NCBI GenBank assembly: GCA_026023565.1
Contig: JAPETS010000009.1
Location: forward strand, 310,001-374,000
DNA: 64,000 nucleotides
Source of the DNA: Cirrosporium novae-zelandiae
Lineage: Eukaryota
Direction of reading: 5' to 3'
Below the pieces are notes generated by a model. It ran no database searches, was not told where the DNA came from, and saw only the letters and a list, made by a program, of their open reading frames with translations. The position numbers and the translations under genes were made by a program. Shown here piece after piece: positions 1-64,000 of this stretch; the stretch's first letter is position 1, and each line of letters starts with the position of its first letter.

Positions 1-505
1 CGGTTAGTAATTATTTATTCTCCGATCAGACAGACAGCCTTGTCTGCCTTGGCCACCTTACGACCGCTAGAGCTTAGAGATACACAATATTGAGTCCCCA
101 TTGACCAGAACAAGAATCGGCTACTAAAACTCCGCCAGTATATCGTGATCCGTGCGGTCCGTCGAGATCTAAGCCAGGATATTATATTAACATTGCACCA
201 ATTAACACCTGCCATGGAAGCTCGGTTCGCGACAATCCTGGGACAGCTGAAGGATAGAAAAAAACCGTTTCGAGTTGAAGAAGCAAGCCATTATCAAGAC
301 ATAGTAACATGACGCTAATATCAAGCTTCCATTAGACTAAGAGAGCACAGCCTCATATTGATTTGATTCTTTTTCAAGTTCTTCGCATTCTTTTTTCATG
401 TGCTCCTGGATTTCTTAATACAAGCTTTATGAAGCTCATCATCTGTTGTGCATTGAAATTCCTCAATTTTGGAATTTTGTCTTCTTCCCTAGCTTAGTGT
501 TCATT

Positions 506-1750
506 ATGTTGTTTTCACTGTCTTCACTGCTGCTACTCTACTGCCTTCTTGCGGTGAGCAATGCTACCATACAGACCGACACAAACTACACCCTCACCAA
601 CTCCGCAACCGGAACCGACACGGTTCTGAAGAGTCCCAATTCAGACGAAAGTTCCGATGACAGTTCAGACGACGACGGCGATGAAGAGTATGTCACCACT
701 GGACAAGCGAATAGCAACTACAAAGCTTCAGAATTGTGGTACCTCACCTCGGTCTCGGACGGTTCCTATCACGTCTTCAATCGCGATCTAGGTAATAGCT
801 ACCGTCTCGACTCTCTTACGGATGGGGTTCACTTATACATGGGCGAGAATGATAACTCCCAGAAGGGACAGTTTTGGGAATTTGATACTTGGTCCGATGG
901 CACATACAAGGTCTGGCAGCGCTCGGGAAACAGCTCTTGGGTTCTAGGTCTCGACTCGAACCACAAATATGCAGTCCTCGGTGATGTCGACAATAATGAT
1001 AAGACGCAGCACTGGAAACTGAATGATGTAGCTTCTTCAGGAAGTTCGACGGCTGCTACTTCTGCAGTCACAGCGACAACCATCACTACTGCTATTGCTT
1101 CTGGTTCTGCCACCTCCTACAAAGCCACCGCCTCAACAACAACAGCATCATCATCATCATCATCATCAAGCTCAAGCTCAAGCTCCTCCCTCAGCACCAC
1201 ATCCAAAAGCTCCTCCTCCCACCACAGCGGCCTCTCTACGGGCGCAAAAGCCGGTCTAGGAATCGGAATCCCCGTCATCGTACTCATTCTCCTCGTCTGC
1301 CTAGTCCACTTTCTCAAGAAAAGGCGACAACAAAAACGGCGACAGCTACATGGACCAAGCTGGCACAAAGCCAACCAATCGAATCCCGATTCCGATCCTG
1401 AACCCGATGCCCGGGACATCATATACAAATCCAATAAGCCTGAACTCAGCGGTCGCTCTATCGATCCTATAGTAGATAATCCCCCTAATACTACTACTAC
1501 TCCTACTACCACTACTACTACTACAAATAATCTCACCACTCCCACCCCTACCACCACTGTTTCCACAGAAGCGATGACACAAGTATCACCGAACTCGGGA
1601 TATACTTATAGCAATTTTAATAATAGTAGCAACAGTGGAAGCATCAGTAACAATAATCAGAAATGGGAATTACATGGAACATCGTCTTATCGATCCAGGG
1701 CGGAATTGCCGGGGAGATGGCCGTATGAGGATAGGCCGGAGTTGCCGTAA
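506..1750 (+). CDS. Single-pass cell-surface protein: signal peptide, ricin-B/beta-trefoil-like region, Ser/Thr-rich stalk, TM helix, cytoplasmic tail (Mid2/Wsc-like architecture)
   Basis: ATG at 506 gives a hydrophobic signal (MLFSLSSLLLLYCLLAVS). QxW-like repeats (SELWY, GQFWE, TQHWK), poly-Ser stalk, TM GLGIGIPVIVLILLVCLVHFL followed by KKRR, C-terminal ELP repeats. Confidence 0.7.
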   Translation: MLFSLSSLLLLYCLLAVSNATIQTDTNYTLTNSATGTDTVLKSPNSDESSDDSSDDDGDEEYVTTGQANSNYKASELWYLTSVSDGSYHVFNRDLGNSYRLDSLTDGVHLYMGENDNSQKGQFWEFDTWSDGTYKVWQRSGNSSWVLGLDSNHKYAVLGDVDNNDKTQHWKLNDVASSGSSTAATSAVTATTITTAIASGSATSYKATASTTTASSSSSSSSSSSSSSLSTTSKSSSSHHSGLSTGAKAGLGIGIPVIVLILLVCLVHFLKKRRQQKRRQLHGPSWHKANQSNPDSDPEPDARDIIYKSNKPELSGRSIDPIVDNPPNTTTTPTTTTTTTNNLTTPTPTTTVSTEAMTQVSPNSGYTYSNFNNSSNSGSISNNNQKWELHGTSSYRSRAELPGRWPYEDRPELP

Positions 1751-2439
1751 TGGGGGAGAAAGAAAATGAGGTTGATTAAAAAAAAAATTTTTTTTGACTC
1801 CTGGGCTTGCTTGGTATGGTGGTGGTAAGAAGACAAAGGAGATGATAGAGAAAGGGGTTAGAAACAACTATCCTCCGCACACACAGACTCTGTCTCTAAT
1901 CCCCACATACCCACATACCCCTATACCCAAAGTTCAGGATTTAAATTCTTTATAACGATAATGGTAATGATAATGACGACAACAACGGCAATGACGTTTA
2001 ACGGCCTTTTCATATTTCTTGGGGACTTCTCTTTCTATTTACCCTCTCAATACATATATATACATATACATCGGTCTGGGTATTGGTGCGGATACTGTTG
2101 AGTTATCAAAAGGTGACTGGGTTACTGAGTAACCTGGTCTTGCATGTTATATTGAGCATGGTGCAGTGCGTAACTCAACAGATTCCTGTGGGAGCGTGTG
2201 ATACTGTACATATCCAAACCCCCCTCGGTTTTGGTCCCTCGAAAGGAGGAGGAAGGGGGAATATATTTATCCAGTCAATCTGTCTCTCGTTCTACTAAGT
2301 ACTATAACATAGTTGGTTGATTGGTTGGCTAGCTAGTTAGCCGTAAGCGATGAAGGAAGGAAGGGAGGCAGGCAGGCAGGGAGAGAGAGATGTAATTCTA
2401 ACCAACCAGCCAACCAACCTACCTTGCAGAATGAACAAA

Positions 2440-2990
2440 AGCTCGAGGCTGTGTGTGTGTGTCACAGTGTGTGCAGCAAGCTCAACTAAACTAAATTAAA
2501 TTCATCGAATCACATTTCCCTTCAATGAATCAATGTATCAATCAACAAACCAACCAACTGCCCTCGAAATTTCCAGTACATGTTACAGTCGAATAGAACA
2601 AAAACCAAAACAAAAAAAAAAACAGCAAAAGCCTGGGGTTGTATGTATGTAATATGTATGTATGTATAAGTATGTTATAATTATATGCAGCCACAAAGCT
2701 AAAGTTTGACTACTGTAAAACCCAAACCAAACCAAACCAACCACGTCTCCCTTCAGTGAATCAGTGAATCAATCGAAAAAGCCAACCTCCTATATATGTA
2801 CATGTACATATAAAATCAAAGAAACAAAAAACAATAAACAAAAACAAAAAAAATCAGAGCTATATATGTGTGTATGTATGTATGTATGTATGTACAGCAA
2901 GCTAAAGCTTAAAAAATAACATCCCCCTCAATCAGTCAGTCAGTCAGTCAATCAATCATAGAGAGAGTATGAGTTACACATGCACTATAC
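2440..2990. repeat. Microsatellite-rich region with about three degenerate ~200-230 bp units
   Basis: Recurring order: (GT/GTAT)n - CAGCAAGCT-like - CCCTTCA(A/G)TGAATCA-like - TACATG - A-rich tract. Confidence 0.5.
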
Positions 2991-3927
2991 AGTTACCTAT
3001 ACGGTACCAAGATTAAATACTTGGTCGAACTCTCAGCAGGAAAACAATTTACAACTTTTGCATTTTGCATTTTACATTTTACATATCTAATCTAATCTCT
3101 TCCCCCTCCCCCCCCTTTTCTTTTCTTTTCTTTTCCCTTCCCTTTTGTTTCCTTCACATCTATATCTCCCTTGTACTATGTAATTACCCCCACCAAACCA
3201 ACATCCTTTCTCAACTTTAATACCCGAGTAGGTAAGTTTGACCTGGTTTTGCCTTGCCTTGCCTTGCCCCCCCCCCGGGACGCGGGACCCCACTATAGAG
3301 GTAGACTACCAAGTTTTAATTATCACTACATAGTCCAACTTACACAGTTACGTTTTTTTAAACACTTTAAACTTTGTTATATTAGACTAATGCCATTCCA
3401 CTATTCTTCCCTATTCCCTAAATACTTACTTTGCTTTTGTTTTGGGATTTGTGGTTTTTGCCCCCCCCCCCCATCTGTGTGTACTGACTGTACATTTGTT
3501 ACGGATTTGTCTTGTTTGCTCCGTTTGCTTAAAGCATAGGCCCGACCTACCCCTAGAGGGGGGGGGTATTTAGTCTACACCACTCGAGCATTTCCTTTCT
3601 TATACAAAATTCTAATTTGATCGATCCATAACATCCTTGATTTATTATTAGTGGATAAACTTTTTTTTTTTTAAAAAGTGAGCGAGCGATTGATTGAAAA
3701 TAGCTCTGGGAAGGTAATAAAGAGGGGGATTTTGTTGACGATGGAGAAATACAGTAGGTAAGTAAGGAGGATCGCTCTGGTCTTTTAGACAGATAAAGAG
3801 GGAGACGATTACGCTTGCGCCCTGCCAGTTAATATTCACTTGGATTTTGAACTGAGATTGCTTTGTATATTATTTAAATTTTTCTTCGTGTTTTACATCT
3901 CTACCCTGATATTCTCAGTACTTATTA

Positions 3928-5675
3928 TTATATCTTTTCACGAAAAAGAAATCGAAGCTCGTTTTCCAACGGCTCTATTACGTCCTGGTATAACCCAGCT
4001 CTTGTCGCTGCATCTTCCAAGCTCACTCGTTGGCCTGCCGGTATCCAAGGAGTGTCTAAACATGCCTGGATAGCATCTCTGTAACTCAGAGAGCAATCCT
4101 CCAACCTCTTCACTACACGGTTAGCCACTAGCCAGTCTGTATTTCCGTTTGCTTCCTGCTGCTCGGCCCCCGTCCGAAAGGATTCTATGAGTCTCTCGGT
4201 GTGGATCTCGATGAGCAAGATCCCCAGCGCAAGAATGCTTGGGCTGCGATGGAATCTGCTTAGATCTACCGATTGTTTGTTTGCAGCCGTATCCTCGGTG
4301 AAGACTGTGGACAAATATGGACGTTGAAAATCCAGTGTACCCGAGGCCCCGTAGAAAAAGAAAATGTGGTTTTTGTTCCATTCCTTGCTGAGCCAATAAC
4401 TTTCATGCAGCTGCAGCAGGGAATGGGCGAAGGTAACGGCTAGCCTCCTCTTGGTGGCCAGTGGGAACTTGACGGATCTACCTAATATTGTTTGAAGCGA
4501 TTCTGCCTGAGTCGCTCCAAATATAGGGAGCCGCTTTGGTAGCGACAGAAGCTGCCAAACAATCTGGCTCTTTCCGTAGTCCTCTACCAGGATTTGAAGA
4601 CACTGATTTGTGGGCCCACGGCATCCTATAGCGTCACAGATTCTTCCCAACAGAGAACGCTCGACCATTTCAGAGCTACTGCAGAGAATGGAGATTTTAG
4701 CAGAAGCATTATACAGAAAAGAGATCTCAAACCTACTTATCTGGTCGGATGGAAACTGTTCCTTCTTGCCAGCCACGTCCGCTTTTTTGATCTCCCATAA
4801 CAGAAAACAAAAAGTCAAAGTCAACCTCGGCGATGTCTGGTTTAGAAATCGAGCCTCCATGAGATTTAAGGCAAAATTTGGCCTCATGACGTTCCTGGCA
4901 GTTGCAACCCCAGCATTTCGCCAATGCCCTATACAGTTTTTGTGAAAGAACGCGTAAATGAGATGATGGGATACATTTCCCTGTCGATGGCGTAATCTTC
5001 GTCACCGGCTCCTGTTGCGCTTGTTCTGTTAAGCGGAGAAGTCTCGTATTCCAAGTAGCTAGGTATTTGAGGCATGTAGTGCGTTCTTTCTCCTTTTTCC
5101 AAAATCGAAGCCTCTCTTTAAATGTGCTAGAAGTTTGCGCTGAGGCCCTATCAGCAGCAAAGCCCTTGAGCTTATTGAACATTTTGGATTGGTCCTGTTG
5201 TGCATTAGTCGCGCTTGAAACGCTTGGAGCAATTGAGACATCTAGTCAAGCTTACAACATCATCCGATGATATGTGAATAGTTGGGTCTTTTATCAGTTT
5301 GGAAAGCAACCAAGCGATCCTATCCATCACGTACAAAAAGGCGTCAAAGTCCTCTTTTGACCCGAAGAAATTAGAGAGTGCTAAAGCGACATCAGCCTCC
5401 GGTTTCCAATCTTCCAGGCGTATGTCCATGGTTAATTCAGCCTTGCGCTTGTCAGATAGGTGCGGTAGAGATTCAATTACCCTCCGGGTTTGACAATCCA
5501 GCTGGTAGACCTCCCAGTAAAACTCTCCATAAAATTCCTGAAGCTTCTCATCACGCTCTCGGCGGGAGGATAGTTTGTGCATGCTTTTAACGCCATGTGA
5601 ATATACCTTTGCGGTCTCAATAAAGAGAGGCAGGACTGCTAGAACCAGGCCAGTGATTTCAATGCCAGTTGCCAT
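3928..5675 (-). CDS. Fungal protein with HeLo-like N-terminus and DUF7580-like C-terminal domain, 3 exons
   Basis: Start MATGIEITGLVLAVLPLFI. Introns 5255-5195 (GTAAG..CAG) and ~4736-4679 (GTAGGT..CTGCAG) join three ORF-track segments. C-terminal motifs KRRLAVTFAHSLLQLHESYWL, ILALGILLIEI, YRDAIQACL, YQDVIEPLE. Confidence 0.65.
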
Positions 5676-5984
5676 CACTAAGCAAGCCTGTTCGGAAACT
5701 AAAAGATATCTCGACGTCGGACTTAATAACACGTTTCCATCGCATGAAGTGCCCGCTGCGAGATCATGTAACTAAAATCGGCATTGAAATAATGGAAGGT
5801 GTCTAAACATGCTCGAAAGGTTCCTCAGCCTTTCAACAATCTGGTGGGGTAAGCGGTGATCATCCGTACGCCAATCCAACGCCGAGTCGTGCCGTCTAAT
5901 AATATTTTCCGATTAATTCGGGTTCCTTCTTCCTCTTTGGAAACGCCTACCTCCATTCTGCACGCTAATTTTTGAATCAATAAC

Positions 5985-5998
5985 CGCCGAGCTCGGCG
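5985..5998. promoter_or_regulatory. Perfect 14-bp palindrome CGCCGAGCTCGGCG containing CCG-N4-CGG, candidate Zn2Cys6 site in a divergent promoter
   Basis: The palindrome is seen directly between divergent starts 5675 and 6117. Its function is inferred only. Confidence 0.3.
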
Positions 5999-6116
5999 AC
6001 AAGGATGTGCTTAAGATGCACATGGCTGAGTTTTGTTAGACGACTTTGGCACATGGCCACTTCCTCTACAGACAGCTAGACTAGACAAATGTTCGACTTC
6101 TGTTTTAACAATTTTA

Positions 6117-8139
6117 ATGGAGATTTACACTCAACGGCCTCTCCAGGGCCGTGGAGAGTCAATCCTCGAGGTCGCTAGAAATACAGCAAAGGTGTTCATG
6201 CGTGGGCGGGCAAAGCAGGTTGAGCCTTATTTGCGATCGGAGCTGGAGAATGAGCTTGGCAGATTCAAGATCTGGGCAGGGACCTTGGGGGTGTTTGCAC
6301 CTGGTAACGCATCTGCAGACCATCGTCTGCGAGATGATCCGAACGCCAGAGAAGTCTTCATTCAGATGCTCGATCGCCTAAGACAAAGCATAAAGCAAGC
6401 AATTGACCCGCCCAAAATTCTGGAGGAACCCGAGGAACCTGAAGGTGATGAACAATCAAGTTCCTCTTCAGACTCATCAATGGCGATTAGTTTGGACGAA
6501 GATTCCAGTGTAGATTTGGACAATGAGTCTGCATCTGGTGATATTCCAAGGAGAGCGCTTGCAGACATTAAGGATATCATAACTCGACTCTATCGACTGT
6601 CAGCCATCATCAAAAAGCCTAGTTCATCACGCGAGAATGTCAAAGTAGCAAACTTTATTGCTAAAGAGGAAGAGACGGAAGAAATGAAAGAATTTAAATC
6701 CTCCGTTCGTTGGCAAATACAATTCCGCCATCCGGATGCTACACCAGCTCTACTCGATAGACTCGCAGACGCCGCTGTATTTCGAAGGAAGAAATTACAG
6801 TACCGAGAGCGCCATAAAGAGAAGCTGAGGCAAGGTGTCGAGCAATCTTTATCCGTTGATTTGGCTGTTCCAACTGTTCCTCTAGGTACAGCGGTCCGAG
6901 CAATGGGACCCCAGCGAGCGAATTCTCCATTCTTAGGCGGAAAACCAGGGTCAGCAAGGGGATCTTTGAATAAATTTCAATACTCGGCTACTGATGCTTC
7001 CTCAGTGGACCGCTTCAAGTTTGCATCATATCCTAAGTCGATCGCACTATCTGGTATTACCAAATCCGCAATTGCCCGACGAGAGCAATTAGATGTCCCC
7101 CGCCCTCCTGTAAAAGAGGCCGAGGAGTCTAAGGAGGCCATATGCCCCTATTGTTTTCGAGTTGTGGATAAGGAAGATATGATTCAAGCTCGTTGGAAGT
7201 GGGTATTCTTCCACCTGAAATCGGCAGCGACTGACTTTATACAGACGGCATATACTTAAAGATATAGAACCATATGTATGCCTCTTTGACGGATGTGAAA
7301 AGCCAAACGAGACTTTCACGACAGTAGATGAATGGGTCAGCCATATGCAGTGGCAACATGCTGTAGTTTGGTGTTGCCAGGCCCCTAGTCACGAATCCAC
7401 TGTTTATCACTCGAAAGAGGAATTTGAACAACATTTGCGTTTAGAACATGGGAATGACTTCAACGAATCACAATTTCCTCTCATCGTCAAGAAAAGTGCA
7501 CAGCCCATTTCAGACATCTTCGCCACTTTCGCTCTCGCCTCTGGGAAAGAAGATACTGGTTCCAACATGTTGGGAGTTTGTCCACTTTGCCCATTCTCTT
7601 TAGATGAGTTTGATAAAAAGTACCCCTCCGAGAACCTGGACATTGTATCCACCGCAGATAGTGCATCGAAAAAACTTCGCGATCATATTGCAACACATCT
7701 AGAAGCCATAGCACTCTTATCACTGCCGGAGCGCGATGATCTGGATGATGCTGATACCAACGAGCGAGAGTCAGAGAACACCAAACACAGCTTAGATCAG
7801 AGCGAAGATGACCTGTCGCCCGTGGCCTTTGTGGACGACATTGACGAACATGGATTATTCAACGACGAAAAACCACCGTCTGGTGAGTACGTCTCCAGAG
7901 ATGAATGGATTGATATCCTTGGAGATCCACGCGTAGAGTGGACGCGTTGTCTTGAACAGACTCAGGATCCCACACTGCGCGAATTTGTTAGGAGAGCTAG
8001 ACGTATTGAAATGTTTCGTATATGGGGCACTACCGGGGTACCTATCATTCTTGTACATGATCCTGAGGGGATGGAGATTGCGATTCATGGCGGGGATAAC
8101 CCACAGAAGCCGCCTACAACGACAGAGGAAATTTCTTAG
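6117..8139 (+). CDS. Protein with helical N-terminal domain (ELGRFKIWAGTLG..SADHRLRD) and a cluster of C2H2-like zinc fingers, 2 exons
   Basis: Intron 7199-7244 (GTGGGT..CTGAC..ACAG) restores CPYCF...WKRHILKDIEPYVCLFDGC. Later WCCQAPSH..FEQHLRLEH and CPLC..LRDHIATHLEAIALLSLP. Confidence 0.75.
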
Positions 8140-8254
8140 CATATACAAGCAGTTGTGGATAACCCCCGTAAATTAAACAAGGCTTTAGGTGTAAATAGTA
8201 CGTCATTGTTAAGATTTGAACCTAAACTGCAAAAAGTCTAATTATACTCGAGTA

Positions 8255-11055
8255 TTACATATTGCAGTACCCTAAGCGTATCGTTGATACCTCCCTCTCT
8301 ACTCTATCAAGAGGTTCACTGTGCATGCAATAGCTTCCCAGGCTTTGTCCAATTGGTGGATCTTCAAGCATCATCAAAAAAGGCAAATGGCTCACTTTTA
8401 ATGCCCATTCATAAAGCTTCACATATGGTAGGTCTCCTTCTCCATTAGGCCCCCAAGGCCGAAACTCAAACATCATTGTCTTCTGGAACGCAAGCGCTCT
8501 CAAGGATTCCCATACCCATGTATTCGAATCCAGAAAGTACATAGAATGCCATGCCCAGTGTTCTATACAGTATCCAAGAAGGAAATAATTTCGTGTTAAT
8601 TCATTTGAAGGTGATGCCCGAAGAAAGCTTTCGAAATTGATGTCCGGTGCTTTAGAGGTAAAATTTCCTCCTCTAGCTCGATATATCAAATCAACCCAAG
8701 ATGGACTCATCCTTAGCAGCCGAGGCATATACCTAGGACCGACAGCTCCGAGTATACCGGTAGTTTGAAATTGCTGGCTCGAACCGGGTATAGAAATCGT
8801 ACCTTCAAAAGTCGGCGATGAAAGATACATGACACATATCTTTCCCACGTACTGTTCGGCTTGAGTGCGCTCAAATAGGAAACTAGAAGGCCTCCTATCG
8901 CTACCCTGGTCTGTTAAAAATTGCTGTACGGTATAATGTGCAAGCTGTACTGTCCCGTCGTTTGCATCTAGCGTCACCAAATTCCAGCATGTTTGAATAA
9001 GACACTTTCCAGTGTCTGGTGATAATTTTTGTGAAATCATTTCTGTATAGAGTGGTCGATCTACGGGGTCAAGAGCGATAGCTTCCTTTAGTTCATCAAT
9101 TACCAAAGGGCGTCTGGCGCACACGGTTCATCTTAGAATCCTCTCCGCAACCACCCTAGTCCGGGGAGGGCAATGATTCCACTTTTATAATAATGCGTGC
9201 GTAGGTCTCCGATAAGCCTTCCGGTAGGTTATGAAGGGTCTCTTTAATATCAGCCTCTGATTTGATTCCATCACAAATGTCTTCCACCTGGAAATGAACC
9301 CAAAGAAACCTAGAAAGAAAGTTAAAAGAGCGACAGATAAAATATTCAAATGGAAGCTGCATACATGCCGTGTGCTTTTGTTACGAGCTCTGATATTATT
9401 TCCTGCTCAAGTGACGGATTTTGAGTCACTGCTGGTAAATGGCCATCTCTAATTCTAGACCGAATGATGTCTTGCACATATGTTTCAACGTCGGGGGCTA
9501 GCAAGGCCTCCGATATTTTCATTTGCGGATATTTCTGTAACCCGACAGAAAGCTGAGAGCACTCACGGCCTGAGACAAATATCTTAACATGTTTTGGTGA
9601 TGTGGAGAGCTTGTTAATAGTAGATAACACCTCTTCCAAAACTTCTCTCTCACACTCGTCTATCCCATCAATCACAATATATGTCAGTGGGTACATGTTA
9701 GTGACTTGGTGGAGAATGTTAATAAGCTGGTCTAGACCTGGGGATCTCAGCCCATCTTGGAAGGCTTCGTTTATACTTCTGCCGATGCGTTTAGGTATGC
9801 TGTCTTTTCGTAACAATAGCTGCCGAATAATTGAACCTAGGATGTTGGAAGTTTTTAGCGTTCCTTGATCCGAATAGTCGCAATAATAATAGGCTAAAGC
9901 ATTGCTACTCTTATTTGCGTCATTTGATAAGGTATTGATGACATTTGAATTAAGAAGGTTGGTATTTCTTCCAGATGTTAGTTGGAGCACTCACGCAAGA
10001 ATTGTTTTTCCTGATCCCGCTATGAATTATACAGCCGTCAGTTAGTCAACAAAGACTAATGGCAGGAAGAAAATATACGTATTCCATGACAGTATAAGCA
10101 CATGGGACCATTTATTGATCTCCAAGTCTGGAACATTTCGTTCTCTGTAAGCCAGAAGCATGTTTTTTCATGTCGAACCTTACGGTATTTCCTCTGTTTT
10201 ATTTCAGGGTCAACAGAACACAACATTGATATCAACCAGATGCGGTCATGTTCTACGGAATATTAGTATTATCATTTGTGACCGTAGTATATTTAGGGCA
10301 CTATTACCTTTTTTCTCTTTCTCGATCTGCAGCAAGGAGATCCGTATCAGGCCTTGGTTTCTTGCTTCCTCCGACATATGAGCTAGACGGACTTCTTCAT
10401 CCACGGTCCTCCTATGTTTCCGGAAATCTTCCATTTTTTTTACTGAACTGTTGATTGAACAGTTTCCATACTCCCTTTAGTCCAATTTTCACATTTCTTC
10501 CTTTACGAAAGGTGGCCTTCGTCTCAATACAGAATATCAAGATATCAAGATGGACAGCAGATAGGGACTGGACCAAGCGCTCGTGTGCTGGAAAGAGCCT
10601 TTCGTACTCACGGAAGCGTGGAAGTACATCGCCAATCTGGACGAACATGTCCACAAGTTTCTCGAAATACTCCTCAAACTGTTCTGCAAGCTATATCGAC
10701 AGCAGGTTAGCAAATGCTTATGTATAGCCTACCTGACGTCGGGAATTAACGCTGTGCTTATATGTAGATAGACCCTAATATTTCCCCATAATGGACATAA
10801 AATGAATGATGTATTGGTGAACATGTCTAATGCTTTACCATGCTGCGAGATGGTATTCACAAAAGGGTTCAGCTTGTCCAATATGTCTCTAGTCTTGCTA
10901 TTAGTCTTATTAGTCGTGTGAGCTACGCTTGCGCTATAGAAAATGTTTTCTAGCGTAGCATTCTGGTATAGCTTCTTCTCGTCGTCGTTGAGATCTTCAA
11001 GGTATCTATCGCGGGCTCTAGACCACGCGTCTAGATGGATGATGTTCTGAGACAT
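8255..11055 (-). pseudogene. NACHT-type NLR-like gene (DUF7708-like N-terminus, P-loop NACHT, winged helix), disrupted
   Basis: Spliced Walker A GIPGSGKT, Walker B YIVIDGIDEC, GMFLWVHFQ, CARRPL. Lesions: +1 frameshift in A8 run at ~10434-10441, frameshift at ~9160, TGA at a Trp position 9128-9130, apparent donor GT>AT at 10761 and acceptor AG>AA at 9950. Confidence 0.8.
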
Positions 11056-11993
11056 TAAGAGGAATGAAGTTTAAACAGTCAAGTTCTTTAAAGAACGGCA
11101 GGAAGAGATATGGGTGATAAAAGAACAAAGCAAAGCAAAGAGACGAGAATGAGGCTTAGTAAAGGCGGAGCAGATGGTACATGTACATGTACATTACTAT
11201 CTACAAGTAAACTTGTGGCTGTATTATATGCCTAATCACTGTTATACCGAAATTGATAGGCATTATATAAGGCAAGCTATTGACCTAAGGCAGGGATTAA
11301 ACTTCTGACCCTTTAGATCTATCGACTCTAATGACTGTTATCTGTTCTGGCTCCGAAGCTGAGCCAATAGAAGTTTACAACATGGCATCCGATGCCGAAG
11401 ACAGCCACGAAAGGACAGCCATGTCATTGCTTTCAGCTGCCACAGAAAGTATTCAAAGGTACAAAATGGTTATCAAAGCCCAAAGTAATCGATAAATTGC
11501 GGAAATCGATTGCATGTAACATTTTAATCATGAATGATCGTTCGTTGTTCTCCCTTCTTCTCTATAAATTATTAGGGTTTGGTAATTACGGTACGGTAAT
11601 TACGCGAGGTTTCCAATTGAGTTTCAGAGCTTCCCCTTGTAACTTGTCTGGATGGATATGTACTTTACAATCTCCCTGAAAGGTACAATTCTATTTGACC
11701 ATCCATGGTTGCAATGTCAAGGATAGGCCAGAGGGTGTTGTCGACTTTCACAAATCTCATCAGCGATCCATAAATTCATTGGCTTTGCTTAATTATAGGA
11801 TAAAAGCTCCCCTTCTCCGGGCGTACGACGAGAATCAGTATGACGTCCTCCTATCTCACCGACCTTGGGAGAATGTGTTTATTTACAAGAACACACCGCT
11901 TGTACGCTGTAAAAGGGACCTTTATTCTATCCCTTCAGTCCTCTTTACATTCTGCAATTTACTTTACTTGACCTTGCTTTTCAGCTTTGTACA

Positions 11994-12830
11994 ATGATAA
12001 TGTCGGCCCGAAGTCAGGCCAACCTGGACAGACTCCCAAGGGAGCTTCAAATGATGATTCTCTCTCACCTCTCCAATGGCGATCTAAAGTCTCTCCGTCA
12101 AGTCAACCATGACCTCTCACTAGTCGCAAACCCCTTCCTATACCGCCAGATCCATCTATACTTCCACTACTCTTCCCTTCACAACCTGGAGAGCCTTTCA
12201 AAATCTCCAGTCCTCGCTCCTCTTGTCAAGAGTTTCGCTGTCGATTGCAATTGGGTCCATGGAAAGGTGGGACGGAGACTGGATTCAAAGTGGCAGAAAT
12301 ACAGGAAGGGTGTCCCTGAGGCCGTCCTAGTTGACGTAAGAGATGGCAGCAGTATGCCCTGGATGATGAAGCAATGGAAGATGTTGAGGAATGATAAGGA
12401 TGTCACAAACAGAGTGAGCGACGCACTGGACAAGCTGGAGAATCTAAAAACGCTGGTTTTGACCTTGTACGAGAGGCCGAAAGTGGAAATATCTGGGAAT
12501 GACGGATTGTGAAATGATAGGATGGGATGGAATAGGGAATTACTGAGTGTATATCAATCCTTTTTGGCCAGATTTCGTTTGACCCCGACATTTATCACAA
12601 TGCCCTCCTATCACAAACAACATCCCCACGAAATCGGGGGTCCTAAACGTTCCGACCCGGGTCTATCCGGATTATCCACAATTACGTTGCAGATTCTAGC
12701 TGGACCCTAAACGACACCGATGATAGTGGCTGGCAACGAAAATAGAAATTTATTTCTACATATTATGTGCATATCTCAGAGATCCTTGGGAAGTTATGTA
12801 CGGGACCGTATCCGTAACGAATGCTTTCTC
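11994..12830 (+). pseudogene. F-box protein, probably decayed or truncated
   Basis: N-terminal LDRLPRELQMMILSHLSNGDLKSLRQVNHDL F-box. In-frame TGA at 12510-12512 with coding-like sequence continuing in frame, then further stops. Confidence 0.55.
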
Positions 12831-13393
12831 CGCGAAGAAAGATACCTCTACCTAGAGATCTTCTCACCAACCACCAAGTTGGAGCAGGGTACATGTCGAC
12901 CTATCATCCTTCCAGCTTGGCAGACCATCCGTAAAAACCCTTTCTTATCACATGAGCTGGCCACATTCCCTACACTAGCAGGGGCATCATATAAGGATCA
13001 TTGTGGGTCAGATGCTGGAACTATTTTCAGGCAGATCCAGGCATCAACCTCGTCAATGCAACACTACGGTAAAGCCTACAGCGCTTTGGAGCTTACTCAA
13101 GTACCTTGGAGCTTACCTTTGAGCTTACGGCAGGTTTATTGTAGACTACTTTGGGTTTATTACAGGCTTTTTCTTAAGCCTACAATTAAATTTTTCTGAT
13201 CAGCCGGGCCAAGCGGCCGGTAGGCCGAGGTGTGCAAAATAGCACAGGCTCCAGAGATGAAAAAATGGGATTGATGTCAAGATATAAATGCTATTCCATG
13301 GCCCACCACATATACACATAAACTCAATCACTCACATACATACCAAAACAAAAAACCAGCAATAAAAACTCAATTCATTCCCAAACCCCCACA

Positions 13394-14335
13394 ATGTCCA
13401 CCCCCACCACCACCAAACCAACAATCGTCTGCGTCGTCGGCGCATGGTTCCTCCCCGCCTCCTTCGACCCCCTCCGCGCCATCCTAGAGGAAAAGTCCTA
13501 CCCCACCGTCGCCGTCGGACACCCCTCCATCGGGGGCACCCCACCCCTCACGGACTTCTCAGCCGACGTATCCAACCTGCGCAACACCCTATCCAAACTA
13601 ATCGAAGAAGAAAACAAGGAGGTGGTCTTGCTGCTACACTCGTACGGCGGGATAGTTGGATCATGCGCTGCCGAGGGGTTCGGAGCCGTGCAGCGTGCGA
13701 GGGAGGGGAAAAAGGGGGGGATCTTGATTGTGGCTTATATGTCTGCCTTTGCGGTTCCGAAGGGGACGAGCACGTTGGATGCACTTGAGGGGGGGAGGTC
13801 TTCGCCGTGGATGAGGTATGAAGTAAGTTTATACAACTCGTAGAATCCCTCCGTTCATATCGTCCTCCTGCTGCTACTAGTAGCAGCACGATCCACGAAA
13901 CCCCAAAAAAAAACTCCCCTTCCCCTTCCCCCCCAACACACCCCCACTAACCCAAACCCCTTCCCATCCCCCCAGGACGACAAAGTCTACATCAACGTCT
14001 CCCTCGAAGCCCTCTCCGACATCCCCCCCGCCGAGCAACAAAAATGGGCCGCCCTAATAAGCTACACCTCGGCCGCCGCTTTCGAAGGAAAAACCACCTA
14101 CGAGCCCTGGCACGACATGCCGTGCATGTACTTGTTCTGTGACGAGGACGAGCATCTAACGCCGCCTGTGCAGGAGGGTATGGCAAAGCTTATGGAAAGT
14201 GGAAGTGGGGGGAGGGGGGTAGCGAAGTATCATATTAAGGGGTGGCATAATTCTTTTTTGAGTTTGCCGGGAGAGGTTGCGGGGGGGGTGGAGGCTGCAG
14301 CTAGGGAGGGAGTGGAGAGGACTGAGAAGTGGTAG
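13394..14335 (+). CDS. Alpha/beta hydrolase (Abhydrolase_6-like), 2 exons
   Basis: GAW oxyanion region, HSYGG nucleophile elbow, C-terminal D and H (DEDEH, GWHNSFLS). Intron 13823-13975 keeps the frame. Confidence 0.9.
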
Positions 14336-14667
14336 GGGGAGGGAGGATGTTGAGTGGAGGATGCTGTATATACCAGATTATGTTCGATTCCCAAGAGCGC
14401 TGGTGATTGGCCACACTGGTATCAGTGTTCTTCTTTGAGTTGAGTTGGGTTGGGTTTAGGTTTGGGGGATGCGTTTCTTGTTCTTCAGATGATGGGTCTT
14501 AGGGGAATAGATTGAGTTCCGTTTGGGGACTTGCTTAGATGGTACATGTACAGTGATTAAAACACCAAAAAGGAATATGCGTCAGTTCGCAAATTTGATG
14601 ATGTCGTAGATAGGTTGTTTCCGTTAACCGGATAGCTGCGGCTGAGAAGAGAGCACCCAACAGCCAC

Positions 14668-15849
14668 CTAATTTTTATTCTGTCCCCGTCCCCGCTTCCG
14701 ATTAACAACCTTCCTCCTCTTATTAAACATCTCCCCAACACCATGAGTACCATCATCCCTAGGCCCATCCTCAACAGCCCTCTTCCGACTCCGTTCCAAC
14801 GCCCCACCGGCCCCCTTCCTCTTCTGGGTCAACCTTTCAATCCGATCCAACCCCTCCCCTAAACCCCTCCACTCCTCACCCCCATAACCACCGCTACCCT
14901 CCTGACCATTCCGTTGCTGCTTGCCCCTCTCCTTCTTGCCCTTGGGCAGCCGCACAAAATTAGTCTCTTCGTAGTCCCGCCGTTCAGCTTCTTCCTTCCG
15001 CTCCTTTAGAGATTTCGAGCGTCTGCCACCGGCCATGATGGTTCCTCCGACGTAGGCCTCGGCGCGGGGAGCGGTGGAGTATTCATCGGCGATGAACTCG
15101 TCTAGGACGGCGGACTTGTTTGGTTTTCGGGAGGCGCGTTCTTCGCGTTTGGTGGTTGTGGGTAGTGCTGTTGGTGTGATTCGGGGGGGTTTGTAGATGC
15201 CATTGTTTGAGGAGGTGGAGGATTGAGCGGCGGGATCAGCAGCGGGACGGCGGAGGGCGGAGGGATTGGGTCGATATTTTAGGTCGTCGGTGTTGGCTGT
15301 GGGGTCATTTTCTTCTCCTTCTTCTCCATCCTCGCTCTGCTCTTCTTCTTCTTCTTCTTCTAAATTCTTATCTAAGTCGAAACTATCTTCCTCCTTCTCA
15401 CTCTTCAATTTAATTGCAGCTCCCGCCTTGGCACTGGCCTCATCCGCCTCCCCAGCAGCCCTAAGAACCTTCTCAATCTGATACCCCAATCGTCGCTCCA
15501 GCGGCCTCACACCTTTCTCTAAATAAACCCTCAATTCAATCAATTTATTCACAGCCTCCAATTCTAGGCCTTGTCCATTTTTCAATGCAGTTTCGTCACC
15601 ACCTCCAGCAGTAGACCGTTGGCGAAGCTTCAAGATTATGAAGAAGACTAGGTTTTGGATATAGGAGATTAGAAGCTCGTTTTTGGTGGAGAATAGGGAG
15701 AGGCCGTCTGTGGTGTTGAGGTGGGTTTGGAGGGAGGTGTCTTCGAGGGAGGAGAGGGCGGATTGGAGGGAGGAGTCGAGGGTCGAGAGAAGTGAGGGGA
15801 GTGAGGATGATGACGATGGTGGTAGCGGTGGGGCTTCGACTGAGGCCAT
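14668..15849 (-). CDS. LCP5: U3 snoRNP / SSU processome protein Lcp5 (neuroguidin; Sas10/Utp3/C1D family)
   Basis: GLSLFSTKNELLISY, LIELRVYLEKGVRPLERRLGYQIEKVL, YRPNP, GIYKPPRI, YEETNFVRLP. Confidence 0.85.
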   Translation of the reverse strand: MASVEAPPLPPSSSSSLPSLLSTLDSSLQSALSSLEDTSLQTHLNTTDGLSLFSTKNELLISYIQNLVFFIILKLRQRSTAGGGDETALKNGQGLELEAVNKLIELRVYLEKGVRPLERRLGYQIEKVLRAAGEADEASAKAGAAIKLKSEKEEDSFDLDKNLEEEEEEEQSEDGEEGEENDPTANTDDLKYRPNPSALRRPAADPAAQSSTSSNNGIYKPPRITPTALPTTTKREERASRKPNKSAVLDEFIADEYSTAPRAEAYVGGTIMAGGRRSKSLKERKEEAERRDYEETNFVRLPKGKKERGKQQRNGQEGSGGYGGEEWRGLGEGLDRIERLTQKRKGAGGALERSRKRAVEDGPRDDGTHGVGEMFNKRRKVVNRKRGRGQNKN

Positions 15850-17322
15850 CGTGATTGGGAAGAGATGTTGATTACCTTGAGGTTTCTGCGGAGCTATATT
15901 TGGGAGCTGGGATTATTTCTGAAGTAATTTTTTTTCGATGTTGCTTGCACTAAGGGCTAAAGGGGAATCTGATTGGAGGGCCGGCGAAGCGATCCCGATT
16001 TGCCGATAACTTCTTTTCAACTTCACGTCAAGAATTCTTCTGCTACAAATTCCAATGTCTCGTTGACTAGATTTCCTTGAGTTCCTTACTATGCTACATA
16101 AAACCCTCCTTCGCATGTACAAATTCTGGATAAGCGATTTTTACATTGAAGATAATGCCAATCATCTGTTAAGGCCAACTATCTAACTATGAGTAAAGAT
16201 TAGTTGCCAGTTCTACTAGAGATATTGCTTTACTGGGATTATGATACACCGCTAAATATGTTATCCTATCTACATTGTACATTTCCTCTTCATCATCCTC
16301 TTCATCATATATCCGAGCGGGGGCATCTGGCTGAAGATATCGCTAGCACTCCTCAATAGCTCAATCGCTACCTTAGAACCTCGATTCTATACTCACAGCT
16401 CGATTTATATGCCCTTTCACCTTGCCGAGTCTATTGGTCAGATTCAAGCCTCATCTTTACTTCATTTCTGGTGTCTCTTACATTCAACTTTACTTCATGC
16501 TCAATCTCTCTTATGACTATACACTCTCGGTGAAAAGAATGGATCAGACTGTGCTACAGTATCAGAGCCACATCTACACCTTGTGGCTGCGCAATTGCCT
16601 AATGTGCTAGCCGAGATATATCTACCACGCACAGAATATCAGACAAACAACCATTCATGTTAGATTGTTCCTTCAATAGACCAACCAGATTGAAGATTTC
16701 GGCACGGTTCGTTTCTTTCGATGGCCGGTCTTTGGTTATTCCAAAATAATAGAAGATCTCGCGACGATGAAAATCTCCGCTGTTTTATTGACAACTACCA
16801 TTTTCACATCGCCAAATACTTGAGCTGCTTTAAAACTGTAGATGAAAAAAATGGCTACATAGGAATATAATGTCTATTTCTTTATTTGTAGCACTTAACC
16901 TACAGCACAATATCATTCACCTCTATTTCAAAGTTCCTTCATACCGTCTCATGCATCGGCCGCAGCAGCTGTTAATCAAATGATTGCCCAAATACCAGAT
17001 CATCAATGATGTCGAAAGCTAGAACAGCAGATCATTAGGCACCATCCAGTATAGCATCTCTTTTTTTTCGTTTCTGGTCGGTAGTATCGTCATCTCCCAA
17101 GGCTACATATCTTCTAGCTTCTCCGTCCATTTGGTCTGACTTGTTCCTTTTCCTACACACCATTCATCTTTACTTCATTTCCAGTCTCTCTCACTACTTC
17201 TCTCACACCCGACCCACATGCACCACTTACCTTAACCTGCTCAATTTTAAAACACAACAGACGCAAATAATTGACAGTTCCTGAGCTGCTTGAGCAACGT
17301 GTCATCCTCGCCAACTGTAGCC

Positions 17323-18214
17323 ATGTCAGGGGACGCTGCAGAACCAGAATTGTGTGCCTCTATCCATTCTCCGAGACAAACGTTAATCATGCTAATCCAG
17401 AAATAGGCTTATTGACGACCAAGTAGTCACCATCATTGTTGGTCCCGAGTCCCTGGGCACCGACCGCCAACGCTATGTTTTACACAAAAAGGTACTCTGC
17501 AGTAAATCCGATTTCTTCAGAGCTGCATTCAGAGGCCCGTCCAAGGAAGCAACTGAAAACAAAATGACTCTTCCAGAAGAATCGCCCAAGGCATTTCGGA
17601 TGTTCGTCTCCTGGCTCTACACAAACTCCGTTCCCGTTTCCTGGTTCTCCAGTGAGTCTGCCTCTGCTGATCATATTAAGTCTGCCACTAAGAGCGATGT
17701 GGAAACCGTGCTGGAGCTCTATCTGATGGGCCAGAAGTGGCTGATCCCCACACTACAAGACAAAGCAATAGACATATTGATAGGCAAGTTCTCGATACGC
17801 CCACTCCTGTTCCTTGACGCAGACATTATCATCATGGTATACTCCTCCACCATGGAGAAGTCCAAGATTCGCAATTTCCTAGTCCAGCTGTTCGTTTACC
17901 TAGCCGACGATAGCGGCAACGACCTGACTAGTCTTCTCTCCATCCACAACGACTTCACCATGAGCGTCGCCACGGTTCTGTACCAGGCTACACGGAACAA
18001 ACTTCGTTTCGAGACACATCCTAGCCAGGATCTCAGATGCCATTATCACGCCCACGACGAGGATTTTGATTGTCCTTATAAGGCTATTTTTGCGGCTGCT
18101 CAGGCTCAGAAAGTTGCCGCTAGCGGTGGGGGTACCGGCCATGCAAAGAATCCCAGGAAAAGGAATGCAGCAGGGAGCAATAGCACTGCTGCAGCCAACA
18201 AGCGTAGTAAATAG
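17323..18214 (+). CDS. BTB/POZ domain protein, 2 exons
   Basis: After intron ~17352-17406: VVTIIVGPE...YVLHKKVLCSKSDFFRAAF..KEATENKMTLPEESPKAFRMFVSWLYT, LYLMGQKWLI..LQD, and C-terminal CHYHAH. Confidence 0.85.
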
Positions 18215-18688
18215 GAGACCTTCATGATTTCAGAAGGTGGGCTGTGGGAGAGGAGGTACTGACTGGCTTGGGGCTAATTGCAATATGATATATCTTCAGG
18301 TGAATATTAATTTCCAATCTCTTCTGGGAAGGCAATCTCTAGGGAAACAATTAGATATCTTCCAATGTCCACGCATTTTTTTTAGTCCTTTAATTTCACT
18401 AACTTATATTCAGACAGACTCATTTTTTTATTTTAGATGCGCTGTGTCACGAACGACATGGGAAACAAAACCCCCCAGAGATCCGAAGAAAAATATATAA
18501 AATCAAAAGATTAATAAAACTCAAAAAAGAAAGACTAACAGATGACAAAAGAATCAAAAACTTATAAATTCATAATTAACCAGACAAAAGCCACCACCTC
18601 CACTCTCTAGCTATCAATTACATAGACCCCCCTATACATAAAATCATCACCCCCCCCCCCTCCCCTTCAGCAAAACCACCTTACCACC

Positions 18689-19393
18689 TTACCCAACAAT
18701 CTCCCGCGCCCCCCTCTGCCGATTCCCCCCAACCACATTCTCCTCAACCCACGTTACGGGCCAAAACAACCACGCAAAAACTACGCACACGGCCGTAGAC
18801 GCAAACTGCAACCCCATCACCACCATACTCCCACCAAAGGGCAGCACAAATTTTATAAACTGAGATACCTCGTAGAGATCATGTTGAGATTTGATGTAGT
18901 ATAACGGCTTGTTTTTGGTCTTGGTTTTGGTTGGAGTAGTGGTGGTAGTGGTGGTGGCATCATCAGTAGTGACAAGCTGAAGACGGGTAGTCAAGGAAAC
19001 GGGGACGACGTAGAATGGGATTATCCAGAGTCGAAAGACTTGATGGAGGGTCACGTATAGGAGGAGGGTTTGTTCATCGAACGCTATATATATATAAAAA
19101 AAATCTCTCAATTAGCCATCTCAATCTCCCCCCCAAAAAATCAAGCACAGAAAAAAAAAAAACTCACCAACACTATCCACCATCACCTCAACCCTCGGAC
19201 TCAAAATCTTATACCACCGATACACACACCACACCAGCCACCTACTTCCCCTGAAACTCCCCGTCCGACAGAACGGATGTGCGAATGAGGCGTCGGGGGT
19301 GTAGTACTTTTCGATTGTGGAACGTTGGGTTGAGGGGGGGGATTGGGTGAGAGAGTGGATTATTGAGGCGATTTCTTGGGTGGGGGATTCCAT
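18689..19393 (-). CDS. Fungal NTF2/SnoaL-like (SigF-like) domain protein, 2 exons
   Basis: MESPTQEIASIIHSLTQ..YYTPDASFAHPFC..YRWYKILSP spliced to AFDEQTLLLYV..YYIKSQHDLY. Confidence 0.75.
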
Positions 19394-20078
19394 GTTTTTT
19401 TTTTGTGTGGGTGTGTGGGTGTGTGGGGATTGGGGGAATGGGGAAAGGAAAGGGGAAGGTTGGGGGATGGGGGATGATGGGGGATTTGTTTTATTTTTTT
19501 TGGTTTTTTTTTCACATGTCATTGTTTGGAGCTTGAAGAGAAGAGAGAGAGCTTTGGGGGTGATGTCATGGATACCTCATTACTGTAGATAGATAGATGG
19601 ATGATTGGGTGAGATAAGATAAGATGGTTCTTTGGATTGGGTTTATTGCTTGGTTGATCAAAGGCGCTTGGTAGTGTAGTTTAATTCCTGAAATTGTGGT
19701 ATGAACTGAACTCAGTGTTAACGGCTACGTCTTGGTGTATGGGAGGTCTATAACTACTATGTAAATATTAGAGAGGATGGTTGAGTGTGGAAAATACTTC
19801 TATTTATTTTGCACGTTATCTTTGAATTCCCCAAGGAAAATGTGATACTAAACATTTGTGTGTACATGTACATTTGATCGCAAAAAACTTTGGAAGATAT
19901 ATCGCCAAGATATATTTCCCTAACCCAATTGTATCTTGTTTCTCGATTTTGTTTTAAAACATCAGCCATGAGATTGTATCAAGTACGGCAATTCACATCA
20001 ACACACTTTTGATAAATGGACCGACACTTTGAAAGAGCTGCCCACGAAGGTATGCGAAGAACTATCCTCCATTCTTAA

Positions 20079-21922
20079 TCATTCGGGATTGTTCAGGATT
20101 TCATATGGGTTCCCAGTGTTAGCGGGATTCTCAACATTTTTATTTGGCGTTTCCTCCATAACTGCTTCGGCGTAGCTCAGACCCTTGCTTCCACGCGTCC
20201 CGTCTCCCTTATTCACTTCGTGGGGTTTTCCTCCACTATTGGATTTCTTTGCCCCGTTAGTTCCACTAGCTTCAGTTTGCTGTTTCTTTTCACCGTTGTG
20301 TTGTCTGACTCCGTTCACCTCGTTAAGTTCATTTCGAACCTGATTCTCCTTCTCTACTACCCTCATCGGCAATGCAGACCCAATGCCGAAAAATACAAAA
20401 AACGCCCATTTCCATCTGAATGGATTAATAACAACACAGAAGATGAACCAGTAAATCAGCTCGGCGTATGTAAAAAAGTCAAAAGCGCCACCTGGGGCAC
20501 GATTCTTGATGAATCTAGTCATCTTTATCCAAGTCTTTGCAAGCCATGGTTGAGGTCTTGCCAAAGGATCCACAAGAAATACCAGAAGTAACCGTGTATA
20601 GATTCCAATGTGGTAATTTCCAACGGTCCCAATGGCATTTACGTAGGTGCAGTTGTTCGCACATATGCTGGGCTCATCAGGGGGAAACACTTGTAAATAC
20701 CAATTAGGTGGAAGATATTCCTTTTGAAAGCAGGTCTCTGGAAGAAAATCAAGAGCTGGGCGGGAATAGCCTGTAGCCATAATAACCATATCTCCTTCTA
20801 CATTTATGGTGTGACCTGGTCCACCCTTCGGAACACCTTGAGCTCGATGGTTAAATCGAATCCTTCAATTATATTAGGATCTGGAGCAGTTGTAGGGTGC
20901 CCAAGGGAAGCTCACCCAGTTTTAGTAAAGCGAAGTATATCACCCCGAAGCCACTCCGCCTTACCAGATCGAATTTGATTAAAAATATCGGAGTTCACCA
21001 TGGGAGTTCCAGTGAAGAGACCTTTTCCGCTCTTCCGGGGAGGTGCCAAATCTCGTAGATCACGATAGAAAAATAAGCGGAGAAGATTTTCAGGAACCCA
21101 TGAAAGGAAAGTCTCCCGGCCAAAAATGTTCATTGCAAATAGCATATCGACAATTGGGTTGCGAGGAATGATCCACTTTTCAGAGCGAGAAAGAACTTTG
21201 GTCTTAGCTGCGCCGGTATTAACAGCGAACTCCAAGCCTTCCACAGCGCTTGCTCCGCCACCGATAATTATAACTGTCTTGTCTTTGGCACTCTTGCCAT
21301 TCAGCTTCGAAGAGTGAAATATTTCACCTTTGTACCTCTCCTCTCCTGGAATATTTGGCATCTTTGGATCACCGCATGTACCGACAGCAGCAATGATGCC
21401 CTCATATCTATCATTATGTGATTGATTGATGATCCAGCTACCCTTATCATCCTTGGTCACAGAGGTTACGCGGGAGTTAAACCTTGTCCGTTCATCCAGG
21501 TGGTAGGCCTCCCAAAGCTTTCTGACCTGTTCAACTATGGCCTGATCAAAACTTTAGCATGAAGTTTGTCATAATTCGCAGGGACTCGAAGTGTTTACCT
21601 CACGCTTTGGATAGTCGGATTTCCAATGCACAGAAGGAAAGAAGCGGTACATAATACTATGAATCTGAAGACCAGAGGTATTGTTGACTTTGCTCCAGAT
21701 ACCACCTAGGTCCTCTGGCGGGCCGGCTTCAAAGATGGTGACATCGAAACCATGACCTACACAGTGAGCGGCGGCCGAAATACCCGTTATTCCAGCTCCG
21801 ATAATAGCAATCCTGGGTCTTCTAAGTTTAGCATGAGGTGGAGGGGCTTGAGGTGAGAATAGACGGTTAAGAACATATTGAAAAAGTATATACAACCAAA
21901 GAATTGGATGAAATCCGGCCAT
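20079..21922 (-). CDS. Flavin-containing monooxygenase-like protein, multi-exon
   Basis: FAD motif IIGAGITG, GGIW, FHSS, NADP motif IIGGGASAVE, MATGY. Confidence 0.85.
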
Positions 21923-22404
21923 TGTGGACTATAGAGAGCTCAATGGTTCTTGTAAGAGATACGATAGGTAGGGAGAATTAAGCAGAACAGGTGAAAGAAT
22001 GGATCTTGAGGAAAGACAAAAAGTGGAGTTCTTGGGGGGAGAGGAAAGGCATTTGAGGATGGGGAGCTTCGCAATTCTATGTTCTCCTCATATCAAGCTT
22101 ATGAAATGGGTGACATCACAACAAAAGGAATTTTGGCATGTGAAGGTACAGTAAGAAGGTATGAAGCCGTTATTACTTGGTAGAGGAACGGTAGATCATC
22201 GGGATCGACGGCCGATGCGGAGCCGAGCTTGAGAAGCTAAATAGGGTAGGCGGCGACCTCTAGCAAGCTCGCCATTCCCCCAAAGTATTTAAGGTACCTA
22301 GGTATTCATCAGCTTAAGTACGTTCACAGTCTTCAATTGTCTATCCCAAGAGAGCTGATACGTATACGAGACATGCACAGTGTTTATTATAAAGATTTGG
22401 TGTG

Positions 22405-24224
22405 ATGGCGACTCCAACCTTATCAAGATTCTTTGGAGAAATTGATGCTATTCTGCAAGCTAAGGATGGTGAAAAGTTATCGCAATACCTCATCCTCGGT
22501 ATGTACAAACCACTACCCCTCTTTTAGAAAACTGTTTCTAATTGAATCTATCAGAACCACCATTACCTGACCTATATCAGCAAATCGTTATCGAATTAAA
22601 GCAGACTTATGCCTCCGAGAAAGATTCAAGCTTAGAAGCAACATGTCAGAAGGCACTTCCGTCCATTGCTGGAGGGGAGGATGTAGGCTCATGGTATCCC
22701 TTCATCGCATTCATGGTTCAGTACCTGCGATTCTTGAAAGATGTCGACCCAGAGCAATTGGTGGACACCCATGAGATGCTCAAATCGGTTTTAAGGTTAG
22801 GAGTCGAGTGCTGTCTCAAGGGAATATACTAACACCAAGAACCTTTGCTAGTCAATGCATTCTCGCACTCAGCGACAATACCTGGGGCATCGTTATCCTA
22901 CCTACCGTCATTTCGCTCTCTCAAACTTTGACGCGGCTAGCGGTTGGATTAGATAAACGACCTGAGTTGATCCAACACCTTGCGAAGAGAGAACCGGGAT
23001 TTGGTTCTGATGAGGCTGGAGAGAAAGTAACTCTCGTGGAGAATTCTGCAAACACAATTCGGCAGGCCTTCAATAAATGTTTGAGCGAAAGAAGTGGCAA
23101 CGCTTCAGGTGTTTCAGTAGATGGGAAACCTGAAGGCAGGAGAATTGGTAATTTCTCTAAAGGATTAATTCTCAGCTCGAGTTGGTTGCCGCTGACCCTA
23201 TAGTATAGGTATCTACGCAACAGCAAACCTCTGCTTGAAGCTTTTCTTCTGCTGCAGGAAGATTCGAAACGCTGAACAGATATTCACAAATATATATCAG
23301 CATTCCCCTCCACTATCCCTTTATCCGGCTGCCCAGCGCGTTACCTATCTTTACTACCTCGGCCGTTATCTCTTCGCAAACAATCATTTCTATCGAGCCC
23401 AGGCAGCACTTCAAGCAGCTTATGATCAATGTCATAGCAGGTGTATAAGGCAACGCCATCTAATATTGATTTATTTAGTGACTTCAAATATTATTCTAGG
23501 CCGCTTCCCATCCACAACTCTACTTCAGCGGGAGGAAGCAAAAGGACTCCCAGAGAAATTTCTCCCCTTGTGTCGAGCAATTTCAAAAGGTGACCTTTTT
23601 ACCTTTCGGTCGCTGCTTGCTCCCGGGTCACCGAGTGCTCTCTGGTTTTTACAAAAGAGGATTCTTTTACAGCTACAAAATCGATGTGAAGTCCTGCTTT
23701 GGCGATCCCTTATTCGGAAGATCTTCTTACTTAATGGGAACCAAGGTGATGATAATGCTTCACCGACGGTTGACTTTCAGGATATATTAGTGCTGTTGAC
23801 GTATTTTGAGACTATGTGGTGGGAGATGCCTGCACACGATGGTGATAACGAAGATTATGAAGATGAGGACGAAGATGATGGCTTTGTTGACCCAGATCTT
23901 GCAGGCATGGTGGAAGATGATGGTCCTGAGATGCCGACCATGATGGAGGTAGAGAGCATTATTTCATCTTTACTTGCACAGGGGTTCCTCCATGGGTTTA
24001 TTGCAAAAGGTCTTTCAAAGTTTGCCATCCGAGGAGCAAAGAATGGACCAGCCCAGCAAGTAGGGTTTCCGAATGTCTGGTTAACGGTCAGTTCTAGAGC
24101 AGATGATGAGGTTCCTGGATGGGTAAAGGATAGGAAATCGAATGGTTCTTCAAACGGCAATGTTGGGGGTGGTATGGTTATCAACTTGAGTGGTGCGAGA
24201 CCTGTTGGAGTTGGCTCCGGATAA
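22405..24224 (+). CDS. PCI-domain protein of the Thp1/Csn12/PCID2 family, multi-exon
   Basis: ATG 22405 (MATPTLSRFF), GIYATANLCLKLFF, QRVTYLYYLGRYLF, C-terminal PCI EVESIISSLLAQGFLHGFI. Confidence 0.8.
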
Positions 24225-24939
24225 AGTACCCAAAGGAATGCTACAATCAGTTTCAGGCGTTAATATCGAATTAGGCAGGGATAATTGTCTTGATTCTTCA
24301 TCGATCCAAGTGACTATTTGATTATGGATTATCAAGGCCATCTCAACATTCCCATGATTAAACTTTGGTAACGAAGGTTCTTATGTCTCGATGCGAGTAA
24401 TGTAGGTAAGAAGTGATAGAATGCAGGACAAACATGCAAGGAGAGAAACAATGAGCGGGCATGTGGGGAGACAGGATTTCCCTGAACACAACCGGCTGTG
24501 GCTCTAAAGTGGTGGAGTCCGACTGGTAAATGTGCAGCTTATGGTAAACCGGTAACGCCAATAGAGCAGTAAACCGATATCTAGCACCGAAACAAAAAAA
24601 AATGTTAGATGTTTTGTTTGTACATAGGTAGGCTCTTCAATCTTAACCTCGAAATTCTAGTGACCACTGAAATCCCGTCTTTTGTGTCACCTTGCATGTC
24701 CTCCTCCCTAATAACTAAATTCTCGCGATTGACTCTTTACCTTTCTCAACTTCAAGTCTCCACGCTCTTTCAAGGAAGGATTGCAATTCCACTCATTCAA
24801 AAGCATACGCTTCAAGTCTTCATATCTTATTCACTATCTCTCTTTGCTTGAGATTTACAAGATTGAGTTCTTGTAGGGACACTCCTTCACATATTCGACA
24901 AAGCTTCTACAAGCGATTTAGCTAAACATTCTTGACATC

Positions 24940-25926
24940 ATGATGTCCACGCTTACCAACTTATTCCTTTTGGCCCTGTTCATTACTCCGGGCTTGACTT
25001 CTAAACATCTCGCGAAGCGAGGTTCATGTGAAGCTGGCTATACCAAATGCTCACCATCGGGAGCGATAACTACGACAGCTCCTGACATTGGAGTCGATCT
25101 ATCTTGGATGTACAATGAACTCGTTTATTCGATCCAAGGCGTCAAGAAGAGAAGTGACCTGGGTTGGGAGTTGCTTGATAGCAGAGCCAATGTAGATCAA
25201 CCATCTGTATGCTGTACGTATTTTTCCTTTATTTGAATTTTATTTTGTGGGGTTAATAACTAACCTTGGCTTGAATAGGTGTGGATGATACTGATTGTCT
25301 TCTTCTCTCCCGAATCGACATGCCATTCTGTTATGTGAGATATCCACGGCTTGAACATGACCGAGTTGAGCTCTGCTGATGTGCTGCAGGACAAGTTTAC
25401 AACGAACTACTATCTTGCTGATGGGTCCTACGGAAGCATTATTACTGGCAATTATAATGTCACGGATGGATCAGTAGCAAATCTCATTACTGGAAACTAC
25501 ACACTTGAAAATGGTGATACTGGCAACATCTATTCCGACAATGTTGCCCAAATGCCTGACACTTCAACCATGGCTATGCCAACGCCGTGGACAAGTTCTG
25601 GGGTTGGAAGCGCCATACCAGTTACTGCACTGGGTGCGGAGATTACATATACCACTACTATTCCAGGAACCACTATCAAGGCAAGCACAGCATCTAAGCA
25701 GACTATCCCAGCCAGCGTAGTATCTGGATCTACAGTTATTCCGGCATCAACGAAGCCAGCCTCTACAATACCAGGTACAACAATCTCACCAATAACAACT
25801 GTGGTTACTACAACAAGAAGTGCTGCAGCAATGGGTACGAATGCAGCGAACTCGTTCAGCTCTGACCCAATTCTGTTAGACTTGAGGGCCCTGATCGTAA
25901 TGGCATTTGCTATTTTCGGTATCTAA
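24940..25926 (+). CDS. Secreted Ser/Thr-rich, probably GPI-anchored cell-wall protein, 3 exons
   Basis: Signal peptide, Cys-containing N-terminus, Thr-rich C-half, hydrophobic C-terminus LIVMAFAIFGI. Confidence 0.7.
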
Positions 25927-26784
25927 GAGCCTTCTCGGACAATGGTATGTTTGTGTTGCAATTGAGTGCGGGAGCATAGATGTACTCTACGACTGATAAT
26001 CAGATTATCAGAGGTTATATGATCAAAGGCGTACTTGGGGGTTTAAACAAAAGATGCGGAGGATGATCTGAGCTTTCACAAGTTTGCACAAAAAAGTAAT
26101 GAGCCTGATGATTTTCTAAGCTATGTTCGGGTGATGTACTCAGTAGATGCACGTGCTTTTGTTGATTGACGGCTGTCTTGTCATAACAAGTATTTTTTAG
26201 CGACAGATAGATGCATAAATTTATGTCAATGAACAAACAATAAGCCTTGGCATGCTTCCTATGGGTCTCGACTCTTGAATATTAGCGCTGGTAGGCTCGA
26301 GGAAGTTACTCGTAGGAAGAGAGAGATATATATATACATGTCACGTACTGTAGATTTAAATCTCTCAAAGATTACAAGGAATAAAAGCCAAGATTTCTTT
26401 GTAGGATATTTGGGAATTTAGTGAGGTGTTTACCTTGTACCTGTGTACTTGTTGTAGTTTCTTAAGTTGTTATACTTTGAGGCTATTATTGCTGAGGCTC
26501 CAAACGTCGGGTGCTAGAAAAAATTGAGCCGATGATACGCATGATAGGCAGTCAATACCCCCGCGCTAATGGTAATCAATGGCAGCCCATCTGCCTTTCT
26601 CAGGCTCCATCTACGAATGGTCCGCCTCTGTCCCGCATTTGTTCTCCATATCTGCATCTCTGCATCCTGAATCGACCTGATTTAATAATACCTGTCCACC
26701 ATTTACATCTACACCCTTCGCCTTGACCTATTCTCATCCAAAAAAAACTTCCGTTATTGTCCAAAAGGACTGAAGCATACCAGC

Positions 26785-27749
26785 ATGGGCAAAAGGCAAG
26801 TACCCGCCTTTCGTTGCCTGTTCGTCCCTTCGCCATTTGAGATCTCTTCTCGGCGCTCTGCGTAAATGAACGTTGCCACAGTCAAGATGCTATCTGACAA
26901 GACTATACGACTCATTTTATCCTCACAAACCCCTCCCTTCATACCCCGACACCTGTGACCCATCATGGCCTGGTTTCATTACCTCCGTTGGGGGCCCTGC
27001 TATTGCTACCACTCCTTCATCGGCCTCATTTTCAGAGCACTTGACCGCTTACATAGAGAACCTGAGCAACGTTATAGTCAGTCGAAACTCAACCCTCAAC
27101 AACTCGAAGAGCTTCAAAAGTCAACCCATTTCGACAAGAAGGAGCTCCAGCAATGGTATAAAGGTCATCGTTTAATCCCTCTTCATCTGTATTTACTTCG
27201 CTAACCTTCCATCTACAATCAGGCTTCCTTAAAGACTGCCCCTCGGGAACTCTTACCAAAGAAGAATTCCAGAAGATCTACCGACAATTCTTTCCTTATG
27301 GCGATCCATCCTCGTTCGCGAACTACGTCTTCAATGTCTTCGATGAGGATAATAGTGGAACGATCGATTTCAAGGAATTCATTTGCGCATTGAGTGTTAC
27401 AAGCCGAGGGAAAATGGAGGATAAACTTGATTGGGCATTCCAACTGTACGATATTGATGGCGACGGGAAGATTAGTTATGATGAGATGCTGGCGATTGTC
27501 GAGGCAATATACAAAATGGTTAGCTTACCCACTTTTGGGAGATTCTTCCGCTAACATCCTGGACTGTAGGTCGGCTCAATGGTCAAACTCCCTGAAGATG
27601 AAGACACCCCTGAAAAACGGGTAACCAAAATCTTTCGGATGATGGATAAGGATCGGAATGGCAGTCTCGACATGAACGAATTCAAAGAGGGATCGAAGCG
27701 TGATGAGACAATTGTTTCGGCCTTATCATTATATGATGGGCTTGTCTAA
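26785..27749 (+). CDS. ncs-1: Neuronal calcium sensor / frequenin (EF-hand, N-myristoylated), 4 exons
   Basis: Exons 26785-26795, 27078-27163, 27223-27518, 27570-27749 give MGKSQSKL...[16 protein letters not shown]...[13 protein letters not shown]...[13 protein letters not shown]...[10 protein letters not shown]. Confidence 0.95.
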
Positions 27750-28346
27750 CCCGAAGCCCTATGTCAGGAAGAAACTGCGCTTTTGCCTCAGCCTAAGCAT
27801 CTTTGGAAATGAAAGGATACTTCCTCATCATGTGCCCACGCTCGATACGTATGTTTTTGTAACGATGATACAAAGATTCGGATGGTTTGAGATAGATCCG
27901 TCTGTCATACTGGATAAGGAACCTCGGAGGCTTCATGTGAAGGGATATTTGCCATCCCTTTTGTTTGTCCGGCGCACGCACTGAGAAGGAGTCTTGTATC
28001 CCCAAGGAATTGTGTTTATAAAGGATCGGTCAGAATCTGATCGGTCAAAGAATTCAAATACCCGAGTCTTTTCGAAATGAAACATGTATTTTTCCCCGTT
28101 TTAAGCTTATTCCTGGTGATGAATTTCCATCTTCATTTCTATTCCGTGCCGCTATGTTTGCATGCCCTAGTGCCAGCTATAAGCACTGATGTTTTCCCTT
28201 TATGGTTCCTGGTTATTTCGTTCAGTTGACTCGAGTTAAATATTATGAGTCTCCGTTTTACTAATAAAGGTGAAGTATTCTCCAAGATAAATTTCCACTT
28301 TTTGCTAGTTACAACCAGAGTGCGCTAAAGCTACAGGTCGCCGTTA

Positions 28347-29458
28347 TTAGATACTTTCAAAAGACGATCCTCCAGCTGCCTTGTCGATATCCATACATTC
28401 CTGCAGACCGCACATCATGAACAATTCTTTTGGCCCTCCTTGGCTAAAGTCAACTTTGCCTTCCGTTTTCAATGATTTCAAGGCGGTCATGGTTGATCTA
28501 TATACTGCTTCCAATGCCACACTTGGACAGATCATAAGTTTGAATCCAAGCTCTTTCGCCTCTTCTGCGGTTATCATCGGAGTAACCCCGCCGGGAACCA
28601 TATTTAAAACTACAGGCACACTCATCGATTCGCATACCTTCCTCCCCTCTTCTTTAGATCTGATTCCTTCCTGTGACGGTAGAGTTAATAAGGGATCAGG
28701 GCGGAAATCGAGGTAGTACAAACCAGAAATACCACATCAGCTCCAGCATCGACTGCGCTTTGAAGACGCTTCACGGCTGCATCAAAACCTAATGATGCAA
28801 GAGCATCCGTCCTAGCAATAATAACTATTCTTGACCTAATCTTGTTTCTAGCTGCGGTTGCCGCTTTGATCCGTGATATGTATACCTGCTCGTCGACCAG
28901 TTCTTTGCCGAGTAAGTGGCCACATCTTTTCGTTTGAACCTGATCTTCGAGATGCAAAGCTGCTACTCCCGCTCGAGCATATTGAATGACAGTTCGTGCC
29001 ACCATGTTGGGCCCTAAGACGATAAGCTTGAACCCTTGAGTATGAGAATCGGTTTCTGACCTCCATATCCGGTGTCTGCATCGGCAATAACAGGAACCGT
29101 AGTATCCAAGCTAGCGATCATTTCTGCATTCTCCTTCATATCATTTAGAGTTGTCAGGCCCAAATCTGCCCAGCCGAGTCTTGACATTGATGTCCCACTA
29201 ATTTTTTCGGGTTAACACTTGGGAAAGACAAATAGAAATCTTCAACCTTACGCTCCAGTCTAATAGTTTATTATTAGCGTCAGGCAAGGATAATAGCTAT
29301 GGCACAAGTGGATTTACCATGTATATGGCATCGAACCCTACATTCAATGCCAACCGGGCAGTCAATCCGTCATAAACACCTGGACAGACGATAATTTTGT
29401 TGGGTTCTTGTAACATTTGACGCAGCCTTTCGGCGCCTAATAGTGATATGGAAGTCAT
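28347..29458 (-). CDS. Isocitrate lyase/PEP mutase superfamily lyase (2,3-dimethylmalate lyase / OAH-class), multi-exon
   Basis: PGVYDGLTAR, YMTGAGTS (via 8-nt exon 29252-29259), IADADTGYG, LEDQ..KRCGH, IARTD, NMVPGGVTP. Confidence 0.9.
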
Positions 29459-30109
29459 GATGGTTTATGCTTTCCGAATAATAGGTGCGGAAGATTCAGT
29501 TGAGACTTTTTAGGTTGATGTCCTTACGATATATATACCTTGCGTATTGAATGCAGGGAAGTATTTTTACTTCCAAACTTCCTATCGAAATTCAAGTCTA
29601 GGAGATTCATGGAGAGGTAATCACTATTTATCATTCAAATCACAATTAGCAGGAGATTAAGAATAAAAAGGTTAGAATGTGACGTCCTCTCAATTGTCTT
29701 ATGAGTGCTACCAATCCAAGAGCCCCTAATTCCTCTTATTATGCAGCAACGCGGCGTTAAGCCATCTTCTCCGCGCGAGTGGCCCTGGCATGCCTGGTTT
29801 ACCCTACAAAACGCCGCCCGTAAGCCATCCGCTGGCATTTAAACTGCCGAAGGTCGATGAAACATGCAAATTCGCTTGCAGCTAAACCCAATTATGGTAA
29901 CTGTTCACCTAGACTTTACTTATCACCGGTTTCTGCATGTACTTTACTATGAGCAGTAGCAGCTTACAAGTGATTCGTTGAGATCATGGATGATGACTGC
30001 ATGATTCTTTTTCTTGACATAGTCTACATCTATAAAGATATCGATGTGGCTACCGAGCTATATCACATTATCATTCCTTTAAGATGAACTTTCTTTTGGA
30101 AAATATACT

Positions 30110-32980
30110 ATGTCACATAGCGAGTTGACCGTACACATTACTCAAAGTGCTGATCCGGGCAATGACTGTCTTGCAAAAGACATTTGTTCCTGTCTCCACG
30201 ATGTTAGGGGGGTATCTATCAACGCTCAGACAACTGCTAGTGATGGTAAGATGTCCAGTTTTCATCAAGCTCAAAAATTGACATTCGCAGGCATCAGCGT
30301 CATCGTCAATGAAGCCACTAGCTTCGTCGATATTTTCCAACAATTTATATCAGCCTTGATCAGCATAGAAAAGTCTGCCGAAGCAGATTCCCTTGGGAAT
30401 GTCCTGGCCATGGCCCTTGACAAGAAGTCGTTTCGCGGCCTTCAACTAGACCCCAAGCAGAGTTTGACGGACACCGACCTCGAAGAGCTTCGGTTCCGTA
30501 TAGATGCTTGGTTGGAAGCTTTGAACTCGGTAGAAAGAGCACGGCACTGTCTCACTCCTTTGGCCAGTCGAGCGGCGGGGAGAAGACCCATGACTATTAC
30601 GGAAAAGATATTTGCACATCATAGCATTTTACCGCTACCAGAATATGGCCTTAAGCCTGGGGATATGGTTCAAACATCTGTGGATTGGATCATTGCTTCA
30701 GAGGTCTCTTATGCGGTTAGTTGAAGCCGTTTTCGGTGGTCCTGGAGGAGTCCGCTCACAATTTCTAGGGTATGGTCAAAACACTTGATGAGATTGGCAA
30801 CCCTGGTATCTGGCGAAATGATCGTTTATATATTGCCGGGGACCATCTTATGGACCCAAGGATTTAGTGAGTTAACCTTTGCGTTGAAATGTAATTTGGA
30901 ACTGTTGCGTTACTGATGCAAGATTAAAGCAATGTCCCGAAAGTCCAAGAACTTATCAAAGCTGCCGAAAAGGCCAAACAACAATATAGGATGACTGATT
31001 ATATGGGCCTCAACGTGTGTCGACATGTGGAGAACTCTACTATCATGTAACTGATGAATTTTAGTATACTATCATGCACACGGAATTTGTCCGACAACGT
31101 GCCCAGCCGGGAATGCTCGTCATCGGTGCTGACTCCCACACCTGTTCAGCAGGTGCCGTGAGCTGTGTATCTATTGGTCTTGGGGCTGCAGATGTAGCAA
31201 TGGCCACAGTGACTGGATCGACCTTCTTCAAGGTACCAGAGTGCATCAACGTCCAATTTATCGGGAAGCCTGGCCCAGGTATCGGTGGCAAGGATACAAT
31301 CCTATATATTCTGAGTGAATTCAAGCGCAACACAGTCGCTGCCGAAAGAATCGTTGAGTTTTCGGGCCCTGGGACGAAATACTTGTCGATAGATGCGAGG
31401 TTTGCCATATCAAATATGTGCACCGTGAGTCTACCCGTGCTGGCTGCTGTGTTTTGCTAACATGGACAAGGAATTTGGAGCTATAACCGGCCTATTTGTT
31501 CCGGATATAATTACGAAAGGATATATTGATTCTCGCAAAGTCAAACGGATGAAGGCCGAAACAACATACTTTCTACCAGACGAAGATGCACAATATGCTA
31601 CGAGGTTTGAAATTGATCTCAGCAAAGTCCAATCCTTCATGGCAGTTTATCCAAGGCCAGATGATGTATGCCCCGTCAGCTCAAAAGCTGGTACCAAGCT
31701 CGACGGCGTTTTCATTGGGGCATGCACAACTGCAGAAGAAGACCTCATCCTTGGAGCGCTTGTCTTGAAAGTCGGGCTTAAGAACGGTTTCCAGCTGGCA
31801 AAGGGGAAAAGGCACGTTGTCCCAGGATCTCTGCCAATTGCAAGCCGGCTTGAAGACTTGGGACTTGCGGATGTGTATCGAGAAGCTGGGTTTACTCAAG
31901 GTGTTCCAGGGTGCAGCTTTTGCGTTGGGATGGGAGCAGACAGGGCACAGCCAGATGAAGTTTGGCTTTCCAGTCAGAATCGCAATTTCAAGAATAGAAT
32001 GGGAAAAGGTGAGGATCACACAGTATTGATACAATCATATATTTACTGATATTGCCTAGGCTCTTTTGGGAACATAACATCTGCCGCCGCAGTCGCTGCG
32101 TCTTCGTTTAGCATGGAAATCACGGACCCCACGCCATTTCTGTCGCAAATTGATCCTAACGATCTGAATCAATACTTTGGGACAAGCAATTTCTTACAAA
32201 CTCATCTGGAGACCGAGGTATTGCCTGTCAAAGAACCAAATTTTTCTATTCGTGCTAGCCAAGATGTCAAGGAAGACAAGTCTCCAAGGCCATCAATCCG
32301 CACCAGGTCTCAGAAAATCATCAAGGGCAAGATCCAAGTATTGGATGACTTCATAGATACAGATGCTGTAGGTCCACACCTCCGCATTTCATCTCTCAAG
32401 GCTAATTGCCATACTCTAGCTCGCTCCAATTGAATTCCTTGTAGGTGCCAAGTCAGACGAAGACATCGGGACCCACTGTCTTCAACATACACACCCGGAA
32501 TTTGTTTCAAAGGTCAAAGATGGATTCAATATTATAGTTGCCGGAAAGGCATTTGGATGTGGAAGTTCCCGGGAGGAAGCCGTCAGAGCTCTGAAAGGCT
32601 GTGGCGTTCAACTCGTCATCGCCCGCTCGTTTTCTTTCATCTTCGGTCGCAACATGCCTACGCTTGGACTTTTAGGCATAGTCATGTCTGACGATGATTT
32701 CTACAAAGCTGCAACCTCTAGATCGGAAATTTCTGTGGATGTGGCGGGTCGTATTCTTGTTGTGGGTGAGGAGACATTTTCATTTCAGCTGGATCCCATG
32801 GAGATTGGTTTGATTGAGAATAAGGGTGTTAGTGAAGCGTACAAGAGATTTGGCAAGAATGTCTTTGAGAAGATAGCAAATCTGGAAACGGGAAGTGAAA
32901 GCCTAGGGGCTCGATTGAAGATGGGAAATGCGATGCTGGCAACAAACAAGCCAGGGGTCGTAGAGAAGCTGGAATGGTAG
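30110..32980 (+). CDS. Aconitase-family Fe-S dehydratase (fused LeuC+LeuD / homoaconitase-like) with N-terminal extension, multi-exon
   Basis: [45 protein letters not shown]. Swivel domain DFIDTD and [15 protein letters not shown]. Confidence 0.9.
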
Positions 32981-33311
32981 CGTTCTTTAGGAAGCAGTCA
33001 TATTGAATCGCGACTTTTCTTGTCCTTGCTAGAATCCAATGTAAGCTGAGTGGTCAGTATCTGTTAGAGAGGACATCATTGAGTACAGTTCTAGGAGGCC
33101 TCTCGAGTACTTCCGTAGTCTTCCGTGTCCCTCACTGAGATCCGGCCCGGTTTCGCGGCCCCTCCGGCTAAGCAGGGATTATTAATCAGGATGATGCAAT
33201 TTTCTCAAAGCTCCCGATAGAAAAGTATTGCAAACCTTTATTTTTTACTTTCCCTCCATCAACCCCACTCTTGAGTATTTCCATCCATTCGACTCTTTTC
33301 TTATATCAACA

Positions 33312-34279
33312 ATGGCATCTCTACTCCCAGCTACAGCTTCTCGAGCTTTGCTACGATCCTTTGTGCCAGCTGTGCGCACAGCTCCTCGAGCTGCAAGGGT
33401 GTTTTCTCGACCTTCGTTATCCGCATTCCGAACTTTTGCGTCTGCGACAAGGGAGCAGCCAAGGTAACCTGGATGCATCAAACCGCAACAATGGAGAAAT
33501 GATTGCTCATATAATTGCTTGCAGATTGAGAATTGGAACGACTTGCCCTGACTTTCATGCAAAGACGACCCAGGGTGATGTCGAATTTCACAAATTCATC
33601 GGAGACAAATGGGCTATTCTCTTTTCGCATCCGGTAACGCTCGGTTTCTGTCGTCGAGATTAGTAATTTCTACTAATTTCTACTGCCAATACAGGCAGAC
33701 TTCACTCCTGTCTGCACGACGGAACTCGGTGCCTTTGCTAATTTGAAGGACGAGTTCGAGAAGAGAAATGTCAAGATGATTGGTTTGGTTCGTTACTTAC
33801 TTCAGTTAGCTCCCGTCCTACATTCTGTGCTGATTATCTTCCATCAGAGCGCCAACGACCTTGGCTCCCATGACCAGTGGATCAAAGACATCAACGAGAC
33901 TTCCAACGCAAATCTCCAATTCCCCATCATCGCCGATGCAGACCGAAACGTCGCCTTCCTATACGACATGATCGCAGAAGAGGATCTCAAGAAGCCAGAA
34001 ATTGCATTCACGATTCGATCTGTGTTTATCATTGACCCGGCTAAGAAGATCAGACTGATGATGTCTTACCCCGCCTCAACCGGAAGAAACGCCGCTGAGG
34101 TCCTAAGGGTGATTGACGCTCTGCAGCTCGCCGATGAGAAGGGCATCGCAACTCCCGTTAACTGGACGGCGGGTGAAGACGTAATTGTTCCCCCTTCAGT
34201 CTCGACTGCTGATGCCAGGAAGAAATTCGGCGACAGCGTTAGGGAAATCAAGCCATACCTTCGATACACAAAAGTTTAA
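33312..34279 (+). CDS. PRX1: Mitochondrial 1-Cys peroxiredoxin (Prx6 family), multi-exon
   Basis: Arg/Ala/Ser-rich presequence, LFSHP-ADFTPVCTTELG, YPASTGRN, KPYLRYT. Confidence 0.92.
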
Positions 34280-34739
34280 TTTAGATGCCAATCTGCCAAT
34301 CTTCTTGTTCTCATCATGTGACGAGACTGTAAATAGGATCTAATGAACAAGCTCGTATGATTGCAACAGACGATGGCTAAGTTGAAATGAACTGCATTAT
34401 TGAAGATGTGCAGATTGAAATGCAGGAACTAATAATACCTAGGAAATCAATCAAGATTAGCGTGACTTATTATTAAAAGGATGTTTCGACAACCCTAGGT
34501 CGCGGATATTGTGTTTGTGGAATGTGGTCTCGAACTGCCATAAAGAGCTTAGTGGCTGTGGTTTCAATTTCTTCTTCACATTCTCTTGGCCCTCCGTTCA
34601 TATTTTCTTGGCTCTTTATCTTTCTCTTGGCTACTTGAGTAGTGTGCATCGCCTTCGACTATGGCATTTTTGAAAGATAGACAATGGGAGGACGTGATTG
34701 TTCAAAAAAGGCTTCATTATATTTTCATTCGACTAACAA

Positions 34740-36426
34740 TTACTTAACATTCACCTTCTCAAAATCTATCCAGCATTCGTGCTCCATGACTTTGGTCATG
34801 GTTTCATCATAGAAAACCTCAAACCTGCTTGTTACCCCGGGACTAACGTCCTCGAACCCTTTCCTTACCCGGGTCCTGTACTGATGATAGAGAGCCGCTA
34901 CAAGGGTCGTCATTTCTGCCATGGCCAAGTGCGAGCCAATGCACATGCGGCCCCCACTTGAGAATGCCCACCACCAGCGACGGGACTCAGCCCCCATGTC
35001 TCTCTCGCCACCGAGCCAGCGTTCGGGATCAAAGAGGAGCGGTTCCGGAAAGATGGAGGGTTCACGGTGGAGCGTATACGGCGACATTCCGACTACGGTT
35101 CCAGCAGGAATTCTATAGCCGTCGATGATAATGTCTACGGGCGATGTCCTTGGTTCGGTTGCTGGGAGAGGAGGATAGAGACGAAGGGTTTCTTTGATGA
35201 CAGCATTCAGGTAGGGCAACTGGTCCGCGGTTTTACAGGTTGGGACGCCCGAGGCGTTTACCGGAAGATTGACACACTCGTTCCGAAGTTTCTGCTGTAG
35301 GGCAGAATTCTGGGGAAGCGACAACACCCATATGAGAAACATCAACGAGTCAGCCTATTTAAACCAATCAGCGTTATAACCAGAAAGTTGTCTTGTTCTG
35401 ACTTTCCGACTTGCCACTTACTGTTGTGTCGATGCCGGCCAGCAGATGGTCGGCCAACTCCGATGCAATCTCCAGGTCTTCAAGACCATGATCTGCTTGA
35501 ATTGACCTCAGTCTTCCAATGACTGTCGTCCGGGATATTCCTTTTTGTGTGACTGGTGGCGCCGCCTTGAAGGATTTCCAGGCGTTCAGTGCATGCGCTC
35601 TGATGCCTGTATAGGTAGTAGGCTTGTCCATGGGCAAGAGCCCCAGAAAACTGATGAATCGCTCCATCAGTCCAACCTGAGACAGAATCCATTTGGTGTA
35701 ACCGGGCAGATGAACAGCGAACCAGCTTAATTTTCGTCTGGCCGGGTCAAGAATATCATTCAGAAGTGCTCTGTCAACCTCGGATCCGGTCAGAGCGGAG
35801 GTACCTCCATGCTTGGGGCCATACAGAAACTCGGTAATGGAATCAATAGAAAAGTAGTGTAGACTCTGAAATATCTGGCTGGCGGTGTTTTCCTCCCGAA
35901 GCAGCAGTTCAAGATATTGCGCCACCTTCCCTTCCACCATGCTAGAGACAGGCGGACTCGCAACGGTCGACTTGGCATACGCATTACTCAGAAGCTTCTT
36001 CCGCTCGGCATGGCGCTGGGGTTCCGCAAAGGTGAACAGATTCTGCCGGCCATAGACATCAAACATACGATAAAACGAAGTCCTCTCGAACCCACTGCCA
36101 GCACCGTAGATGGTACGAAGGGCAGACAGACTATTGAAAGAAAGCTCGGTCGGGCCAACTCGTACGACGGGGCCGTAGTGGTCGTGTAACGAGTTGATGG
36201 TCTGAGTTCTGCGGCCAATGAAATCCTCGTAGGCTAGGCGCCATCGGGTGAGGGCAAAAGCCCTAGGGCCGGGGATCCGGGATAAGGGTCCAGATACGAC
36301 GTGATTGAGTAACCATCGATACAGCAACAGGAGAACGGGAAGCAGATAGAGCAGTGGCTTCCAATTGGCTGGGAGTTCTTTTGCATGTTGATTGGGTGTA
36401 CTTGTAAGCATCCACCTCATTCTCAT
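34740..36426 (-). CDS. Cytochrome P450, 2 exons
   Basis: N-terminal TM, I-helix AGIDTT, KETLR (ExxR), PERW, heme motif FSSGGRMCIG. Confidence 0.92.
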
Positions 36427-37828
36427 TCAGGGCTAATCAATTTAGATAGATATGAAAAAGATATCCTACCGTTGGATAGCATGTTTTGATTGTTAGTGGC
36501 CTCCCTTCCTCTTCCCTCACACCAGAAGATGTCCTACGATGTTAGAGATATCTAGACGATAATCAATCTCATTCCAAAAGAGGGTAAGATGGCAGATGGC
36601 AAGATGGCACGATTCCTAGAATGACCCATTCGAGACCGGGAGACAACAGGCTTGATTTGGTGGTGAAAATGCCCAGAGAAGGTGAGTCAAGAGTAGTCAA
36701 GAGTAGTAATTTTTTTTACTGGAGGATTGATGTACAAGATGGATTGATGACGGACCAAATAGGAAGTACTGGAGTATATAAGACGACGCCGTCTGTGGTC
36801 AAGCGTGGGGAGGAAGTTATCAAGGTACCGCAAGGGAGATAAGTGGGTTTTTCTACGTACTCTACGTACTCCAGCAGTTACAGGTTCCATTATCGCTGAT
36901 TTGCTGATAGCTCTCTGATACAAGACAACGGAGCAATTTAGTTGGTGGGTGGGGAGGTACTTAACGATCTTTGAGTTTTCCCCCATCCATCTGCGCGCTA
37001 TTGTCCGAACCTGGATGACGTTGGGGAAAAGAAGCTTTGATTCAAAACAGAAGAATCGAAGTGACATGGGTACGAATTTGAATAAAATAACTACATGACT
37101 GCATGAGCTGAGCTGATGCGGTAGAGATGCGATGGGACCAGGTCAGGTCAGGTCAGGGCAAGGTCTTATCAAGGTTTAGGCCATCACATCAGATCCGGGC
37201 AACCCTTTCGGGGGGGAGACACCGGGGACTTTGGGGGGGGGGGGGGGGAATTGAACCTTGACGCCTGTTCCATTGGTTAAACACCTAGATATCGTATTAG
37301 GGACTAGCCTATGATGGGTAATTACAGCTATTTCAAGTAATTAGAACATGCGATATGATTCCCGTTTTTTTCTTCACTTCCTCCTCTCCAATTAATTGAC
37401 ACAAAACCTTGTCCATAGAAGGTTTCTGGAAACAAAAAAATTCAGATGGATGATCTTACAGGCCCAACCCACAGCCAAACAGGACAGGGATTTCCTTCCA
37501 AGACAGACAGCCCTCTGGGATTTTCTTTCTCTCTCTTGTTTTTTGCTTATCGGCCAAGAAATTAATTACCAAATGTCCTGGAAATGTACTGCAAATGTAA
37601 ACTGCTTATCATTGAGCTACCACAGTATGCATCATGTTGATCCAGAGCTCTGATCCTGGTCCCCTCAAATACAAAAGCCTCCATGGGCCCTTGCATTTGC
37701 ATCCCTATCCCCTTCAACCCAGAAATTTCCCTTTCCTTCTTTTTCAGTTCCTCCCGTCCTTTTCTTTGACTGACGTTGGCTGAAAAAAAAAACAAAAAAC
37801 AAAAAGTCCAAGGTCACAAGGTCAAGTC

Positions 37829-39611
37829 ATGGGCAACATGGAGCATTCAACAGCGTCGGTCGTCGACCCGACCAAGGAGTCCAAGGAGTCCAAGGAATCA
37901 ATCGACGCCGACGTGGAATCCGTCCGGATCAATGAGCTCCACGACCCGCGATACCTGCAGACGAGACGAGGTCTGAAGTCCCGCCATGCACAGATGATTG
38001 CCCTGGGCGGAACCATTGGAACTGGATTGTTCGTCGGCAGCGGAGCTACCTTGGCAACCGGTGGCCCCGCCTTCATCCTTATCGCCTACATCATCCTGAC
38101 CGTCATGGTCCTGGCTGTCGTCACGTCGATGGTGGAGGTAGCCGCCTACCTCCCCGTGCACGGAGGTACCATGTCATACTACGGTCACCGATACGTATCC
38201 AACAGCCTCGGCTTCGCCATGGGCTGGCTCTATTTTTATTCGCTGGGGATACTGATCCCCTATGAAATCACCGCTGCAGGTCTAGTCATCAATTACTGGC
38301 CCAACGAGGTCAACATTGCCGTGTGGATCACCATCATGATGGTGGTGATTATCGCTTTGAATATCCTCCCGGTGCAGTTCTACGGCGAAACCGAGTTTTG
38401 GTTTGCTTCCCTCAAGGTGTTTATGATGATTGGACTTTTGATTCTGTCTTTTATCCTCTTCTGGGGCGGCGGGCCAGAACAGGACGGGATCCTGGGATTC
38501 CACTACTGGAAAGTAAGCAAGCTCCTCCCATTTACGGCCCCCGATTACACCCCACAATTCCCCTCCACCCTCAACCCAACCGAACAAGCAGCCCAACTAA
38601 CATGCCACCCCCTCCCACTAGGACCCTGGCGCTACCGAAGAATACCTCAAAACCGGCTCCACCGGCCGCTTCCTCGCCTTCCTCGAAACCCTCGTCCTAA
38701 GCGCCTTCCCCTTCACCTTCGCCGGCGAACTCATGATAGTCACCGGCGGGGAAATGGAATCCCCGCGCCGCAACCTCCCCACAGCCGCGAAACGCTACTT
38801 CTGGCGTCTAATAATCTTCTACGTCTTCGGCGTGCTCGCAATTGGCATCATCTGCCCCTCCAACGCCTCGGAACTAACCTCGGGCGGCACCTCAGCCAAA
38901 GCATCCGCCTTCGTGGTGGGGATAAAACGCGCGGGCATCTCGGGCCTGGACAGCGTCGTCAACGCCGTCATTATTACCTCTGCCTGGTCCTCGGGCAACT
39001 CCTTCCTCTACGTCTCCTCGCGTTCCCTATACTCCCTCGCCGTCGCAGGCAATGCGCCTCGGATCTTCAAAACCTGCTCCAAAAACGGTGTCCCCTACTA
39101 CGCCGTCATGGCCTCAGCATGCTTCGCACCCCTCGCCTATCTCAACTGCGCAAACTCCGGGTCCACCGTCTTCACCTGGTTCGTAAACCTCACAAACACT
39201 TCGGGGTTCCTCTCCTGGATCTCCTGCTGCATCGTCTACATTCGTTTCCGAAAAGCAACAACCACGCAAGGAATCCGCGATCAGGTGCCCTGGTCCCCCA
39301 AGATCCAACCCTGGGGCGCCTGGATCGCTTTATTCTTCTTCGTCTTCCTAACACTCATCAACGGCTTCAACGTCTTCTTCCCCGGGGAATTCTCTGCCTC
39401 CTCATTCCTCACCGCTTATATCGGGATCCCGATTTATTTGGTGATTTATTTTGGACATAGGGCGTATGCGTGGAAGAGGGAGGGGGAGGCGTGGGCGCGG
39501 AAGCCGGAAGAGGTCGATTTGTATACGGGACTGGATGAGGTTCGGGATGCGGAGGTGCCGCCGAGGGTTTATGATCGCTGGTGGCAGAAGGGGTTTAAGA
39601 TTATTGCGTAG
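37829..39611 (+). CDS. Amino-acid permease (APC/YAT family, proline-permease-like), 2 exons
   Basis: RGLKSRHAQMIALGGTIGTGLF, YGETEFWFASLKV, GEMESPRRNLP, SAWSSGNS. Intron ~38512-38621. Confidence 0.92.
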
Positions 39612-40916
39612 GGGGGGTTATGTGTACACATGTATGTATGTATGTATATATGTGTGTTTGTATTATACAATCTCCTTTTTTTTTTTTTTTTTTAAAAAAA
39701 AATATATATATATACACCTATCTATCCATAAAACCAGAGCCAAAGCCAAAGCCAAAACCAGAAAAAGATATACTCCATTACACATACATACAAAAAAAAT
39801 TCTTTCTTTCTTTCTTATCCCAGAAAGCAGCTATTCATTTACGCCTCCTCCTCATCCAAATCAATATATCTATCTATCTATTTATCTATATCCCTAACAT
39901 CCTTAAACCACTTTATTATATCCATCCATCCTAATTAAATTAAATTAAATTATCCCACGTTTTTTTTTCTTTTTTTCTTTTTTTCTTTTTTTTTTTTGGT
40001 TAGAATTGGGTTTTAAAAGTTGGGTAGGGAAGAGAAGAGTGGTTTGTTTTGTTTTGGTTTAAAGGGTCTTTTAAATAGAGGAAGAAGACGAGAGAGAGAG
40101 AGAGAGGTGTGTGTGGGATTTCCTTTTTTTTTTTTTTTTGTTTTTGGGGTAGAGGGGGGGGAGGGGGGATCCGACTAATGAATTTGTAAAAGACTTTGTT
40201 TGGTTTGTTTTGTGTGGAGTAAGTATATGGATCTGGATCATCTTTTTTGGATTTTTTTTATTTATTTATTTATCCCACGGTTCTTTGAATTTGAATTCGA
40301 ATTTGGATATTCGACGGAAGTGGGAAATGGGAAATGGGGAATAAAACGTGGAGAGCTAGCTATTCTGTTTTAGTCTACGCAAGTATCCTATCTATCTATT
40401 TATCAATTGTGTATTTCATAACATTATCATTATTCTCCATTCCATTCCATTTCCATTTCCTGTTTCCTAATTCTTTCCTTCTGGTACTGGAAGCCCCCAA
40501 AAAAAGAAGAAGAAGAAGAAAAGGCGATCGTGTATCTCATATCCCATATCCCATAACTCCATCCACATCCCACATTCCACATCCATAAGCCCCAATAACG
40601 CCTTATTTTGCCTTTTATTTTTCACCGTTCTCGTGAATCGGTTAAGCCCAAGGAAGCCCAAAGAACCCCAAGTAAGGAAGTAAATAAGGGGCTTTTCTCC
40701 TGATCCTGATCCTGATCCTTTGGGGAGGTTTGGGGTTTTGGGTAGGCCAGTCCAGGAGAATAAACGCCGTATTTCTTGCTTGCCTGCCCGCCCGTCGGTC
40801 TGTCCTGAGTGTCCTGTGTGTCGTATATACATATACATATACATATATATACACCCAACCCCCCTCCCCAATACCCCTTTCAGATTATATTTTTTTTTCA
40901 TCTTCATTTTTTTTAT

Positions 40917-42044
40917 TTACTCCATATCCGGATCGTATAAATCCAAGTCCATGCCGTTCCACGGCTCGACCGGAGGGTTTTCTTGTGGAGGATGGTGAGG
41001 ATGATGAGAATGTCCGGCTGTGCTCTCGCGGCGTGGAAGCTGTTGCTGCTGGCCTGGGGCTGGGGCGCCGGTTGTGTTTGTTGGTGGTGGTGGTGGGGCA
41101 GTCGTATTAGCTTTTGTTTGGTCTCCGGCTGCTGCCGCGCTAGCCTGTCCCTCCCCCGGCGGATATTGTACCAGTCCCTGACTCGTCGCCAATGCGCTTC
41201 TCCTGATCATGTCGTCGCTGGGGTATGAAAGTTTTGGTCTTTCCGACATCTCTTTGAGCCATTGTTTCATGTCTTCGTCGAGGGTGTTGCGAGTGATGCT
41301 GTCAGAGGTTGGGAAGGGGTTGTGGGATAGGTCAAGATTGTTGCTATGAAGTCGGAAATCGGTCGTTATTGTTGTTGTTGTGTCTTGGGGTGGGGTTTTG
41401 GATGATAGTGCTGCTGCTGCTGGAGTGCCGGTTTCTGTCGCGGGGCGGGTTTTATCTTGGGCTTCGCCTTGGGTGTTGCCTTCGGATGCTACATCCGGAG
41501 GTTTTGGGGGCGCGTTCATGAACTTGCTGATGCGATTGGCATATTCTAATAATTCTCTGTATGGGACGCTTTTCGTCGAGGGCGGGAACTTGGTCGCTGG
41601 TGTAGCTAGCAGATCTTTGCGCACTTCAGATAGGGTTTCTAGAATGTTTTTTAGCTTGGCGTCATTCGCTTCGTATTCGCTGCGTAGAGAACGGATGCGT
41701 TCGACATTGGCTTGGTGTTTGTATACTAGATTCGAGGTGAGTTTTGTAGATATACCAAGGTGCTGTGGGATACAAAAGTATAGACATGTGGGGAACTTAC
41801 ACAAATCGAGGCCACGGCCTAAATCGTCATCTGCAGCGACCAGCTCCTCAGCAGCTTCGACAGAATATGTGCCTTGGACGACGCTGTCCATCAATTTGTT
41901 TACTTTCTCTTCCATAGTATCAAGCTTGGAGCGCATGATAGCATTGATACTTAAATTGCTTGGAGGTGGTAATGTCTCTTCTGGCTCCGAGTCGGACTCC
42001 AGGAATAATGGTTCTAGGTGGGAACCCATTTTGGTTTGAGACAT
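40917..42044 (-). CDS. MED4: Mediator subunit 4 (start codon uncertain)
   Basis: AEELVAADDDL..L-(75-nt intron 41800-41726)-YKHQAN..RI, VPYRELLEYANRISKF, YPSDDMIRRSAL, acidic DLDLYDPD end. Confidence 0.8.
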   Translation of the reverse strand: MSQTKMGSHLEPLFLESDSEPEETLPPPSNLSINAIMRSKLDTMEEKVNKLMDSVVQGTYSVEAAEELVAADDDLGRGLDLCKFPTCLYFCIPQHLGISTKLTSNLVYKHQANVERIRSLRSEYEANDAKLKNILETLSEVRKDLLATPATKFPPSTKSVPYRELLEYANRISKFMNAPPKPPDVASEGNTQGEAQDKTRPATETGTPAAAALSSKTPPQDTTTTITTDFRLHSNNLDLSHNPFPTSDSITRNTLDEDMKQWLKEMSERPKLSYPSDDMIRRSALATSQGLVQYPPGEGQASAAAAGDQTKANTTAPPPPPTNTTGAPAPGQQQQLPRRESTAGHSHHPHHPPQENPPVEPWNGMDLDLYDPDME

Positions 42045-42563
42045 AGGTAGAAATAAGTTTGGTGAAAAAGGTATATCTATTAGATAATTTGGTGGGAGGT
42101 GTACTTAAGTGGGGGAGGGGGTTTGAATAAGTTATCTCGGTAGTTGGATACAATGGTTTGTCCGGCTTCGCTGTCCTTACCGGCCGGCTGTTCAGATTAT
42201 GCCCAGCTCCATGTTACCTGTACCATTCGAATTTCGTTTGGTGTCTTTTCCTCTACTCCTGCTGGAGTAATAATCTCAGCATATCCTCCAGCTTTCCAGC
42301 TTTCCAGTTTTCCATCTTCTCCATCATATTCATTTTCCTGGAAAGTGTCCATCCTTACATCGTCGCTCATCTGCTCTTCAGATCCTATAATTAGCCAACC
42401 TTCCTTTCCCCAGACCTCAATGCGAACCTAAACAGATCTACCGAGGTGGCCGAGTTATAGCTAGCTCACTACGCTACCCAGTTTCTGCTTCTTCCCTTGA
42501 TGTAAGGAATCAAATTACACGACAGATAACGAACTTGATCTGATCGGCACCCACAATCCCACA

Positions 42564-44563
42564 ATGCGATTACAAACCGAATGCTGGCCAGGCGCCATTT
42601 CGTCCCTTCTCCTACTCCTACCCTCCTCTGCTTCCGCCTTCTACCTTCCCGGTGTTGCGCCTACATCCTACAAAGCTGGTGACCGAGTATCCTTGACTGT
42701 CAACCATCTTACTCCAGATCTTTCGCAAGATGACGCGCAGTTACACTCCGTCTTCTCGTTCGACTACTACCATCCGGCCTTCCGATTTTGTCGACCAGAG
42801 GGAGAACCAAAACATATCAGGGAATCCTTAGGGGGGATTCTCTTTGGCGACAGAATATTTACATCACCTTTTGAGCTATACATGGCCAAGAATGAGACTT
42901 GCAAGGCCGTCTGCACAGATGTAAAGAAGTTTGACCAACGGAGTGCCAAGTTTGTGAATAGGAGGATATGGCAGAATTACAATCTGAATTGGTTGATCGA
43001 TGGATTGCCGGCCGCGCAACTAATGACTGATTCTCAAACAAAGTCTGAATATTATTCTCCTGGATTCTTTCTCGGCTCCATCGAGAATCAGCAAGCAAGA
43101 TTGAACAATCACTATGACATTTTGATTGACTACCATAAAGTTTATGGGGCAGAAAATCAGCTGAGGGTTGTTGGAGTGAGGGTCCAGCCTTCATCTAGAA
43201 AGGACTCCAAGATTCTTGAAGATGGGGCTGTCGAATGCGGCGACGCGAGTGGAAATAGTCCTTTGGTTCTGAATGAAAATGGAGAAACCCCTGTCACCTG
43301 GACCTATAGTGTCTACTGGATTCCTTCGAAAACAGCCTGGGCTACTAGGTGGGATAAATATTTACATGTTTTCGATCCCCGCATCCACTGGTTCTCTTTG
43401 GTAAACTCCGCCATCATTGTCGTATTCCTTAGCGCCTTGGTCAGCACTGTCCTTCTCCGCGCCCTAAGAAAAGATATTGCGAGATACAACCGCCTGGACT
43501 CATATAGCCTGGATGATTTAAACGGTACCTCGGTAGTTGAGGATGGAGTGCAAGAAGATTCTGGCTGGAAATTAGTACATGGAGATGTCTTCCGCAGTCC
43601 AAAGCACCCCTTGCTTCTCAGTGTTTTGTTGGGAAATGGCGCTCAGCTTTTTATGATGATTGCCGTTACAATATTCTTTGCGCTTCTCGGGTTCCTTTCA
43701 CCATCGAACCGTGGCTCTCTTGGTACGGCTACCATTCTCCTCTACGCTCTATTCGGGTTCATAGGGGGTTATGTGTCTGCCCGCGTATATAAAACATTTG
43801 GAGGAGAGGCTTGGAAACGCAACATTGTTATGACTCCAATAATGATACCTGGTGTCGTCTTTGGAACGTTTTTCCTTATGAATCTGTTCCTTTGGGCAAA
43901 GGAATCAAGTGGGGCTGTTCCTTTTTCAACAATGCTAGTCATCATAATGATCTGGTTTGTCATATCCGTGCCGCTTAGTGTCGCTGGCAGCTGGTTCGGT
44001 TTCAAACAACCAGTAGGCAACCCATGATCCCAATGACATTCTTCCACTAACATTACTAGGCTGTCGAACCTCCTGTCCGTGTGAACCAAATACCTCGGCA
44101 AATTCCTCCCAGTCCTACATCCCTACGTCCTCTACCATCCCTACTCCTTGCCGGAATTCTCCCATTCGGCGCCATCTTCGTGGAACTTTATTTTATCCTT
44201 TCCTCCATCTGGTTCTCTAAATTCTACTACATGTTTGGCTTCCTTTTCATCTGCTATGGCCTCATGATAATCACCTGTGCCACCACCACCATCCTTCTCG
44301 TGTACTTTCTGCTATGTGCGGAGAACTACAGATGGCAGTGGAGAGCGTTTGCTGGCGCTGGCGCAAGTGGTCTTTACGTGCTACTCAATGCAATTCTATT
44401 CTGGATGACCCGATTGAAATTTGGCGGGTTTGTTAGTGGCGTATTGTATATTGGCTACAGCGCCCTTATCAGTTTCTTATTTTTCATTTTGACGGGTACG
44501 ATTGGGTTCTTTGCGAGCTGGGGATTCGTCCATAAAATCTACAAGGCCATCAAAATTGATTGA
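42564..44563 (+). CDS. EMP70: Transmembrane 9 superfamily (nonaspanin) protein, 2 exons
   Basis: AFYLPGVAP, WATRWDKYL, IHWFSLVNS, EDSGWKLVHGDVFR, NQIPRQIP, IYKAIKID. Intron ~44013-44059. Confidence 0.93.
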
Positions 44564-45146
44564 GGCTTGTGCAATGCACAACAACGCGGTGCCGAAGCGA
44601 AGCGAACGCTCTCCCTAGTGGGCAAAGGGGAAGAAGAGAAGAAAAGAAAAGGCTGGGCCGGATTCCATATCCTCTTTTTTTTTCTATTTCCGATTCTAAT
44701 GTTAGAGGTTGAAAAGGAAGAAGGGTTGTGAGGAACTGATTGTATTACATGCTCCATTAACATTTTCACTGCTTACTTTCTAAGGGGGGGGAGGCTAGGT
44801 AGGGGACAGTGGACAGGCAGAGAACCAATGGATGGAGTCTGTCGGTTGCGCGTTCGTGGTAGCTTTTTTTGAAATGGCCATTTGTAGTTTTAGACAGGGA
44901 AATCATTCAATGGGATAGAGAAAGAAATGAAACAGGGAAAGCCAGACGCCAAATATTGTTCAACCTATTCATGGCATGATAGAAGTTCTTGGTTGAATGT
45001 AGACGATGGCTTCTTCGCGGTACCTGTACATGAAAATGGCAGGAGCTGGATGGAGGCTATATAAAGTCTTCTGTATAAAGTCTTCTGTTTCCAATTTCTG
45101 TCAAGCAAGCTGCAACCAAGTACAATAACACAATAACCGTTTCAAT

Positions 45147-45908
45147 ATGGATACCAACCGGAAGGAAACCAGAGAGGTTTACGACGTTTGTTTAAACACG
45201 GCTTGGATCGATGAAAGTCTTATTATCAGGGCACGTCACTTGAAACAACAGCTGATCGAAGTGGAAGGCTTGCTCCATGATTATAGAATCGGATTTAACG
45301 AGACGCATAACAAGATATTAGCCGGTCAGTTTAAACCTGATAGCACTTCCTGGAGATTCTTGACACAGCCAGTATACCGAGACTTCATCTTAACATAGGC
45401 TCTAACAGCGCATCCAGAACTGATCGATGCCAAATATGAGGATAGCAATCAATTTCCAGTTTATCAGCAAATATCCCAGCTTTACTATCCACGAGCCAAT
45501 GCCATATATAAAGGCCTCTGCCAAGTCCTCCCTGACGTACATCAAGAGATCAAGGCGATCAGCTTCCTTGCGCCTAACTTATGGCGGATACCCGAGGTGT
45601 GGGAAATAAGTCTTGTCCATGAATTATTCTGGATATGCCAAAGCTATCGCCATCATCATGCCGATGAGGAGATTGTTCATTTAATTTGGGATTTGGATGA
45701 TTATTCGCGCATCGAGAACTGGATTAATATATGCCGCCTGGTGATAACTCAAGCTGACGACATCATCGACCAGGCATTAGCAAAACGTGAAGGATATCAT
45801 GGTCTACGTTGCAGGTACCTGGTCGCGCGAAGTCTTCAAAGAACCAACGCAATAACAATGGGCAGCAAATATAACGGGGAAAGTCAAGAAGAAGGGGTTG
45901 GTGGTTAG
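45147..45908 (+). CDS. Hypothetical protein, probably 2 exons
   Basis: Two ORF-track segments in the same frame. Intron 45325-45408 (GTCAGT..TTAAC..CAG) removes the TAG and keeps the frame. TATAAA upstream. Confidence 0.45.
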
Positions 45909-46433
45909 ATGTTGGCAATGCGTTCAAGTAAGAGCACATGTCTCACTGGAGATTGGGGGTGGGATGTGTTTCTACGAGTAGGTATTAGAAGAGGTTTTTG
46001 TAGTTATTAGCAGGCCTCGGGGGGGGTCTATCAGATATTTAATGGTTAGTGGTCCGAGACTTGCGGATCAAAGATAGAAAATGGATAAGATTGATAGGCC
46101 TGATATCAGCTGCCCCAGTCAAATTGGCGAACCACAGCCTCTCTCTTCAGGCACGTTTTCGCCAATTTCCATATTCATTATATTGAAGTCCATATCTGGT
46201 CAACTTTTTTGTTTAGTTGACCATCAGATCATTGATCCATTAATCAATTGACGACATTATGGAAATTATTCCAAGAGAAATGGTGCATATAAATTCTCCA
46301 TCCATTGCCCCTCTTGATATGTGGTCTTGCCTAGGATTCTCTCCAGGATCTCCCATGCAATAGCCTCTCTATTGCTTATCTTTTTTATTCTTTGTCAAAT
46401 CCGTTCATTCTAAATCCGTGCATGCCGTTAACC

Positions 46434-48234
46434 ATGCATTTCACTCTTTTTTATCTGATGGTGCTCGGTGCCAGTGCTCTAGATCCGTTGAAATCTGTTG
46501 GTGGAAACTCGCCATGGTTCCAAGGTATATATATATGTCCGAGCGGCTACTGGAACCCACAGAGATAATATTAATGTCAAATAGGACCAAATGTATATAA
46601 CATTCCTGACAAGACTCCCGAGGGCTGTTCAGTCGAACAGGCTACATTCGTTTCTCGACATGGAAGCCGATATCCAGATCCAGGTGCTTATAGTGAATGG
46701 ACGACTCTTAGCGAAAAGGTATTGATCATATTTCCTTTATCATGTTCTCTCCTTGGAAGAAAAGATCTCTACTCTTCTACATCCACTTTCGTTGGACTCT
46801 TAGGATTAGAACAAACATGGCTTTCCTTGGTATGATATATCGAACTATGTTGAATAACAAACCCCGACCTACTTTTAGATCCATAGCGCAAGCTTCACGG
46901 CCAACGGCTCCCTCTCTTTTATTAAGGACTGGGAACCAGTGCTATCATATCCAGACCAACAAATCTCCGAAATATCAATCGGAGGCTACAAAGAACTATA
47001 CGACATGGGCGTCGCCTTCCGCTGGCGCTATCCTGATTTCTACAAAGACAATTCCAATTTCACCATGTGGTCCAACCTGTACGCAGCAGCACCACGCGTA
47101 ATCGAATCTGCCCAGTAAGTCTCTCTCATCCCCCAACCCACAACTCAAACACACACACACACCCTAAACTTGTTACCCCAGACTCTTTGCCCGAGGCTAC
47201 ATGGGCCCCAACTCCAGCTACGGCAGCATCTACGTCATAAACTCCACAGACGAGCGCTCCCTCGCAAACTCCCTCGCCGCATCCGACCTCTGCAACACCT
47301 ACAAAGACAATTCCGGATCCCCTTATACCACCACCTGGGGCGACATGTACCTACCCCCCATCACCAAACGACTCAACAAGCTCCTCACGGGGAACTTAAC
47401 TTTCGACGACTCCGACGTCTCCATCTTCCCTTACCTCTGCGGCTTCGAGACTCAGATCACGGGCTCCACGTCCCCCTGGTGTAGCGTCTTCACGGACTCG
47501 GAACTCAGGAATTATGAGTACTATCAGGATCTGAGGTACTGGTATGGTAGTGGACCTGGGGCGTTTAAGAATGATACGGTTATGCTTCCGCTTCTTGAGG
47601 CGATTGTGAAGCGGTTCCAGGACGGACCGAATAAGACGTATACCAGTAGCGACAATACCACGTTCACACCTCCCAAACTCACAGCCATGTTTACAAACGA
47701 CGGTCAAGTCAACCAGCTCGTTTCGGTCTCGGGGATTTTCGATAACCAAACCGCCCTCCCAGCTACCAGAATCCCAGATAACCAAGTAAGTCTCCCCTGC
47801 CTCCACTCTCTCTCTCTCTCTCATCCCCAACTAAATTTACCTTTACTTACTTACCCCTCTCCTTATTCTAGCTCTACATAGCCTCCCACATCGTCCCCAT
47901 GAAAGGTTTCATCCTCTTCGAAAAGCTCTCCTGTCCTTCCTCCTCCACCACCACCAATTCCACCACCCCCGAAAAATACATCCGCATCCTCCTAAACAAC
48001 GCAATCTACCCCCTCCCCACCTGCAGTTCCGGCCCGGGACAATCCTGCCCCCTATCCCAATACGCAAAACTTGTATCCCAGAAAAGGAAAACGGCTGGTA
48101 GCTTTGTGGATATTTGTGAAGTTGAGGAGGATGTTGTTGAGGAGGCGGATAGATGGGATGGGGGCAGTGAGGGGGAGAAGAGTACTTTTTTGGAGGATTT
48201 GGGATTGCCGTTTGAATGGGTTGTTAAGCCTTAA
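46434..48234 (+). CDS. Secreted histidine acid phosphatase / phytase-like protein, multi-exon
   Basis: Signal MHFTLFYLMVLGASA, GGNSPWF, CSVEQATFVSRHGSRYP, YLCGFETQI, CSSGPGQSCPL. Confidence 0.88.
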
Positions 48235-49780
48235 GGTGTAAGGGTGGGATGGGGGAAGGGAGGAGGAGAGGGGGAGGGGAGGGATTTCTGAATGCTGGTG
48301 TGCGATTCCCCTAGAAGAAATTCATTAGTTAAAGAAGGTTTAGGATTGAAAGGACCAGGAAGGGCTAGGAATGGGTGGGGTGGGGTGGGGATAATATGTA
48401 TGTATGTATAACATGTATAACATGTATATAGTTGTATAGTTGTGTAGTGGAGAGGGTATTCAATCCCCCCCTCCCCCCTCTTAGTAGTGATCAAAGCTAA
48501 GCTACGCTAACTTAACCTACGCTACGAGCTCAAAAGAATTTAACCTCTCTCTGTCTCAACAATCTCACCCTTCTCCCTCCACATCCAAACATACACACAT
48601 ACACACACACACATTTCTAACCCTAGGATAGTGAGGTGGAGTAAATGTTGTTCCGCTGTCAACAATAATATTTTATTTTATATAATGTTTTTTATTTATT
48701 TATTTTATCTGTATGGTATAGTGGTTTAGGTGAAGTGAGAGGAGGTGGGATGGAGTTTTACATCACCATCAATAAATACCAATACTTATTCTACATCCTA
48801 TATCCAACATCTCTCCTACTGGTTCCGCACAATAGTCATAGTTATATTCATAGTCATGGTTCAGTTTTAATCAATTTCAATTTTATTTCATTGTTTGTTT
48901 GCTTGTCTGCTTTTTTGCTAATCTAGTGGCTGGGTAAGAGGGGAAGGAAAGGGGGGGGGGGGCGCATATTTGCTCCTACTAACCTCCCTAGGTAATCTGC
49001 CTGCCTACCTAGATAAGCAGAACAACACAGGACAAAGACAGTACAAGGACTAAACTAAACTGAAGACATGTAAGGTCGTTCGCTGGTGCTTGCTGGTATG
49101 GTACTCGCTGGTTCCCATTTTTGCCCATTGTGCTCTGTGAACATGTGAAGTTGTGGACACATAGGGTGAGCACATAGGGTACTTTAGGTACAGGTTATGC
49201 CAAAGCAACAGGTATGCATGTAGAGCATAAAAGAACATGATAAGTCGTAGCCCGATTGATTGGTTGGTTTGCGGCTGTAACATGAGAGAGATACAACAAG
49301 AAACTTGGTGCTATCCATCATCTTCATTATCCTGTCCATCATCTGTCTGTATCCATACTTATTAAAAAAAAAAACAAAAAAAGAAAGGAAAGTAAAGGAA
49401 AATCTTTTTGTTGTTATTGTTGGGCTTTGTAAGGGAAGGGGATTGATGATTGTGCGTTTGAGCTTGTTGGGGTTTTTCTCTCCTTATCTATCCATCCATC
49501 CATCCATACATCCCGTCAGCCGGTATTTTGTCGTGTTCGTGCTGGAAAGAAGCAGGAAACAGTAATCGAATTTTGAAAGAAAAGTTTTTTTTATGGTTGT
49601 GGACCGTGGCATATTTTCTTGAAGACGAGGCTGTACAGACAAGGCAGGCGGACGGAAAAACGGACAGACAAACAGAAAAGTTGATAGAAAAGTGTTGCGT
49701 CTGATATGAACATTGAGGACGTTTTTATACGAATTTGTTGGTGTCCTGTTTCCTTTGTATCATATCCAAGCACGCGTTAT

Positions 49781-52163
49781 TTATTCCTCCTGTGGTAAAT
49801 CTTCCAGCAAATGATGTGGCACTGGTGCAAACCAAGTATCAAATACCGCAAGTCCGATGGTATCTATTTCGCTGTCATCATCGATAGGTATTGCCAGTCC
49901 CAGTCCTGGTTCAAAGAAATGGATTTCTTCGGATGCGGAAGCACCAGAAGAAGATTCAGAATATGGCTGAGATTCTCGAAGAATTTCTTTGAACGGGCTT
50001 GAAGGCCGAGAGGGAATTGCATCCAAACATGCTGTCATGTGCCGTCTCACAGCCCTTTTGGCCTTGGAGATATCTGTTAACAACTCTTCGTGTTGTTGGA
50101 AAAGAGAGGATCTTTCGATATTGGTGTCGCGCATACTTTGGAGGATGGCGTTAGGTTGGTCGCTGATAGCTGCTTCCATAAGAAGGTTCAGTTGTTCTTT
50201 GCGTTCGAGCAAAGGAACAAGGATTGGAGGGACAGCAATGCCATTGAGATAGCGGAAATCTGGGGAATAGCCAGCTTTCTCCATGCGATCAACCGAGGAT
50301 TGGGGGCGTGGCGGATTCATGCGGAGCGGGTTTAGCCTCGGTTGGTGGTATATATCGGTGGTTGTAAGCGTTGTGGAAGTGTGGATGTGGCGTTGTAGTT
50401 TTGGTGGCAGGAAATCAATTTTCGGATAGAGTTCTTGTCGAGACAATGCTTTTTCATGGCCATATGAACTCTCATCGGATTTTTCACCAGTTGGGGTTGC
50501 TGATTGTGATCCAAAGGTGGCTGCCAAAAGTCCATCACCCAAGCTGGTATTGGCATCCTCTTTCATAGAAGTAGAAGATTCCTTGTTTCGCTTAGTTTCT
50601 GCATGAAGATGATTGCGATTGGTGTCACACTGGTCCCGAATAGACTGGAGCGAGATTTTACCAGTCTCATGCTCGTGTTGTTCATGTAAAATATCAGCGT
50701 CAATCCTATCATTGCTGTCTGCTGACAAAACAGATTTGCCAGCGGATTTTCCCACTGGAGATTTAATGATTCGTTTTAAAGCGGCTTCCCTTTCTGCGCG
50801 CAGATATGTCAAAGCCGGAGCCCCTACCAAGGCATTTAGGATGCCAGTTTTCTCTACTTTAGTGATGGTATTCAGAACAACCGAACTCTGGTATTTCTGG
50901 ATATCTCGTATCTTCGTAAGGTCTTTTCTTAATTGGTTGCATTCCCATTTGAGATTATCAATTGTAGTGTCTTGACAGGAGACCCTCTCGGCGAGTAATT
51001 GAGACTCTAAGGAGGATACATAGGGAGAAGACAGTGGGTGAGTGACGTTGTCATTAACTGCCACTTTGGTTAATTCTTCCACTTGTGCCTTCATCTTTCG
51101 GCATTCTTCATGGAGAGCCAAATAATCAGCCGTAGTAGTATCGTCACTTGATACTTTGCCGAAGACTCCGATGGCTTCTAGAACCTGGTTATACCCTCTC
51201 AAGTCTTCATTTTCTTTTCGGGCATTGGAACTTGAAGTACCATGGCTCGGCATTTCCTCATAGTTCTTTGTGGAGGCACCCCGTAGGAAATGACGATCAG
51301 ATTGGTCATGTTGACTAAAAGTCCCATTCTCCGAATTTGAGTCATCGGAGTATGTGACCGAAGAAGTAGGGGTAAGAATATCTTGTTCGTCTGAGTCTGA
51401 AGGCTCTGTAATAATAATTTTTGGTTAAATCAGCATCCTGTTGAGACAAAAGGAAAAAAGGGGAAGTGGGAATAATATTAGGGCATTGGTGATTGGCTCG
51501 CTTGCGATATTAAGAGAACTTACGGATTGATTGATTTTCCTTTTCCATCGCCCTCCCTTTGCCTTTGATCATGTTAGATTCACTTGCACCTGCTTGACAA
51601 TCCTGTTCGCTGTTGTTGTTTTCAACTGTAGCCGTCTCTTTTCCGTCTTTTTCATTGTTTACATTCTCTTGAAGAACGAAATCTCGAAAAGACGAGGATA
51701 TTTCAATAGTCAAGTCTATGAGATCTGCCGGCAATGCTGTCGACAGACATAGTGAACAACCGTAACTGTCATCATCAAAGTCATGTCCATGCTTCTTTGA
51801 GAAATTCTGTTTGAGCAAGATAGCATGAACAATCTTTTTACGCATTTGCTCAAGAAATTTGCATTTGCTGTGTCTGCCAAGCTGATTGTATTCAGCGGCA
51901 CAGAAGTTTATCAAGCCGGTATAACCTTGCCTCCAGTATTTCAAAGGCTCCACTGCTTGCGGAGCTACGTGGGCTGTGAGCAGATTTGCAACGACCTGCT
52001 CGTAAAGTGAAAGGCCAGGACTAGTAAGTAGCTGGAAACAAGTATTCGTTGCATCTTCCGAGGAGTCAGTTGTGGTTGACAGGAAAGCCTGCAAACCATT
52101 AATAACGTGAAGATGAAACCAAATGAATGGATCTTGGATTACCTGCTGGATATGGGATTTCAT
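49781..52163 (-). CDS. Hypothetical ~750-aa protein with coiled-coil segments, 2 exons
   Basis: Intron 51523-51406 (GTAAGT..TACAG) joins the 217-aa and 490-aa ORFs in frame. No family recognised. Confidence 0.6.
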
Positions 52164-52242
52164 TTTTATGTCTATCCGGAGACGTTAGGATAACGAATGA
52201 AAAAAGGTAAGACAAAACGGTCGAATGTTGAGAGGACTGGTA

Positions 52243-52356
52243 AGGTATTAAGGTCGAAGAACCGATAAAATATTCAGTTCGGAGAAGTGATGAAGTGTTC
52301 AGGTCGGAGGAGTAATGAAATATTCAGGTCGAAGGACTGATGAAGTAGTCAAGTCG
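52243..52356. repeat. Degenerate 25-bp tandem repeat, ~4.5 copies
   Basis: Units AAATATTCAGTTCGGAGAAGTGATG / AAGTGTTCAGGTCGGAGGAGTAATG / AAATATTCAGGTCGAAGGACTGATG, etc. Confidence 0.8.
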
Positions 52357-52713
52357 ATATTTCGCTCACGAGCATAAATAAATGAATGTTGGTTCGACGA
52401 AGCAGCAACTTCATGTCTTGGTTTAACGCAGGTTAACTAGAAGTCACCATAAACAGTTGGCTAGGCTTTCGGAGACTGGCTGAATCAGCGACCAAAGGAG
52501 GTGGTTTACAACTCTTCAACACAACTGAGCTCTAGCATCGACTTTCGGTGTAGCATTTCTCATTCACCTTATCCCCTTTCTCGTCCTTTATTTCGATCTT
52601 CTCGAACCAGCCCCCCTTTCATTTATCCTGGCAAAGCTGCTGTATCTTCATTCGCAGCATTATTTTCAACGTCATCTAATCACTTACTCAAGCCGTGAAC
52701 CTCCGTTCTAATT

Positions 52714-55209
52714 ATGGCCTACGATGAAAGCCGTAAGAACGAACGTCCTACAAACGAGCAAATGCTCGGTTTACGAGGTATACTAGACCGGGATGTCATA
52801 TCACAAACTTCTAGTGAAATTACTCCTAAACCTCTGACGCCGAGAAACGATCTAAAGAAAGAAAATTCTCATAAAGCTTATCGACAAGATATTTCTGTGA
52901 GTAAAACTCACAATTTTATATCCAAAGAAGCTTTGCCTTCTTTGGATTCGTTCGTAAAAGAAAATCCCCGCAAGCGTCCTCTGCGAAATCCCACTATTCC
53001 ATCATCATTTAGTACCGAACTCCGAGCCTTTCAATCGAACCAAGAAAGGCTCAGTCAACTTGCTGCTGAGCTGGACGTACGGTCCCATGAAAGCAAAATC
53101 CAAGGTGCCAATAACCATAAAACATGGTCAGAATTGCAATCCGAGATTGAGTTCTGTCGTGCATCATTTGATCTTGCCACAGTTCGTGAAAAGAACCGAT
53201 TAAATAAAGAAAAAAGAGAGAATACCTTGGACAAACAGGCAAAGACCCTTGACCAATTGGAAGACTCTTTACAAAAATGGGAGGACACTCTCAATAATAT
53301 TGAAACCCATCTTGCAGATCGGGAAGGTCGTGCTTCAAACCATGAAAACCTTCTTGTAGAAAGGGAACGTCTGGTTGATAAGCGCGAGAAGTACTTTGAA
53401 GAAAAAGACGAAACGCTGATAGGAAAAAACAAAGCATTTGATCGTCACCAGCGCTCTCTCAGTAACCGTGAAGATTGCCTCAACGTTCGTGAAAAACATA
53501 TCGATAAACGAGAAGGCTATCTCAATAGTCTAATCCAGCAGTTTGAGGATAGGGTGGCTCAAATGAATAAGCAGGAAATGAAGCTGCTAGCAATCCAAGA
53601 GCGTAACTCCGCCCAGATTAAAGAACTGAAGTCATTTATCGTTGACAAGACTAAAACACCTAACAACACGGCGATTAGAGAATTACTTGACCAGATACGT
53701 TCTATTATGGAGCCAAGCGATATTGAATCTCCCAGCGAAGTCCAGGAAAATGGTCAGGAAGGATTACTTTTACAGGAAACTACCGTCAATCCTTATACTA
53801 TTCAGCCTTCTCCGGTCACTGAACACTTTATCCCGTCTCAGCTAGAAGCGATCAGCGAAGAATCAGAAAGCTCAGATCTTATATCTCCTAGTGGTTCACA
53901 ATTCTTAACAGTACCATCATCTCCTGCCTACCCTCAGAATGTCCACTTCCAATGTCAAAACCCTTTTGACGATATGAAGCCATCACCTGAAGCCCCCCAA
54001 AGTATGCAGAATGGCAAACAAGTGGTGTTATCTCCTATGGATGAATGGTCTAAAAGCGTTGTAAGTATCGAGTCGACAGGAAGCTCACGGACATCTATTC
54101 TTCCACGGCCTCGTTCCGAAGGTTCTTTAAGACAACGGCGAATGGGAGACGTAAGACACTCGTTTCCACCACCTCGTTTGGAAGGACTCTGCGATCCCTT
54201 TCTCGATCCGTCAACTCCACGAGAGCCATATAGTCCACAAGAAGATTATTCGCAAATGATGCATATCCACCCTGCGCTACGTCCTTTGGCTCCTAGTCCA
54301 CCAGAGATATCCTCGCCAATGATGCATATCCACCCTGCTTTACGTCCTGTAACTTCTAGTTCAACAGAGCCATCATCACCTATGACCTATATTCATCCTG
54401 CACCACGTCCTTTGGCTCCGAAGATGTCCGATCCTTTTATAGATAATCGAAGTATTCCAGCCACTACTTCACTATCTCCAGTTACACCCCAGACTGTTTC
54501 TACGCCCACAACTGATATTGTTATCCACAATATTCAAAGTGAAGGATTGGCTGAAAATACTGTTGAATTACCCAAGCAAGATCCTAAGCGCGTTTCTATA
54601 TCTCGAAGGGCTTCTAGTAAGCGTTCGGATACCCGTGGCTTCAAAAAGCTTTTCACTCGTGTCTTCCGTTCTAAAGCTAGATCAAAGTCAGAATATCCCA
54701 AAGTCAGACCGATCTCTAAAGCCCAAACCTTGCGAAGGAGCCTAAGCGAAAGACGCGTTGCCAGTTCAACCTTTAATCCATTAACCAATATAATCGAACA
54801 CAACCTAGAGGATCCTCAAGCAATCGGACGACAGATTTTCGGCCCAGACGCCAGTTCCCTCCTAACGAGTACCCCTCCAAAAACCGTCCAGAGACGACGA
54901 ATCCCCGCCCTTTCACCAAACCCATCAAGCCAGGATATTGCAGAGGTTTCACGACCAGAATCATCTAAAGCAACCTCGTCAAGACCCTCGTCAAGACCCT
55001 CGTCATCCAGACCGACTACTTCTAGAACATCTTCGAAAGGAAGGACAACACCAGTGAATTTAGGTCCTAATACTTCTCGTGTTCGCGCAGTAGGGAAGGT
55101 AAGTCTCTTTCCGATATTTATTTAATAGGGGTGAAGACGCTAAGACTCTTTACAGCAAAAAGAAGTTAACGCTGTGAATATTGGTAGAGATTGGATGGAA
55201 TTCGATTAA
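52714..55209 (+). CDS. Hypothetical coiled-coil plus Pro/Ser-rich disordered protein
   Basis: 803-aa ORF with long charged heptads and three 21-aa repeats. Likely terminal intron 55099-55155 gives the C-terminus QKEVNAVNIGRDWMEFD. Confidence 0.7.
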
Positions 55210-56880
55210 CTGTTGCTGCTGCTGTCAGGTTTAGTGAGTACGGATCAGGATGGAGATGATATTACTACTGTTGGATGATCTGATGATCTGGATACCATCA
55301 TTAGACTGATGGAAAACCCTCCCCCCATATTTTCTTTCTGTATTGTGGATGGATGTCCAGACCAGTGTTGGATCAGAAAACCCTTCTTTGAAGAAAAGTA
55401 TTCTCCAATATTATATCAGCGATCCAGTTTATCGTCCTTTGTGCTTATCCTGGTCACCCCCACATTTTTTATTATTTCGATGCTTTGTTCAATCCCCCCA
55501 AATTAAAAGCTTGGTGACCATTAGCAGGATAGCAATACTTGTTCAATTTTTTTTTCGGATAATAAAGAATGTCCACAGTTTTTCCTTCATAGCCATATAA
55601 CATTTCATTCAGTTGTAATTCGCAACCCACTACTTAACCCACTTACATTCAATACACCAAACAAACAAACAACAACAACATTAATATATCCACCCCTCCC
55701 CTCCCCTTCCGTACACACAGTCCATTGAAGAAAATTTGAATCAGACCAACCATTCCAACCACTAGCAATAACGCAACAACAACGCAACGTTTGTTTATTC
55801 AAATGAACCTTTCTCGCTCTGAATCCCTCCTTCCTCACTTATTCTACCACACACATATAACATCTCTATGAATCTTAACTCTCTCCATTCTTACACCCGT
55901 CCACAGGCTGCTTAGCTCTACTTCTCCTCTCCACATTCCTCTTAACAACCTAACTAAATACTCGCATCGTTTAATCAATAATAATAATAATAATAATATC
56001 CATAACTAGTTCCATCACACCTTACCTAATCCATCTTCTTACCCCTTTACTTTATACTCTTATTCTCTAAATTCCCATTCCTTATTCCCTTATCTATGAA
56101 AAAATCCAAATATAATAGTAGTGTAACCAACCAACTATCCTCCCCCTTTTCCCCCTTTCTCCGAATCTGGAATAAAGCAAAAAAACCTTCCAACCATCAC
56201 ACATTTAATCTAATCTATCCCATATTCTCTATGCATACACATATACGCACATACGGACATATACAGAACCAACTAACCAACAAAGAATTTAATGCAGTAT
56301 ATCCCAAAACACAGAAGCAAGAGAATAACAAAAAGCGCAAAAGTACATTCATTCCATCAAAAAATGTACACACCTACCTACAAAGGAGATGGGGAATCTT
56401 ACTTTGGTTTTGTTCTGTCTTTTCTTTTAATTTCTGAAAAAGGTTTTGTGTGTGTGTGGTATTTATACAAGGATAATAACGATTATGATGGTGGTGGTGG
56501 TAAATGGTAGTAAGGGGGTGGTATGTAGAAAGAAAGAAAGAAACAAACAAGCAAACAAAAGTGGAGACTTACTGGGTTATTCAGGTAGGTACAGAGGGGG
56601 ATATATTCGCTTTGTTGGTTGACTGTGGATTGATTGTATGGGACTACCTAGATAGCTGGGGGGTAGTTTGAATATTAATGTTAATAAGATTGGAATCTAG
56701 AGATGGGAGATGTGACACGAGAGACTGGAGGTCTTTTTTTCCTTTGTGTGATATGGAATTTTGTAATTTAGTTGATAAATAATCTCTCAACACTTCCCCC
56801 CCTCCACACACACATCCTTATATTATCATATTATCATATTATCATACCAACACCCACCTTAATCAATCCCTAACCGTTCT

Positions 56881-56920
56881 TTTCCTTTCCTTTCCTTTCC
56901 TTTCCTTTCCTTTCCTTTCC
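56881..56920. repeat. (TTTCC)8 microsatellite
   Basis: Directly visible. Confidence 0.95.
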
Positions 56921-58948
56921 TTTTACCTAGATCACACCCTACTCCAAGGAGAACGGAAAACGCATGAACCTTCCTTTAAAAAGGGCATACATACTACCTT
57001 CCGTCCTCATCAAACTCATCAACATAGAAAAGACCTTGAGGGGGGGAGGGATGAATAGAAAAAATGTTTGGAAGCATATAGAGTCAGGTAAAGCATTGGT
57101 ATTGTTATTATCAAGAAGTTGAAATTGGGTTGGATTGAAGGCAAAGACTATATACAGGAAGAAAGGAAGGAAAGAAGAGGAGGAAGGTGAAAAGGAGGCC
57201 TATCTGAAAAATCAAAAGTGTATCTTCATTCAAGTGCAGTAGGTGTATCGTGTTGGTTTTCTCTCTCTCTATCATTTCAAACTACCTACCCACCTAGGGT
57301 ACTTAGGTAAGTTATGCAAAGGAAAGAAAAGAGACTTGTAGGTTAACCAGCTGCCATATGAAGGAACTCTGTAAAAGTTTCTTGGGTTATTGGACCTCAG
57401 GACCTGTTCCTAATCTAATATGGGAAATTTCAAGGAGGAGGGAGAAGGGGATTGGATGAGTGAGTACGGATATGGTTCTTGCATATCTAATTTAATTCAT
57501 GATATAATAATATATCATATAATATCAGTAGTTTTGTTTTGTTCTTATTTTATTCATTTGTTCGTTCATCCATTTTAACCACCATTACTCAAAATTCACA
57601 ACTCACGCTTTAAGCCCCATACCTCAATCCCCAAACCCCTCCCATCCTATCACGAGTACGCGTTACTTATAATTAAAAATGAATAAACCCTTAAACGGTT
57701 TATTTATAATATATCAATTAAAGTAATTACCTATTTTACAAAAAAAAGAAAATATCGATTTTACCACTTAATTAGACCTCTGAGGATTGAGCATGTTTTT
57801 GTACAGTATATTCTGGTTCGGAACTACCCTCCCCCCCTCCCACCGTCGGCCTGTTCTTCAGCCCATGCTTCTTTCTGGGGATTTATATTCTTCCACCCCC
57901 CCCTGTCCCTCCCCTTAGGGTTTCAAAAGGTCAGTACGGAATATAACTTCCAATAAATAGAGACATGGTATATATCAGCCCAACAGAAGATAAAAGGGGA
58001 AATAACTGTCCTCCTCCATCCACAAATCCTTGATCTATTTGTATTCATTGCAAAGAGTGCATCCAGGTATGAATTTTTCTTGTATGGAACCACCACTGTA
58101 TATCTAAGAAGATTTTCGGTGGATGCATCACAGGTTAGAGCAGAGTGGTTATCCCTTTCCCTTCTCGTTTTTCCCTGAAATAGTGTGTAAGTGAAGAAAA
58201 AAAAGCAAAGCAAAGCAAGTACAACAACCCTTCTTCCCCACTTTTAGGGTTCAAAAGATCAGTATAAAATAGAGGTTTAGTTTATAGACAATGGTAATTG
58301 CCCTAAAAACCCCTGATCGGATTTTCTAAGTTTTAACAAGATGTCTTTTATAGATTATAGGATGATTTATATATATATTTTAAAGCTCTTTTTTCAATGG
58401 GTATATCTATCCCAAGATGGGGGGAAATGGAAGTCAAAAAAAAAAAATTTGGAATTGGGATAATTGAAACAAGGTGGTTTGATTGCCGACTGTCTTTTTT
58501 GGTGCGCCTCAAAAGTTTCCGAATAGTATTTTTTACTGCCTCCTTTAACCGTAGACTCAACCAAAATAAGGGCGTCCGGACTAAGCGTCCAGATATCCTT
58601 TACGGAATATATCTGGTTAATAATATTCCGACATGCTGGATTGGGACATGTTGCGGGAGAGACGGCTAAAGGATTCTGTAAATATTTCCGGATTTATTCT
58701 CGAGAAGTCTTTGCGCAGGTCTTACAAATTATACAGATATTGTGAAAGAGTGCTAGGGTTGAGCATTTAGATAGAGCTGTGGGTATAGGATATAAGGGGC
58801 CTGGGGCAGTTATAGGAACGGTATCGTATGTAGGACCTAGATAAATAAATAAATACGTAACTCTTAAAATAAACAAACAAATCAATCAAACAAAATAAAA
58901 GAATTAAAGGAGCAAAAAAGTCTGGTATTCGTCTATATCTATCAGGGC

Positions 58949-58997
58949 GTACAGCTGCCTATATAGATAGGTAGCTGTACCCCATGTCCAGGACTAG
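58949..58997 (+). mobile_element. Possible Helitron 3' terminus (hairpin + CTAG)
   Basis: 14-bp stem GTACAGCTGCCTAT/ATAGGTAGCTGTAC (one G:T pair), then CTAG at 58994-58997 followed by T. Confidence 0.35.
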
Positions 58998-61931
58998 TAC
59001 GTAAATGGATAAGAAACTAACTCCGAGGTTCCGGTGTGTTGTCCCCTGTTCTCGCTTACCTAGAGCTTTCCGAATAGAGGTTTGCCCTCATTCGGTGCCC
59101 TAGGCAGCCAAAAACTGGTAACTCTTTCACAATATGTTAGAAATATTTTCGGTTGATATATCGCAGCTAGAATATTGGTATTTATTATTTATTTTTATAT
59201 TAAAATAAATATATGTCAGTGGTGCAGGCAATGCTCGCTGTGACGATCGTCGGGATAAAAATTCTGTGGGAGGTGGAACGAGAATGAATTGAAGTAAAAA
59301 TGAGAATCGCTAGAAATAAATCTGGGCACGGCGAGAGGGAGGAATGATGGAGGGGAGAGAGTGGGGTTGGTGGTGGTAGATAAATGGAGAGTGGTGAAAA
59401 TATGAAGTTGAGTGAAAAGAAAAGAAATCCTAAGCTACTTAATAACCCGCAAACTTAGGCCAACTCGTCTTCCGAAGAAGACGTCAAGTCGATAAAAGAA
59501 CGATTGGCGATAAGAAGAGGAGTGGGAACCGCAGAAGCAAGGGTACCAGGAACCGTAAAATTTATTCCAGGTACGTTTATTTGAACAGGTATATCTATAT
59601 ATATTAGTTACGATCCATGATATTCGCAAATTACTTACTATCATGGCAAAGATTGGCCGTAAACTGTCAATGGCAGCTGCCGCAGCCACTGTGGGCTTCA
59701 TTGCCCCAAGACACACATCTAACGAATCACCCATGCCCAGGGCCACACTGATGACATTGCGGATTGTTGGCAGTCCCTAACACTATACACATTAGCATAC
59801 CACAACATTGGCTAACTTCCTCTTCAACTATATCAAAAGGTCTAGGACTAGAGGTTTTCGTCATAGCATCAGCCAAATTTGCCCTCAAACAGCTACTTGA
59901 CCAGCTCATCTTTTTATTCCTCTATCAAATGATTTATGCTCTGCTTCATCGGATATTAACCCTATGGGCATTGAAGCAGGTGAGGCAGGTTTTGTGGGTG
60001 GTTGCAATGTCTCCTCGAAACTCCGCAGTCAAATTCGTTTTCGCGTTCTGAATACTTCGCCATTTACCTATTTTGCTTTTTTTTGAAGTTGATTTTCATT
60101 GCTTTCACGCTGAATATCATGATCCTTCTTTTTCCAGTTTTATCCCCATGTTTCAAGTTGCTTTTTTTGTTAGATCCGTATCTGCAGTCAAGGCGCCCAG
60201 ACTTCTTTGCTGCTCAAATTTGTGCTTTGGCCTATTCTCCTATTCCGCTTGAATAGTTTGGAGATTTAGGTGGTTCATCATCCTTATCGAGTGAAACTGC
60301 ACATTTTCCCTCCATGACAGGTTACCCTCGCTCAACAGGCGCGTACCATACTTTTCGAATAGAAAAAGAAATACGTACACAAAGGGTCATAGACCACAAG
60401 ATAAGACTATCATAGAAGAAGCTAAGCTCTTACCACTAAACCGAAGTAAGCATGATTACTCGCTAGGTTAAAGCAGATAATCATGTTTGGCTATACAAGC
60501 TCTCCTGCTTCCGTGATAAAGACCTTATGAAATCCTAGTCTTTGAAGGGAATCCCCGTTTATGGTACGTCTTCGCATCATCGTTTGCAACAGGACTATGA
60601 TGCTAAACGACAGAAAGGCGAGTTGAGAAAAAAGTATTGTACAAGTCCAACTTAGAGCCTCCAAGTAGAACCGAGTTGTTATGGTGTGCTCCTTTTCCTG
60701 TGACCAGTATAATCTGTCCTAATAGAATTCTGATTAGGTAAATTGACGTTGAGATAGATGTAGAATTTATGGCGGATTAAGTAAGCTCTAATAATAATTA
60801 ATGTGAGTAGGGCAGGGTTCTCAAAGTAAAGCTTTAGACGATAAGTAGTAAACCAAAGCTAGAGAAACAATGGAGTAGAAATTTTGGAGGAACTGAGAAG
60901 AGAGTGTGAAGAAGAGAGTGATCTTCGTGAGAATAGGCATATCTATTTAAAAAAGGACGAGCACTTGCATTGATTAAAATCCAGAACTGATTTAAAGTAA
61001 AGTTGTATTTTCTTTATGGTTAAAAGAAGAGAGAGAGAAAAGGCGATATAATAAGTCAAACGAGGAAATCATGATTCGATAACCTCAACAAATCTAAAGA
61101 AGCTCTTTCTCAGATAGCGATTTTTGATTTATCAGCATCCCTCTGCTCCCTGTAATGCCCTCTAAATTCTGTAGGATCTCCCTTTCCAGGATGGTTTTGT
61201 TACTTGAATTTTTTTGTGAGATGTTATTAATCAACATTTTTGGTTGTCTAATGATCCTGTAATCTCTTCTTCAAGTCTGGACTGAAGTTGTATCACTCTT
61301 TGTTTTAATAAATTCTCTAAATAACGGGTGATATTGTAACCGCTGTTCTTTCGTTCTTAACCTCCTATATTATTATTTTTTATCAAAGGTATCTCTGGAA
61401 AACACCCAGGATAAGATTTGCAGATCCTTTGAGGCACCGCGATATTTTCCCTTACATGTCTGTTACGACAAAGCGTAACGAGGTCGTTTATGAGAAGCAC
61501 TTAAGCGCTTAAACCTAAAACCAGTAGGTATTTGAAATGGTTGTTAGTTGCATGGGTTGTATTTGTCACCTAAAATTAGAAACGGGAGCAGTCCACATCA
61601 ATCTGCAGTTATATATTCGCAAGAGATGAACGTAGCTTTCAGAGTCTAGATCTCTTACGAGAAAGAGAGGACTTGAGGTCATATGGTGTACCTCTAACAC
61701 CACCATCTGTTGCGTGATGCATATAAATTGATTCCATAATTTGAGAACGAGGATCGAAAGTTGGTGGGAGCGATAAGGGGGCAGCATCGCACCTGGATAT
61801 GAGGAACTAAGACCTATTTATTAAGAAGCGCCGAGGTTATGATATAGAACTAGGAGCATTATCGTATGGGATTCTCGATGTATGCCACCTTAAGGCATGG
61901 AAAGAGTGGCAGGTGATAGCATAACAATTTT

Positions 61932-62103
61932 CAGTGAAGGGAATAGGCCAGACCAGACCGGTCTGAAGGTGATTATTGCTGCGGTAACTTGATTATTACT
62001 ACAGCAACAGTCGTGAACGTCCTTACTGCTGATCCGTGCCATCCCAACACGACGTAGTTTTGACCATGTCAGACCGGTCTGGTCTGGCCTATTCCCTTCA
62101 CTG
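61932..62103. mobile_element. hAT-type MITE, 172 bp
   Basis: 35-bp perfect TIRs CAGTGAAGGGAATAGGCCAGACCAGACCGGTCTGA. 8-bp TSD ACAATTTT at 61924-61931 and 62104-62111. Confidence 0.9.
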
Positions 62104-64000
62104 ACAATTTTTAGATGTGGTAGGGGGGGGCAAACATCTTGAGGGCAGGGAAGTTACTGTGGCAAAGTGGCCGTGTTGGATTCTGTTCATGCATCTGAAG
62201 TTCCCCAGCGTCTTTCTTCGAAGAGCGCCCATTGTTGCAGAAATGGGAAAAAGGGACTTCTCGGCCCGTCTGGTTCCCTCCAGCTGCCCTACCAGTTTCT
62301 GCCAGTTCGATTCCGTCGGGTTGCTTATGAAGCACAGCAGTCTCACAATCCTTATGCCCACCAGTTTCTTCGCTGTTTTCCCGTCCAGGCTGGCTTTTGA
62401 AATTTGCATGATGTCGTTCCCCGCCATCCAACATGATCCGGGTGGTATCCTTTCCCACCATCGCAGCGGCCACCACCAACCCCAAGTTGTAGCACTTGTT
62501 ATACCAACATGCTCATAAAAATGAATAGAAGACTCGCTGGATAGGCTAGTCTTTTGGTCCTGAACATTCTGAGGGTACTCAAGGTACTAGAAGAGAGAAA
62601 AGAACGATTGAACGTTAAAATTTGAAATAACCGGAAAATTCTATCTTAAAGCTTCTTAGAGAGTTGTTTCAAGGAATAGATAATGGGCACTAGGATAGCT
62701 AATAAATCATGCACAGAAATCTAAGGAAATAATAGTATAGTCGTGTATTTGATGGTTAGACTTGGCAATCTATTCTTAAGTGAAGTTTTAAAAGAAGAGG
62801 GAATTCATAAAAGTAACAAAGACTGCTTAACTGAACGCAAATAACCCAGAACAAGGATAGTCGGCATTGGACAACAATAGGAAAAAACTGTTGGAAGTTA
62901 TGATTTAAACAAATGGGGGTTTATGAATTTAATAATATCCAAACCTCGATTAGACTAGAAACGCGCCCCCGATAAAGGATTCAAGTACTGTTGATTACGA
63001 GGGGTTATCCATAAAAGAAATTTTTAGAATACTTAGAATTAAATTCAAATCCTTAAGTCCCCACGAAGTTCTTTACTCTTCGGCTGACGATCCAATCTTA
63101 GTCCCTGCGAATCTCAAGTTTCTTTTCACATTCCTATCAGAATGAGTGCTAGCGGTCTTTGCCTATGAGTGTAGATGAACAACAGAAATAATGCCCGTAA
63201 AATCAATCCTGACACTTTCGATTGCTTTAAGGTGAATCGAAACAGGGCCTTTTATACCATATCAGACAATATCCTTTGCCAAACAATGGCCAATTCGTTC
63301 TGGATGTCTTATATATAAGGCTTACCGTGTAATATGTGCTTCACATTAAACTGTAAGGCGTCCTAATGATACCGTGTCCAAAACGGCAACATGGAATCAA
63401 TAACTCGAAAGCTCGTTCGGTCGAAGCTATTTTTGGATTTAGAATAAGGTGCGAGTTTCTAAATAAATAACGAGCCCCACAATATGCTAAATAGATCATT
63501 ACGGTAAGAATGTAATGATAGTAAATACCCGCTAAAGGATTAAAGAAGGAAGAGTGTGTCGATGAAAGAGAACCTTCAATGATGACAAAAGAACAGTGAC
63601 CAAAAATGGGTTGAAATCAAGTATTGTTTCAAAAAAAAAAAACTGTACACTATTTAATTGTTGTGAATAAAAGGTTGACGTTTGTCATGGATCAATTTGA
63701 ATTGTGTAAGATGGATAGTCATTAGTCTATGTAGAAGAGATTCTGGAGTTTTTGGATTGGCGGATTGGTCGGCTATTTAGGTAGTTATATTTGGGCTATG
63801 AAATATGCCATCTAGCTAACCATTAATTCCAATAAATCCTGATAAGCTAGGATGATTTGGATGCTTAGCTTCCTGGTACGAGACTGGTCTACTAAGCTGG
63901 AGAGATGGCTTAACTGGTCCCAAATTTGAGGATGGCCTCGGGTGATAGCATGAGTTTCTGAGCTATGCAGACCAAGGGATGCGTATGGATTTGATTGATT

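Follow-up and report, generated by a model that had tools for sequence, protein, structure and literature searches.

We find that Cirrosporium novae-zelandiae carries a head-to-head gene pair, conserved among fungi, for an ICL/PEP-mutase-family C-C lyase and a fused LeuC-LeuD-type [4Fe-4S] hydratase. On balance we predict that the two genes work as a CoA-independent module that breaks down or scavenges branched C4-C7 dicarboxylates. It lies in a stretch of 64,000 nt, here called the window (assembly GCA_026023565.1, contig JAPETS010000009.1, positions 310,001 to 374,000, forward strand). The initial annotation had placed a lyase (minus strand, start 29458) and a fused hydratase (plus strand, start 30110) about 650 bp apart, and this arrangement is borne out: both genes are intact and the ATG-to-ATG gap is 651 bp. 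The features, in window coordinates, are as follows.

28347..29458, minus strand: gene for an ICL/PEP-mutase-family C-C lyase, 299 aa (OAH-like class, xGG group, DMML paralogue)
29458-29318, 29259-29252, 29197-29061, 29013-28724 and 28670-28347, minus strand: lyase exons
28916..28930, minus strand: KRCGH catalytic loop, K124-H128
28512..28547, minus strand: GFKLMICPSVAL, with Pro241 (28526-28524) at the position of the OAH Ser and DMML Pro
29459..30109, no strand: divergent intergenic region, 651 bp, presumed bidirectional promoter
29748-29766 and 29810-29829 (span 29748..29829), plus strand: 19-20-bp motif in two imperfect copies, each ending TAAGCCATC
30110..32980, plus strand: gene for a fused LeuC-LeuD-type [4Fe-4S] hydratase, start ATG 30110, stop 32980
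30110-30245, 30291-30715, 30769-30866 and 30930-31014, plus strand: hydratase exons, first four
31065-31424, 31471-32008, 32060-32367 and 32420-32980, plus strand: hydratase exons, last four
30110..30580, plus strand: N-terminal domain of about 150 residues, mainly helical, conserved in fungal members
31723..31923, plus strand: cluster-binding cysteines C468 (31723), C531 (31912) and C534 (31921)
32435..32446, plus strand: small-subunit specificity loop FLVG, containing V673
32561..32575, plus strand: GSSRE motif, carrying the Ser that is catalytic in aconitase-family enzymes

The lyase gene runs from its ATG at 29458 to a stop at 28347 in five exons, and its introns are all GT-AG. The deposited protein P0122 is a 100% match to the queried lyase exon and is identical to our model when the exon-4 donor is set at 28723. 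The hydratase is deposited as P0001 with 851 aa. That model keeps an in-frame 45-nt GT-AG segment (30246-30290), which scores low confidence in the fold model and is probably an intron; with it removed the protein has 836 aa.

The lyase belongs to the ICL/PEP-mutase family and has the KRCGH loop. Its best solved match (E 4.6e-99) is 3fa3, which we take to be the Aspergillus niger 2,3-dimethylmalate lyase (DMML), An07g08390, with which it shares the loop, the marker Pro and the lack of a methylisocitrate-type Arg. Oxaloacetate acetylhydrolase (OAH; 3lye, OahA) shares its class and fold family with the window lyase (E 4.3e-92). The diagnostic residue of OAH is the Ser of IFSF. Pro241 falls in the same alignment column as the Pro in IIIFPFA of 3fa3 and the Ser in IMIFSFA of 3lye, so the initial annotation was right that Pro replaces the OAH Ser; given this replacement and a different clade, we reject an identity as OAH. 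Its assignment of the enzyme to the 2,3-dimethylmalate-lyase type did not hold: Pro stands at the marker position in 75 of 128 aligned lyases, so it marks only what is not OAH. The window lyase scores 334 bits against 3fa3, where a true DMML orthologue scores 571, and it falls outside the DMML/OAH clade (UFBoot 98), which includes P0308; these two results exclude a DMML orthologue. It also has xGG where DMML has MVE[HN]G and, unlike DMML, reads SMSRLGWAD, not AASVHGQAD, and is linked to a hydratase. Judged by these comparisons it is a paralogue of the solved DMML, not an orthologue, and the pair therefore gives the A. niger enzyme no direct pathway. A broken DMML-like copy is present on a different contig of the same genome.

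The hydratase contains Pfam Aconitase and Aconitase_C domains within a single chain, in LeuC-then-LeuD order, with the three cluster cysteines and the DH, DSH, NRNF and GSSR motifs of LeuCD-type members of the aconitase superfamily; the Ser of GSSR(E) is catalytic in that family. Its N-terminal domain has no Pfam match and no structural look-alike scoring above the threshold used outside its own family. The closest solved structures are subunits of two methanogen enzymes from M. jannaschii, the IPM/citramalate isomerase (4kp1, 3vba) and the homoaconitase (4kp2, 2pkp). The IPMI-type neutral loop residue and the cluster and catalytic residues are kept, but identity is about 30%, the chain is fused, the motifs read ASE, TIMHTE and CTT[AT]EE, and scores are below all NCBIfam cut-offs (TIGR02086: 254 bits, cut-off 410; NF001614: 293 bits, cut-off 385). 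The family-specific CTT[AT]EE stands where LeuC and aconitases have CTN[GS]R, and Ser197 replaces their Gln or His. The substrate may differ as well, because these motifs depart from those of LeuC and aconitases. The protein is not Leu1, Lys4, Aco1 or Aco2, which for Leu1 and Lys4 is what the initial annotation required: it forms a separate clade (UFBoot 100) at 24-28% identity, and all four housekeeping genes, named by motif and tree, are encoded elsewhere in the genome.

Both enzymes lack the Arg that binds a third carboxylate, which supports a dicarboxylic substrate. In PrpB this Arg lies five residues after the conserved Pro. In the window lyase Glu246, directly after GFKLMICPSVAL, occupies the position (aligned with the Arg of 9hra), so the lyase lacks this PrpB feature; the Arg occurs in 2 of the 128 aligned lyases. 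In the hydratase, V673 aligns with the Val of IPM/citramalate isomerase (3vba) and not with the Arg of homoaconitase (2pkp). All 59 fungal members that could be parsed, out of 62 examined, have a neutral loop residue and none has a basic one; the nearest bacterial relatives have His there in 66 of 68 parsed. A neutral residue is a sign of archaeal-type IPM/citramalate isomerase, by a rule drawn from methanogen enzymes that is not general, because canonical LeuD has Lys at the position.

We predict that the fused enzyme would hydrate an (alkyl)maleate, or isomerise a 3-alkylmalate, to a (2R)-2-alkylmalate, and that the lyase would cleave the C2-C3 bond to give a 2-oxoacid and acetate or propionate. 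The most likely single case, put forward tentatively, is citraconate to (R)-citramalate to pyruvate and acetate; dimethylmaleate to dimethylmalate to pyruvate and propionate is improbable. Joint transcription, a cytosolic location, the substrate class and the direction of flux are what we infer for the pair. Of the substrates named in the initial annotation, alkylmaleates and alkylmalates would suit the active sites of both enzymes as well as the gene neighbourhoods in bacteria, and methylcitrate-like compounds are disfavoured. The pair could still act on a tricarboxylate or citrate analogue (a methylaconitate or methylisocitrate stereoisomer, a trans-aconitate-derived compound, or an alkyl- or homo-citrate) and so form a side or repair branch of the citrate or methylcitrate cycles. 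The unusual motifs of the hydratase, the annotation of A. niger An15g07730 as an aconitate hydratase, and the PrpF, MmgE/PrpD and tripartite tricarboxylate transporter genes in operons of the nearest lyases speak for this. It is nonetheless rather unlikely, given the missing basic loop residue and Arg, a lyase score of at most 170 bits to methylisocitrate lyases against 334 to DMML, and a genome already equipped with Aco1, Aco2 and Lys4 as well as a PrpD and two genes of ICL type.

The pairing is conserved among fungi, which supports the initial annotation. A divergent lyase is present in 5/5 same-clade fungal loci (4 distinct) that have at least 700 bases upstream of the hydratase. The flanking genes differ among these loci, and the nearest named proteins span several ascomycete classes. 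Rhinocladiella mackenziei has adjacent locus tags for the pair (Z518_04204/04205), and both proteins are apparently present in two Daldinia species. Outside the window's clade, five eukaryotic loci extend at least 2.4 kb upstream, and four of them lack a lyase. The seven flanking ORFs of the window have no match in any of 160 loci of hydratase relatives, which removes from the module the neighbouring genes for a 1-Cys peroxiredoxin, an EF-hand (NCS-1-like) protein and a P450. Head-to-head gene pairs can last without a common function, and few fungal loci are in the sample, so the two genes might be neighbours by descent that share no substrate, the lyase being a weak oxaloacetate hydrolase or having another role. 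We regard this as a slim prospect: the pair is kept across ascomycete classes while its flanks change, and the same two families are linked in bacteria and at a fungal locus (L026) where a paralogous hydratase has an MFS transporter and a more distantly related lyase beside it.

In the tree, the fungal lyases sampled cluster with seven proteobacterial lyases (UFBoot 100), all seven of which sit in lyase-leuC-leuD operons. In these GntR-lyase-leuC-leuD-(prpF/prpD)-transporter operons of the nearest bacterial lyases the same two families are adjacent. LeuC is near the lyase in 15 of 17 bacterial loci fetched (12 of 14 among those chosen independently of LeuC); PrpF is found in 4 of the 17 and MmgE/PrpD in 6, and tripartite tricarboxylate transporters are also carried. 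These PrpF, PrpD and transporter genes are also compatible with tricarboxylates. The LeuC of the proteobacterial operons groups with canonical LeuC/Leu1, apart from the fungal hydratase, and because it is another lineage the lyase-LeuCD pairing probably arose more than once. Among the hydratase's own bacterial relatives a lyase was found near 1 of 139 loci, 6.9 kb away and at 34% identity, and we rejected it as their partner. A LysW-type lysine role for these relatives was also rejected (LysX below cut-off in 5/5 genomes).

Nicotinate fermentation in Eubacterium barkeri uses the enzyme set Mii/DmdAB/Dml, in which Mii is of the PrpF family and a LeuCD-type Fe-S hydratase is linked to an ICL-family lyase. 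The bacterial lyase loci with LeuC, PrpF and PrpD resemble this set. By analogy, the window pair may carry out the same maleate-type hydration followed by C-C cleavage. Unlike the E. barkeri enzymes, the window hydratase is fungal, fused in a single chain and extended by an N-terminal domain, and there are two genes only: none of the 52 window ORFs scanned is a nicotinate-pathway gene or Mii (PrpF family). The single PrpF gene of the genome lies elsewhere, on contig C45, where its neighbours are unrelated.

In A. niger, the adjacent tags An15g07720 and An15g07730 are annotated as an OAH-class protein and a cytosolic aconitate hydratase, and both genes are expressed without a special inducer. 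Judged by tags and annotation, they are probable orthologues of the window pair. Their expression co-varies with r = 0.78 on only 4 strains; they appear in expression tables, and the text available with these does not discuss their function or pairing. According to the accessible part of PMC6862759, A. niger can form citramalate by means of a CimA-like synthase and secretes a compound resembling citraconate. The parts available of PMC10512348 and PMC8283699 mention no genes that would link the pair to gallate or gentisate catabolism. Our literature searches, mostly of open-access papers available in part, found no description of the fungal pair or the bacterial operon, nor did they turn up an activity measurement for a member of either enzyme group.

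The same chemistry could serve as an overflow valve, in which the cell's own 2-/3-isopropylmalate or citramalate, perhaps a bulkier substrate, is drawn from Leu/Ile-type synthases, isomerised and cleaved to a 2-oxoacid and acetate. Of the 160 loci, 26 have a LeuA-family synthase near the hydratase relative, with the two genes head to head in the eukaryotic locus L036; three Myxococcota genomes have the fused protein as sole aconitase-family gene besides a ~900-aa aconitase; the An15 genes are both expressed without a special inducer; and no transporter or regulator adjoins the window pair. Such a valve nevertheless seems unlikely. Other fungal loci have a Zn-cluster-type regulator beside the hydratase (L021, L077) or the transporter of L026, as in catabolic clusters, and a KSB1 genome has the fused protein plus a separate LeuC-like gene adjoining a LeuB-like gene. 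A. fumigatus acoC, possibly of the same family, is barely expressed according to the available text of PMC3556520.

The gene layout leads us to presume one promoter common to both genes. The two copies ending TAAGCCATC flank the centre of the intergenic region, one per side, and are candidate regulator sites. The repeat pattern was built from these same two copies, so its shuffle figure is circular, and the repeat is absent from the other species' loci. No promoter motif is common to the five intergenic regions compared, which share just scattered 7-8-mers, without a shuffle control.

The hydratase-lyase logic is already known from bacteria, and the fungal fused version is a variant of it. Moulds have extra cytosolic "aconitases" and non-OAH "OAH-class" lyases without an assigned role, and the conserved pairing lets these two orphan families be tested together as successive steps of one reaction, for which An15g07720/An15g07730 are ready targets in A. 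niger. If citraconate or citramalate is consumed, this would bear on yields in organic-acid engineering and on fungal use of branched dicarboxylates. More speculatively, filamentous ascomycetes may have an undescribed CoA-independent pathway for citraconate/(R)-citramalate (or alkylmaleate) that came together independently of its bacterial counterpart, combining a lyase related to the ones in proteobacterial lyase-LeuCD operons with a hydratase from another LeuCD lineage, a fused one. In that case the lyase linked to the hydratase would retain the older motif and kind of partner, and DMML and oxalate-forming OAH would be later offshoots gone from the module, so that DMML would have no known pathway because it left. 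If true, the module would offer a point of departure for tracing how oxalate-forming OAH evolved.

Intron-rich fungal DNA fills the window, and the spliced models of the two genes match the deposited proteins (P0122 for the lyase, P0001 for the hydratase). The initial annotation described a head-to-head layout with a gap of about 650 bp; the start codons are indeed 651 bp apart. The features are:

29458-28347, minus strand: lyase gene (ICL/PEP-mutase family), 299 aa, five exons, GT-AG splicing
30110-32980, plus strand: hydratase gene (fused LeuCD type), 851 aa by GT-AG splicing
30246-30290, plus strand: 45-nt segment, in frame and close to the start of the hydratase, kept in the deposited protein

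Given the intron signals and low model confidence of the 45-nt segment, the true hydratase product may be 836 aa. The divergent region contains two imperfect 19-20-bp copies ending TAAGCCATC (29748-29829), either side of its centre, with a short near-palindrome between them (29784-29797). These copies are absent from the loci of other species compared.

The gene pair proves to be conserved. Among 80 metagenome loci, 21 were classed as eukaryotic, and eight of these belong to the window's clade. The lyase is divergent and 0.5-1.0 kb away in all five same-clade loci with at least 700 bases upstream (four distinct; one shows just the first 35 lyase residues, at a contig edge), and the other three have too little upstream DNA to judge pairing. 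The nearest named proteins of the paired loci span different ascomycete classes. Among the matches listed, the two tags of Rhinocladiella mackenziei are neighbours (Z518_04204/04205), and in two Daldinia species both proteins have an equal longest-contig figure. F. multimorphosa, C. immunda, C. truncatum and A. floccosus have both protein types with non-adjacent tags or on different contigs; because it concerns the best 120 matches alone and paralogues are possible in these genomes, this is no test of pairing, and it gives pairing no support either. None of seven flanking window ORFs matches any of the loci compared. The genes that flank the pair in the window, encoding an EF-hand protein (about 27000-27750; presumably NCS-1/frequenin-like) and a 1-Cys peroxiredoxin (33313-34280), are not beside it at the other loci examined. 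Functional coupling of some kind between lyase and hydratase is very probable, and passive linkage of the two genes is correspondingly improbable.

Outside the window's clade, five eukaryotic loci extend far enough upstream, and a lyase is present at one of them. The hydratase there (L026:3671-9894) is a fungal paralogue whose N-terminus is longer; its tandem partner is a more distant ICL-family lyase, and an MFS transporter follows downstream. This pairs the two families a second time. Two other fungal loci (L021 and L077) share a fungal Zn-cluster-type transcription factor, downstream of and convergent with the hydratase, which is a candidate regulator; no such factor was noted next to the window pair. 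An intronless eukaryotic hydratase-family member is in head-to-head orientation with a gene resembling isopropylmalate synthase (L036:1-2784), which suggests a biosynthetic role in that lineage.

The initial annotation matched the lyase to the 2,3-dimethylmalate lyase (DMML) type from a Pro. The residue is present: Pro241 aligns with Pro of A. niger DMML (PDB 3fa3) and Ser of oxaloacetate acetylhydrolase (OAH; PDB 3lye). Pro occurs at this site in 75 of 128 aligned lyases and therefore says "not OAH" and nothing more. Against 3fa3 a true DMML orthologue (P0308) scores 571 bits and the window lyase 334; the latter scores 311 bits against OAH. DMML and OAH form one clade (UFBoot 98) with an MVE[HN]G-type motif, and the window lyase and every hydratase-linked lyase of its group fall outside it and carry xGG. 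DMML orthology is ruled out by the bit scores and this placement, and sequence comparison identifies the lyase as a DMML paralogue. The hydratase-linked lyases group weakly (UFBoot 61, FastTree 0.84-0.95) and may form a grade. In the host genome this paralogue is intact, whereas the DMML-clade copy (G000:C60, about 119690-120750; L008) is broken by two in-frame TAA stops and frame shifts.

The position five residues beyond the Pro is Glu in the lyase; in methylisocitrate lyase it is an Arg that structural work links to tricarboxylate binding. This Glu argues against a tricarboxylate substrate, and the pair is unlikely to be a branch of tricarboxylate metabolism. The small-subunit loop of the hydratase contains Val, as in the methanogen isomerase, at the position of an Arg in homoaconitase that presumably binds the third carboxylate. 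The loop residue is neutral in all 59 parsed fungal members (62 examined) and His in the nearest bacterial relatives. It hints at most at a preference away from third-carboxylate binding, because canonical LeuD carries Lys there.

The hydratase is a fifth aconitase-family gene of the genome; a genome search gave four others, which motif and tree evidence assigns to Leu1, Aco2, Lys4 and Aco1, and these share 24-28% large-subunit core identity with it. In an IQ-TREE phylogeny (36 of 81 sequences), the hydratase shares a clade (UFBoot 100) with eukaryotic relatives, fungal and otherwise, and with fused LeuCD proteins of bacteria; these four and canonical LeuC lie outside it, and the dehydratase is thus no orthologue of Leu1 or Lys4, the possibility that would have undermined the initial annotation. 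It misses all NCBIfam cut-offs, with archaeal-type LeuC/HacA and LeuD as top models, and its closest solved relatives are subunits of two M. jannaschii enzymes, the homoaconitase and the isopropylmalate/citramalate isomerase. Across 25 aligned members there is little or no variation in the cluster cysteines or in the motifs DH, DSH, NRNF and GSSR, and ASE, TI[ML]HTE and CTT[AT]EE are peculiar to the family. A look-alike search with the helical N-terminal domain of about 150 residues found no match outside the family.

The nearest bacterial hydratase relatives (38-46% identity) have a lyase nearby in one of 139 cases; of the metabolic genes that could be identified beside them, one for a LeuA-family synthase is the commonest (26/160 loci). 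The fused LeuCD family occurs in Myxococcota, KSB1, Planctomycetota and others (L093-L172; G001, G003, G005), often adjoining a LeuA-family synthase of short length. Three Myxococcota genomes have no aconitase-family gene other than the fused one and an aconitase of about 900 aa, and no LysX in them reaches the cut-off.

The nearest bacterial lyase relatives, sampled from plasmid records, have LeuC within 7-10 kb at 15 of 17 loci (12/14 among those not chosen for it), PrpF at four and MmgE/PrpD at six; GntR regulators and transporters for organic acids accompany most of them. Seven bacterial lyases form a group with the fungal ones (UFBoot 100), and every one of the seven belongs to a lyase-leuC-leuD operon; the LeuC of these operons, where placed in the tree, falls with canonical LeuC/Leu1, apart from the fungal hydratase. 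Lyases of this kind recur next to LeuCD-type hydratases of separate lineages, good evidence that the two enzymes share a pathway. A recurring proteobacterial operon combines GntR, lyase-leuC-leuD, prpF or prpD and a transporter (L196, L197, L217-L221); no description of it was found in the literature searched.

Likened to the pair by tags and annotation alone, An15g07720 and An15g07730 of A. niger are listed as an OAH-class protein (PMC6320622) and a cytosolic aconitate hydratase (PMC6862759). Both are expressed (r = 0.78 over four strains, too few to count), and the literature searched has them in expression tables only. PMC3556520 mentions A. fumigatus AcoC, an aconitase-like gene that was "not studied further", and PMC6231085 does no more than cite the DMML paper in the passages searched. 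PMC6862759 also describes citramalate formation in A. niger via a CimA-like synthase and release of a citraconate-like compound. Leu1 could account for citramalate dehydration there. It is improbable that the pair serves as an overflow for isopropylmalate or citramalate of the fungus's own making.

Enzymes of the LeuCD type turn alkylmaleates into (2R)-alkylmalates and back, and lyases of the DMML class split the latter into a 2-oxoacid and a carboxylate. In E. barkeri nicotinate fermentation the order is Mii (PrpF family), DmdAB, Dml. Membership as DMML, OAH, PrpB, Leu1, Lys4 or part of a nicotinate cluster failed for the window genes; in working, a LeuCD-type hydratase with an ICL-family lyase would resemble DmdAB/Dml. 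The simplest reading, which we hold somewhat probable by this analogy, is that the same two steps occur in the fungal cytosol: the hydratase would convert an alkylmaleate to a (2R)-alkylmalate, which the lyase would cleave to a 2-oxoacid and a carboxylate. The genome has one PrpF-family isomerase gene (L226, G000:C45:300581-301705), unlinked to the pair, that could supply citraconate from itaconate if Mii-like. Our best single guess for the route is citraconate to (R)-citramalate to pyruvate and acetate. The pair is real and conserved, and as a module it is apparently so far undescribed.
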